This document shows, piece by piece, positions 1 through 64,000 of a DNA stretch of 64,000 bases (within the stretch, counting starts at the first letter, position 1; every line of letters starts with the position of its first letter). Made by a program: the position numbers and the translations under genes. The stretch spans positions 151,136 through 215,135 of the forward strand of contig CAVXTM010000002.1 of the NCBI GenBank assembly GCA_963764725.1, read 5' to 3'. The notes beneath the pieces were generated by a model. That model saw nothing but the letters and a program-made list of their open reading frames with translations, ran no database searches and had not been told where the DNA came from. Source of the stretch: an uncultured Gammaproteobacteria bacterium. GTDB lineage: Bacteria > Pseudomonadota > Gammaproteobacteria > JACCXJ01.

Positions 1-1
1 A

Positions 2-316
2 CGCCTCGGTGCCCGCAAGGTACTCGCCTTCCATAACGGCCGCGGAAGTCAGGAAGGCCTCTTCGCCGAGCTCAAATCCGACAATCAGCTCGACTACGTG
101 CCCACCCGTACCTGGGTCGGTAACCAGATCTACCTGCTCTCGGTGCTCCTCGCCCACAACCTCGGCCGCGAGCTCCAGATGATCGTCCATCCGCCTTCGC
201 GCACAACCCTGGAGAAACGACCCGCCCTGTGGAATTTCGCGCGCCTCGACACCCTGCGGCGTCGCCTCATCCAGCGCGCAGGCCGCTTGATCCGGCCGCA
301 AGGACAGCTCACCCTG
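2..316 (+). pseudogene. IS1380-family transposase, C-terminal fragment (cut by the window edge and truncated at its 3' end)
   Basis: Frame 2 reads ..AFHNGRGSQEGLFAELKSD..VPTRTWVGNQIYLLSVLLAHNL..TLRRRLIQRAGRLIRPQGQLTL, resembling the IS1380 C-terminal region; similarity ends at about 316. Confidence 0.75.
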
Positions 317-317
317 C

Positions 318-404
318 GGCAAAGCGTGGGAGTACCTGCTGATTCCGCATGACGTGATTGCAGACAACATGAGCTTACAGGCGCTTAGGAACCACAGCGC
401 CTAG
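318..404 (+). pseudogene. Type III restriction enzyme Res subunit, extreme C-terminal remnant
   Basis: Not in the ORF track. Manual translation GKAWEYLLIPHDVIADNMSLQALRNHSA* resembles the KPWxYLLIPHD tail of type III Res proteins. Confidence 0.55.
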
Positions 405-946
405 TCTTTCTCCGACATGGCCAAAGCCCCCGCATCCGAACGCCTGCTCATCCTGGCAAAGACGCATCCGGCGCCGAGCACGAAGCACCGGGAAATCAGT
501 TGGGTCGCGGCGGTAAATGGCGACCGCAAGCTCCGCCGTTTGTGATCCCGTTGCGCCAGACCTTCGTGTTCGTCGCGCCGGACAATGACCTCGTACAGCC
601 GATTGAGCCGGTCATTGGCCTCATCGATGCGGTGAATCACGTCGACATGAATTGCATCGATGCGCTTATTCGTCTCATCGATGCGGTGTGAAAGATCGAC
701 ATGAACGGCATCGATGCGCTTATTCGTCTCGTCGATACGGTGTATGAGATCGACATGAACGGCGTCGATGCGCTTATTCGTCTCGTCGATGCGGCGGCTT
801 TGGTCGGCTAGGTGAACGTTGATGTCGTCCAGCCGCTTATTGGTGAGTTGCAGGATAGTTTTGATTTCGGCATTTTCCGCCCGGATCTGCTTGAGCTCGG
901 GTACCACGACGTCTTGAAAAAATCTCTGTAATACGCCCATCAGCAT
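401..946 (-). CDS. Coiled-coil hypothetical protein with 18-aa tandem repeats; C-terminus probably read-through
   Basis: GGAG RBS upstream; repeats of RIDETNKRIDAVHVDLxH; the last ~48 aa lie antisense to the + strand remnant. Confidence 0.65.
   Translation of the reverse strand: MLMGVLQRFFQDVVVPELKQIRAENAEIKTILQLTNKRLDDINVHLADQSRRIDETNKRIDAVHVDLIHRIDETNKRIDAVHVDLSHRIDETNKRIDAIHVDVIHRIDEANDRLNRLYEVIVRRDEHEGLAQRDHKRRSLRSPFTAATQLISRCFVLGAGCVFARMSRRSDAGALAMSEKD
417..545 (+). pseudogene. N-terminal remnant of a conserved hypothetical protein (KTYPxPSxKY-type start)
   Basis: Manual translation MAKAPASERLLILAKTHPAPSTKHREISWVAAVNGDRKLRRL*; begins 12 nt after the Res stop. Confidence 0.4.
620..793. 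repeat. 54-bp tandem repeat, about 3 copies
   Basis: tcgatgcgcttattcgtctc recurs at 54-bp spacing and encodes the 18-aa unit. Confidence 0.85.
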
Positions 947-1018
947 AGGGATCTCCGTGCAGCTTTCGATGCGTGACTAAGAGTAAAATCTAGCTTTCAA
1001 CGAGTCGGCGCCGGAGAT

Positions 1019-1156
1019 GTAGGGTGAGTATGCTGGCCGCAACTCACCGACTCGGCCCGCGTAGCTAGCCTCCTTTTCAAGCTCTACTCCAAGGTGTCGG
1101 CCTGCGCCGACGGGTTGGTGGGTTACGCCGCGAACAGCGCGGTTAACCCACCCTAC
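1019..1156. repeat. Inverted pair of GTAG-family REP palindromes (REPIN-like)
   Basis: GTAGGGTGAGT..ACTCACC at 1019-1048 and GGTGGGTTA..TAACCCACCCTAC at 1117-1156. Confidence 0.7.
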
Positions 1157-1394
1157 ATTGAAGTCATAGGGCGAGCGGGCGTGCGAGTCTGTTGAGGTCG
1201 TTTTGTTCAGCATTCAAGACGTTCGTATCTAGCATTCAACGAGTCGGCGCGGGAGACGTGTAGCGGCGAAGGCCAGCACTGCAAGTATATCTTTCCGCTT
1301 CAGATCTGCGCAACAGGCTATCTCCGGAGAATTAAACGCCGCGATTCGATGTTACCACACCCCGCTCCCTGCTGGACCAGCCGCGAATCGCCGA

Positions 1395-1640
1395 TCACAC
1401 GTCGCCTGAGGTCGATCGGATCTCATCGATCAGCTTCAAGGATCCCGGATCACCGGGTTGCGATGTTCCCAGCAACCACGCCATGATGTCCTGGTCCGCT
1501 TGGTCGAGCAGCTCGGCGAAGCGAAGTTGATCGGCTTCGGCAAGCTGGTGGTAGCGGCGATCGAGAAATCTTTCAAGGATGATATCGAGCTCGCGCATCC
1601 CGCGCCGGCAACGCCATCGGAGCCGGTCGATCGAAGTCAT
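1395..1640 (-). CDS. sdhE: Succinate dehydrogenase FAD assembly factor
   Basis: RLRWRCRRGMRELD motif; lies downstream of sdhB; start set to ATG 1640. Confidence 0.9.
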   Translation of the reverse strand: MTSIDRLRWRCRRGMRELDIILERFLDRRYHQLAEADQLRFAELLDQADQDIMAWLLGTSQPGDPGSLKLIDEIRSTSGDV

Positions 1641-1654
1641 GAGCTTAACGGGTC

Positions 1655-2434
1655 TCACAGCGCTCGCGTTAGCAGCAATTTCTTGATCTCCCCGATCGCC
1701 TTCGCCGGGTTGAGGCCCTTGGGGCAGGCCTTGGTGCAATTCATGATCGTATGGCAGCGGTACAGGCGATACGAATCTTCGAGCGCGTCGAGGCGCTCGC
1801 CCGTATTCTCGTCGCGGCTGTCGACGATCCAGCGGTAGGCCTGAAGCAGAATAGCAGGTCCGAGAAAGCGATCACCGTTCCACCAGTAACTCGGACAACC
1901 CGTCGAGCAACAGGCGCAGAGAATACATTCATACAGCCCGTCAAGTTGGGCGCGGTCTTCCTTGGTTTGCAAACGCTCGCGGGCGGGCGCCGGTGTGTCC
2001 GCCTGTAACCAGGGTTTGATCGAGGCATATTGGGCATAAAAATGCGTCAGATCGGGCACCAGATCCTTGATCACCGGCAGGTGCGGCAGGGGGTAGACGG
2101 AAACCTCCATCTCGGCGTCATCGATGGCCTTGGTGCACGCTAAGGTATTGGATCCATCGATATTCATCGCACACGAGCCACACACGCCCTCGCGGCAGGA
2201 GCGCCGGAAAGTCAAGGTGGCATCGAGCTCATTTTTTATGTAGATAAGTGCATCCAGCACCATCGGGCCGCAGCGGCTCAGATCGATATCGAAACTGTCC
2301 AATTGCGGCGGCTTACTGGCATCTGGATCATAGCGGTACACCTTAAAACGTTTGACCCGCCGAGCGCCCGCCGGCGCGGTCAAATGTTTTCCCCTCTCGA
2401 TATTCTCAAACATTGGCAATTTCATGGCACGCAT
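1655..2434 (-). CDS. sdhB: Succinate dehydrogenase iron-sulfur subunit
   Basis: [22 protein letters not shown] and [12 protein letters not shown] cluster motifs. Confidence 0.97.
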
Positions 2435-2470
2435 CGCTGTCCCTCGCCAAGCAGGTTGTTGATATCGTCA

Positions 2471-2523
2471 GAGGTTGTGAAAAAACCGTGGCGAGCGAGC
2501 GCAGCAGATTTTTTCACAAGCTC
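2471..2523. repeat. 53-bp MITE-like inverted repeat at the sdhA stop codon
   Basis: GAGGTTGTGAAAAAA..TTTTTTCACAAGCTC (14/15 inverted match) with TCA on both sides. Confidence 0.6.
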
Positions 2524-3186
2524 TCAGTACACGCGCGCCTTTGGCGGTATGACCTCGACTTCATCCGTGAGCGTACGCAGGTGTACCGGCCGGTAGTCGA
2601 AGCGCGCCTCGCCGCGTTCATCGAGCCAGGTCAACGTGTGCTTGAGCCAGTTCTCATCATCGCGTCGAGGATAATCCTCGCGCGCATGCGCGCCGCGGCT
2701 CTCGGTGCGGTTATGAGCCGCGCCTATACTCACCATCGCCTGTCCCAGCAAATTATCAAGCTCCAAGGTTTCCACTAGATCGGTGTTCCAGATGAGGGAA
2801 CGATCCGATACCCGCACTTCGGAAAAGGACTCTCGGATGGATTTGAATTTGTGAATTCCCTCGCCGAGCAGCTCCGCGCTCCTAAAGACCGCTGCGTGGT
2901 TCTGCATCACGCGTTGCATGTCCAGCCTGATCTTCGCGGTCGGGCGCGATCCTTGCGCGTGACGCAGTCGATCGAAACGTGTCAGTACGGCTTCGGTGAT
3001 TTCCTCGGGCAGCGGCTTGTGAGCCTGCCCGGGTTGGATATGGGCCGCGCAGTAGTTGGCCGCCGCGCGTCCGAACACGATGAGATCGAGCAGCGAATTG
3101 GACCCCAGCCGATTGGCGCCGTGGACGGAGACGCAAGCGCACTCGCCGATGGCCATGAGACCCGGCACGACCGCATCGGGATCGCC
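2524..3186 (-). pseudogene. sdhA: Succinate dehydrogenase flavoprotein, C-terminal part only (~220 aa)
   Basis: GLMAIGECACVSVHGANRLGSNSL, ESRGAHAREDYP and PPKARVY are present; the N-terminal part is replaced by IS fragments. Confidence 0.9.
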
Positions 3187-3282
3187 TTCCATAACGGGCG
3201 GGGCAGTCAGGAGGGTATCTTCGCCGAGCTCAAATCCGACAACCAGCTCGACTATGTCCCCACGCGTACTTGGGTCGGCAAT
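3182..3282 (+). mobile_element. ~100-bp internal IS1380 transposase fragment
   Basis: Close paralog of window positions 24-124; encodes AFHNGRGSQEGIFAELKSDNQLDYVPTRTWVGN with mostly synonymous differences. Confidence 0.85.
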
Positions 3283-3451
3283 CTTCGAGGACGATAAGCG
3301 CTGGTACCAGGTTTTTCACCTCCGCGACCAATGCTGCAATACCCGCTTCATCATTGCTAAAGCGTAGCGTGGTCCCAGAGGGGCGTATCGCCACATCCAA
3401 CACGGCCTTAGACACATCGATACCGACGAACACTGCGGTTATTTCGTTCAT
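3283..3451 (-). pseudogene. IS110-family recombinase, N-terminal DEDD RuvC fragment
   Basis: VFVGIDVSKAVLDVA..FSNDEAGI..IVLE, truncated after VLE; GGAG RBS upstream. Confidence 0.9.
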
Positions 3452-3459
3452 GCCATTGC

Positions 3460-3625
3460 TCCGTTACCCAACCTTGCAAAAATGCGGGCTCTTATGGGCC
3501 CAAGCAACTGTTCGGGTTGATTGAGAAAGGGACGTGGCGACGCACGCTCAGCGGCGGGATCATTGTCCCAAGGACGCACCGGTCTACCACGTCCATTACA
3601 ACACTTTGGCTCAAATAATTGACTG
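3460..3625 (-). ncRNA. Putative IS110 (IS621-like) bridge RNA
   Basis: Lies in the non-coding left end upstream of the recombinase. Target-binding loop is closed by GGACGTGG/CCACGTCC (3530-3594); donor loop reads ACAGTTGCT-TGG..TTGCAAGG (3472-3511). Boundaries approximate. Confidence 0.75.
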
Positions 3626-3719
3626 AAACCAACGTTGTGGATATGTGGAATCTTCCCTGATACCCACATATCCACAACCCAACAACAGAATAAATATCCA
3701 TAGAAAAGAAAGATACAAG

Positions 3720-5177
3720 GATGCAGCGATGAAGGGCGAAGGCTATCAAGTGAAGAGCAGCGGGAATGCATCTGACAACCGACCCGAGTCGGCCGTGACG
3801 AAGTCACGGGATGAACCTGCGGCTGGAGAACGGGATATGCCCGAGTCGATTCCAAACTCCGCGTTGCTCGAACGCGTGTTAGAACGCGCGAACCTGCAAC
3901 GTGCCCTCAAACAGTCAGAAGTAACCAAGGCGCGCCAGGCATCGATGGGATGACTGTCGAGGAGCTTCCGGACTATCTCCGACATCATTGGAGGGATATT
4001 CGCGCGCAACTGGTGGCAGGCACGTATCGCCCGCAACCGGTACGGCGTGTGGAAATCCCGAAGCCCGATGGACGCAAGCGTTTGCTCGGCATACCGACGG
4101 TGTTGGATCGCTTCATCCAACAAGCCATTGCGCAAGTCGTACAGGCGCAATGGGAACCGCACTTCCACCCCTGGAGCTACGGATTTCGCCCGCAACGCTC
4201 GGCCCACCAGGCCGTGCGGCAACTGCAGGCGGACATTCGCGAAGGTTACCGCTGGGTGGTGGATCTCGACTTGGAGGCGTTCTTTGACCGAGTTAATCAC
4301 GATCGGTTGGTTGCGCGGCTCAAACGATCCGACCATTCGCTACTCCGCCTGGTCAACCGCTATCTCAAGGCGGGGGTTCGCGTAGGCAGCCGTACGGAAG
4401 CGACGACGAGGGGGGTTCCCCAAGGCGGTCCGCTTTCGCCCGTGCTTGCCAACGTGGTGTTGGATGAACTCGACTGGGAGCTTACCCGGCGCGGCCACCG
4501 CTTTGCCCGCTATGCCGATGACTGCAACATTGTGGTCAAGAGCGAACGGGCAGGTAAGCGGGTGATGGCAAGTGTGACACGCTTTATCGAAGAATCGCTG
4601 CGGCTCACAGTGAATACGAGAAAGAGCGCGGTGGATCGCCCGTGGAAGCGCAGCTTCCTGGGCTTCACGGTCAGTCGCAACGAGGTCCGGCTCAAGGTGG
4701 CGGAGAAAGCCATCGACAAGCTCAAGGCCGAGGTGCGCGAACTGACCCGTCGTACACGAGGCTACCGTTTGGTGGATGTTGTGGCAGAGCTGAGAGAATA
4801 CCCTGCTTGGTTGGAAAGCGTACTTCGGCGTCGCCGAGGTGCTGAGCCCTCTGCGCGATGTCGACAAATGGATACGACGCAAGTTACGCTGCTATCAATG
4901 GAAGCAATGGGGACGAGCGGGCTATCGGGAACTGCGACGACGCGGTGTCACCGTGCGCGAAGCATGGAACCTGAGCAAGTCGGCGCATGGACCGTGGCGC
5001 CTCTCCAAGACCCCGGCGCTCACGCTGGCTCTGCCGGCGCGGTACTTCAGCGGTTTGGGACTGCCGAGTCTGGCAGCGAGCTAGGAATATGTTTCATCGA
5101 ACCGCCGTGTACGTGATCCGTATGCCCGGTGGTGTAGGAGGGGCGGGGGGCCGCGAGGCCTCCCCCTATCCCTGATT
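3720..5177 (+). mobile_element. Class C group II intron, 5'-truncated by IS110
   Basis: RT ORF followed by a short DV with CGC triad (GAACCGCCGTGTACG..CGTATGCCCGGTGGTGT) and DVI ending CCCCCTATCCCTGAT; upstream ribozyme domains not visible. Confidence 0.88.
3729..5084 (+). pseudogene. ltrA: Group II intron reverse transcriptase/maturase with two frameshifts (~3913 and ~4800)
   Basis: GAPGIDG, RLLGIPTVLDR, GVPQGGPLSP, RYADD and domain X GWKAYF..IRRKLR are split over three reading segments; no endonuclease domain; start could be 3729 or 3837. Confidence 0.9.
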
Positions 5178-5211
5178 AGTCGCGTCCGTTTCCGTTAATG
5201 TCAAATGCATA

Positions 5212-6813
5212 GGGTGTAGGTCTCAAACTGATCATCAGTGTGCCCTGGCGCCAGGGAATGCAACGACGTTATCGGGAGCCGCGACGTGGGCACAGTAGGT
5301 TTGCGCGAGCAACCGCCAACCGTGATCGAAGCGCTGGCTCTGCGCGAGCGCGCGCAAGGTCAAGATCGCTTGTCCGCCCGCATGCCGCCAACGCATTCCC
5401 GATCGTTTCATTCGTTGCGTCACCAGCGTCTTGCACGCCGCTTCCACCACACCTGAACCGATCGGCAACCCCAGCGCTTTTGCCCCCGCGTAGCCCATGC
5501 GCGCTCGATTGCGGCGGAAGTAGCCGAGCTCGGTCGCCAGCACCTTGCGGCGCGGATGCCGGTTGCGCTGATAGGCAAGTGTGCGGATCACCTTTTCGAC
5601 TCCATCGTGCTCCGCGCGCAGGATGTGCCGATAGGTCTCAAACTGGGTGCGCGCCTTCGGGGTGTTCTCCCCGTAGGCCACCGCAAACGCTGCCTTGAGA
5701 TGCTCGGCGGCGTGGTAGAAGTCGATGATCTCCTCACCCGCGGGCAGTTCATCGCTGAGGAAGGTCCAGTTGTCCTTGGCCCCGTCGGCGAGCTTGACCA
5801 CCCGCAGTCCCGGACGTTCTTGGAGCACGGTCGACACCTCCGCCGCTAGCATCGTCTTCAGGGTCGCTTTCTTCGACTCCGGCATCCGCGCCATGCGCAC
5901 CGTGCCCAGCCGCTCGCCTTCGGCATCGTGAAAGCTCAGCGTCGCACAGCCCACTTCTTGATAGCCGGCCGGTCCTTTCGTGTGCTTACCCTCGGCAACA
6001 CCCCGCTCGCGCTTAGCAGCGCGCCCCCCGTCCTTCATCGGTGTCATCACCCCATCGAGCGACACCGCCACCGTGACCGCCGCTTCGGGAATCCTCATCG
6101 CTCCGCGCAACTGCGCATCGAAGTGTTCCCGTTGCGCTTCCCACTGCGCCGAGCACTGCTTCGGCAACCGATCCAGACTGCTCTTCGAGGGACTCATGTT
6201 GCCCACTTCCCGAAACAACCCTTCGGCCTCCTGCGGGGTCAGATGCGCCACCGCCCACAGCGCTTGGCGCGCCGCGCGCGGGGTGAACTGACCGGCCACC
6301 ATACCCGCACGCAACTCCAACGGCACCACCGTCCCATCGCGACCACGGCGGTACAGCGTGCGCCACACCTTCACCGCACCCGCCGCGCTCAGGTAGGTCT
6401 CCGAACTGCGTAGCACCCGATGGTGCAGGTGCCCGTCAATCAGCAGCTGCGGCTGGTTCACATCCAGCCGCTCCAGCTCCTCGGCGAGGATCTCGCACTC
6501 GGCGTCCATAAATACGGCGTGCAACTCCTGTTCAAAGCGTTCGAAGTTCTCCTCCGCCCCACGACGGGCGCGCAGCTCCGCGACTGCCTTATGCAGTCGT
6601 TCGATCGCTGCGTTTGTGGCCGTGGCATCGTTTTGGGACGTGTGAAATACTGGCATCGGGGCAGCCCTCCGGAGTTCGTTGGATTAATGCACGACGAATT
6701 ATCCACGAGGACCACTGCCCCTTCATCTCCCTACCACCATGACAAATTGTCAGCTCACGCTACCCGAACGCAAAAAACTCCAATAAAACCAGATCAGTTG
6801 CCGATCTACACCC
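5212..6813 (-). mobile_element. Complete ISKra4/ISLre2-like insertion sequence, 1602 bp
   Basis: Terminal IRs GGGTGTAGGTCTCAAACTGATC and GGGTGTAGATCGGCAACTGATC (reverse complement); 8-bp TSD AATGCATA at 5204-5211 and 6814-6821. Confidence 0.92.
5235..6656 (-). CDS. ISKra4-like DDE transposase
   Basis: SLDGV, ADGAKDNW, DFYHAAEHL and PIGSGVVEAACK motifs. Confidence 0.88.
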   Translation of the reverse strand: MPVFHTSQNDATATNAAIERLHKAVAELRARRGAEENFERFEQELHAVFMDAECEILAEELERLDVNQPQLLIDGHLHHRVLRSSETYLSAAGAVKVWRTLYRRGRDGTVVPLELRAGMVAGQFTPRAARQALWAVAHLTPQEAEGLFREVGNMSPSKSSLDRLPKQCSAQWEAQREHFDAQLRGAMRIPEAAVTVAVSLDGVMTPMKDGGRAAKRERGVAEGKHTKGPAGYQEVGCATLSFHDAEGERLGTVRMARMPESKKATLKTMLAAEVSTVLQERPGLRVVKLADGAKDNWTFLSDELPAGEEIIDFYHAAEHLKAAFAVAYGENTPKARTQFETYRHILRAEHDGVEKVIRTLAYQRNRHPRRKVLATELGYFRRNRARMGYAGAKALGLPIGSGVVEAACKTLVTQRMKRSGMRWRHAGGQAILTLRALAQSQRFDHGWRLLAQTYCAHVAAPDNVVAFPGARAH

Positions 6814-6814
6814 A

Positions 6815-8020
6815 ATGCATAGCCTGATCGAAAGCATAAGCGCCTGGATACCGGTCGACCCGAGGGCGCGGCTGGAGCAGCTTCGGAGCAGAGAGAGAGG
6901 TAAAAGCAGACCGGCGCGCCTTGTCGTTGGGGAAAAACTTTCGCCCCTGGATTTTTACGTGTATCTCAAAGCACGTTTCGGACCGCCGAACGGAATCCAG
7001 ATGCCCTTGCGGAATCCATCTTCCGACAATCTCATTCACTGGCACTACACAATCGGAGGAGGGCCGGCAGTGCTGGAAATCTGGCAGGCAAATCTCAGTA
7101 TGGAGATATACCTCGAAGGTATCGAGACTCCTACGGACGCGGACTGGGATAGGCTACTTCTTGCGATCAAGGGGGACTTCGCGAACTACGGACAGAAAAT
7201 GTCCGTCGTCCGAAAGGAGTTGGAGCGCTGGCATCTCTTCATCAATCCCTACAAACGGTTACATGACGTTTTGGAACGCAGTCGTTTAGACCTAATTGCG
7301 CTTGATATTGACTCCGTCATTGTGCCAAGGACCCCGGAAACCCCGGACGACCTTAAGATGCTCTCGGAGACCATCTCCAAGCATCAAGCACGGTTCGAAG
7401 AGGCGTTGAGACTAGGTGTAACCATCCGAATGCTCGCCCCTGTTCTTGGAGAGGCATTCGTCAACTCATTGATCTTCGTTTTGGCCAAACCGGAGATCAA
7501 AGCTGATTCGCGACTATATCAGGACGTTATTCGGCGTGAGGTCGATGTGCGAATAAAAAGCTTGCATTTGCATTGCAACGGATTCGCCAAACCTGTAGAC
7601 GCCACCGCAGAGCGGTTCAAGTCTTTCCAGACGTTGATGAACGGTCGGAACGATTTTCTTCATGGCAACGTTGACCCGACAAAGTTGAAATACGACACTG
7701 TGTATTTCGACTTTCGGACCGTACCGATCTTCGAGACCCGAGCTACATTCGGCGAGATGGCACTTTCCCACAAGCTCATTCATGTCGAACCGACGGTGGC
7801 GCTATCAGATATTGAGACGGTGAAGCAATTCATTGATCTTGTACTAGAAAGTTTGCAGCCTGAGCGTCGAGAGCTCGTGCGCCGTTTCATGGAAACAACG
7901 TCACCGGGCTGGCGACCTGATACGGGTACGCCTGGTGTGCTCTTTCCGGAGCACGTCATCCACTCTGTGCTCGCGATGGGTCCGGAGAAGGAAGATGATG
8001 ATTGTGGCAACGCGAGCTAG
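6815..8020 (+). CDS. Hypothetical cassette protein with a HEPN-like RxxxxH motif
   Basis: 401-aa ORF, visibly lower GC than core genes, RNDFLH motif with an upstream EAF; stop codon overlaps an attC-like site. Confidence 0.7.
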   Translation: MHSLIESISAWIPVDPRARLEQLRSRERGKSRPARLVVGEKLSPLDFYVYLKARFGPPNGIQMPLRNPSSDNLIHWHYTIGGGPAVLEIWQANLSMEIYLEGIETPTDADWDRLLLAIKGDFANYGQKMSVVRKELERWHLFINPYKRLHDVLERSRLDLIALDIDSVIVPRTPETPDDLKMLSETISKHQARFEEALRLGVTIRMLAPVLGEAFVNSLIFVLAKPEIKADSRLYQDVIRREVDVRIKSLHLHCNGFAKPVDATAERFKSFQTLMNGRNDFLHGNVDPTKLKYDTVYFDFRTVPIFETRATFGEMALSHKLIHVEPTVALSDIETVKQFIDLVLESLQPERRELVRRFMETTSPGWRPDTGTPGVLFPEHVIHSVLAMGPEKEDDDCGNAS

Positions 8021-8083
8021 CCAACCGCTGCACCCGACGGCTCACCGCCGCGCGTTTCGCCGCGGGTGAGCGGCACGTGGGAC
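8015..8083 (+). other. Degenerate integron attC site
   Basis: AGCTAGC-CAACC-GCTGCACCCG..CGGGTGAGC-GGCAC-GTGGGAC. The R''/L''/L'/R' layout and extrahelical G are present, but the AAC and GTT triplets are mutated. Confidence 0.65.
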
Positions 8084-8103
8084 ATTCTGCTGGGAGGAGG
8101 AGA

Positions 8104-9207
8104 GTGAACTACTTCCTGGATCTCTTCAGCCCGGAAACCTACGAGGCGTTTAGGCGTTCCGATCGCTCGGTGTCCGGGTTCCGCCCCCGGCATAAGAACG
8201 CGGCGGAGCGGGTCCGCCCTGGCGACAAGCTGGTCTGCTACATGACACGGGTCTCACGCTGGTTCGGTGTGCTCGAAGTCCTTGAGGGTCCGTTCCGCGA
8301 CAGCACGCCGATCTTCCTCGAGGAAGTCGATCCTTTCGTAGTGCGCTTTCGCGTCAGGCCGATCGTGTGGCTTGCGGTCGAGAAAGCCGTTCCCATTTAC
8401 GAAGACGCGGTGTGGAACCAGCTGTCCTTTACCAAGGGGCAGACGAGAGGTACTCCTACGTGGACGGGCCGGGTCCGGACCAGCCTGGTGCAGCTTAGCG
8501 ACGCCGACGGACGGCTTCTAGAGTCCCTGCTTCTGGAACAAAGTCGTGGTGGCCGGGCCTATCCACTCGATACGTCGGATTCCCGGAAGCTCGCCACTCA
8601 TCGAGTGCGGCGCGTGGACAAGGATGTGACCGTTACCGTTCCGGAAGATCGGGACGACGTGGATCAGGAAAGGGCGCCTCAAGCAGAGGTACGGGAATCA
8701 ATCCAGATCCAGGCCCTCCTGGCGGACATTGGCGCGCGCATGGGCATGCAGATCTGGATCCCGCGCGCCGACCGCGCGGCCGTGGTCGGGGAATGGAAGG
8801 GGGACCACCCGCCACCCCTTGAGCGCCTTCCCCTCAACTACGACGAGACCACCCTGCGAACCATCGAGCAGATTGATGTCCTCTGGCTCAAGGGGCGGTC
8901 GATCCGCCGCGCGTTCGAAGTCGAGCACACCACCTCGGTGTACTCGGGAATTCTGCGGATGGCGGATCTGCTTGCCCTACAGCCAAACATGGACACCCGC
9001 CTTCACATCGTCGCGCCGCTGGCTCGGCGCGAGAAGGTACTCCAAGAACTGCGGCGGCCCGTGTTCTCGCTTTTGGAGCGCGGTCCACTGTTCGAGAGCT
9101 GTACCTATCTTTCGTACGACGGCCTGCGGGAGCTAGCGAAGCAGCCGAACTTGGCCCATTTGAAAGAGAGCGTTCTTGAGGACTACGAAGAGGGGGCCGA
9201 GGAGTAG
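8104..9207 (+). CDS. EVE-domain protein fused to a PD-(D/E)xK-like nuclease domain
   Basis: GTG start after GGAGGAGG; N-terminal RPGDKLVCY..WFGVLEV (EVE/PUA-like); C-terminal IDVLW..AFEVEHTTSVYSGILRM. Confidence 0.75.
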   Translation: MNYFLDLFSPETYEAFRRSDRSVSGFRPRHKNAAERVRPGDKLVCYMTRVSRWFGVLEVLEGPFRDSTPIFLEEVDPFVVRFRVRPIVWLAVEKAVPIYEDAVWNQLSFTKGQTRGTPTWTGRVRTSLVQLSDADGRLLESLLLEQSRGGRAYPLDTSDSRKLATHRVRRVDKDVTVTVPEDRDDVDQERAPQAEVRESIQIQALLADIGARMGMQIWIPRADRAAVVGEWKGDHPPPLERLPLNYDETTLRTIEQIDVLWLKGRSIRRAFEVEHTTSVYSGILRMADLLALQPNMDTRLHIVAPLARREKVLQELRRPVFSLLERGPLFESCTYLSYDGLRELAKQPNLAHLKESVLEDYEEGAEE

Positions 9208-9217
9208 CCCCGAGTCG

Positions 9218-9295
9218 TTCCAACAAGCGGATGCAGCAAACGAGCGGCACGGTCAACGGATGGACGCCGCGCGCTGGTGATTCGCAGCGTTGAGT
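9218..9295 (+). other. Integron attC site
   Basis: TTCCAAC-AAGCG-GATGCAGC..GCTGGTGATT-CGCAGC-GTTGAGT; the R' end fits GTTRRRY; starts 10 nt after the stop codon. Confidence 0.8.
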
Positions 9296-9500
9296 GTCTG
9301 CTCCGGGCAGATTATTGTCGCCACACGCAAACGTCCCAAATGGGTCGGAAGCCGAAATTCAGCTGAGATACCACCGAGCCGGTGACTTGGGCGTTTCTGG
9401 ACATCGTTCATGCTTACGCGCGGATTTACGCATCGTGATCTAGACTTTACCCTAGAGGATACCCAGCCACAAAAAACCCACCCTCGTTCAAAGCACGTTT

Positions 9501-9920
9501 ATGCCGATCCACTTTTCCAAGACAGTCTACGAGCCGCCTGAGTCAGAAGACGGTTGCCGGTTGATCATCATGCGGCGTTATCCGCGCGGCATCGCGAAAT
9601 CGCGGGCGCACGCATGGGTGCCGCAGCTCGCGCCCACGCTGGCGCTCGTGCATTGGTACCATGACAATAAGCGCGCGATCGAAGCACGGTGGCAATCGCG
9701 CGACCCCGTGCGCTTTGAACGGGAAATCGCGAAATTCTGGAGAACCTATAGCCGCCGGTATCTGAGTGAGATGCGCGGGCAGCGGAGCCTGATCGAGTTT
9801 CTAGCCTCTCTGCAGCGCGATTTTGGGGTGACGTTCACGTTGTTGTGTGCCTGCCCCGACCATCGGATCTGTCATCGGAGTCTCCTCGCGCGGCTCATTA
9901 ACGACACGCCTCCTCGGTAA
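9501..9920 (+). CDS. DUF488/YeaO-like protein
   Basis: DGCRLIIMRRYPRGI..WVPQLAP..TLLC..CHRSLL. Confidence 0.75.
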   Translation: MPIHFSKTVYEPPESEDGCRLIIMRRYPRGIAKSRAHAWVPQLAPTLALVHWYHDNKRAIEARWQSRDPVRFEREIAKFWRTYSRRYLSEMRGQRSLIEFLASLQRDFGVTFTLLCACPDHRICHRSLLARLINDTPPR

Positions 9921-9951
9921 GCTTGCGTACCGCTCCAGCGGTAACGCGTGA

Positions 9952-10521
9952 TTAAAACAATCCGCTGAGATCGACCGGACAGTCAGGCAAAGCCCTTAGC
10001 GTGCGTACGGCCGGTTCGGCGAGCGTCTGAGTTTGTTGATAGCCGGTTTCGGCGGCTCCGGTAAACACGTGCAAGCATCTGTTTTCGAGATCCAGGATCC
10101 AGACCTCGGGTATGCCGTGGCGCGCATAAAGCGGAAGTTTAACGTCGCGATCGTAGGCCAAGGAGGTATCTGCTACTTCGATGATCAGCATTACATCGGC
10201 GGGATGCGGGTGGGCGGATGCGTAAAAATCCCTTCGAGGCCGGAGTAAACAGATATCGGGTTCCGGTTCGGATCGATCGTTTAAGACCACCGGATTCTGT
10301 ATCCAGATAATCGCTTGGTCCCCCGCGCTACGTTCAAGAAGTCTCTGTAAGCGGGCGACGTAAGCGGCTTGCTGACTTCCAATGGGCGCCATCTCGATGA
10401 TTTCTCCCTCGATAAGCTCGACCCGGTCTTCTTCGGCGAAGATACCCGCCTCGCCCATGCGATGATAATCATCCGCCGTCAGGCGATAACGGCGATAGGG
10501 CGATTGAGCGCTGCTTAACAC
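9952..10521 (-). CDS. Uma2 (DUF820) family endonuclease
   Basis: RVELIEGEII, SEPEPD, IIEVADTSLAYDRDVKLPLYA..IPEVWI; start uncertain. Confidence 0.9.
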   Translation of the reverse strand: MLSSAQSPYRRYRLTADDYHRMGEAGIFAEEDRVELIEGEIIEMAPIGSQQAAYVARLQRLLERSAGDQAIIWIQNPVVLNDRSEPEPDICLLRPRRDFYASAHPHPADVMLIIEVADTSLAYDRDVKLPLYARHGIPEVWILDLENRCLHVFTGAAETGYQQTQTLAEPAVRTLRALPDCPVDLSGLF

Positions 10522-10660
10522 GGTGGCTAATCCTAGGCAGAGTTGCTTGCAAAAGAAAAAAGATATATCATTTATCCTAGCATAAACCACATAATGCAAC
10601 CAACCCTGGCTAGCATAGCGCTCGGGTACCGCCTCGGCAATTGGGTGGTCAGTCCTGGTG

Positions 10661-11338
10661 TTATCCGCACTTCGACTCTCCGCAGTTGAGGCACGTCAAG
10701 CAACCGTCCATTTGCACCATGGCCTTGGTGTGGCACTTCGCGCACAGCTCGGTGCCGCCGGGAAATTCATCCGCAGCGGATGATCCACTCAGTTGCTGTG
10801 AGCGCTGATACTCGGCGCGCTTCTCTTCGATGAGTTTTTTTTGATGCGCATCGGGCTTGTTGTCCTTGAGCAAGCCGATCATCCGCAGGTGGCATTCGAG
10901 CACATCGCCGATCTCGGCCACCAAGGAAGGCATGAAGCGACCGCCCTTCTTGAAGTAACCCCCTTTCGGATCGAACACCGAACGCAGCTCTTCGACCAGG
11001 AAGGTGACATCTCCGCCCTTGCGAAAGACGGCGGAAACGATGCGCGTAAGGGCGACGATCCACTGGAAATGATCCATATTCTTGGAGTTGATGAAAAGCT
11101 CGAAAGGCCGCCTCAGCTCGTGCGCCGTGCCGGCGTTGAGCACGATGTCGTTGATGGTCACATAGAGCGCGTGCTCGGAGAGCGGAGTTTTGATCTTGTA
11201 GGTCGATCCCAGCAGCATCTCGGGGCGCTCGACCTTCTCGTGCATCTGGATAACATTATCCTGCGGCTTTTCCGCGGCCGAGGTCTCGGCCGTAACGACG
11301 CTATATTTGACGATGCGCTGCTCGAATTTCTTGCTCAT
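10661..11338 (-). CDS. nrdJb: Class II ribonucleotide reductase, NrdJb subunit
   Basis: GSTYKIKTP..RPFELFINSK; C-terminal CAKC..GCLTCLNCGESKCG. Confidence 0.9.
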   Translation of the reverse strand: MSKKFEQRIVKYSVVTAETSAAEKPQDNVIQMHEKVERPEMLLGSTYKIKTPLSEHALYVTINDIVLNAGTAHELRRPFELFINSKNMDHFQWIVALTRIVSAVFRKGGDVTFLVEELRSVFDPKGGYFKKGGRFMPSLVAEIGDVLECHLRMIGLLKDNKPDAHQKKLIEEKRAEYQRSQQLSGSSAADEFPGGTELCAKCHTKAMVQMDGCLTCLNCGESKCG

Positions 11339-11357
11339 GGCCTGAAGTCCTCGCTCG

Positions 11358-13511
11358 CTAAAATTTACCGTAGTAGCCCTCTTTGAGGGCGTCAAAGAGG
11401 TTGGCGGCGGTGTGGATCTCACCGTCGTACTCGATGTCCTCGTTGCCCTTGGCTTCCACGGCGGTGCCGTCCTCCAGAATAAAGCGATAGACGGTGTTTT
11501 CGAGATCCTGATCCTTGACCAAGACCCCCTGGAAGGCTTCCGGATTGAAGCGAAAGGTCGTGCACCCTTTGAGGCCCTGCTCGTAGGCATAGAGATAGAT
11601 GTCCTTGAAATCCTCGAAGGGGAAATCAGTGGGTACGTTCGCGGTTTTCGAGATCGAGGAATCGATCCAGCGCTGCGCCGCGGCCTGGATGTCGACATGG
11701 TGGCGCGGGGTGATGGTCTCGGCGGTGACGAAGTAATCCGGTAACGGCGCCGCGGACGGCGCGGCGCTGGGCTTGGCATCGGGGTCTACGAAATGGCGGT
11801 AGGCGAGGAGCTCAAACGAATACACATCGATCTTCTCTTTGCTCTTGCGCCGCTCGCGGATGACGTTGCGTGCATAATGGTGCGCGAAGCTCGGCTCGAT
11901 CCCATTGCTGGCGTTATTGGCCAGCGAGAGCGAGATGGTGCCGGTCGGTGCGATGGAGCTATGATGGGTGAAGCGCGCCCCCGTCTCGGCGAGCGCATGG
12001 GCGAGCTCGGGCATTACTTTGGCCACGCGCTGCATATAGCGGCTGTAGCGCGCGTGCAAGATCTTGCCCTTGACCACGTCGCCGGCCCTGTAACCGTCGC
12101 GAGTCATTTCCGGGCGATGCCGCAGCATCGCGGCCGTGACGGTAAACTCTTCTTCCATGATAGGCGCCGGTCCCTTCTCGCGGGCGAGATCCAAGGCCAT
12201 CTCCCAACCGGCCAAAGCCATCTCGCGGGTGACCTGCTCGGTGAAGGCGAGCGAGTCCGGCTCTCCGTACTTCATGCAGAGCATCGTGAGCGTCGAGCCG
12301 AGGCCAAGGTACCCCATGCCGTGACGACGTTTGCGCAGGATCTCGTCGCGCTGCGGTTCCAAGGGAAGGCCGTTGATTTCGACCACGTTGTCGAGCATGC
12401 GTGTGAACACCTGTACGACTTTACGGTATTCCGCCCAATCAAAGCGCGCTTGGCCGGTGAAGGGATCGCGCACGAACTTGGTGAGATTGATCGATCCGAG
12501 CAGACAGGATCCATAGGGCGGCAGCGGCTGCTCGCCGCACGGGTTGGTCGCCCGGATGGTCTCGCAAAACCAGTTGTTGTTGAGATCGTTGACCCGATCG
12601 ATCAAGATGAAACCGGGCTCGGCATAGTCATAGGTCGAGGCCATGATCATGTCCCAGAGATGCCGGGCGCGAAGCGTCTTGTAGATCTTGCAGGCGACCT
12701 GCCCCTCGCTGTTGCTGAGATAGCCTTCCGTTACCGGCCATGCGCGCCAAATCACCTTATCGGGATCATTGAGGTCCAGATCCTCGGTTTCCAGCTCTGC
12801 TTGCTTAACCGGAAAGGCGAGTGGCCAGAGGTCGTTGGCCTTGACGGCCTGCATGAAGGCGTCGGCAATGAGCAATGAAAGGTTGAATTGCCGCAGCCGT
12901 CCGTCCTCGCGCTTGGCGCGAACAAAGTCCTTGACGTCCGGGTGCCCGACATCGAAAGTCGCCATCTGGGCGCCGCGCCGCCCCCCGGCCGACGAGACCG
13001 TAAAGCACATCTTGTCGTAGATATCCATAAACGAGAGCGGACCCGAGGTATACGCACCGGCTCCCGAGACATAGGCGCCCTTCGGACGCAAGGTGGAGAA
13101 CTCGTAGCCGATACCGCAGCCCGACTTCAGGGTCATACCGGCTTCGTGGACTTTGCCGAGGATGTCATCCATCGAATCGCGGATGGTGCCTGACACCGTA
13201 CAGTTGATAGTGGAGGTGGCGGGTTTATAAGCGCGGGCGCCCGCGTTCGAGACGATGCGGCCCGCCGGGATGGCCCCGTGGCGCAGCGCCCACAGAAACT
13301 CGCCGCACCAGTGCTCGCGTTTCTCCGGCGTCGCCTCGACCTCCGCGAGCGCCAGCGCGATCCGCTGGTAGCTGTCGTCCATGGTCGCATCGATGGCGGT
13401 ACCATCTTTCTTTTTTAAGCGGTATTTCCGGTCCCAGATGTCCAGCGAAGCGGCTTGGAAAGGAACCTCCGCGGCCACCTCGGAAATTAGCTTGATCGAC
13501 GCTTTATTCAT
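11358..13511 (-). CDS. nrdJa: Adenosylcobalamin-dependent ribonucleotide reductase, NrdJa subunit
   Basis: TINCTV, ATNPCGEQPL, IAPTGTIS and GLKGCTTFR motifs. Confidence 0.95.
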   Translation of the reverse strand: MNKASIKLISEVAAEVPFQAASLDIWDRKYRLKKKDGTAIDATMDDSYQRIALALAEVEATPEKREHWCGEFLWALRHGAIPAGRIVSNAGARAYKPATSTINCTVSGTIRDSMDDILGKVHEAGMTLKSGCGIGYEFSTLRPKGAYVSGAGAYTSGPLSFMDIYDKMCFTVSSAGGRRGAQMATFDVGHPDVKDFVRAKREDGRLRQFNLSLLIADAFMQAVKANDLWPLAFPVKQAELETEDLDLNDPDKVIWRAWPVTEGYLSNSEGQVACKIYKTLRARHLWDMIMASTYDYAEPGFILIDRVNDLNNNWFCETIRATNPCGEQPLPPYGSCLLGSINLTKFVRDPFTGQARFDWAEYRKVVQVFTRMLDNVVEINGLPLEPQRDEILRKRRHGMGYLGLGSTLTMLCMKYGEPDSLAFTEQVTREMALAGWEMALDLAREKGPAPIMEEEFTVTAAMLRHRPEMTRDGYRAGDVVKGKILHARYSRYMQRVAKVMPELAHALAETGARFTHHSSIAPTGTISLSLANNASNGIEPSFAHHYARNVIRERRKSKEKIDVYSFELLAYRHFVDPDAKPSAAPSAAPLPDYFVTAETITPRHHVDIQAAAQRWIDSSISKTANVPTDFPFEDFKDIYLYAYEQGLKGCTTFRFNPEAFQGVLVKDQDLENTVYRFILEDGTAVEAKGNEDIEYDGEIHTAANLFDALKEGYYGKF

Positions 13512-13554
13512 GCTCCCCCCTCGTTGATGGTGTATCGGGCTCATCCGGCTATGA

Positions 13555-13570
13555 ACACAATATATTGTGT
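13555..13570. promoter_or_regulatory. NrdR box
   Basis: Perfect palindrome ACACAATATATTGTGT upstream of nrdJa; a weak second box may lie at 13587-13602. Confidence 0.9.
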
Positions 13571-13669
13571 TTTTATAAGCTTTGCAACCCAGTATTATGT
13601 ATAATTACCGGACAGGGGCTTAAGCTCCCGAACGCGCCTGCTCAACGAGAGGTCCCTTTAGAACGCGTT

Positions 13670-15367
13670 CTAAAGGGACCCTGTACCTAACTGCATGCCC
13701 TCAACTTCGTTTCCATGCGTCAACATTTCCTCCGCATGTCTTAGCGTCTGTGCGGAGATGTTGATGCCCCCCAACATTCGCGCGAGCTCCTGTATCCGCC
13801 CTTGACCGTGAAGTTTGTCGACCACGACGGCGGTGGTTTCTTGGCCGCTATGTTTTGTGATCGAGTAATGGTGATGCCCGAGGGACGCCACTTGGGGCAG
13901 ATGAGTCACACACAGGATTTGCCGATGCTGCGCCAATTGCCGCAATTGACGGCCGACGATCTCAGCGACCGCGCCGCCGATTCCGGCATCGACTTCGTCG
14001 AAAATCAGCGTCGAGACTCCCTTTGCGGTGGCGTCCAGGACTTGGATGGCCAAACTGATTCTGGACAGCTCCCCACCCGATGCGACCTTCTCCAGCGGGC
14101 GCGGGGGTTGGCCGGGATTAGTGGTGACCTGGAATTCGATGCGATCTTGCCCGTTGGCAGCCGCATCCTCCAAGGCGTCCAGGCGGACGACAAACTCGCC
14201 GCGCGGCATGCCGAGTGTATGCATCGTGGCCGCGATTCTCTGCGCCAAGCGCGGCGCGTACCGTGTTCTTAGCTCCCGCAACCCGGCGGCAGCGTACTGG
14301 TAGGCGCTCCGCAGCGTGTCTTGCGCCTCTCTAAGCTCATTCAAGCGCGCCTCGCTCCCTTGGATGAAAGCTAAGCGTGCCTTAAGCTCCACGAGCTGCG
14401 CGGGGAGTTGTGCGATGACGATCCGATGCTTACGCGCCACCTCGGCAAGCGCCGCTATTCGCGCTTCGACGTCTTGCAGCCGCCCGGGATGTTCGTTGAT
14501 CGCGTCCAGGTAGCGATTGAGCGTCGCGCTCGCCTCCTCGACGTGAATCGCCGCGGTATCCAGCAGATCGACGACCGGCTCGAGACGCTCGTCGAGCGCG
14601 GCGCCCGCACGGATCTCGCGCACGGATCGGATAATCAAGGCATGGGCGTTGTCATTGTCCTCGCGTAAGGCCAACAAAGCATACCGGCAGCCGGCGACGA
14701 TCTGTGAGAGATTAGCAAGCCGCGTATGTTCGCGTTCCAGCTCCGGCAGTTCCTGGGAAGTAAAGCCAAGCATCTCGATCTCATGGATCTGATAGTCCAA
14801 AAGGGTTCCCTCGGCCTCGCGATCGTGGCCTTGTGCTTGATCAAGGCGCAGTAGCTCGTCGCTGATTTGTTTCCACTCTCGGAACGCACGCGCCGTTTCC
14901 GAGGACGCTGCAGTGGCGCCGGCAAAACCGTCGAGTATTGCGAGTTGAATATCACGGCGCAGCAATGACTGGTGCGCGTGCTGCCCGTGAATGTCGATCA
15001 GGATCTCCCCGACTTCTTGCAGGGTGCGGGCGGGAACCGCGATACCGTTAACGAAGGCGCGCGTGCGTCCGTCGGCGCTCAATTGGCGCGTGATCGTGCA
15101 CTCGTGATCACTCGCTTCGAGACTCCGATTCGCCAGCAGAGCACGGGCTTGCGCCGACAGATCGAATACCGCCATGACCGAGGCCCGCGGGCGCCCGGCC
15201 CGGATCAGGCTTGGATCGGCACGCTCGCCTAGGATCAGCCCAATCGCATCGATCACGATCGATTTACCGGCGCCGGTCTCGCCGGTAAACACGGTGAAAC
15301 CAGGAGCTAACTCCAGGTCTAATTGTTCGATGACCGCGAGATTTTCGATATGCAGGTGCGTTAACAC
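13670..15367 (-). CDS. recN: DNA repair protein RecN
   Basis: TGETGAGKS, ASGGELSR, FDEVDAGIGG and CVTHLPQVA motifs. Confidence 0.96.
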   Translation of the reverse strand: MLTHLHIENLAVIEQLDLELAPGFTVFTGETGAGKSIVIDAIGLILGERADPSLIRAGRPRASVMAVFDLSAQARALLANRSLEASDHECTITRQLSADGRTRAFVNGIAVPARTLQEVGEILIDIHGQHAHQSLLRRDIQLAILDGFAGATAASSETARAFREWKQISDELLRLDQAQGHDREAEGTLLDYQIHEIEMLGFTSQELPELEREHTRLANLSQIVAGCRYALLALREDNDNAHALIIRSVREIRAGAALDERLEPVVDLLDTAAIHVEEASATLNRYLDAINEHPGRLQDVEARIAALAEVARKHRIVIAQLPAQLVELKARLAFIQGSEARLNELREAQDTLRSAYQYAAAGLRELRTRYAPRLAQRIAATMHTLGMPRGEFVVRLDALEDAAANGQDRIEFQVTTNPGQPPRPLEKVASGGELSRISLAIQVLDATAKGVSTLIFDEVDAGIGGAVAEIVGRQLRQLAQHRQILCVTHLPQVASLGHHHYSITKHSGQETTAVVVDKLHGQGRIQELARMLGGINISAQTLRHAEEMLTHGNEVEGMQLGTGSL

Positions 15368-15374
15368 CGGCTGC

Positions 15375-16232
15375 TTAGCCCCACTGCAACTTGGCGCGTA
15401 GGGTAGCGAAGTGGTCATGCCCCTCCGGGTGGACTAGGCGGATGGCGCGTTCCGCCTTCTCCACGACCACGCGGTCAGCCGGCAGGAGCGCGCATCCGAT
15501 TTCTCCGTCACAGGTCAAACGCGCCTGTCCAGCCTCGAGGGTGCCTACCACGATTTCAACGCGACTAGTGCCGTTCAGTACGATCGGACGGTTGCTCAAG
15601 GTATGCGGGCACAACGGCACCAAGGCCAGCGCATCGATAGCCGGGTGCAGTATGGGACCGCCGCATGACAAGGCATAGGCGGTGGACCCCGTGGGGGTGG
15701 ACACGATGATGCCGTCGGAGCGTTGCCGGTGGACGAACTGTTCATTGACGTAAATGTCGAGCGTGATCAAGCGGCCGATGTTCCATTTTTGCACCAACAC
15801 GTCATTCACGGCCTCTTGAGCGTAGAGGGTTTTTCCGGCGCGGATGACGTGGCTTTGGAGAAGCATGCGTTCGTCTTCGACAAACTGCCCATCAAAGATC
15901 GCGTCCAGCCGCTCCGGGATCTCCTCGGGGGAGATGTCCGCGAGAAAGCCGAGATGCCCGACATTGATCCCCAACAGCCTGACCTTGGGGTTGGAGATCT
16001 GGTGGGCGGCTCGGAGCATTGTTCCATCGCCGCCGATGGCGATCACGAGATCGATCGGATAACCGACAAACGTCTCGGTCACCGTCAAAAGCGGCGACTC
16101 CAGTAGCTGCGCGCAGCTCTTGTCCAAGAAAACTTCCAGGTGTCGGCGTTTGAGGAAAGACAGGAGAGCATGCAGCGTATCCGGGATGCGCGCGTCGCCG
16201 GTTTTAGCGATGAGACCGACTCGCTTAAACAT
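15375..16232 (-). CDS. nadK: NAD kinase
   Basis: GGDGTML, GHLGFL and STPTGSTAY motifs. Confidence 0.95.
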   Translation of the reverse strand: MFKRVGLIAKTGDARIPDTLHALLSFLKRRHLEVFLDKSCAQLLESPLLTVTETFVGYPIDLVIAIGGDGTMLRAAHQISNPKVRLLGINVGHLGFLADISPEEIPERLDAIFDGQFVEDERMLLQSHVIRAGKTLYAQEAVNDVLVQKWNIGRLITLDIYVNEQFVHRQRSDGIIVSTPTGSTAYALSCGGPILHPAIDALALVPLCPHTLSNRPIVLNGTSRVEIVVGTLEAGQARLTCDGEIGCALLPADRVVVEKAERAIRLVHPEGHDHFATLRAKLQWG

Positions 16233-16384
16233 CGAGATCGAGGACCAGCGCGCGCATGGATTAACGTTAACATGTCCATCCCCGCCGCGCCAACTATGGC
16301 GCCACGGCCAGCATCCGCGACTGAATTTTGGGTAAGCTTGCTCGGTGTTCCGGGTCATTAGGCCGTCGGCGTGGTCCGTTCACA

Positions 16385-16987
16385 TCAACCGATACGTTCG
16401 AGAATCACGCCAGCGTCGCGATAATTGTAAGGCAGCCGGCGATGTAATCCATTGTGTTCCAGGATCAAGCTTGGCAAACCGTCCGCCCCGAGCTTCCGCG
16501 ACAAACAAATCTGCTCCCTAAGTTGCGATTGTGTTTCGGCGCTGTTCAGGTCGCTTTTAAATCGCTCTGCGTCGAGCCCCAAACGCGTTGCAAGACCGAG
16601 GAGTGTCTCGTCGTCGGAGGGATTCCGCGCTTCCCGGTAATAGGCTTCTTGGATGGCCAGGATCATGGGCTCCTCGTAGGAGGCTGCTTGGCTCTGCGCG
16701 GCAATCACAGCTCGGCACGCAGGGTGAGTCGAGCGGCGTGGCACACAACGGGTCCAGAAATCGAAGTTAAACTCCGTGCCGGGAACCACCTGCTGTATGC
16801 GCCGCCAGGTCTCTTGGATAGTCGAGCGCATCGCAGCGGGCATCGGAACCTCGGAATCCGGTGCGAGCCCCCCGAGCACGCGTTGAGTCACGACGCCACC
16901 CGGTAGACGCTTAACCACTTCGTTCCACACCGAACGAAATGCCCAACACCAGCTACACATCGGATCGTGTACGTAGTAAAGGCGCAT
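16385..16987 (-). CDS. DsbA/DSBA-like thioredoxin protein
   Basis: YVHDPMCSWCW CxxC motif; start set to ATG 16987. Confidence 0.88.
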   Translation of the reverse strand: MRLYYVHDPMCSWCWAFRSVWNEVVKRLPGGVVTQRVLGGLAPDSEVPMPAAMRSTIQETWRRIQQVVPGTEFNFDFWTRCVPRRSTHPACRAVIAAQSQAASYEEPMILAIQEAYYREARNPSDDETLLGLATRLGLDAERFKSDLNSAETQSQLREQICLSRKLGADGLPSLILEHNGLHRRLPYNYRDAGVILERIG

Positions 16988-17422
16988 CAATAAATGCTCG
17001 TCGATTGCAGTGTCATGGTGGATGCCGGGGATCAACAACGAAATGGCGCTTATTATAATAGGGATGTATTCGCTGTTGGAAAGGAGAGACAATGCATCAT
17101 CGCTTTGCGCGTCTCCTAGTTTTTCTGTGTTGGCTTTAGCTTCGTCGAGCGCCGTGTTTGCTGCTGTTACCTCTTGCCGGTTGCCGCCGTCATTATGGAG
17201 CAGAAAAATACGCGTCACCCGCACGTCGGGTTCGACATGATTACCTACCCATCGGACATACCTATGATCCGCTGAAGTTCTGGATAACGACGCCGATACA
17301 GCGTGCGATAGTCCAGAGCCGGGGAATAGCGCAATACAAATGCGGCGGCGGTTCCGCATCGTCGATGGAGACGCTGCCGAAATTACGCAAGGCGATGCTA
17401 AATTTTGAGTATCAAGAGAGTA

Positions 17423-18241
17423 ATGAATAACGCTACATTTACTGTTGCGACCATTGGCCTAGGTGAAGGTGAACTCCGATGGTTGCAGCAGATCGTGGAG
17501 ACTTCGCAATCGCAGGCGCTGCGCTTTGTACCTTACGTAGGGAGTCCTGAGACTGCTCCAGACATAGTGCTTATCGATTCCGATACGCCACAAGCTCTCC
17601 AGAGTTGGGCCGGTTTTCTCAAGGCTAAAGCACAAGGAAAAACGATCTCCGGCATTGTGTTGGCGCGCGAGCAGCCCGCAGACAATCCGAAATATTTGAT
17701 TCAGCGGCCAGTGAGCGCAACGCGGCTTCTAGCAATGATGGAAAAGGTTGCCATTGAGGAGCATGGTGCGCCGCGCGCCGCTGCGTCGGTATCTGCGGAC
17801 GATACGATAACACGCACGGATACTGGGACTCGGGGCGTGCAAGGCTTGCCTGGTGTGAAGGCGCTTGTCGCGGATGCCAGTTTCCCGGTCAGGACGCAGC
17901 TGAAGAACGCGCTTAAACCGATCGCCTCGTATGTCGATCTCGCACAGACGGGAGAAGAGGCGATCGAGTTCATCAATAACAAACACTACGACATAATATT
18001 TCTTGAGGTGATGTTACCGGGGATAGACGGTTATGAAATCTGCCGGATGATCAAGCACGACCCTAAGAAACGAACAACCCCGGTGGTACTGCTCGTGGCC
18101 AGCGCTTCGCCCGCGGAGAGTATCAAAGGTAAGCTCGCGCTTGCGAGCTGCGATACCTACCTTTGGAAGCCTTTGCAGCAGGCCTTCATTGACGATGTCG
18201 TCAAAAAGCTGCTGCCTAAGCCTATTCCAACACCCGCCTAG
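17423..18241 (+). CDS. Response regulator with degenerate N-terminal and atypical C-terminal receiver domains
   Basis: YDIIFLEVMLPGIDGYEICR..TPVVLL..YLWKP. Confidence 0.8.
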   Translation: MNNATFTVATIGLGEGELRWLQQIVETSQSQALRFVPYVGSPETAPDIVLIDSDTPQALQSWAGFLKAKAQGKTISGIVLAREQPADNPKYLIQRPVSATRLLAMMEKVAIEEHGAPRAAASVSADDTITRTDTGTRGVQGLPGVKALVADASFPVRTQLKNALKPIASYVDLAQTGEEAIEFINNKHYDIIFLEVMLPGIDGYEICRMIKHDPKKRTTPVVLLVASASPAESIKGKLALASCDTYLWKPLQQAFIDDVVKKLLPKPIPTPA

Positions 18242-18268
18242 ATCCTCTCGAACCGCAACGGCGCCGCT

Positions 18269-19429
18269 TTACACCGCCCGATCCAAACCATCAAGCAGTT
18301 CAGCGGTGCTTTGGAATCGATCGTTGGGGTCTTTAGCAAGCAATTTGTTAATCAAGGACTGATAACGCGAGACTTCGGAGGGAAGGTTTGGAATCGGAGT
18401 CTCGAGATGAGCTTGAAAGACCTCGTAGGGAGTGACGCCGCGATAGGGCAGAACCCCCGTTAACATCTGATATAGGATAACGCCGAGGCTATAGAGATCG
18501 CTGCGTTTATCCGATCCCTCGCGGCTGATTAATTCGGGACTAATATAGTATGCGGTGCCCAGCAGCGAGTTTGCCGAGGTGAGATCTCCGCTGGCATTGG
18601 TATCTTTCGCTATTCCGAAATCGGTTATAGCCAAGCGCTGCTTATCCCGGAACAAGATATTAGCCGGTTTAAGATCCCGATGGATCACTTCAATCCGGTG
18701 GACCGCGTCTAGCCCTAATGAAATCTGACGGAGGAAGTGCATCGCGGCCGCTGGGTCTATGCCTTGCCTTATCCTTGTTTTTAAATCGCCTGCCGGGAAG
18801 TATTCCATTGCAATATAGGCCAGGTCGCTCGCAAATCCGCGCTCGAAGACTCTCGCGACGTGAGGGTGGCAGAGTTTTCTCAGGAGGTTGTATTCGCGCA
18901 TGAAGCGTTTAAACGGAACGGGGTTCTCTTGTGCTTTGAAAGGTAGGATTTTGAGTACCAGATGTTGCCCATCTTTGTGACGTGCAGCGAGAAAAATAGA
19001 CGCCATTCCGCCCGTGCCGATTTCACGGATGAGCGTGTACCCAGGTACGCTTAAAGGCCGATCCAGATCCGGTGTTAATGGGCCAGGATCTTCGAACAAG
19101 CGCGTAGCAACGGTGCTACGCTCCGCATCATTGAATGCGTCGGCGTCAGCCGCGCTTGCCGTTTGATTTCCTGCGAGGGTTATCCTTTTGCCCGCCAGCA
19201 CCGATCGCCTCCGTAACCTTTGTGGCTTCAAAGATCCGCACGCATCTCGATCCCCTGTCCGAACACCCGGATAGTCATACAGTAACAACGGGTCTCGGGC
19301 AAGTAAGGGATGACTATCGCGCCCATGCGGGTAGCAGCCCGGCTTCGTGAGCAAAGGAGCGGCGCGCGTCGAAGTCCGAATGCGCGGACCCTGCCGGTTG
19401 CTGTGCGATCCAACGGCGATAGGCGGCAT
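18269..19429 (-). CDS. Hanks-type Ser/Thr protein kinase; start uncertain, N-terminus possibly degraded
   Basis: IGTGGMA, VLKIL, HRDLKPANIL, TDFGIAK and DLYSLG motifs. Confidence 0.88.
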   Translation of the reverse strand: MPPIAVGSHSNRQGPRIRTSTRAAPLLTKPGCYPHGRDSHPLLARDPLLLYDYPGVRTGDRDACGSLKPQRLRRRSVLAGKRITLAGNQTASAADADAFNDAERSTVATRLFEDPGPLTPDLDRPLSVPGYTLIREIGTGGMASIFLAARHKDGQHLVLKILPFKAQENPVPFKRFMREYNLLRKLCHPHVARVFERGFASDLAYIAMEYFPAGDLKTRIRQGIDPAAAMHFLRQISLGLDAVHRIEVIHRDLKPANILFRDKQRLAITDFGIAKDTNASGDLTSANSLLGTAYYISPELISREGSDKRSDLYSLGVILYQMLTGVLPYRGVTPYEVFQAHLETPIPNLPSEVSRYQSLINKLLAKDPNDRFQSTAELLDGLDRAV

Positions 19430-19622
19430 CGATTTCCGCGGTCCACCAGATTTCGAATGTCTGTGAGGGCTCTGACTGATCGTTCATACGTAGCTCCGTT
19501 ATTGACGAATTAGATACAGTGGATGTTCGGCTCCCAAGCTCGGGAACCCGAAGCAATGATTACCAAGACTAAGGCAAAAACGTAACCAAACGCGTGTATA
19601 ACCTTCGCGGCAAGACCGCGTG

Positions 19623-20510
19623 TCACGAGAACCGGTAAACGAGCGTCGCCACGCTCGCGCCCGCGAACACGATGGCATGGAACCAAGACCACCTTTGGTA
19701 GCGAGTGGCGAGGTTCTTAGGGTCTCGATTCGATAGCAAGTACGGTCGTCCGCCTTTCGGTGAGCGCATTATTAGTGCATCGTTAGGCCGGTCGATGCGC
19801 TCGCGATCCACTTGATCCTCCGCCGCGCCCCGCGCTTGGTTCCATTCTTGGAGGTTGATCTGTCCATCGCCGTCACTATCAAAACGCTTCGCCAGCCTTT
19901 CCCGATCTTGTTTCCATTCGCGTAACAATAGACTTACCTCATGACTATGCTCCGTCGACGTGTAGTGATGACCGATGCTCATGATGTCGCCGAGTGCATA
20001 TAGATTATCTCCAGGCGCCAGGTATTCCACATCGAGCCAAAAATCGCCTTCCCGCCAGCGCGATCGATGCGTCGTAACTACCTCCGCAGCGTCGGGATCT
20101 ATGACGCATTGACCGGTTCCATCGGTTAAAACGAAAGTATCCGTACTCTGACCGTGTGAGTGCGGTGTCCAAGAACTTCCGCCTTGGCGCTGAACGTTGT
20201 AGCGATACCATACGCATGGCGGACCCGATCTATATCCAATCGGGAGGGTCCCCGGATGCGGCTCACAGCGGCCGTAGAGTTCAGTGTAGCCCTGGGCCGC
20301 GCTCCGGATGGCAGAGCTTGGCGTGTCGGTGATGAGGCGGTAGCGCTGATAGGCGCTTAGCGATGCCCACAGGCTCGCGATCACAATCGCCCCTAGCAAC
20401 GCTAATCGAACCATGGGCTGAGGCGCGTACCACATACCCGCGAGCAAGGTTACGTAGCTTGCCGAAATCAAGCCGTGGCCGAGATCTCGCCACCACGGGC
20501 CAAACATCAC
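19623..20510 (-). CDS. Membrane protein with GIDE-like domain and EF-hand loop (LemA partner)
   Basis: DTPSSAIRSAAQGYTEL, FVLTDGTG and DSDGDGQINLQE; terminal TM helices. Confidence 0.7.
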   Translation of the reverse strand: MMFGPWWRDLGHGLISASYVTLLAGMWYAPQPMVRLALLGAIVIASLWASLSAYQRYRLITDTPSSAIRSAAQGYTELYGRCEPHPGTLPIGYRSGPPCVWYRYNVQRQGGSSWTPHSHGQSTDTFVLTDGTGQCVIDPDAAEVVTTHRSRWREGDFWLDVEYLAPGDNLYALGDIMSIGHHYTSTEHSHEVSLLLREWKQDRERLAKRFDSDGDGQINLQEWNQARGAAEDQVDRERIDRPNDALIMRSPKGGRPYLLSNRDPKNLATRYQRWSWFHAIVFAGASVATLVYRFS

Positions 20511-20516
20511 GATTGA

Positions 20517-21095
20517 CTAAGGGGTTTGAAATAAAACGCGAAGATCGACGTCTGTCTTTTCCGCGGCCTCGAAGAGCAGTACCTCGTACGTTCGAAAGTC
20601 GAATAACTTCGCGATGAACAAATCGGGGAATTGCTCGATGCGGACGTTGTTGACGTTCACCGCGTCGTTATAAAACTCGCGCCGATCGGCGATGTCGTGC
20701 TCCAGGCAAGTGATGCGGCTTTGCAGATGGCGAAAGGTCTCGTTGGCTTTAAGATCAGGGTAATTCTCGACCAGCGCGAAGAGTTGCCCAAGACCGGAGC
20801 GCAACAGCTTCTCCGCTGCGCCGAGAGCGGGAATATCCGTGGCTTCACGTGCCGCGGCTACCATACTTCGCGCCTCAACGACCTTGCGCAGGGTATCTTG
20901 TTCGTGCTTCATGTATTCCTTGCAGGTGGCGACTAGTTTTGGGAGTTCGTCGTGACGCTGTTTGAGCAGCACATCGATGTTTCCCCATGCCTTACGGACG
21001 TTGTGCTTCAACATCACAAAGCGGTTATATGCGAGGGCGCCGTAGATGAAAACGGTAACGGTCGCGGTGAGCAAAACGTAGCCTGCGATCTCCAT
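20517..21095 (-). CDS. lemA: LemA family protein
   Basis: WGNIDVLLKQRHD, ENYPDLKAN and RREFYNDAV motifs. Confidence 0.93.
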   Translation of the reverse strand: MEIAGYVLLTATVTVFIYGALAYNRFVMLKHNVRKAWGNIDVLLKQRHDELPKLVATCKEYMKHEQDTLRKVVEARSMVAAAREATDIPALGAAEKLLRSGLGQLFALVENYPDLKANETFRHLQSRITCLEHDIADRREFYNDAVNVNNVRIEQFPDLFIAKLFDFRTYEVLLFEAAEKTDVDLRVLFQTP

Positions 21096-21243
21096 GGTGA
21101 TTTCCCTCGCGATGGTCAGTTGGATACGCCGGCGCTTGTTATGCGCCGTGACTTGGCGCTATAGCGGCTCTGCGGCCGTTATCTTGATAACGTAGCCGCC
21201 GTTGAGGCACCGGGCGCAACGCCGTCTTGAAGGATGGCAGACC

Positions 21244-24200
21244 TTATTCATTGGGCTCATAACCCAAGCTCGGCCCGAGCCAACGTTCGATCGCTTTAAG
21301 GTCCATACCCTTTCGCCGTGAATAGTCGTGGACCTGGTCTTCGTTGATCGGTCCCAGTCCGAAATAACGCGCCTGTGGATGGGAGAAATACCAGCCGCTT
21401 ACTGAGGCCATCGGGTACATCGCGTAGCTTTCGGTGAGGCGGATCCCGGTATGCTGTTCAGCATCGAGCAGCTGCCATAGCAAGGGTTTTTCGGTGTGAT
21501 CGGGACAGGCAGGGTAGCCGGGCGCGGGACGGATCCCTTGATAGCGTTCGTTGATCAGCTCCTCGGTGTCAATGCTTTCCTCGGGCGCGTAGCCCCAAAA
21601 TTCCTTGCGCACGCATTGATGCAAGCGCTCCGCGAAGGCCTCGACCAGACGGTCCGCTAATGCTTTAACCATGATGGACGAATAATCGTCGTGTTGATCC
21701 TCAAAGCGCTTGACGATTTCCTCTATGCCGATGCCGGCGGTGGCCGCGAAGGCGCCGATATAGTCCGTGACGCCGGTTTCCTTCGGCGCGACGAAATCGG
21801 CCAACGCGAGATTGGGCTGTCCCGGCGGCCGTTTCTGTTGTTGCCGCAAGGAATGGATCACCGTGAGCTCCCCGGAGCGAGTCTCATCGGTATAGATCTC
21901 GATGTCGTCTTCGCCCACGGTATTCGCGGGGAATAAGCCGATGACACCGGATGCGCGCAGCCATTTTTCCTCGATGAGCTGCGATAACATCACTTGGGCG
22001 TCACGGAAAAGCCTACGCGCCGCATCGCCGACGGTGACATCGTCCAAGATCCGCGGATAACGTCCCGCAAGCTCCCAGGCGATAAAGAAAGGCGTCCAAT
22101 CGATGTAGTGGCTGATCTCCTTCAAGGAGTAATTCGCGAACGCGAAAACTCCCAGTTGCTTTGGTACGGGAGGATTGTACGAGCGCCAATCCACCGGGAG
22201 TTTATTTTGCCTTGCCGCGGCGAGGCTTACCCATTCGGTTCGGGCTTGGCGTCCCTTATGGCGTTCGCGCACTTCCTCGTATTCCTGATCTATTTTAGTG
22301 GCGAACTCAGTTCGCAGTTCCTGGCTCATCAACCTCGTGGCGACTCCGACCGCGCGCGAGGCATCACGCACATGGACCGTGGGCTGTTGGTAATTCGGTG
22401 CGATCTTGACGGCCGTGTGTGTACGTGAGGTTGTGGCGCCGCCGATGAGGAGGGGGATCGTGAAGCCTTGGCGCTGCATTTCCTTAGCGACGTTCACCAT
22501 CTCATCGAGCGATGGCGTGATGAGGCCGCTCAGGCCGATAAAATCGGCGTGTTCCTGTCTAGCGGTCTCGAGGACCTTTTCCGCTGGAACCATCACGCCG
22601 AGATCGACGACCTCGAAGTTGTTACATTGGAGAACGACGCCCACGATATTCTTGCCGATGTCGTGAACATCACCCTTAACGGTGGCCATGATGATTTTTC
22701 CGTTGTTCCGTATGACGCCGCCAGCGCGTTTTTCCGCCTCGATATAAGGGATGAGGTGGGCGACCGCTTTTTTCATTACTCGAGCGCTCTTGACGACCTG
22801 GGGTAGAAACATCTTTCCCGCCCCGAAGAGATCACCCACCACGTTCATGCCGTCCATGAGCGGGCCTTCGATGACCTGCAGCGGGCGCTCATGAGCTTGT
22901 CGCGCTTCTTCCGTATCGCTTTCGATGTAATCGGTTATCCCTTTGACGAGAGCATGCACCAGGCGTTCTTGCACACTCTGGTTTCGCCAGACGGAATCAT
23001 CGTGTTTTTCCCTTGCTTCGCCCCTGACGGTTTCGGCAAACTTTACCAAGGATTCAGTGGCGTCGGAACGGCGATTCAAAAGAACATCTTCAGTCCTTTC
23101 CATCAGCTCACGGGGAATATCCTCGTAGATCCCGAGCTGCCCGGCATTCACGATCCCCATGTCCATCCCAGCCTTGATACCGTGATACAGGAAAGCGGTG
23201 TGCATGGCCTCCCGTACCGGGTTGTTACCCCGAAACGAGAACGAGACGTTGCTTACGCCTCCACTGACGAGTGCATGGGGAAGGTGATGTTTGATCTCGC
23301 GCGTGGCTTCGAAAAACGCCAAGGCATAATCGTTGTGCTCTTCAATCCCCGTCGCGACCGTTAACACGTTGGGATCAAAGATGATGTCTTCCGGCGGAAA
23401 CCCGAGCCTTTCAGTGAGGATTTCATAACTGCGTTTACATATCGCGAATTTTCGCTCGGCGGTATCGGCTTGCCCGCGCTCATCGAAGGCCATGACGACG
23501 ACCGCGGCGCCGTAACGGCGCACCAAGCGCGCATGCTCGACAAAGCGCTCCTCGCCTTCTTTCAGGCTAATCGAGTTGACCACACCTTTCCCCTGCAGGC
23601 ACCGGAGTCCCGCTTCGATGATGCTCCATTTGGAGGAGTCGATCATCACCGGCACGCGGCTGATCTCGGGCTCCGCGGAAATCAGATTCAAGAACCGGAT
23701 CATCAATTCTTCGGAATCGAGCATGCCTTCGTCCATGTTGACATCGATCATCTGAGCGCCGTTCTCCACCTGATGCCGCGCCACCTGCACTGCGGCATCG
23801 AGCTCGCCCGTGCGCACCAGCGCGGCGAATTTCGGTGAGCCGGTAACGTTGGTGCGCTCGCCGATATTGACAAAATTCACCTCCGCTCCGATCGTCAGCG
23901 GTTCCAGACCGCTCAGCCGGCAACGGCGAGGGATCTCCGGGACGCGGCGCGGCGGGAAATCGCGTAATGCCTCCGCGATGGCTCGGATATGCGCGGGCGT
24001 CGTACCGCAACAACCACCGACGATGTTCAGGAATCCGCTCTCGGCGAACTCCCGCAGTACGCCGGCCATGAAGTCGGGGCTGTCGTCATACTGGCCGAAC
24101 TCGTTCGGCAGGCCCGCGTTGGGATGGGTGCTGACGTAAGTGCCAGCGACTCTCGCTAACTCCTTGACATAGGGCCTCAGCTCGGTGGCGCCAAGCGCAC

Positions 24201-24957
24201 AATTCAAACCGACCGCGAGCGGGTTTGCATGTGAGACCGAAATCCAGAATGCCTCGGTGGTCTGGCCCGTCAAGGTGCGCCCGCTGGCGTCGGTGATAGT
24301 TCCCGAAATCATGATTGGAACGCGGAGGTTGTGGTTCTGGCAATACTCGTCGATGGCGAACAAGGCCGCTTTGGCGTTGAGGGTGTCGAAGACCGTCTCA
24401 ACCAAAAGCACATCGGCGCCGCCATCGAGCAAGCCCCGGATAGCAGCCGTGTACGCTTCGGCGAGCTCAGCGAAGGTCGTGTTTCGGAAACCCGGATTAT
24501 TGACATCCGGCGAGATCGAGGCCGTGCGATTCGTGGGTCCGAGCACGCCGGCGACGAACCGGGGGCGGCTGATGTCTTGTTCTTCGAACTCGTCGGCGGC
24601 GGCGCGGGCCAGACGGGCCCCGGCGTAGTTCAAGTCGTAAGCGAGGGATTCCAGCCGGTAGTCTGCCATCGCGATAGCGCTAGAATTGAAGGTATTGGTC
24701 TCCAAGATATCGGCACCGGCCTCCAGATAGGCGCGGTGAATCGCGTCTATAATCTGTGGCTGGGTAAGCGTCAGTAGATCGTTATTTCCCTTCAGGGCGC
24801 TGGGGTGATGTGCAAAGCGTTTCCCTCGATAGTCTTGTTCCTCGAGTCCGTAAGACTGGATCATCGTCCCCATGGCGCCATCGAGAATCAGTATGCGCTG
24901 ACTCAGTGCGGATTGGAGTTGGTCTCGGCGCTGTTCTGGAGTGTAAGTGACCGCCAT
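21244..24957 (-). CDS. metH: Cobalamin-dependent methionine synthase
   Basis: [29 protein letters not shown] and [10 protein letters not shown] motifs. Confidence 0.98.
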
Positions 24958-24961
24958 TGTG

Positions 24962-25597
24962 CTAGCTCGTTAAATCCTCAAAACCCGGCTTACGGAGCGT
25001 GCGCCGACAAAAATCCACGATCGCCCCGAGGACCACTTGCAAGGCGTTATTGATGGCCGTAACCCCCCCTTTGGCATCCTCGGTGGGAGCGGATTCGGTC
25101 GCGCTGAAGACACGCGTGGCGAGGACCCGGTTCCTGGTTAGGTCGATGAGTTGGGCGCGGATCGCGACTTGGCCCTGGCTTGGAGCGATCAGGAACTCGT
25201 GATGGATCTGAACGATCTCGGTATCGATCCGCAGCTCCGCGATTGCAGCGCTGGTAGCGGAGACCACCGCGTTGAAAAGATTGGATTCTTGTAGCGCCGT
25301 CATCAATAGGGGCTCTAACATCCGCGCCGGCTGATCGGCCCACTCGCTCTCGGCGTAGTAATCGACTTGGAGGGGATGGCGCACATAAGCGATGCGCGCC
25401 CGGTCATAACCTGGCCAAGCCTTGGGCGCCGAGACGAGCACGCTTAAGTGGCTCTCTGCCGGCGTGGCTTCCGTGTCGTTGGGCGCGACCCTGAGCACAT
25501 AGATTTGCGGCGGCTGCTCCGGCGTGCGGTTGAAAAGCGCACATCCGCTCAGAGCGAGCACGAGCAACACGCATGCATGCTTTACCGATATCGTCAT
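24962..25597 (-). CDS. ABC transport auxiliary lipoprotein (PqiC-like)
   Basis: Lipobox LSGC; [11 protein letters not shown]; follows the MCE gene. Confidence 0.85.
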
Positions 25598-26523
25598 TCG
25601 CCCGGTCCCCGGCGCACCCGTCGGCCGAACAAGAGCGCATTGGGATCACGTTCGATCGTCTCGGTCAAGCGCTGTAGGTTATCCACGAGTCGGTGCAGGT
25701 CAGTCAAAATCGGGATGGCCTGCGCGGCGGTACCACGCGAGAACCGCCGGAGGTCGGCGCGGGTGTCGACGATCAGCTGGTCGAGATTCGTGGCTGTGCG
25801 ATCGAAGGTGCCGAGCACGGAGTCGATCCTTTCGGCACCTTTGCGTAGTGCACTCAGGAGCGCCGGCAACTCCTGCGCCATGCGGGCGGCGTTGTCAAGG
25901 ATGGCGCTCACGCGCACGAGGGTGGTCCCGATGTCCTGGTCGCGGCTTGCGAGTGCCGTGGTGATGCGCTCTACGTTTTGCAACGTATTGCTCAACGCGT
26001 CCTGATTTTCCTGGTTCAACAATTTTAGAATCTGTTCGGCAATCTTCTTGAATTCTTGTGCCAGCTCGGTGGCTTGCATCAGGCCGCTGGACGCGGAGGC
26101 GAGCAGCGACGGCCCGGTGCGGATCTCGGGGTAACGTTCGCCGGGACGCGCTACCAGGGGCGGAGAGTTGCGATTGCCCCCTGTCAGATCGACAAAGGCG
26201 AGCCCGGTGATGCCGTAGACCGATAATAGCGCCACCGTGTCGGCCTTAACCGGGGTGCCGGCCTCAATGTCAAGCAACAGCCGTACCCGCTCCGGGTTAT
26301 CTTTGTCGAGGCTTATCTTACGCACGAATCCAACATCGACGCCGCGGTATTTTACCGCCGCGCGGGGGGCGAGGCCGGCCACGGATTCGTACACGTACGC
26401 CACGTAGGTTTCATAAGTTTTAGAGTCCTCTTGCGCGCTCAGCCATATCCCCGTCCAGATCAGCGCGGCGCCGAAGACGAGGACGAACAGGCCGACCAGC
26501 GTAAAGTTTACGCGCGGGTCCAT
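25594..26523 (-). CDS. MlaD/MCE family protein
   Basis: N-terminal TM helix; ESVAGL..VKYRGVDVG..GITGLAFVDL. Confidence 0.9.
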   Translation of the reverse strand: MDPRVNFTLVGLFVLVFGAALIWTGIWLSAQEDSKTYETYVAYVYESVAGLAPRAAVKYRGVDVGFVRKISLDKDNPERVRLLLDIEAGTPVKADTVALLSVYGITGLAFVDLTGGNRNSPPLVARPGERYPEIRTGPSLLASASSGLMQATELAQEFKKIAEQILKLLNQENQDALSNTLQNVERITTALASRDQDIGTTLVRVSAILDNAARMAQELPALLSALRKGAERIDSVLGTFDRTATNLDQLIVDTRADLRRFSRGTAAQAIPILTDLHRLVDNLQRLTETIERDPNALLFGRRVRRGPGE

Positions 26524-27290
26524 GTGGAAGCTTGTGCGGCGGCGCGACCGCGCGGACCGCAAAAATAAGCGCGGACTTCGGGGTGCGGATGCGCGCTCAA
26601 TTCAGCCATCGGTGCGAGAGCCACGACTTTTTTTTGCGCCAGGAACGCCACCCGGTCGGTCACCCGCCAGAGGGTATCGAGATCATGCGTCACCAGTATC
26701 ACGGTCAACCCCAGGGATTCCTTGAGCTGCATGACGAGATCATCGAAGGCGCTGGCGCTCTGCGGATCCAACCCGGCGGTAGGTTCATCGAGGAATAAGA
26801 TCTCCGGGTCGAGGGCTAACGCTCGAGCAACGGCCGCACGTTTCAGCATGCCCCCGCTCAGCTCGCGCGGATACTTGAATGCCGCGCTAGCCGGGAGCCC
26901 GGCGAGGACGACCTTTAACAGCGCCAGTTGTTGTACGAGATCGCGCGAGAGATCCGTATGTTCGTTTAGGACCAAGGCAACATTCTCCAGCACGGTCAGA
27001 GCGCTGAACAATGCTCCATGCTGAAACATCACGCCGATGCGCCGGCGCAGCTGGTCTAAGCGATTTTCGGGCAGCGCCAATACGTCGAATCCAAGAACCC
27101 GTAAGCTGCCGGAGGCCGGGCGCGTGAGCATAATGATCTCGCGAAGCAAGGTGGTTTTCCCGGAACCGCTGCCTCCCACCAGGGCAACCGTCTCGCCGCG
27201 TTGGACATCGAGGTCAATCCCGTCGTGAATGCAGACCTCTCCGAAATAGGTGCGTATATCCCGCGCTTCAATAATGTGCTTGCCAGACAT
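26508..27290 (-). CDS. MlaF-like ABC ATPase
   Basis: GGSGSGKT, LSGGM and LDEPTAGLD motifs. Confidence 0.92.
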   Translation of the reverse strand: MSGKHIIEARDIRTYFGEVCIHDGIDLDVQRGETVALVGGSGSGKTTLLREIIMLTRPASGSLRVLGFDVLALPENRLDQLRRRIGVMFQHGALFSALTVLENVALVLNEHTDLSRDLVQQLALLKVVLAGLPASAAFKYPRELSGGMLKRAAVARALALDPEILFLDEPTAGLDPQSASAFDDLVMQLKESLGLTVILVTHDLDTLWRVTDRVAFLAQKKVVALAPMAELSAHPHPEVRAYFCGPRGRAAAQASTWTRA

Positions 27291-27310
27291 CGCCGTGCGT
27301 TTCAGGGGGA

Positions 27311-28423
27311 CTATATCCCAAGCCAACTGTAGAGGATTGAAAACGCGGCGTCAGCGACGATGACTAAGAAGATCGCCTGCACTACGCTGACTGTGGTTTG
27401 GCGGCCGACGCTGTCGGCGCTGCCCATCACCCGGAAACCTTGGAAGCACCCGACGACGGCGACGATCATTGCGAATACCGGAGCTTTGCCAATACCGAGG
27501 AGAAATGATCTGAGCGTGACTTCCCCGGGGATGCGGTCGAGAAAATCCAAGTAGCTCACGTCCAAGAGCTTAGCGGCCATGACCATGCCGCCTAAGACGC
27601 CGGCCGCATCGGCGACCAGAGTCAGAAGCGGTAGGGCGATCATTAGCCCGAGAATCTTCGGCAAGACGAGCAGCTCGAAGGGCGAGATACCGATGGTTTT
27701 CAAGGCATCGATCTCTTCCGTGACCTTCATCGTCCCAATCTCGGCCGTGTATGCCGACCCCGTGCGGCCGGCGATGATGATCGCTGTCATCATGGGACCG
27801 AACTCGCGGAACATCGTGAGCGTTACGAGCTCGACGATGAAGATGTTAGCACCATAGCTTCGCAGCTGAATTCCGCCCTGGTATGCGATGACAACTCCAA
27901 GCAGAAACGAGAGCAAGGCGACGATCGGGATCGCGCGCACGCCAGCGCGTTCGACACAGCTGAAGAAAGCCCGCCAACGGATGCGTGAAGGTTTTCGAAT
28001 GTTGCGTAGAAACGCGGCGCTCACCTCGCCGATAAACGTCAGCAAACGCAGGCTATGATCGAAGCGTTCAATAGCCTCTTGTCCTAACCGCCCGAGGATG
28101 CCAAAAGCTTTGGGGATAGGCTCATCGTCGACCGAATTGGTGCGGGCTTCGATCAACTCCAAAAGCGCGCGGAACTCCTCGCGCAGACCCGTCAACTGCG
28201 CAGGCACACCCTGCGCGGCATAGGTACGCAACATCCGTTGCAGAAGCCAGGCCCCGTTGGTATCGAGCGCGGTGATCCCGCTTGCGTCGAGGATCACCGG
28301 CCTCGGTGCCTGGGCCGCGAAGCTTGTTTCCAAGAGCGCGAGATTGCGCATCGTCCAAGCACCAGTAAGCCGCAACTGCCTGGCTCGAAGGTCGATTTTC
28401 GCGTTCTCAGATTGTTCGGTCAC
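27311..28423 (-). CDS. MlaE-like ABC permease with N-terminal STAS domain
   Basis: LDTNGA (STAS); REFGP..AGRTGSAYTAEIGTMK; start uncertain. Confidence 0.9.
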   Translation of the reverse strand: MTEQSENAKIDLRARQLRLTGAWTMRNLALLETSFAAQAPRPVILDASGITALDTNGAWLLQRMLRTYAAQGVPAQLTGLREEFRALLELIEARTNSVDDEPIPKAFGILGRLGQEAIERFDHSLRLLTFIGEVSAAFLRNIRKPSRIRWRAFFSCVERAGVRAIPIVALLSFLLGVVIAYQGGIQLRSYGANIFIVELVTLTMFREFGPMMTAIIIAGRTGSAYTAEIGTMKVTEEIDALKTIGISPFELLVLPKILGLMIALPLLTLVADAAGVLGGMVMAAKLLDVSYLDFLDRIPGEVTLRSFLLGIGKAPVFAMIVAVVGCFQGFRVMGSADSVGRQTTVSVVQAIFLVIVADAAFSILYSWLGI

Positions 28424-28793
28424 GGCGTGCGCGGGCCGTTGCGATGAGGGTGTGACGAAGCATTCAGGGCGTTGGCGAGGACGGACTGTAAGCGGCGAAA
28501 ATGCGAGCCCGACCCAGTATACTCGATCACATGTCCGGCACATCCAGAACTGGGTGTAGGGCCTTTATAGCAGCGGACCTCGGCAATGGCTATATCCACC
28601 GTACAAGGGCGTCATCTCCTTGTCCGACATTGTCTCAGGCGCCCGTCTCTTAGCAACAGGCGTCGGTCTGTGATCTAAAAACCCGCGAATCTTATTACGG
28701 CGAGTTATCCGCGTCACGCACCGTCGGGGTCGATTTTCCATACTCACTGATGTAGGATTTAGCCTCATCGGTGTCTCGTAAGGAGCCAGAGCA

Positions 28794-29297
28794 ATGGAAC
28801 AAGTGCGTCAGGGCACAGGGACGTATATCGGGAAACACATGGCCGGCGGCGTTTCAGCCGCTCAACGGCGCGGCTCCGATCGGCGGCGCCTGTCTTGGTG
28901 GACCTTGACATATGGGTCGTTTTGTGGGCACCGCGCGCGAGAGAGGCGGTACAACGGTGCGGTGGGTTACATCGACCGCTACGAGATGCCGCTGTTCGTT
29001 GTCTCGATCGGTGTCTTTGTCCTAGGGTGCGTGGATGCCTGCTTAACGTTGCGTCTTCTAGCGGCAGGTGCGACCGAGGTCAATCCGCTGCTTGATGCCG
29101 TACTGCGCGCCGATACCACGCTGTTTTTACTCGTGAAATTCGTGCTGACAGCGATCGGTCTAGCGATTCTAGTACTGCACAAGAATTTCACTGTTTTCTA
29201 CTGCCTCAAAGGGCAAACCATCCTCCAAATCACGTTCGCGATCTACGTTTGTCTTGTCGGGTACGAAGCGGCGTTGTTGTCGTTAAGCGAAGCTTGA
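28794..29297 (+). CDS. DUF5658-like membrane protein
   Basis: AAGGAG RBS; DACLTL..EVNPLL..K pattern with TM helices. Confidence 0.7.
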   Translation: MEQVRQGTGTYIGKHMAGGVSAAQRRGSDRRRLSWWTLTYGSFCGHRARERRYNGAVGYIDRYEMPLFVVSIGVFVLGCVDACLTLRLLAAGATEVNPLLDAVLRADTTLFLLVKFVLTAIGLAILVLHKNFTVFYCLKGQTILQITFAIYVCLVGYEAALLSLSEA

Positions 29298-29798
29298 ATG
29301 CAAACGGGCCGTGGGTCCACGACCCGTCGGCCCAGTTTCTTAGCTCGGCTATCGTCTGCTAATGAGATTTCCGCTCGCACATTGCCTAAGGGCTCATGAA
29401 TTCGGTTGGCACTTTGGGCAAGCGTAAACTGTGGCCAGCTCAATACGACCATGCTTCCGCTGGCTGCTATCACAAGGGGATCGTGAGCCATGGGTTTAAA
29501 AAGCTCCTTTTCAGTTTTTAGGTAACGCCGATATCGTCAGGAGGAGAATATTCTTCAGTCTGGTTGTTGTTTGCGAAGGGAAACGGCAACGTCGAAGCAT
29601 AGGTCCAGCACAAGCGCCCCGCTGTGAAAAAGTTCACAGAACCTCGTCCTAGTCGCTCGCAGCTCGCTGTTCCACTTCCGTACTTATTGGCCAATCGCCC
29701 TTTAACGTCGTGTCGGACGGGCTTCAATAATGTCGCCGAGCGCGGTGCAACATGCGTAAAACAATGCACGTGACTAACCACTAACACGGGATTTTCGT

Positions 29799-31241
29799 AT
29801 GGCGTTCGGACCCGGGGCTAAACATGGGGGTAAGCTCAAAGCGGCGCTCGATCAGGTCGTTGACCTGCTTAACAAACAAGATCTTGTGAGTGAGATCGCC
29901 GCGCGTCAGGCTACTCCGCGTCACGAACTGCTACAGAGTCTGTTGCTAAAACAGCATCTGGCGGAGGTGCAGCGGCGGATAGCGCAGCTCCACCCGGCGG
30001 ACCTCGCCTTTGTATTGGAAGGTTTACCGTTAGACCGTCGCCACGTTGTGTGGGATCTCCTGCGTCCCGAGACGCGGGGCGCCGTGCTCCTGGAACTTTC
30101 CGATGCGGTGCGGGCGAGTCTCATTGCCGACATGCCGAAGAAAGAAATTCTTGGGGCCGTCGAGCACCTAGAATCGGAGGATATCGCCGATCTGGTCCCG
30201 AGCCTCTCTCAGGATACGGTATCGGAGCTGTTCGATACGCTCGACCGCGAGGATCGTAGCGAGGTTCAGACCATACTCGAGTTTCCGCCGGGCACGGTCG
30301 GCTCACTCATGGACCTCGATGTTGTGACGGTGCGCGAACATGTAACCCTTGATGTCGTGCTCCGCTACCTGCGGCGTCGCAGCGGCCTGCCTGCCCGCAT
30401 CGACCATATCTTCGTGGTCGATCGCGGAGGTATCTTGAAGGGACTGCTCCCAATTAGAAAGCTGTTGGTCCACGATCCCGATGTGCAGGTCCATGAGGTC
30501 TTGGTTCCCGATCCGATTTTTTTCTACACCGAAGATGCGGCGACGGACGCCGTGCAAGCCTTCGAGCGTTATGACATTATTACCGCACCCGTCTTGAACT
30601 TGCACGATCGGGTCGTGGGTATGATCACGGTCAACGCAGTGATGGACTATCGGCGCGAGACGACCGAACGCGATCGCTTGAAACAAGTCGGATTAAACGA
30701 GGACGAAGACCTGTTCGCACCCATCTGGAAAAGCGCTAAAAACCGCTGGGCGTGGCTAGCGATCAACCTGGTTACCGCCTTTATCGCCTCGCGTGTGATC
30801 GGAGTCTTCGAGGGCACGATCGATAAGCTCGTCGCGCTGGCGGCTTTGATGCCGATCGTCGCCAGTATCGGCGGGAACACGGGCAATCAAACCGTTGCCT
30901 TATTGATTCGTGGTCTGGCATTGGATCAGATCCATCGCGGGAACCTCGGGTACTTGGTGTACAAGGAGATCGGGATAAGCATTCTGAATGGCATCATCTG
31001 GGGTGCGGTCGTGGGAACATTCGCCTTGGTTTTCTATTCCAAGATTTCGCTAGCGGTACTTATGGCAGTGGCGGTGCTGCTCAACTTGGTGATTGCATCA
31101 CTTGCCGGCATATTTATCCCGCTAGGCCTACGGTGGCTGGGCCGTGATCCGGTCTTCGGCAGTAGTGTCATGTTGACTGCAATTACCGATTCGATGGGGT
31201 TCTTTATCTTCCTTGGGCTGGCAGCGGCATTTCTGATTTAA
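29799..31241 (+). CDS. mgtE: Magnesium transporter MgtE
   Basis: LHPADLA, a CBS pair, GGNTGNQT and TAITD motifs. Confidence 0.95.
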   Translation: MAFGPGAKHGGKLKAALDQVVDLLNKQDLVSEIAARQATPRHELLQSLLLKQHLAEVQRRIAQLHPADLAFVLEGLPLDRRHVVWDLLRPETRGAVLLELSDAVRASLIADMPKKEILGAVEHLESEDIADLVPSLSQDTVSELFDTLDREDRSEVQTILEFPPGTVGSLMDLDVVTVREHVTLDVVLRYLRRRSGLPARIDHIFVVDRGGILKGLLPIRKLLVHDPDVQVHEVLVPDPIFFYTEDAATDAVQAFERYDIITAPVLNLHDRVVGMITVNAVMDYRRETTERDRLKQVGLNEDEDLFAPIWKSAKNRWAWLAINLVTAFIASRVIGVFEGTIDKLVALAALMPIVASIGGNTGNQTVALLIRGLALDQIHRGNLGYLVYKEIGISILNGIIWGAVVGTFALVFYSKISLAVLMAVAVLLNLVIASLAGIFIPLGLRWLGRDPVFGSSVMLTAITDSMGFFIFLGLAAAFLI

Positions 31242-31357
31242 TTCATGCGCTCCCCCGCGTACGCGTAATTCACCCAGCGGTTGCGCTAAAGCGGCTGATC
31301 GCAAGGTTCTTCCTGCGTAAAATAGTGTAAGTCTCATCGAATAAAAAGGTAGTTGGC

Positions 31358-32765
31358 ATGCGTTATCGACCTCCCTCAATAGCCGCGATCGCGTTCGGAA
31401 AACTGGTAGTCGCGTTATTATCTGGAATGCTGGGAATTCAGGTTTCGCACGCGGCGCTCCCTTGGTTCGGGAGTGACCATCCAACCCTGGCGCCGATGCT
31501 GGAGCGGGTTACGCCTGCAGTCGTGAATATCGCTACCGAGGGCCGCGTTAAAATTCAGCAAAATCCGCTGTTCGAGGACCCGTTCTTTCGCCACTTTTTC
31601 GGCGTTCCGAATCAACCTCTGGAACGCAAAACCCAAAGCCTCGGATCCGGAGTCATCGTCAACGCGGGGCGCGGTTTGGTCATTACCAATGCCCACGTAA
31701 TCGCCAATGCCCAGCAAATCACGGTCACGCTGCGCGATGGACGTAGGATCGAGGCCAAGCGCATCGGCAGCGATACGGCGACGGATGTGGCCGTGATCCA
31801 GATCCCGTCCGAGCGGTTGACGGCGCTGCCCATGGCGGATTCTGATCAGTTAAGAGTCGGTGACTTCGTGGTCGCAATCGGTAACCCCTTTGGCCTCGGG
31901 CAGACCGTAACCTCCGGGATCGTAAGCGCCCTGGGGCGCAGCGGGCTCGGTATCGAAGGATACGAGGATTTTATCCAGACGGATGCCTCGATCAATCCGG
32001 GTAACTCCGGTGGCGCGTTGGTCGACCTCGATGGCCGTTTAACGGGGATCAATACGGCGATTTTCTCCGGAAGCGGCGGAAGTATCGGCATCGGGTTCGC
32101 GATCCCAACCAACATGGCGCGGCAAGTGATGGAGCAACTGGTGGATCACGGTGAGGTCCGTCGCGGGCAATTGGGTGTCCAGCTTCAAGATCTGGATATT
32201 TCACTGGCCGAGGCGTTCGGTCTGAAAGATCAGCAAGGCGCAGTGATCGTGAGCGTATTGGAAGATTCTCCCGCAGCGAGGGCCAGTTTGAAAGCAGGGG
32301 ATATCGTGGTGGCCGTGAACGATAGGAATGTCATTAATGCGAGTAGCGTACGCAATATAGTCGGGCTGCTCCGCGTGGGTGAAAGGGTGCGGCTCGATGT
32401 GCTACGCAAGGGTCTGTTCGGACGCAACGAGCGGGTTGAAATTACCGCGACGGTCACAAGCCAAAGCAAGACCCTCACGAGTAGTGCCGCGCTTGAGAAC
32501 CCGCGTTTAGACGGCGCTAAGTTCGGCGAGATCCCAAATGAAGCGTCGCGCCTACGGTGAGGTGGAGGGCGTCATAGTGTACGAGGTAAAACGGGGGAGC
32601 CGGGCGTGGCTCAGCGGCATTCGCAGAGGAGATATCATCTTATCCGTTAACCGCATTGCGGTGTCGAATGTCAACGAGTTCTACCAACTTGCGAATAAGC
32701 ATAGAGGCGCGTTGCTGCTACACGTCCTGCGTGGGGACAATGCGGCGTTTGTCGTCGTGCGGTAG
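31358..32765 (+). pseudogene. degQ: DegQ/HtrA serine protease, frameshifted near 32548 in the second PDZ domain (real or sequencing error)
   Basis: TNAHV and INPGNSGG; PDZ2 continues in another frame (AYGEVEGV..GDIILSVN). Confidence 0.85.
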
Positions 32766-32780
32766 TGTGTCCTCTGCTTA

Positions 32781-33034
32781 GAGTCCCCCTCGGGGATGGT
32801 TGAAACCCCTCGCCTTCAGGCGAAGCAGGATTTCGTGTAACGTGGGAGCGTGCGACGCTATAGGGTAGGCGCGCACACGAAGGGCGATCTGAAGGTGCAC
32901 CTGGTATGGATTCCCAAATATAGGAAACCGGTGCTGACGGGGTAGTGGCGATACGTGTGCGCGACGTAATTAGGCAGATAGCGATGGAACATGAGCTGGA
33001 GATAATCTCCGGCAAGGTGGCACGCGACCACGTA
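32781..33034 (+). mobile_element. tnpA: IS200/IS605 remnant: left-end hairpin plus truncated, frameshifted tnpA
   Basis: GAAACCCCTCGCCTTCAGGCGA hairpin; from 32850 reads MRRYRVGAHTK..HLVWIPKYRKPVL, then shifts to ..EIISGKVARDHV and stops inside the HUH motif. Confidence 0.85.
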
Positions 33035-33125
33035 GCCGGGCTCGCCTGGCCCGCCGGCGCAGCCGCCCGAGCCATCGTCTGCCATGAAGCTTGAGAGGGC
33101 AGGAGCGGCAGCGCCTTGGTGCGGA

Positions 33126-33518
33126 TCAATTGATTACGTTATGTCCCCGGCCACGCATGCAATTTGAATACGCGCGTTTGTAATCTCCCTCGGTGTCATA
33201 AGCGTTGTACGCGCCACTGCCGATGCCGCCGGTCGCCGCGCCAATCGCCGCCCCTGTGCCCGGGCTTCCAACCGCAGCGCCAATCGCGGCCCCCGCGGCC
33301 GCGCCGATCGCGCCTCCCAGCAAGGTGCCTTTTACGGTTTCGCCACCTGTGCTACCCGCGGCCTGTTGCGCGATCTGCTTGCATTCAACAGTATCCGCCG
33401 TGATGCGTTCCGGATGGGGATCCCCGTAGGGATCAACAGTTGGCGCCCAGCCGGTTTGTGTTGCACAGCCGGCTAGCCCAAGTGTTACAACGAGCGCGTA
33501 TTTCTTGAAATGTCGCAT
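33126..33518 (-). CDS. Glycine-zipper lipoprotein
   Basis: Lipobox LAGC; GGAIGAAAGAAIGA; C-terminal CMRGRG. Confidence 0.88.
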   Translation of the reverse strand: MRHFKKYALVVTLGLAGCATQTGWAPTVDPYGDPHPERITADTVECKQIAQQAAGSTGGETVKGTLLGGAIGAAAGAAIGAAVGSPGTGAAIGAATGGIGSGAYNAYDTEGDYKRAYSNCMRGRGHNVIN

Positions 33519-33689
33519 GACTAAAAACCCTCCGTTTCAGACAATCGTGAATAGAGTAATAGGTACCATTCCGAAAAAAAAGGTAGCGGCAACTTCCGGC
33601 TACGCTTGATCGGGCGGCCATTCGGTGGTACCACCATCGCGCGTGTGACCCTAATCGCAGACGTTGGACCAGGCCGCGCGCGAAAGATT

Positions 33690-33968
33690 CTATGGCACTG
33701 CAAAGTGCTGGGGCCGTCTTGTAAGCCGGAGGGTCCAACCTGGCAGGGAAAGACCAAGATTCGCGAGGATAACGCCTAGGCCGATGCCTGGGCACAAGCC
33801 GTAGCCATGGACCAGTAGCGCTGCCAAGACGATTCCGGCCGGTGGCCAAACGAGCGAGACGCTGCTGCCGGTGAGCGTAAACGCTTGGCCCAGCTTCGCT
33901 CCTGCGAAGTACAAGCCGGCGAGTACAAAAACGCGGGCACGATACGGTATCCATCGCCTATCGTCCAT
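33690..33968 (-). pseudogene. MASE1 sensor domain fragment
   Basis: YFAGAKLG..VSLVWPPAGIVLAALL; ends early with no output domain. Confidence 0.7.
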
Positions 33969-34043
33969 GAATCCGCTTCACGGTTATTGATAAAATGGTG
34001 CGGTCAGCCAGTGTGTTGTAAGTTTGGTTGCTCGCGCCATCGT

Positions 34044-34070
34044 TTTGCACTGTCCGAGGATGAGTGTTAA
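34044..34070. promoter_or_regulatory. CIRCE element (HrcA operator)
   Basis: TTTGCACTG-N9-GAGTGTTAA versus consensus TTAGCACTC-N9-GAGTGCTAA, upstream of hrcA. Confidence 0.8.
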
Positions 34071-34162
34071 ATTCCTGGGGTGTTCCTTGCCTCGGCGAGG
34101 AAAAGCATTCCACGGACATTAAATCGATGAGTATTACCCGAGATCTGAACCGGTAGCGAGCG

Positions 34163-35209
34163 ATGGTGGCGAGTGTCAAAGAGGGCATCCTCTCGGCGCG
34201 GGCTCAGCACCTGTTTAGGCTGCTGGTGGAACGCTATATCAGCGACGGTCAGCCGATCGGATCGCGTACGCTCGCGCGCGACGCCGGCATGGATCTGAGT
34301 CCAGCCACGATAAGAAACGTGATGGCCGATCTCGAGGATCTCGGTCTCATCCGCTCGCCCCACACCTCGGCGGGCCGGGTGCCTACAACCCGCGGCTACC
34401 GGTTTTTCGTCGATTCGCTATTGACTGTGAAAGCGGTATCCCAACAAGAAGTAATGCGCTTACACGCGGATTTGGGTACCGAGGACGATATCAATCGCCT
34501 GCTCGCCAAGACCTCCAACCTATTGTCGGAAGTCACCCGGCTTGCGGGCGTGGTCATGGTCCCGCGCGCTGAGCATCGCGCGTTGCGGCACGTCGAGTTC
34601 GTAAGGATGTCCGATACGCGCGTCTTGGTGATCCTCGTGATTAACAATAACGAGGTGCATAACCGTGTGATCTGCACCACGCGGACCTATTCGGAATCGG
34701 AGTTACAGCAAGCCTCGAACTACCTCAATCACGTCTTCGCCGGAAGAGAGTTGTTCGAGGTCCGCGATCAGCTCGTCGCCGAGATGAGCAGCGCGCAACA
34801 AGAGATGAACCGGATGATGCAAGCCGCAGTGGAAATGGCGCAAAAGGCCTTCGAGACGCCGCATGACGACTACGTGTGGGCTGGGCAAACCAATCTAATG
34901 GGTATCGAGGCCTGGGCGGATATAGCGAAGCTGCGGCAACTTTTTGAAGCCTTCGGTCAAAAGCGTGACGTACTGCACCTGCTAGACCAGGCGTTAAACG
35001 CTCAAGGTGTGCAGATATTTATCGGCGACGAATCCGGATATGAGTTTCTGGATGATTGCAGTCTGGTTACCTCGACCTATTCCGCGGATGGAAAGGTGCT
35101 GGGCGTTCTCGGCATCATCGGCCCCACGCGCATGGCTTACGAGCGCGTCATACCCATTGTCGATGTCACCGCCAAGGTTCTCGGTTTGGCCTTGAAATCC
35201 CTGAATTGA
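34163..35209 (+). CDS. hrcA: Heat-inducible transcription repressor
   Basis: SPATIRNVMADLE, PHTSAGRVPT and IIGPTRMAY motifs. Confidence 0.96.
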   Translation: MVASVKEGILSARAQHLFRLLVERYISDGQPIGSRTLARDAGMDLSPATIRNVMADLEDLGLIRSPHTSAGRVPTTRGYRFFVDSLLTVKAVSQQEVMRLHADLGTEDDINRLLAKTSNLLSEVTRLAGVVMVPRAEHRALRHVEFVRMSDTRVLVILVINNNEVHNRVICTTRTYSESELQQASNYLNHVFAGRELFEVRDQLVAEMSSAQQEMNRMMQAAVEMAQKAFETPHDDYVWAGQTNLMGIEAWADIAKLRQLFEAFGQKRDVLHLLDQALNAQGVQIFIGDESGYEFLDDCSLVTSTYSADGKVLGVLGIIGPTRMAYERVIPIVDVTAKVLGLALKSLN

Positions 35210-35216
35210 ACCCCAT
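35191..35216 (+). promoter_or_regulatory. Sigma-32 promoter for grpE
   Basis: CTTGAAA-N13-CCCCAT. Confidence 0.8.
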
Positions 35217-35315
35217 AGTGAGAATCGGTTTTATGGGGGCGGGACGCTTACATAAAAAAAAGCGCACCGTAACTCAGCCACGTGTTTGTCCAATGAACTA
35301 AGCGAGGATCTTGCC

Positions 35316-35948
35316 GTGAGTGACCAAGAGGCGAATAAGAACGCCGTGCTTCAATCCCAGACACTTGCACAGCCGGCCCCGGAATCCGCGAAAAGTATTC
35401 ACCACGATCCGACCGCGCCGGAAGAGGCGTTGTCCATAGACGCCCTACCAAGCGTCGATGCATTGCAGAGTGCGCTCGACGAAGCGGCGCGTAAGGCGGA
35501 TGAGTATCGGGACGAGCTGTTGCGAGCGAGAGCGGAGCTGGAAAACGTCATCAAACGGTCAGGCAAGGAGGTCGCCAATGCGCACAAATATGCGCTGGAG
35601 CGGTTTGTCGCGGACCTGCTGCCGGTCAAGGATAGCCTAGACTTGGGCCGGGCCGCCTCCAATCAATCCGCGGATGTCGCGGCGATCCGCGAAGGTTTGG
35701 ATCTCATCGTCAAAATGTTGGACGCGACGCTGATCAAGCATGGCATCAGGGCAATCGAGCCCCAAGGTGAACGCTTTAATCCGGAGTTACATCAAGCCAT
35801 GACCATGCAAGAATCGAAAAATTCGGCGCCTGGGACCGTCCTCAGCGTGGTGCAAAAGGGCTATTCGCTCAACGATCGACTGCTGCGGCCGGCGATGGTA
35901 ATCGTCGCCAAAGCGCCCGAAGACCGCCCGGCGCCGGCGGCAAACTAG
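35316..35948 (+). CDS. grpE: Nucleotide exchange factor GrpE
   Basis: FNPELHQA and VQKGYSLNDRLLRPAMV; GTG start after GAGGA. Confidence 0.95.
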   Translation: MSDQEANKNAVLQSQTLAQPAPESAKSIHHDPTAPEEALSIDALPSVDALQSALDEAARKADEYRDELLRARAELENVIKRSGKEVANAHKYALERFVADLLPVKDSLDLGRAASNQSADVAAIREGLDLIVKMLDATLIKHGIRAIEPQGERFNPELHQAMTMQESKNSAPGTVLSVVQKGYSLNDRLLRPAMVIVAKAPEDRPAPAAN

Positions 35949-35963
35949 CCGGTGGCGCCAGGC

Positions 35964-35989
35964 CTTGAAAATGCCATCTTAGTCCCCAT
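35964..35989 (+). promoter_or_regulatory. Sigma-32 promoter for dnaK
   Basis: CTTGAAA-N13-CCCCAT. Confidence 0.85.
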
Positions 35990-36052
35990 GTTGCCAACCA
36001 GCGAGCGGGCTCTATTCGTATTCTAAATTCGTAACTTCTGGAGATTCGGGCA

Positions 36053-37984
36053 ATGGGCACAATCATCGGTATCGACCTCGGTACGACTAACTCCTGCGTG
36101 GCCATCCTGGAGGGCGGAAAGCCGAAGGTTGTGGAGAATAGCGAGGGTGGCCGCACGACGCCGTCCATCGTCGCGTTTACGACGGACAACGAAGTATTGG
36201 TCGGCCAAGCGGCCAAGCGGCAAGCGGTGACCAACCCCCACAACACGCTCTTCGCGGTGAAGCGTCTGATTGGACGGCGCTTCGATGACGATGTCGTTAA
36301 ACGCGATATGAGCCTGGTGCCGTATAAGATTGTGCGCGCCGACAATGGCGATGCATGGGTCGAGGCGGGCGGGAAGAAAATGGCCCCGCCCGAGATCTCG
36401 GCGCGGGTCCTGATCAAAATGAAGAAAACCGCGGAGGATTACCTCGGCGAGGAGGTCAAGGAAGCCGTGATCACGGTCCCGGCGTATTTCAATGATTCAC
36501 AGCGGCAAGCCACCAAAGACGCGGGCCGGATTGCCGGGCTTGAGGTCAAGCGCATTATCAACGAGCCGACCGCCGCCGCCTTGGCTTATGGCATGGACAA
36601 GAAGCGCGGGGATGCCAAGATCGCGGTCTACGATCTCGGGGGTGGAACCTTTGACATATCGATCATCGAGATCTCCGAGGTCGATGGCGAGCATCAGTTC
36701 GAGGTCCTCTCGACCAACGGCGATACTTTCCTCGGCGGCGAGGATTTCGACCGGCGCATAATCGATTATATCGCCGACGAGTTCAAGAAAGAACAAGGGG
36801 TGGATCTTCGTAACGACCCCTTGGCGCTGCAACGGCTGAAAGAAGCGGCGGAGAAAGCCAAGATCGAGTTGTCCTCAAGTCAGCAGACCGACATCAACCT
36901 TCCATATATCACGGCCGACGCCAGTGGCCCGAAGCATCTCAATATAAAGCTGACGCGCGCCAAGCTCGAATCCTTGGTCGAGGACATCATCATGAGTACC
37001 CTCGATCCCTGCAAGACGGCGCTGAAAGATGCCGGCCTCGGTGCGGGGGACATCAACGAGGTGATCTTGGTCGGAGGTCAGACCCGCATGCCCAAGGTCC
37101 AGGAGGTGGTCAAGGCTCTGTTTGGCCGCGAGCCGCGTAAAGACGTCAATCCCGATGAAGCCGTGGCGGTGGGCGCCGCGATCCAAGCGGGCGTGTTGGG
37201 CGGACAGGTCAAGGATGTGCTGTTGCTCGATGTCACGCCGCTGTCGCTCGGGATCGAGACCCTGGGCGGCGTCAGGACGAAATTGATCGAGAAAAATACC
37301 ACGATACCGACGAAGGCGGCGCAGGTGTTTTCGACTGCCGAAGACCATCAGACGGCGGTGACGGTCCACGTGTTGCAAGGCGAACGGGACATGGCGTCCG
37401 CCAACAAATCCTTGGGCCGCTTTGATCTGACCGATATCCCGCCAGCGCCGCGCGGGGTCCCGCAGATCGAAGTGACGTTCGATATCGACGCCAACGGCAT
37501 TTTGAACGTGTCGGCCAAGGATAAGGCCACCGGCAAAAAGCAGTCGATCGTCATCAAGGCTTCGAGCGGTCTAGCCGAAGGGGAGATCCAGAAAATGGTG
37601 AAGGATGCCGAGACCCATCGTGAAGAAGATCGCCGTTTTCACGAACTAGTCAACGCTCGGAACCATGCCGATACGCTTGTGCATGCGACCACCAAGTCGT
37701 TGCACGATCTCGGAGATAAGGTATCAGCGGAGGAGAAACAAGAGATCGAAGCGGCGCTCGACGAGGTGAAACAGGCATTGAAAGGCGATGACAAAGACGC
37801 CATCGAGGCCAAGGTACAGCGACTCTCCGGTCTGGCCGGAAAGATCGCCGAGCGGGCGTACAAGGAGGCCGGCGCCGAGCCGCAGCAGCCCCCGGCATCG
37901 GAAACGCCGGGCGGTAACGGCGCGGCCCGCGCGGACAACGTGGTGGATGCGGATTTTGAAGAGGTCAAGGAAGACCGCAAGTAA
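36053..37984 (+). CDS. dnaK: Chaperone DnaK
   Basis: [17 protein letters not shown] and DLGGGTFD motifs. Confidence 0.99.
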
Positions 37985-38097
37985 CGGCCGGAGTGGGGTA
38001 GTTTAGGACGATTCTGCAAGCCGCGGCATCCATGCAGTTCCGGATCCCGCTCTGCGTCAACGCGAGGGCAGGGCTTACCTTATTTTAATTAATAAGC

Positions 38098-39210
38098 ATG
38101 GCAAAGCGCGACTACTACGAGGTCCTGTCCGTCCCGCGCAACGCGACGGAGTCGGATTTGAAAAAGGCATATCGCCGCCTGGCGATGAAACACCACCCTG
38201 ATCGTAATCCCGGTGATCGAGCGGCGGAGGAGCAGTTCAAGGAGGCGAAGGAGGCCTACGAAATACTAACCGACCAGAGAAAGCGTGCGGCTTACAATCA
38301 GTTCGGGCATGCCGGAGTCGATCCTGCCGCGGTGGCACCGGGCGCGGGTAGCTTCAGCGATATCTTCGACACCGTTTTCGGAGACATTTTCGGCGGGGGA
38401 GGCCGGAGCGGGGCGCGCGTCAACCGCGGCGCGGATCTGGTTTATGACCTGGAGATGAGTTTGGAGGATGCCGTAGCCGGCGCCACGACGGAGATCGAGG
38501 TCCCGACACTCACCATGTGTCGCACGTGTAATGGATCCGGTGCGCGTTCCGGCAGCGGAATGGTCAACTGCTCAAGCTGCGGAGGCCACGGCGCGGTGCG
38601 AATGCAACAAGGATTTTTCTCCGTTCAGCAGACCTGTCCGCGTTGCCGGGGCACCGGGAAGGTGATTCGAGACCCGTGCGGCTCTTGTCACGGACACGGG
38701 CGTATTAAGCAGCATAAGACATTGGCGGTCAAAGTGCCCGCAGGCGTCGATACTGGGGATCGGATCCGTTTGTCGGGCGAAGGTGAAGCCGGGGCACACG
38801 GCGGTCCGGGGGGTGATCTCTACGTCAACATCCACGTCAAGAAGCATCCTATCTTTACGCGCGAGGGATCGGATCTTTATTGCGAAGTTCCGATCGGTTT
38901 TGTTACCGCGGCCTTAGGCGGGGATCTCGACGTACCTACGCTCAACGGCCGCGTGACGCTGAAGATCCCGGCGGAAACACAAACCGGCAAAGTATTTCGC
39001 CTCAAAGGGAAAGGGGTAAAAGCCGTGCGAGAGCGCGAGGTGGGCGATCTTCTCTGCCGGGTCGCGATTGAAACGCCGGTGCATCTCAATTCGGAGCAAA
39101 AAGATCTGTTGCGCACCTTTGCGGGCACGATGAAAACCGGGCGCCATAGCCCGCAGGAAAGTTCGTGGCTCGACGGGGTGAAGCGGTTCTTTGACGAGAT
39201 GAAATTTTGA
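38098..39210 (+). CDS. dnaJ: Chaperone DnaJ
   Basis: HPD motif and four CxxCxGxG repeats. Confidence 0.98.
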
Positions 39211-40040
39211 GCGCGGTTGCTCCGATCCGGGTGGCGGTGGCGGGTGCGGCGGGGCGCATGGGCCGGACTCTGATCGAGGCCTGCCGCGACGCGCCGGATA
39301 TCGAGCTTTGCGCCGCGCTCGAATGCGCGGGATCGCCCTATCTGGGACAGGATGCGGGGATCGTGGCGCGGGGCACGGGGCTCGGGCTCCCGATCACCCC
39401 ACGATTGGAGGATGTCTTGAACGCATTCGATGTGCTGGTCGAATTCACCGCGCCGGGTGCGACCCTCCATCATCTCTCGCTCTGCCGCGCCGCCCGGCGG
39501 CGCATGGTGATCGGGACCACGGGCATCCCCGATGCTGGCTTGGCGGAGATTCAAGAGGCCGCTCACGACTGCGCTATCGTGTTTGCCTCCAACATGAGCG
39601 TGGGCGTGAATCTCTGTTTTAAGCTATTAGAGACCGCTGCGCGCGCGCTGGGACCGGCCTATGATGTAGAGATCATCGAGGCGCACCACCGGCAAAAAGC
39701 CGATGCTCCCTCGGGCACCGCGCTCGAGATGGGCAAGATTGTGGCGCGAGGCTTGAATCGCGATCTTGCCCAATGCGCGGTCTACGACCGCCGTAGCACG
39801 GCCGGGCCGCGTTCCGCAGAGGCCATCGGATTCGCGAGCATTCGCGCGAGCGATATCGTCGGTGAGCACACGGTGCTGTTCGCGGGCGCCGGGGAGCGCG
39901 TCGAGGTCGTGCACAAGGCCACCGACCGCGGCGTCTTCGCGCACGGCGCCTTGCGGGCGGCGCGGTGGATCTCGCGCCGTGAGCCTGGCTTATTCGACAT
40001 GCAAGATGTCTTAGGTTTGCGGGCCGTCAATCCGCCCTAA
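39207..40040 (+). CDS. dapB: 4-hydroxy-tetrahydrodipicolinate reductase
   Basis: GAAGRMG and [15 protein letters not shown] motifs. Confidence 0.96.
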
Positions 40041-40135
40041 ACATTCATTTCCTCGCCCGTTTCCGTAACGGCGAGATCGGGGGGCATCACGCGTTGGAAT
40101 CGCTAGGCTAGTTCAATACAATAGAAATCTCATTA

Positions 40136-40167
40136 GCGGGCGTTGCCGGCGGGTAACACCCGTTTTT
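40136..40167 (+). promoter_or_regulatory. Terminator-like hairpin in the carA leader (possible attenuator)
   Basis: GCGGGCGTTGCC/GGTAACACCCGT stem followed by a T run, downstream of a TACAAT -10-like hexamer. Confidence 0.55.
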
Positions 40168-40188
40168 CACATGAACTGTTAAAAAACG

Positions 40189-41331
40189 ATGGAAAACGAA
40201 CCTGCCCTGCTAGCCCTCGAGGACGGATCACTGTTTCATGGTGAGTCCATTGGCGTGACCGGCCGGGCGGTGGGCGAGGTCGTGTTCAACACGGCCATTA
40301 CCGGCTACCAAGAAATCCTCACGGACCCATCGTATTATCAACAGATCGTCACGCTGACCTATCCCCACATCGGCAATGTGGGGGCGAATGAGAACGATGC
40401 CGAGTCGGCTCGGGTTTACGCCGCCGGGCTGGTGATCCGGGACTTGCCGCGAACGTGCAGCAACTGGCGCGCGCAGGTGTCGCTTCAGGACTATCTTGGA
40501 CAGAACCGCGCGGTAGCCATTGGCACTGTCGACACCCGCAGGCTCGTGCGCATCTTGCGTGAGAAAGGTGCGCAGAATGGATGTATCGTGGCGGGGCACG
40601 GCATCGATACGCAAGCGGCGATCGCGGCCGCGAAATCGTTCCCCGGACTTGAGGCCGCCGATCTTGCTAAGGAAGTGACGACCGCGAGCCCGTACCATTG
40701 GCAAGACCCGAGTTACCGCTTCCATGACGATGAGGAACCGCGGAATGCGCCGGCGGCGGACCGGGCGCGGTATCAGATCGTCGCCTACGATTACGGCGTC
40801 AAGAAAAATATCCTGCGGCTGCTTACCGATCGCGGATGCAGAATAACGGTGGTGCCGGCTCAGACCCCCGCGAGCCGGGTATTTAACACGAAACCCGACG
40901 GCGTTTTTCTCTCCAACGGCCCGGGCGATCCCGGAGCGTGCGATTACGCCATTCGGGCGATTCGCGAGATCGTGGATGCGGGCGTTCCGGTATTCGGGAT
41001 CTGTCTCGGCCATCAATTACTGGCATTAGCTTGTGGAGGCCGCACCGTGAAAATGAAATTCGGGCATCACGGCGCCAATCATCCGGTGCAAGATCTAACG
41101 ACCGGCAAGGTCATGATAACCAGCCAAAACCACGGGTTTACCGTGGATTCGGAGCGGTTACCGCCGGCGTTGCTCATCACCCACCGATCCTTGTTCGACG
41201 GAACGATTCAAGGGATCCGGCATGCCTCTCAACCTGCTTTTGGCTTTCAGGGCCATCCGGAGGCGAGCCCCGGTCCCCACGACGTGCGGACGCTCTTTGA
41301 TCATTTTATTGATCTCATGGCTCAGCGGTAG
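40189..41331 (+). CDS. carA: Carbamoyl-phosphate synthase small subunit
   Basis: [14 protein letters not shown] and QGHPEA motifs. Confidence 0.98.
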
Positions 41332-41407
41332 CTTAAAGCACCTCGGAGATGAGCTTGAGACCATCGCCACACCCTGCCTAATGCATGCAGGCGCAACCTA
41401 AGCCTTG

Positions 41408-44400
41408 ATGCCGAAACGCACCGATCTTGAAAGCATTCTGATCATCGGCGCCGGCCCCATTGTGATCGGCCAAGCCTGTGAATTCGATTACTCGGGGACC
41501 CAGGCCTGCAAGGCGCTTCGGGCCGACGGCTATCGCGTCCTGCTGGTCAATTCCAACCCCGCCACCATCATGACCGATCCGGAGACGGCGGACGCAACCT
41601 ATATCGAACCCGTACGCTGGCAGACGGTGGCGCGCATCATCGAACGCGAGCGGCCGGACGCCTTGTTGCCGACCATGGGCGGTCAAACCGCCCTTAACTG
41701 TGCGCTCGATCTCGCGCGCGAAGGGGTGCTCGAAGCATTCGGCGTGGAGCTGATTGGAGCGTCCCGCGATGCGATCGATAAGGCCGAGGATCGCGAGCGC
41801 TTCCGCGAGGCAATGCACCGCATAGGATTGAAAACACCCCGATCCGCGATCGCGCACAGTTTAGAAGAAGCCTTCCAGGTTCAAGCGAGCATTGGCTTTC
41901 CCGCTATCATCCGGCCCTCGTTCACGCTCGGCGGTACCGGAGGTGGCATCGCGTTCAATCGCGAAGAATTCACCGAGATTTGCGAACGCGGCTTGGATTC
42001 CTCTCCGACCCACGAGATCCTGCTCGAGGAGTCGGTGCTCGGATGGAAAGAGTTTGAAATGGAGGTGGTCCGGGACTGGAAGGATAACTGCATCATCGTC
42101 TGCTCCATCGAGAACCTCGACCCGATGGGAATTCATACCGGCGATTCCATCACCGTCGCACCCGCGCAGACACTCACCGACAAAGAATACCAGCGGATGC
42201 GGAACGCCGCGATCGCGGTGCTGCGCGAGATCGGTGTCGATACCGGCGGCTCCAACGTGCAGTTTGCCGTGAACCCCAAAGACGGTGCGATGGTCGTGAT
42301 CGAGATGAACCCGCGGGTGTCGCGGTCCTCGGCTTTAGCCTCCAAGGCCACCGGATTTCCCATTGCAAAGGTGGCGGCGAAGCTCGCCGTCGGATATACG
42401 CTCGATGAGCTGGCCAATGACATTACCGGCGGGGCCATACCCGCTTCGTTCGAGCCAGCCATCGATTATGTCGTGACTAAGATACCGCGCTTTGCATTCG
42501 AGAAATTTCCGCAGGCCAATTGCCGCCTCACGACGCAGATGAAATCGGTCGGGGAGGTGATGGCCATGGGACGAAGCTTTCAGGAATCATTGCAAAAGGC
42601 CATCCGCGGGTTGGAAACCGGCCGCGCCGGCTTCAACGAGTGCCTCGATCCCACGAGACCGGACGCGGAGGAGGTGCTGCGCTATGAGCTCTCGGTGGCA
42701 GGTTCCGACCGGCTCTGGTATGTCGGGGATGCCTTCCGCGTGGGGCTAGGGATCGCCGATGTCCATGATCTCACTCGCATCGATCCGTGGTTTCTGGCGG
42801 AGATCGAGGATGTTGTGCGGGAAGAGGGGATCGTACGTGAGCAAGGCCTCGCCGCGCTCGATGCGGCGCGGTTGCGAATTCTCAAACGTAAGGGGTTCTC
42901 GGATGCCCGCCTAGCCGAACTCCTTGGCGCTCGCGAGGAGCAGATCCGGGCGCTGCGCGACCGCCACGGCATCCGCCCCGTGTATAAGCGGGTCGATTCT
43001 TGCGCTGGCGAGTTTCGCGCCCCCACGGCCTACATGTATTCGACCTATGACGAGGAGTGCGAGGCGCGACCCACCGATCGCGACAAGATCGTCATCTTGG
43101 GCGGCGGCCCTAATCGCATCGGGCAGGGGATTGAATTCGACTATTGCTGCGTGCAAGCGGCCTTAGCCCTGCGCGAGATCGGATGCGAGACGATCATGGT
43201 AAACTGTAACCCCGAGACGGTATCGACCGATTACGATACCGCCGATCGCCTGTATTTCGAGCCGGTTACGTTGGAAGACGTGTTGGAGATCCTCGCGATC
43301 GAGAAGCCCAAGGGAGTGATCGTGCAGTACGGCGGGCAAACGCCGTTGCGGCTTGCCAAGGTTCTGGCCCAGGCCGGCGCGCCGATCATCGGCACCTCGC
43401 CGGACTCGATCGACGTGGCGGAGGACCGCGAGCGTTTCCGGCAACTGTTGCTTCGCCTCAATTTGCGGCAACCGCCGAACCGGACGGTGATCCGGACCCA
43501 AGACGCCCAAGCGAGCGCGAAAGAGATAGGTTATCCGCTGGTGGTGCGTCCATCCTACGTACTCGGTGGCCGCGCCATGGAGATCGTGTTCAACGAGGGC
43601 GACCTCGAGGCCTACATGCAGCGTGCGGTGGAAGTCTCCAATGAATCTCCGGTGCTGCTCGATCGCTTCCTCGAACGCGCCATCGAGGTCGATGTGGACG
43701 CGGTCTGCGACGGCGTCGCGGTTTTCATCGGCGGGATTATGGAACACATCGAACAAGCAGGCGTGCATTCCGGGGATTCCGCTTGTTCGCTCCCGCCGCA
43801 CAGTCTTTCAGCGCATTTAAAAGCACGGTTGCAGGAACAAACCAGGCGGCTGGCCCGCGGGCTCGGCGTCATTGGGCTCATCAACGTTCAATTTGCCATC
43901 CAAGGCAACGAGATCTATATTCTCGAGGTCAATCCCCGGGCATCTCGCACGGTGCCGTTCGTCTCCAAAGCTACCGGCTTACCGCTTGCGCGCATGGCGG
44001 CGCAATGCATGGCGGGCCGCAGCCTTAGCGCACAAGGGATGAGCCGCGAGCGGGTGCCGAGTTATTATTCGGTTAAGGAGGCGGTATTTCCCTTCGTCAA
44101 GCTTCCGGGGGTCGATACCTTGCTCGGGCCGGAGATGAAATCTACGGGCGAGGTGATGGGGATCGGGAGGGATTTCGGCGAGGCGTTCGCGAAAGCGCAG
44201 CAAGCGGCCGGCATGGATTTACCGAAGCGCGGCCGGGTATTCATCAGCGTGCGCGATGGCGATAAGCCACAGGCGGTGGAGCTGGCGCGATATCTACGGC
44301 AGTTGGGCTTCGAAGTCGTCGCCACCCGCGGAACGGCGAAGGCGATTAACGCCGCGGGGGTGGCCTGCATGATGGTCAATAAGGTGCTGGAAGGACAGCC

Positions 44401-44629
44401 GCATATCGTGGATATGATCAAGAACGATGCGATTGATCTGGTGGTGAATACCACCGAGGGGAAGCGGGCGATTGCCGATTCCGCAACCATCCGCACCTCG
44501 GCCTTGCAGCGCAAGGTCGCATATACGACGACGATGGCGGGCGCCCTGGCTATCCTGGAGGCGATCCGGCATGGGAACGTGGATGGCGTGAGCAAGCTAC
44601 AAGAGCTACACCGGGAGTTTCATGCGTGA
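41408..44629 (+). CDS. carB: Carbamoyl-phosphate synthase large subunit
   Basis: MPKRTD start, [11 protein letters not shown] and a duplicated ATP-grasp domain. Confidence 0.98.
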
Positions 44630-45117
44630 GCAGAATACCGATCACCCGTTCTGGGGAGCGTAAACTTAGGGAAGAATTGCAAAAGCTCAAGAATGACGCG
44701 CGCCCGCGTATTACCCAGGCGATCGCGGAAGCGCGTGCCCACGGCGATCTCAGTGAAAACGCCGAATACCACGCCGCGCGGGAACAGCAAGGTTTTATCG
44801 AGCGCCGGATCGCGGAGATCGAAACCAAGCTCTCGCAGGCGCTGATCATCGATGTTGCGACGCTCAACGCACGTGGTAAGGTCGTCTTTGGGGCCACCGT
44901 CGAGATCATAAACGTGGTCACCGAGGAGGTCGTCACTTATCAGATCGTGGGCGAAGATGAAGCCGACATCAAGATCGGTTTGATCTCGGTGGGATCGCCG
45001 ATTGCGCGCGCCTTAATAGGCGGGGAAACCGGTGATACCGCGTTGGTGCATGCCCCTTCGGGCCCCGTGGAGTACGAAATTCTGGATGTGCGCTATGAAG
45101 CGTCTGCCTGTGAGTAG
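44626..45117 (+). CDS. greA: Transcription elongation factor GreA
   Basis: [13 protein letters not shown] motif. Confidence 0.96.
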
Positions 45118-45149
45118 GCATTTCCCGAACGTGGCATACCGCATCCGCC

Positions 45150-45770
45150 ATGGCGAAAAGCAGTAGCAGCCACCGCTGGCTCAGGGAACACGAGACCGAT
45201 CCCTACGTCAAACTCGCTAAAAGGAGCGGATTTCGGTCGCGATCAGCGTTCAAGCTCCTAGAAATCAACACGCGGGATCGGTTATTACGCACAGGCATGA
45301 AGGTGATTGATCTCGGCGCCGCGCCCGGGGGATGGAGCCAAGTCGCTGCGGAAGCGGTCACCCCGAGGGGGCAGGTTATCGCGGTCGATCTGTTACCCAT
45401 GGGTCCTATTCCGGGCGTGACCGTGATCGAGGGTGATTTTTCCGCAGCGCATACCGTACAGCGCGTAATGGAGATCATTGGGTGTTCCAAGGTTGACTTG
45501 ATTTTGTCGGATCTCGCCCCCAACTTAAGCGGAATAAGGTCGATCGATCAGCCGCGGATCATAACGCTTGGGGACGGGGTTTACCGCTTCGCGGAACAGG
45601 CGCTGAAACACGGAGGCGATCTCTTGATTAAGTTGTTTCACGGGGACGGTTTTGAGGCGTTCATTCAGTGCATGGGCAAGTCGTTCAAGAACTTGTATGT
45701 CCGAAAACCCGGAGCTTCCCGCGACCGATCGAATGAGGTATACGTCGTGGGCCGCTCGTTTCGTCACTAG
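45150..45770 (+). CDS. rlmE: 23S rRNA Um2552 methyltransferase
   Basis: RSRSAFKL and DLGAAPGGWSQ motifs. Confidence 0.96.
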   Translation: MAKSSSSHRWLREHETDPYVKLAKRSGFRSRSAFKLLEINTRDRLLRTGMKVIDLGAAPGGWSQVAAEAVTPRGQVIAVDLLPMGPIPGVTVIEGDFSAAHTVQRVMEIIGCSKVDLILSDLAPNLSGIRSIDQPRIITLGDGVYRFAEQALKHGGDLLIKLFHGDGFEAFIQCMGKSFKNLYVRKPGASRDRSNEVYVVGRSFRH

Positions 45771-45911
45771 AGGCTGCGTTTTTGCGCAGCGAGCACGGCC
45801 GCCGAGGAATCGGTGTCCCTCGCCGCGCCGAGACGCCTTGATTTTTCACTACCGACTTCTTACGCTCTCTTAATATTGTAATGGACAGTTTGGGCTCGAC
45901 GGAGCACCGAA

Positions 45912-47846
45912 GTGAGTGATATGGCAAAGAACCTAGCGTTGTGGGTCGTCATTGCCCTGGTCTTGATGGTCGTGTTCAATAATTTCGGGCCTCGGCAGAG
46001 CGCGGGCAATCATGTGGACTACTCGCAGTTTATCGCCGACGTGAAAAGCGGAGGTGTGGAAAAGGTGCTCATCGAAGAGAGTACGATCTACGGGAAGATG
46101 TCGGACGGGAACAATTTCGTTACCTACAGTCCCGAGACGGACAATGCGCCGTTGATAGGGTTGTTATTGGATCATGGGGTGGAGATCGAGGCGCGGGCGC
46201 CGGAGAATCAGGGTGTTTTGATGCAGATTTTTATCTCCTGGTTTCCGATGTTGTTATTGATTGCGGTGTGGATCTTCTTCATGCGGCAGATGCAAGGGGG
46301 GGGTGCGGGCCGGGGGGCCATGTCGTTCGGGAAGAGCCGGGCGCGGTTATTGGGTGAGGATCAGGTGAAGGTGACCTTTGCCGATGTGGCGGGGGTGGAG
46401 GAAGCGAAGGAAGAGGTGGTGGAGCTGGTGGAGTTCCTGCGTGATCCGGGGAAGTTTCAGAAGTTAGGGGGGAAGATCCCGCGCGGGGTATTGATGATCG
46501 GATCGCCCGGGACGGGGAAGACCTTGCTCGCGCGGGCGATTGCGGGGGAAGCGAAGGTCCCGTTTTTCACCATTTCGGGGTCGGATTTTGTGGAGATGTT
46601 TGTGGGGGTGGGGGCTTCGCGGGTGCGCGACATGTTCGAGCAGGCGAAGAAGCATGCGCCTTGTATTGTGTTTATTGACGAGATCGATGCGGTCGGGCGG
46701 CATCGGGGGGCGGGTTTAGGGGGCGGCCATGATGAGCGGGAGCAGACGCTCAATCAATTGCTGGTGGAGATGGATGGGTTTGAGGGCAATGAGGGGGTCA
46801 TCATCATTGCGGCGACCAACCGGCCCGATGTGTTGGATCCGGCGTTACTGAGGCCGGGTCGGTTTGACCGCCATGTCGTGGTGCCTTTGCCCGATATCCG
46901 GGGGCGAGAGCAGATCTTGAAGGTGCACATGAGGAAGGCGCCGGTCTCCGAAGATGTCAAGCCCTCGATCATTGCGCGTGGGACGCCGGGGTTCTCGGGG
47001 GCGGATCTGGCGAATCTGGTCAATGAGGCGGCGCTGTTTGCGGCGCGTGCGAACAAGCGCACGGTGGAGATGCAGGATTTTGAGAAGGCCAAGGACAAGA
47101 TCATGATGGGGGCCGAGCGTCGCTCCATGGTGATGAGTGAAGAGGAGAAGCGGCTGACGGCCTATCATGAGGCGGGGCATGCGATCGTCGGGCGGTTGAT
47201 GCCGGCCCACGATCCGGTCTACAAGGTGACGATTATCCCGCGCGGGCGGGCCTTGGGGGTGACGATGTTTCTGCCCGAGCAGGATCGGTTGAGTTACAGC
47301 AAGGAGCGGTTGGAGAGCCAGCTTTGCACGGCCTTTGGGGGACGGATTGCGGAGGAATTGATCTTCGGGGCGGAGAAAGTGACCACGGGGGCTTCCAACG
47401 ATATCGAGAAGGCAACCGAGATTGCGCGCAACATGGTCACGAAATGGGGCTTATCGGAGAAGCTCGGGCCCTTGGCCTACAGCAAGGATGAGGGGGAAGT
47501 CTTTTTAGGCCATTCGGTGACCCAGCACAAAACGGTGTCCGATGAGACCGCCCATGCCATTGACCAGGAGGTGCGGGCGCTCATTGACAAGACTTACGCG
47601 CGGGCGAAGGCGTGTCTACAGGCGCACGTGGGCATCTTGCACAAGATGGCCGAGACGCTTATCAAGTACGAGACCATCGAGAGCACGCAGATTGACGATC
47701 TCATGGCCGGCCGCACCCCCAATCCCCCAAAGGACTGGTCGGAAGAGGAGCGTAAGGGCTCGCCGAAAGACGAGACGCCGCAAGTAGTTGACAGTGGGGA
47801 CCAAAAAGCAGACGGCGCGATCGGGGGGCCGGCAAGCTTGCATTGA
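45912..47846 (+). CDS. ftsH: ATP-dependent zinc metalloprotease FtsH
   Basis: [20 protein letters not shown] and HEAGH motifs. Confidence 0.98.
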
Positions 47847-47873
47847 AACCTTAATAGAACAAGCTCTGGTGAT

Positions 47874-47898
47874 CCCCACCTCTCTGTGGGGGTTTTTT
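47874..47898 (+). terminator. Intrinsic terminator after ftsH
   Basis: CCCCAC/GTGGGG stem followed by a T run. Confidence 0.65.
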
Positions 47899-47913
47899 AC
47901 GCGAGGGAGCCGG

Positions 47914-49284
47914 ATGGGGCACGAACGGCGGTATTTTGGAACCGATGGCGTGCGCGGCAAAGTGGGCAGCGCGCCGATTACGCCTGATTTTGTCATGAAG
48001 CTTGGTTGGGCGGCAGGCCATGTGCTCGGGCATGGTGGCGCCAGCCGTGTGTTGATCGGCAAGGACACGCGGATCTCCGGATACATGTTCGAGTCGGCAT
48101 TGGAAGCGGGTTTTTCGGCCGCCGGCGTCGACATCCTGCTGTTAGGCCCGATGCCCACACCCGCCGTCGCCTATCTGACGCGCACTTTTCGGGCGCAAGC
48201 CGGAGTCGTCATAAGCGCCTCGCACAACCCCTACTACGACAATGGGATCAAGTTTTTCGGCAGCGACGGGATGAAGCTTGCCGATGCCATCGAATCGGAC
48301 ATCGAAGCGGCGTTGGATTGCCCGCTGGCGACGGTCGATTCGCGCAAGCTAGGCCGGGCGCAGCGCATTGTGGACGCAGAGGGACGGTATATCGAGTTTT
48401 GCAAGAGCACATTCGGGACCGGCGCCAATCTCAACGGACTTAAGATAGTCGTGGATTGCGCTCACGGCGCCACGTACAACATTGCCCCCAAGGTCTTCGA
48501 CGAGCTCGGGGCCGCGGTCATTGCGATCGGCGCGGCGCCGAACGGTCTTAACATCAATGATCAGTATGGGGCAACCAAACCGGAGAGGCTTAAAGCCGAG
48601 GTGATGTCACAGGAGGCCGACGTCGGCATTGCTCTCGACGGTGACGGCGATCGAGTGATCATGGTGGACCATCAAGGCGAAGTTGTCGATGGCGATGAGC
48701 TGCTCTTTATTATTGCCCGTGAGCGCCAGCGGAGGAATAAACTGAACGGAAGCGTGGTCGGTACGCAGATGAGTAACCTTGGTCTTGAGCATGCCCTGCG
48801 AACGCTCGGTCTCGATTTAAAGCGGGCTAAGGTGGGGGACAGATATGTCTTGGAGATGATGAAAGAGGGCGGGTGGACACTCGGCGGCGAATCGTCGGGC
48901 CATATCATCTGTTTGGATATGACGACCACCGGTGACGGTATCGTTTCCGCCTTGCAAGTGCTGGAGACCCTCGTCGCTACGGGCCAGCCGTTGAATTCAT
49001 TGAAATCAGGCATGAGGAAATACCCGCAAAAGCTCATCAACGTGCGAATGGTCCGGCGAATGGATGTCGGCAATATCCCGGCCGTTCATCACGCCGTACG
49101 GGATGCGGAAGAGCGGCTGGCAAATCGGGGACGAGTGCTATTGCGGCCGTCAGGCACCGAACCGCTGATCCGTGTCATGGTGGAAGGGCCGGACGAGGGT
49201 GAAGTCAATCAGGTGGCGACAACGCTCGCCGAAGTGGTGACCGAGGCTTTGCGCCATGCCGGACCGGGCGTTGCGGCGGCATAG
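47914..49284 (+). CDS. glmM: Phosphoglucosamine mutase
   Basis: [14 protein letters not shown] and DGDGDR motifs. Confidence 0.97.
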
Positions 49285-49312
49285 CCGCTTCAAGTTTAAA
49301 CCCCACGTTAGC

Positions 49313-50134
<822 letters not shown>

Positions 50135-50360
50135 TGTCACACCTCAATGAACCAGGGTTCCGCACCAGTAACGTCTCCCCCGCACAAATTTGATAAAATG
50201 AGGGTACTACGACGGTCATGTCGTGTCTGGAAGCGTTGGGAGTACGGGCCCACCCAAGTATAGGTGATGCGTAGGTGTATTAGCGAGTGCCGAAATCTCG
50301 CCGGGTTGTCTGCTGCTGACCAAGCTCTTTGGAGCCGGACAGTAAATTGCTGGGTAAGTA

Positions 50361-51488
50361 ATGTTGAAGAAAATTCTGGTCCTCCCGGGTGACGGTATAG
50401 GTCCCGAGATCACAGCGGAGGCGGTCAAGGTGTTACGCGGGCTCCCGTCTCATTCCGGACCGGAATTCGAGATCGAGGAGGCGCTCATCGGGGGCGCGGC
50501 CGTCAATGCGGCCCGGGATCCGTTGCCGGAGGAGACACTTGCCAAGGCGCGGCAAGCCGACGCGGTATTGTTGGGCGCAGTCGGCGGCCCGGAATGGGAC
50601 GCTTTATCCCCTAAGCTACGGCCCGAGAGAGGCTTGCTTCGGCTACGCGCCGGATTGGACTTGTTCGCGAATCTGCGCCCGGCGAAGCTTTATCGCGAGT
50701 TGATTAACTCTTCCTCGCTCAAGCCCGAGGTGATCGAGGGTTTGGATCTCGTTATCGTGCGCGAGCTGACCGGCGATGTCTACTACGGGGAACCGCGGGG
50801 CGTTCGCACACTTGGGGGAGGCGAGCGCCAAGCCTTCAACACCATGGTCTATCGTGAGTCGGAGATCGATCGCATCGCTCGGGTGGCGTTTAAGCTTGCG
50901 GTACAACGCCGCGGGCGAGTGTGCTCGGTCGACAAAGCCAACGTGCTCGAAGCAAGCCAGCTTTGGCGGCAGGTCGTCGCTGATGTAGCCTGCGAGTTTC
51001 CCGGTGTCGAGCTAACCCACATGTATGTCGACAATGCGGCGATGCAGTTGGTGCGGCGGCCCACGCAATTCGATGTCTTGCTCACGCCGAACCTGTTCGG
51101 GGATATACTGTCCGACTTGGCCGCGATGCTGACGGGGTCCATCGGGATGCTACCTTCCGCTTCCGTGAACCAAAGTGGAAAGGGCCTATACGAACCGATC
51201 CATGGTTCAGCCCCCGATATCGCCGGCCAAAATAGTGCGAACCCCTTGGGCACGATACTCTCGGTTGCCATGATGCTCCATTTTTCTCTAGGCGCTCCGC
51301 TAATGGCTGAACGGGTGGAGCGCGCAGTGGCCGATGTGTTGCGTCAAGGTGTCCGCACGCAGGATATCGCGGCTCCTGGGGAGAACAGCGTCGGCACGGG
51401 AGAGATGGGAAACGCGGTGGTAAATGCGCTTGGAATCGGAGCGTATGTCGATGATCGCGGGTCGCAGAGAGGTGTAGTGGAAGGATGA
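50361..51488 (+). CDS. leuB: 3-isopropylmalate dehydrogenase
   Basis: [16 protein letters not shown] and [12 protein letters not shown] motifs. Confidence 0.96.
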
Positions 51489-52507
51489 GCCGGGAATTCA
51501 ATGTTGCCGTGGTTGGGGCCACCGGGGTGGTGGGCGAGACCATGTTTTCGATCCTCGCCGAGCGGCGTTTCCCGGTAAAAAACATTTACGCGCTCGCGAG
51601 CCAGCGCTCGGCGGGGAGTACCGTTCGCTTCAATGGTGAATCGCTGGTGGTGCAGGATCTCGACGCATTTGATTTCCACGGCGTCGAGATCGGATTATTT
51701 TCGCCCGGCGCCACCGTGTCGGAGATCTTCGCACCCAAGGCGGCGGCGGCGGGCTGTGTCGTGATTGATAACACCTCACGTTTTCGGTACGAAATCGATG
51801 TTCCGCTTGTGGTTCCGGAGGTAAATCCTCGTGCTGTCAGCGGGTTCAGAAACCGGGGGATCATCGCGAATCCAAACTGCTCGACGATTCAGATGGTCGT
51901 TGCACTTAAACCGATCTACGATGCGGCTGGTATCGAGCGCATCAACGTGTGTACCTACCAAGCGGTTTCAGGCACCGGTCGGGCAGCGATCGACGAGCTT
52001 GCGATCCAAAGCAAAGCGATAATTGACGGTGAGCCGGTGCGCACTCACGTATATCCAAGGCAAATCGCCTTTAATGTGTTACCGCACATCGATGATTTTC
52101 AAGCCAACGGTTATACCAAGGAAGAGATGAAGATGGTTTGGGAGACGCGTAAGATTCTCGAAGACGAAAGTCTCCTGGTGAATCCGACCGCGGTGCGCGT
52201 GCCCGTTTACTATGGGCACTCCGAGGCGGTTCATGTGGAGACCAAACGGAAGCTTACAGCGCCAGAGGCCCGGACCTTACTCCGCGGCGCGACAGGGGTT
52301 ACCGTGCTGGACGAGCCCGCTCCCGGCGGTTATCCCACCGCCGTGACGGACGCCGCGGGGCGCGATACGGTCTATGTCGGCAGGATCCGCGAGGATATCT
52401 CCCACCCCCGGGGCTTAAATATGTGGGTGGTGTCGGACAACCTGCGTAAGGGAGCCGCGCTCAACAGTATCCAGATCGCGGAAATGTTGGTAAAAAGTTA
52501 CTTATAA
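51485..52507 (+). CDS. asd: Aspartate-semialdehyde dehydrogenase
   Basis: GATGVVG, NPNCST and DNLRKGAA motifs. Confidence 0.97.
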
Positions 52508-52634
52508 ACTATAGTTCATGTAAGCTTATAAGATTTTTCAATACGATCAGTTCTCAAGTAGTATTCATGTGTCAACGTCAATAGCTGCATCTCAACACGC
52601 CTCGGTAGACTTTAATATAGGAAAGGTATCGTAC

Positions 52635-55600
52635 ATGGCCCATCGATTTGTTGTTCTACTACTCCTACTTTATACTCCAAGCACGGCGTATGCCCTTGGC
52701 CTTGGCGATCTGCAAAAACGCTCGCAGCTCAACGAGCGGTTTTACGCGACGGTGCCAATCATAAATGCCAAGGCCGAAGAGCTCCAGGGGCTCACGGTCA
52801 AACTGGCCGACGTGGAGCGATTTAGGCGCGCCGGTTTGGAGCGGCCGGCCTTTCTGTCGCAGCTACGCTTCGAGGTCGTGGAAACGCGCGATGGCCCGGA
52901 CTACATCAAGATCACCAGCACGGAACCCATCCGCGAACCGTTTATCAACTTCTTGATTGAGGTCAATTGGTCCAAGGGACGGCTGTTTCGCGAATACGCG
53001 GCGTTGCTGGACCCGCCTGCGCATAAGGGACATAGCAGCTTGCCGCCCGCGAGGCCCGCAACCCCGCAGCGCGAACCGCCTCGCGGCGCCATCGTGAGAG
53101 ACAAGAGCACCAGGCCGCCGTGGAGACCCGAGCAGCGCGCGGCGAGGCTGGCGGCAGCGGGCGTCGGAGGCAGCTACGGTCCGACGGTATCGGGGGACAC
53201 CTTGTGGGAGATCGCGCTGTCGGTCCGCACCGACCGGAGCCTGTCAGTGCAGCAGATCATGTTTGCACTTTTGCAGGCCAACCCTAACGCTTTTTTCTTG
53301 GACAACAACATCAATGCGTTGAAGCGCGGCGCCGTGTTACAGCTCCCCGAGAGCGGGGACATCGCGCGAATGTCGCAGCGCAAAGCGATGCAGCTTGTGA
53401 GCAAACACTCGGCATTGTGGGAGCAATACCGACAGAGAGTCGCGGCCTCCGCACAGCCGCAACCCGCGGGCGCAGTGTCGTCTTCGGGCGCGGCCGGGGC
53501 ACCGGTCGTGGCCGCAGGTTCCGCCGAGGATGAGGCTCAGCTCAAGCTATTAGCCGCAGCGGGCGGCGGGTCACCGCAATCGCTCGCGCCGGGGAATGTC
53601 GATAAGGGCCTCTCCATCGCGCAGGAAACAGTGGCTTCGCAAAAGCAAGAAATAGTCGAGCTTAACAGTAAACTCACGGAGGCCGATGAGATCATCAAAC
53701 TGCTGCGCAAACAGATTGAGATTAAAGACGCCGATCTCGCTGCACTGCAGGCTAAGGCCGCCGGCGCACCCGCCGTAACGGAGACAGCCACGCCGTCTGA
53801 TCGCGCCACCCCCGAAACGACGACACCGCCTGTAAGCGCCGGTGCTAGTCCCGAAACCTCGGTTGGTGGGTCGGGAACAACGCCGAAGGTTACCGAGCCA
53901 TCCGCGGACGCAACCCCTGACGCCACTGCACCGTCACAACCACCATCTCAGGAAAGGCCCCTAGCGGTGCCTGAACCTGGACCGCCCTCAGACACCGAAT
54001 CCAGTGCGCTACCGGAATCGTCATCGCCTCCCGCGATTCCCACGGAACCGACCGAACCCGAAAGCGAGGTCGCGGCGCCGTTACCCCCGTCGACGCCGGA
54101 AGCCCCAGCGCCGCCCGATGGCGGAGGGCTGACCGATAACCTTCTGGGAGGAAACCTTGGGCTCATCGGCGGCGTCGCGGCGCTGGTGGTCATTGTTGTC
54201 GGCGCTGCGATGGCGTTTAAGAAGCGCGGAACGCCCGACGATGTTGGGCGGCCTGTGACCGAGGATTTCGAGCCGCTGGAGGCCCGGCCCGCAAGCCCGG
54301 AGGACAGTGGAACGTTTAGAATGCGGCATGCCCCCGCGGGTCCGTTTACGCAGGACGCTCAGTCTGCTGCTTCGGAAGTAATCGCGGAGTCGAATATCGA
54401 GGACCCGCTGTCGGACCTCGACGTTTACCTAACCTACGAGCGATTTGAGGAGGCCGAGCGTTTGGTCAACCAAGCTATCGCAGCGGACCCCAATCAACTT
54501 GACTACAAACTGAAACTGCTCGAGGTGTATCATGCCTCGGGAAACAAGGCGGCGTTTGCAAAAAGCGCCAAGGAGTTGCGTGACGCCACGGGTGGCCAAG
54601 GCAGTGTTTGGGAACGCGCCACGGCGATGTGGCAAGCACTCTCCCCCGCCCAACCCCTGCTTGCCGACGAGCCGGCGGCGGCTAGCGTGGATGTGGAGGA
54701 AAGCGAATTCATGGATATCGGCGTGGCGGAGCGGCCGCGCGGCGAGCCCGGAGACACAGCCGCGGCTGCAATCACTAAGACCGCCGAGCCCAGCGTTACG
54801 GCCGATTTCGATCTCGGGATCACTAAGTGGTTGGATGCGGCGCCCGCGGGGATCGGCATCGATGGGTCGGCGGGCGTAGAGGCGGCCAATGCAGAGATAA
54901 TCGATGTGACATCACCGTCGGCGCAGGACACGGAGGCGGCTGAATTCATCGACATCACGGCGCCTGAAGGAAGCGTCGAATCGGCCGGAGGTACCACGGT
55001 GCGGGTTGCGCCGGTGACTGAAGATTTTTCTGACGAAATGACCCGGCCGATGAGCCCCGTAGTCGTGGACATTACCAGCCCCGGAGAAACCGAAGCGGAA
55101 GCGACACACGAACTGCCTGGCGAGCGCACGCTTTCCTCTTGGCTCACGGAGCCGCCTGCAAAGATGGATGCGCCCAAACGCTCACCGATGGACGATACGC
55201 TTGCGAACTTTGATACGCGTATTGCCACGGTTGACGGCGATGACGGCATCGAATTTGACTTGTCTGATTTTCCGTTCGAGAAAATCGAAGAGGTCAAACC
55301 GGTGATCTCCGGGAAAACGAACTTGACCCTGGACGCCGAGCCCTCAGCACCGCCCGAGAAGGACACCGATCCCTTGGATATCATGGATCTGAGCGCTGAA
55401 TTCGGTTTGTCGCCCGAAGATACCAGCGATCTGTACAAGGCGATAAACAAGGCCGAGGCTGAGCAGAGCGGCACAGAGGATGAGGCCGACGTGACGGCGG
55501 ACGTCGATGTCAAGCTGAACCTGGCCAAGGCCTATATCGAACTCGGTGACGCGGAAGGCGCGCGTTCGATCTTAGAGGAGGTAGTGCAGCACGGCGCCGA

Positions 55601-55646
55601 GGACCAACGTCAGGAAGCCACGCAGCTCCTGCAGCAGTTAGGCTAG
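52635..55646 (+). CDS. fimV: FimV/HubP polar landmark protein
   Basis: ALGLG N-terminus, LysM GDTLWEIA, a TM helix, an acidic linker and C-terminal KLNLAKAYIELGD. Confidence 0.92.
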   Translation: MAHRFVVLLLLLYTPSTAYALGLGDLQKRSQLNERFYATVPIINAKAEELQGLTVKLADVERFRRAGLERPAFLSQLRFEVVETRDGPDYIKITSTEPIREPFINFLIEVNWSKGRLFREYAALLDPPAHKGHSSLPPARPATPQREPPRGAIVRDKSTRPPWRPEQRAARLAAAGVGGSYGPTVSGDTLWEIALSVRTDRSLSVQQIMFALLQANPNAFFLDNNINALKRGAVLQLPESGDIARMSQRKAMQLVSKHSALWEQYRQRVAASAQPQPAGAVSSSGAAGAPVVAAGSAEDEAQLKLLAAAGGGSPQSLAPGNVDKGLSIAQETVASQKQEIVELNSKLTEADEIIKLLRKQIEIKDADLAALQAKAAGAPAVTETATPSDRATPETTTPPVSAGASPETSVGGSGTTPKVTEPSADATPDATAPSQPPSQERPLAVPEPGPPSDTESSALPESSSPPAIPTEPTEPESEVAAPLPPSTPEAPAPPDGGGLTDNLLGGNLGLIGGVAALVVIVVGAAMAFKKRGTPDDVGRPVTEDFEPLEARPASPEDSGTFRMRHAPAGPFTQDAQSAASEVIAESNIEDPLSDLDVYLTYERFEEAERLVNQAIAADPNQLDYKLKLLEVYHASGNKAAFAKSAKELRDATGGQGSVWERATAMWQALSPAQPLLADEPAAASVDVEESEFMDIGVAERPRGEPGDTAAAAITKTAEPSVTADFDLGITKWLDAAPAGIGIDGSAGVEAANAEIIDVTSPSAQDTEAAEFIDITAPEGSVESAGGTTVRVAPVTEDFSDEMTRPMSPVVVDITSPGETEAEATHELPGERTLSSWLTEPPAKMDAPKRSPMDDTLANFDTRIATVDGDDGIEFDLSDFPFEKIEEVKPVISGKTNLTLDAEPSAPPEKDTDPLDIMDLSAEFGLSPEDTSDLYKAINKAEAEQSGTEDEADVTADVDVKLNLAKAYIELGDAEGARSILEEVVQHGAEDQRQEATQLLQQLG

Positions 55647-64000: not shown

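Follow-up and report, generated by a model that had tools for sequence, protein, structure and literature searches.

A truncated IS110-family element with a predicted bridge RNA, probably inserted at the edge of a small repeat, beside a group II intron remnant

Mosaic locus and IS110-family remnant

Sequence analysis of the window, i.e., the whole stretch of 64,000 nucleotides studied here, revealed a mosaic of fragments between positions 2524 and 5176. Its outer edge is a C-terminal fragment of a succinate dehydrogenase/fumarate reductase flavoprotein (2524–3192, minus strand; PF02910, E = 5e-47; PF00890 over positions 386–414 only), a region in which two contig loose ends (3182 and 3190) were seen. 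An internal fragment of an IS1380-like (DDE_Tnp_1_4) element, 116 nt long (3168–3283, plus strand), abuts the truncated IS110. This fragment is 95% identical to C18:528639-528524 and C12:373356-373471 and 88% identical to window 23–122; the DDE_Tnp_1_4 assignment was made by Pfam on window 2–352. Contigs of other samples continue past 3283 with the insertion sequence’s own sequence.

The segment 3283–3717 (minus strand) is very probably what remains of the 5′ part of an insertion sequence of the IS110 family that was guided by a bridge RNA and is now dead; we refer to this element as IS110-A. The coding part is an N-terminal transposase remnant of 56 codons (3283–3451, minus strand), recognized by Pfam (PF01548 at E = 0.0033, which falls short of the curated cut-off), by tblastn with the transposase of a related copy in the source genome, C11 (residues 1–56 covered, 68% identity), and by DNA identity to C11 (82% over 3283–3601). 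The C11 transposase itself matched PF01548 (1.1e-23), PF02371 (7.2e-18) and NF033542, “IS110 family RNA-guided transposase” (226 bits, cut-off 140). In the window the transposase is cut off at 3283, at the start of the IS1380-like fragment; the right half of the element, its right end and its right flank are all missing, and no orphan 3′ fragment of IS110-A was found in the assembly. The copy is truncated and inactive, with most of its transposase gone.

The non-coding left end (LE; 3452–3717, minus strand), which encodes the bridge RNA, was aligned with eight related copies. On the minus strand its first bases are TGTATC and the flank reads ...CATCG-CTGCATC-CT-TGTATC. The core dinucleotide CT (AG on the plus strand; 3718–3719) has a position common to all nine copies and agrees with the C11 empty site; it is preceded on the minus strand by the left target CTGCATC (3720–3726), a sequence that also forms the edge of repeat copies at other loci. 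The LE also holds a palindromic insert of about 87–92 nt (3602–3688), variably present among the copies: it is missing from C11 and L178 and is skipped by public-run contigs (3601–3689 in X2, 3594–3687 in X3). A putative circle-junction promoter, recognized by hexamer match only, would consist of a −35 TTGACT from the C11 right end, a 17-nt spacer over the core and TACTTC from the C11 left end; at the offset of TACTTC the window left end reads TATCTT by eye.

All eight related copies, namely C11 and seven copies in five other genomes, lie in unrelated DNA. The left flank YTGCATC-CT is present in all nine copies, with unrelated sequence beyond it, and the eight relatives begin with TGTA(T/C) directly after it. 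Right flanks were readable in the two complete copies, C11 and L177, as CT-CGGCGCGCC..., i.e., CT-CGGCGCGCCAAGCAGGGCC.... The C11 copy sits inside a 520-aa multicopy gene, and when its two flanks are placed on eight intact copies of this host gene they share exactly 2 nt (CT). The C11 insertion leaves no target duplication other than the shared core dinucleotide and involves no terminal inverted repeats. As unpublished genomes of close kin supplied most of the copies used for comparison, these copies are not independent; flanks or guides were taken from such genomes for L177, L179, L180, L181, L183, L184, L188, L189, L190, L195, L199, and L201, while G006 (L178), G003, G004, G011, and G013 are not flagged as unpublished.

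Predicted bridge RNA and its guides

The LE RNA is predicted to form two stem-loops, each with an internal loop, which is the architecture of an IS110-type bridge RNA. In the RNAalifold consensus of 12 sequences, the target-binding module (3531–3594, minus strand) consists of an outer stem, an internal loop and an inner stem; its internal loop carries the left target guide GUGCGUC-CU (3571–3579) and the right target guide CGCUGAG (3547–3553). The donor-binding module (3466–3519, minus strand) carries the left donor guide AACAGUUGCU (3503–3512), which has the sequence of the right-end tail, ACAGTTG-CT, in C11 and L177, and the right donor guide UGCAAG (3473–3478). The corresponding reverse complements are GGTGCGTCCT for 3571–3580, CGCTGAG for 3547–3553, and TGCAAG for 3473–3478. 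The consensus has 28 pairs; compensatory changes affect six of them, each belonging to the outer stem of the target module. Every column of the donor module is invariant, so this module gives no covariation evidence. Folding the window sequence by itself was no better than folding its shuffles (z = −0.22).

Guide behavior is limited to 7 + 2 bases. The left guide of the window matches its flank at five of seven positions by Watson-Crick pairing and at one by a wobble, plus the CT core; most copies have no match at the first position of the guide. On the right, the C11 guide CGCCGAG is an exact complement (7/7) of the C11 flank CT-CGGCG, and guide and flank of L177 are the same as in C11 on this side. 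As the C11 guides match their own flank and tail, and the intact host genes give the empty site, the register of the guides is validated. When the guides of five classes are compared with their cognate flanks, 28 of the 35 positions outside the core match, a value reached by none of 44 derangements. The right guide of the window, CGCUGAG, fits exactly the CT-CAGCG variants of the repeat described below, at C10:719 and C15:171946. At its own locus the right flank is lost.

Much of what a preliminary description of this DNA had said about the RNA agrees with these data. The consensus fold supports the proposed bridge RNA with two loops, the target and donor guides had been read in the correct register, and the element end CT-TGTA does pair with the donor guide TGCAAG, with one G:T wobble. 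The left guide does match the adjacent flank with a G:T wobble, as claimed; the proposed extent of 8/10 goes beyond the bases that act as guide. The element end had been placed at 3716, one base short of the actual end at 3717.

A small repeat as the probable target

The IS110-A family is in all likelihood programmed for the 5′ edge of a repeat of about 43 nt, which contains a hairpin and is flanked by TT or CT, and we consider YTGC(A/G)TC-CT-C(G/A)GCG its likely target. The genome contains 22 sites of the form TGC[AG]TCCTC[AG]GCG, 20 of them within repeat copies; for the two 13-mers that were tested in exact form, the composition-based expectations are 0.18 and 0.26 sites. A census of the repeat in the genome gave 31 hits, of 41–44 nt (27), of 81 nt (3), or with the 3′ end not found (1); their left flanks are TT in 20 and CT in 8, their right flanks TT in 20 and CT in 7. 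CG lies just outside the flanking dinucleotide in about half of the listed copies (by eye), as it does in the window (CATCG|CT). A 27-mer of the repeat was found in every one of 15 genomes of the order (among them the unpublished G001, G002, G005, G007, G008, G009, G010, G012, and G014), and the reversed control in none.

Both filled and empty sites of the repeat family were observed. The C11 site is empty in the eight intact host-gene copies, and three more copies of this gene are without the entire 45-nt block, reading GGAG-TT-CTCG. A second set, in an IS91-like gene, comprises three filled and three empty sites. Three repeat copies (C10:131167, C10:137218, and C9:7526) were at first suspected to lie in another intron because of the motif CATAGTAG nearby; they actually lie in the gene of an IS91-like Y2 transposase. 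No long or full-length parent element was found beside the single copy that has the 5′ end only (C18:460965), and Rfam gave no match on four loci holding repeat copies.

REP-targeting IS elements are reported to have their copies in one repeated palindromic sequence (PMC1525189). In the IS110 superfamily, IS4321/IS5075 and the attC-targeting IS1111 group occur in other mobile elements since their specific target lies there; their guide RNA lies downstream of the transposase (seekRNA type), and the target is intrinsic to the host element. The target of IS110-A, unlike theirs, is a separate small repeat and not part of the intron. By analogy, its targeting probably follows the same logic as that of IS621 and ISPpu9, which use REP sequences. 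As described for IS621 of E. coli, the left end, placed ahead of a DEDD transposase, harbors the non-coding RNA, which has two internal loops; the 3′ side of the target loop is complementary to the core and right arm, and a genomic repeat (REP) serves as natural target (PMC11208160). The natural target of IS621 is also described as having an A where the loop encodes a G (ATCAGGCCTAC vs. encoded ATCGGGCCTAC; PMC11208160); as the A opposed to an encoded G is thus found in IS621 too, it was counted in favor of a target at the repeat edge. Unlike IS621, with which IS110-A is compared here by description, the guides are different and the target is a repeat of about 43 nt flanked by TT or CT that also occurs inside ORFs. 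The right guide has 7 nt including the core versus 4 in the description of native IS621 (PMC11208160), and the window copy is truncated. For ISPpu9 and ISPpu10 of Pseudomonas putida, all copies are reported in one repeated palindromic sequence (PMC12288879; bioRxiv 10.64898/2026.03.19.712850), as is the case here; host lineage and repeat are different, however, and the repeat of the present genome has filled and empty sites inside the genes of other mobile elements. The tables of natural IS110 targets of Durrant et al. 2024 might already include the IS110-A family.

The intron remnant and the history of the junction

The right part of the locus is the 3′ remnant of a group II intron (3727–5176, plus strand), with the base of domain IV, a reverse transcriptase (RT)/maturase pseudogene and a putative domain V-VI homologue. 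The pseudogene runs from GTG 3750 to a stop at 5084 (plus strand) and has frameshifts near 3908–3914 and 4797. RVT_1 was detected by Pfam (E = 3.5e-39), and tblastn with the 445-aa RT of L163 gave 81–87% amino-acid identity, split over three frames; at the nucleotide level the remnant is 93–96% identical to L132. The putative domain V-VI homologue (about 5100–5176, plus strand) aligns with the part of L163 that RF00029 matches at 36.7 bits (gathering score, 40). While the relatives L132, L163, L026, and L106 have RF02001 and RF01998 upstream of the ORF, none of RF02001, RF01998, and RF00029 was hit in window 2500–6000 at E ≤ 1. As the ribozyme domains I–III are missing, the window holds a remnant and not an intron. 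Rfam 15 on the same interval and at the same threshold returned two chance-level hits only (a CRISPR direct repeat and an lncRNA), and neither a bridge RNA nor an intron. No intact copy of the intron was found in the source genome, nor in 60 relatives by DNA search. The nearest matches in genome contigs, L025 and L032, are cut by contig ends, and a plasmid search gave only 60–80% matches, to the RT body.

The conserved in-frame start of the RT is GTG 3750, with a likely Shine-Dalgarno sequence GAAGG at 3738–3742. The ATG at 3729, previously taken as the probable start, is in frame and a lineage-specific alternative. Among 37 distinct relatives, 28 have their RT open in the frame of GTG 3750, and 18 of these 28 have a stop at most 48 nt upstream; the relatives were picked by a pattern containing GTG, so that its presence is given by construction and the frame relation alone is evidence. 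ATG 3837, considered at first as the start, was rejected because relatives have the frame of GTG 3750 open.

Homology to the intron breaks at 3727. In four of four public runs (X1, X2, X3, and X5) contigs match the intron only from this position, and 3718–3726 is therefore not intron sequence. The X3 contig shows no difference over 106 bases (3727–3832) and differs upstream of 3727, and two X2 contigs have a loose end before 3727 that reads ...GGCCGAAGGCCCTAA, i.e., GGTAGCCCGGCCGAAGGCCCTAA. Right of the break L132 is identical at 96 of 100 positions; left of it four of nine flank bases match, and L132/L121 have TTAGCG on the minus strand in the 3720–3726 region. Neither GATGCAG nor AGGATGC occurs in the 120 nt upstream in any of 71 metagenomic relatives of the intron. 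At the break point 69 of the 71 have AA, which is the usual flanking dinucleotide of the repeat (TT on the other strand). The native intron sequence at the homologous spot is ...CCCTAACGATG.

The left target thus very likely consists of the first five bases of the repeat, GCATC, and the flanking dinucleotide CT (3725–3726), beside the decayed intron. On balance we think it probable that the repeat copy was inserted into the intron and not joined to it by an unrelated breakpoint. In the order of events that we propose, a repeat copy would have inserted at the AA that directly precedes CGATG, where domains III and IV meet, and IS110-A would then have entered this copy. Later the transposase would have been cut to 56 codons, the remainder of both IS110 and the repeat would have been lost together with intron domains I–III, and the intron RT would have gained its two frameshifts. 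An intron with the repeat alone would read ...GGCCGAAGGC(N)3-AA-(repeat, antisense)-AA/AG-CGATG; no intron copy with the repeat and without IS110 was found.

The chain of abrupt junctions at the locus, formed by the sdhA fragment, the 116-nt IS1380-like piece and the IS110 fragment, together with an intron lacking domains I–III, would also suit a history in which IS110 entered a repeat elsewhere and a deletion or rearrangement later joined the outer flank of the repeat to a 5′-truncated intron. We consider this unlikely, as the break falls exactly after the AA of the relatives, which is the usual flank of the repeat, and the outside CG of the window is shared by about half of the listed repeat copies. 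That the juxtaposition is an assembly chimera, nonexistent in the organism, is very unlikely. No contig in the public runs bridges 3726|3727, so that the junction is read from this assembly only; any one run holds at most 28% of the sampled words of 3100–3900 (shares that are not evidence of habitat), and the region consists of repeats. The nine bases at the joint that are common to other repeat copies are, however, too few for a k-mer mis-join, and the genome is assembled in 19 contigs with 1.76% contamination.

Insertion directly into the intron appears less credible still. If the intron had natively carried CTGCATC-CT, IS110-A could have used it as an off-target, left-target-only site; half-site recombination of IS621 in vitro, left-target-only substrates included, is reported in bioRxiv 10.64898/2026.08.31.748434, and AGG at 3718–3720 matches the GAAGG of relatives, with a chance of about 1/64. 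This would imply a native intron reading AGGATGCAGCGATG (or ...CGCTGAGGATGCAGCGATG). Such an insertion is nearly refuted and highly improbable: contigs that are 100% identical over 3727–3832 differ upstream, GATGCAG is absent from all 71 relatives, five changes in six bases, some at invariant positions, would be needed beside 96%-identical sequence, and the right half that this would imply, CT-TCGGC, agrees with the right guide at one of five positions. The preliminary description had suggested that the bridge RNA may be programmed against a hairpin and ribosome-binding site of the intron, as an RNA-guided parasite that would disable the maturase. ATG 3729 and GTG 3750 do follow the insertion closely, at distances of 11 and 32 nt. 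Against this stand the likely Shine-Dalgarno sequence, which is untouched, and the AGGA at 3718–3721, proposed as ribosome-binding site, which does not belong to the native intron. The “rebuilt empty site” CGCTGAGGATGCAGCG was not observed, its left half having been copied from the guide and being present in no relative of the intron. Both outcomes that had been named beforehand as contrary to this idea occurred. The predicted CGCTGAG half is absent at the site in all relatives, with even the left half lacking (0/71; divergence at 3727 in 4/4 runs), and none of the eight other copies lies in an intron: C11 is in the 520-aa gene, and none of the seven in other genomes has an intron-like left flank. 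The exact targets of the guide are repeat copies, and programming against introns is scarcely conceivable.

With the repeat edge as the probable target, the locus provides a clean natural example of bridge-RNA logic, as the guides of five classes, all from one bacterial family, agree with the flanks beside them, and a single base substitution in the right guide (C to U) goes together with a natural variant of the repeat. The locus also illustrates that a guide-flank match can mislead, as the matched bases belong to a small repeat and not to the larger element alongside; no RNA-guided system aimed at retroelements was revealed. The only part perhaps worth further study is the small repeat inserting in frame into mobile-element genes, where its inserts amount to 15 codons. 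It is a doubtful yet conceivable idea that the repeat is an active miniature mobile element, often in frame in such genes and seeding landing pads for IS110-A; the 520-aa multicopy gene, the IS91-like transposase and the group II intron would, just as tentatively, be the genes taken. If true, this would be a three-tier nesting, with an RNA-guided IS trailing a tiny hitch-hiker into other parasites. The repeat could even be moved by a bridge-type recombinase, by analogy of its two-base flanking repeat with an IS110-type core. Searching with a loose pattern for donor loops that would fit the repeat ends gave 1048 hits and was uninformative. A 13-mer match to the target was also seen in the intron locus L055, outside the homologous region and without a repeat copy.

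Bridge RNA and guides of the IS110 element

The IS110-family fragment at 3283-3717 (minus strand) is a dead copy that comprises the 5' part of the element only, with a non-coding left end (3452-3717) and 56 transposase codons. Its full paralogue at C11:178539-179680 of the same genome (82% DNA identity; hereafter C11) encodes a transposase with PF01548 and PF02371 that matches NF033542, 'IS110 family RNA-guided transposase', and every testable defining IS110 feature was found either in the window or in this paralogue. The bridge RNA proposed in the preliminary description was borne out by a consensus fold of twelve left ends from G000, the genome that contains the window at C2:151136-215135, and other genomes of the same order: two modules were obtained, each with a large internal loop between an outer and an inner stem, and the flanks of C11 place the guides in the correct register. 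Compensatory changes were present in 6 of 28 pairs, and all six belong to the first module's outer stem; the second module, in which the twelve left ends do not vary, is therefore evidence neither for nor against pairing. Folded as a single sequence, the window RNA was not more stable than shuffles (z = -0.22). All strings quoted in the preliminary description were found at their coordinates in the window, but the element ends at 3717 and the left guide comprises 7 + 2 bases only. A palindromic insert in the left end (3602-3688, GTTGTGGATATGTGG...CCACATATCCACAAC) occurs in most copies; it is missing from C11 and the relative locus L178, and is skipped by some metagenome contigs.

The gene that C11 interrupts also exists in eight intact copies, whose empty site, GAGTTGCATC-CT-CGGCGCG, reveals both flanks of C11 around the CT core shared by target and donor. 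Loop 1 of C11 has UUGCGUC-CU on its 5' side and CGCCGAG, exactly complementary to CT-CGGCG, on its 3' side; loop 2 has AACAGUUGCU, which matches the right-end tail ACAGTTG-CT, on its 5' side and UGCAAG, which pairs with CT-TGTA including one G:T wobble, on its 3' side. This arrangement of guides and strands follows the logic described for IS621 (PMC11208160). Across five guide classes in the order, cognate guides and flanks matched at 28 of 35 non-core positions, a value reached by none of 44 derangements. The window copy, C11 and a further seven from five other genomes (together IS110-A) all carry YTGCATC-CT immediately left of TGTA, whereas the DNA farther out is unrelated, and both copies with a readable right end are followed by CT-CGGCGCGCCAAGCAGGGCCAnTCCCTGGCCCTGGCTTTC. 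In all nine, the flank has A at a position for which the loop encodes G, as likewise described for the natural target of IS621 (PMC11208160). The right guide of the window (CGCUGAG) is one base apart from those of all other copies; the repeat copies at C10:719 and C15:171946 naturally carry the variant that fits it, CT-CAGCG.

A second IS110 family in G000, about 59% identical in amino acids to the C11 element, has six copies (C18:74655, C18:200117, C18:332691, C10:195752, C10:250241 and C9:88169), one truncated in its left end and another with a differing left flank. The REP-like palindrome fitted by its guides (left CCAGCC-CU, right GGGAGAG) is a different one, CCCTCACCCyrrCC-CT-CTCCC.

The target repeat of about 43 nt

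Joining the left and right IS110-A flanks yielded a hairpin-containing repeat of about 43 nt (GCATCCTCGGCGCGCCAAGCAGGGCC...CCTGGCCCTGGCT), flanked by TT or CT and present, for example, at C18:213219, C10:131162, C8:3768 and window 63739-63781 (C2:214874). The census in G000 gave 31 hits, one being the half beside the C11 element; 27 were 41-44 nt long and 3 were 81 nt, with TT (20) or CT (8) on the left and TT (20) or CT (7) on the right. A 27-mer of the repeat was found in all 15 genomes of the order (1-38 hits each; reversed control 0). The 13-mer TGC[AG]TCCTC[AG]GCG occurs at 22 sites in G000, 20 of them inside repeat copies; from composition, the two exact versions that were tested would be expected 0.18 and 0.26 times. 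Aiming a predicted bridge RNA at a lineage-wide repeat, IS110-A resembles IS621, ISPpu9 and ISPpu10 as these have been described, and is a further example of the known repeat-targeting IS110 elements, not a new type.

The repeat itself behaves like an insertion, with filled and empty sites in two genes. Of the copies of a 520-aa multicopy gene, eight contain it and three lack it, reading GGAG-TT-CTCG; an IS91-like transposase gene is filled in three copies and empty in another three. As the net insert is 45 nt, the reading frame is kept in both genes, and this in-frame insertion of a small repeat into genes of other mobile elements is the one loose end deserving attention. The 520-aa gene (C18:212394-213974, at least ten further copies, and window 63487-64000) hosts both the repeat and the C11 IS110; its product matched no family among Pfam or NCBIfam, and it probably belongs to an unclassified mobile element. 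In two other genomes, a repeat copy lies 61-133 nt from an RT-homologous fragment with 67-68% nucleotide identity (G013:C183:3470-3844 and G009:C268:7257-7559), which may be mobile debris clustered by chance or a second case of an intron associated with the repeat.

The intron remnant and the break at 3727

The 3' part of the group II intron extends from 3727 onward on the plus strand. Its reverse transcriptase/maturase (RT) matched RVT_1 (E = 3.5e-39) and shares 81-87% identity with an intact relative of 445 aa, yet it is spread over three frames, with frameshifts near 3908-3914 and 4797. In relatives RF02001 and RF01998 lie directly upstream of the RT; no intron domain was matched by Rfam in the window, so domains I-III are missing here. 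At C10:133922-134509, 6 nt separate a domain I fragment (83-87% to relatives) from a 3' part of the intron (89% to window 4749-5179); the pair resembles a deletion derivative of this intron family without an ORF.

The closest intact relatives from a metagenome pattern scan, L132 and L121, are identical to the window at 96/100 and 932/1000 positions to the right of CGATG; to its left they read GGCCGAAGG-CGCTAA, whereas the window reads [IS110]-AGG-ATGCAG. Neither GATGCAG nor AGGATGC occurred within 120 nt upstream in any of 71 intron relatives, and in 69 of them the stretch before CGATG ended in AA. We also aligned contigs of four public sequencing runs from four studies to window 3100-4300. 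In all four, intron-covering contigs started to match at exactly 3727, one without any difference across 3727-3832; upstream of 3727, the loose end in run X2 (two contigs) reads GGTAGCCCGGCCGAAGGCCCTAA. On the evidence of the relatives and the contig break, 3718-3726 is foreign to the intron. AGGA, taken in the preliminary description for the probable RT ribosome-binding site, lies in these nine bases, and the assignment did not hold. The likely Shine-Dalgarno sequence is GAAGG (3738-3742). In 28 of 37 distinct relatives the RT is open in the frame of GTG 3750, and 18 of these 28 have a stop at most 48 nt upstream; ATG 3729 is in frame and common to L132 and L121.

The idea that the IS110 is programmed against group II introns was refuted on both grounds named in the preliminary description, as intact introns lack the target half and the other copies sit in unrelated DNA: none of seven other IS110-A copies had an intron-like left flank (599 nt each, blastn and tblastx against four introns), and the host of C11 is an unrelated gene. 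A literature search, mostly at listing level, returned no report of an intron-targeted IS110.

Origin of the locus

Bases 3718-3726 are identical to the repeat edge plus its flanking dinucleotide. Probably, a repeat copy would first have landed in antisense orientation at the AA preceding CGATG, at the base of domain IV and, in relatives, a few bases beyond where the RF01998 match stops; the IS110 would then have inserted into this repeat at the site programmed by its guides, and everything on the far side would have been lost through later truncating events. It is unlikely that an unrelated breakpoint brought the flank of a repeat copy and a truncated intron together. A direct half-match hit of the IS110 in native intron sequence has a mechanism reported for IS621 in vitro (bioRxiv 10.64898/2026.08.31.748434), but is contradicted by the public-run contigs that match the intron only from 3727, and we give it next to no weight. 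That the IS110-intron joint is an assembly artefact absent from the organism appears very improbable; this reading was kept because contigs bridged the joint in none of the four runs.

From 2524 up to the intron remnant, the window is a succession of gene and mobile-element fragments. An internal 116-nt piece of an IS1380-like element (3168-3283) borders the IS110 part, preceded by a succinate dehydrogenase/fumarate reductase flavoprotein gene (2524-3192, minus strand) cut to its C-terminal third. This gene adjoins an intact iron-sulfur subunit gene (1655-2434), and the sole full-length FAD_binding_2 match elsewhere in G000 is at C16:3912-5057. Farther along, a 473-aa ORF (5235-6656, minus strand) resembles an ISKra4-family transposase at 189.8 bits, under the cut-off of 205, and its end recurs at C18, C5 and C9. 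Inside the ORF at 401-946 (minus strand), about four tandem units of about 60 nt each (...atcgatgcgcttattcgtctc.tcgat.cggtg...gatcgacatgaa.gg...) were seen by eye at 590-830.
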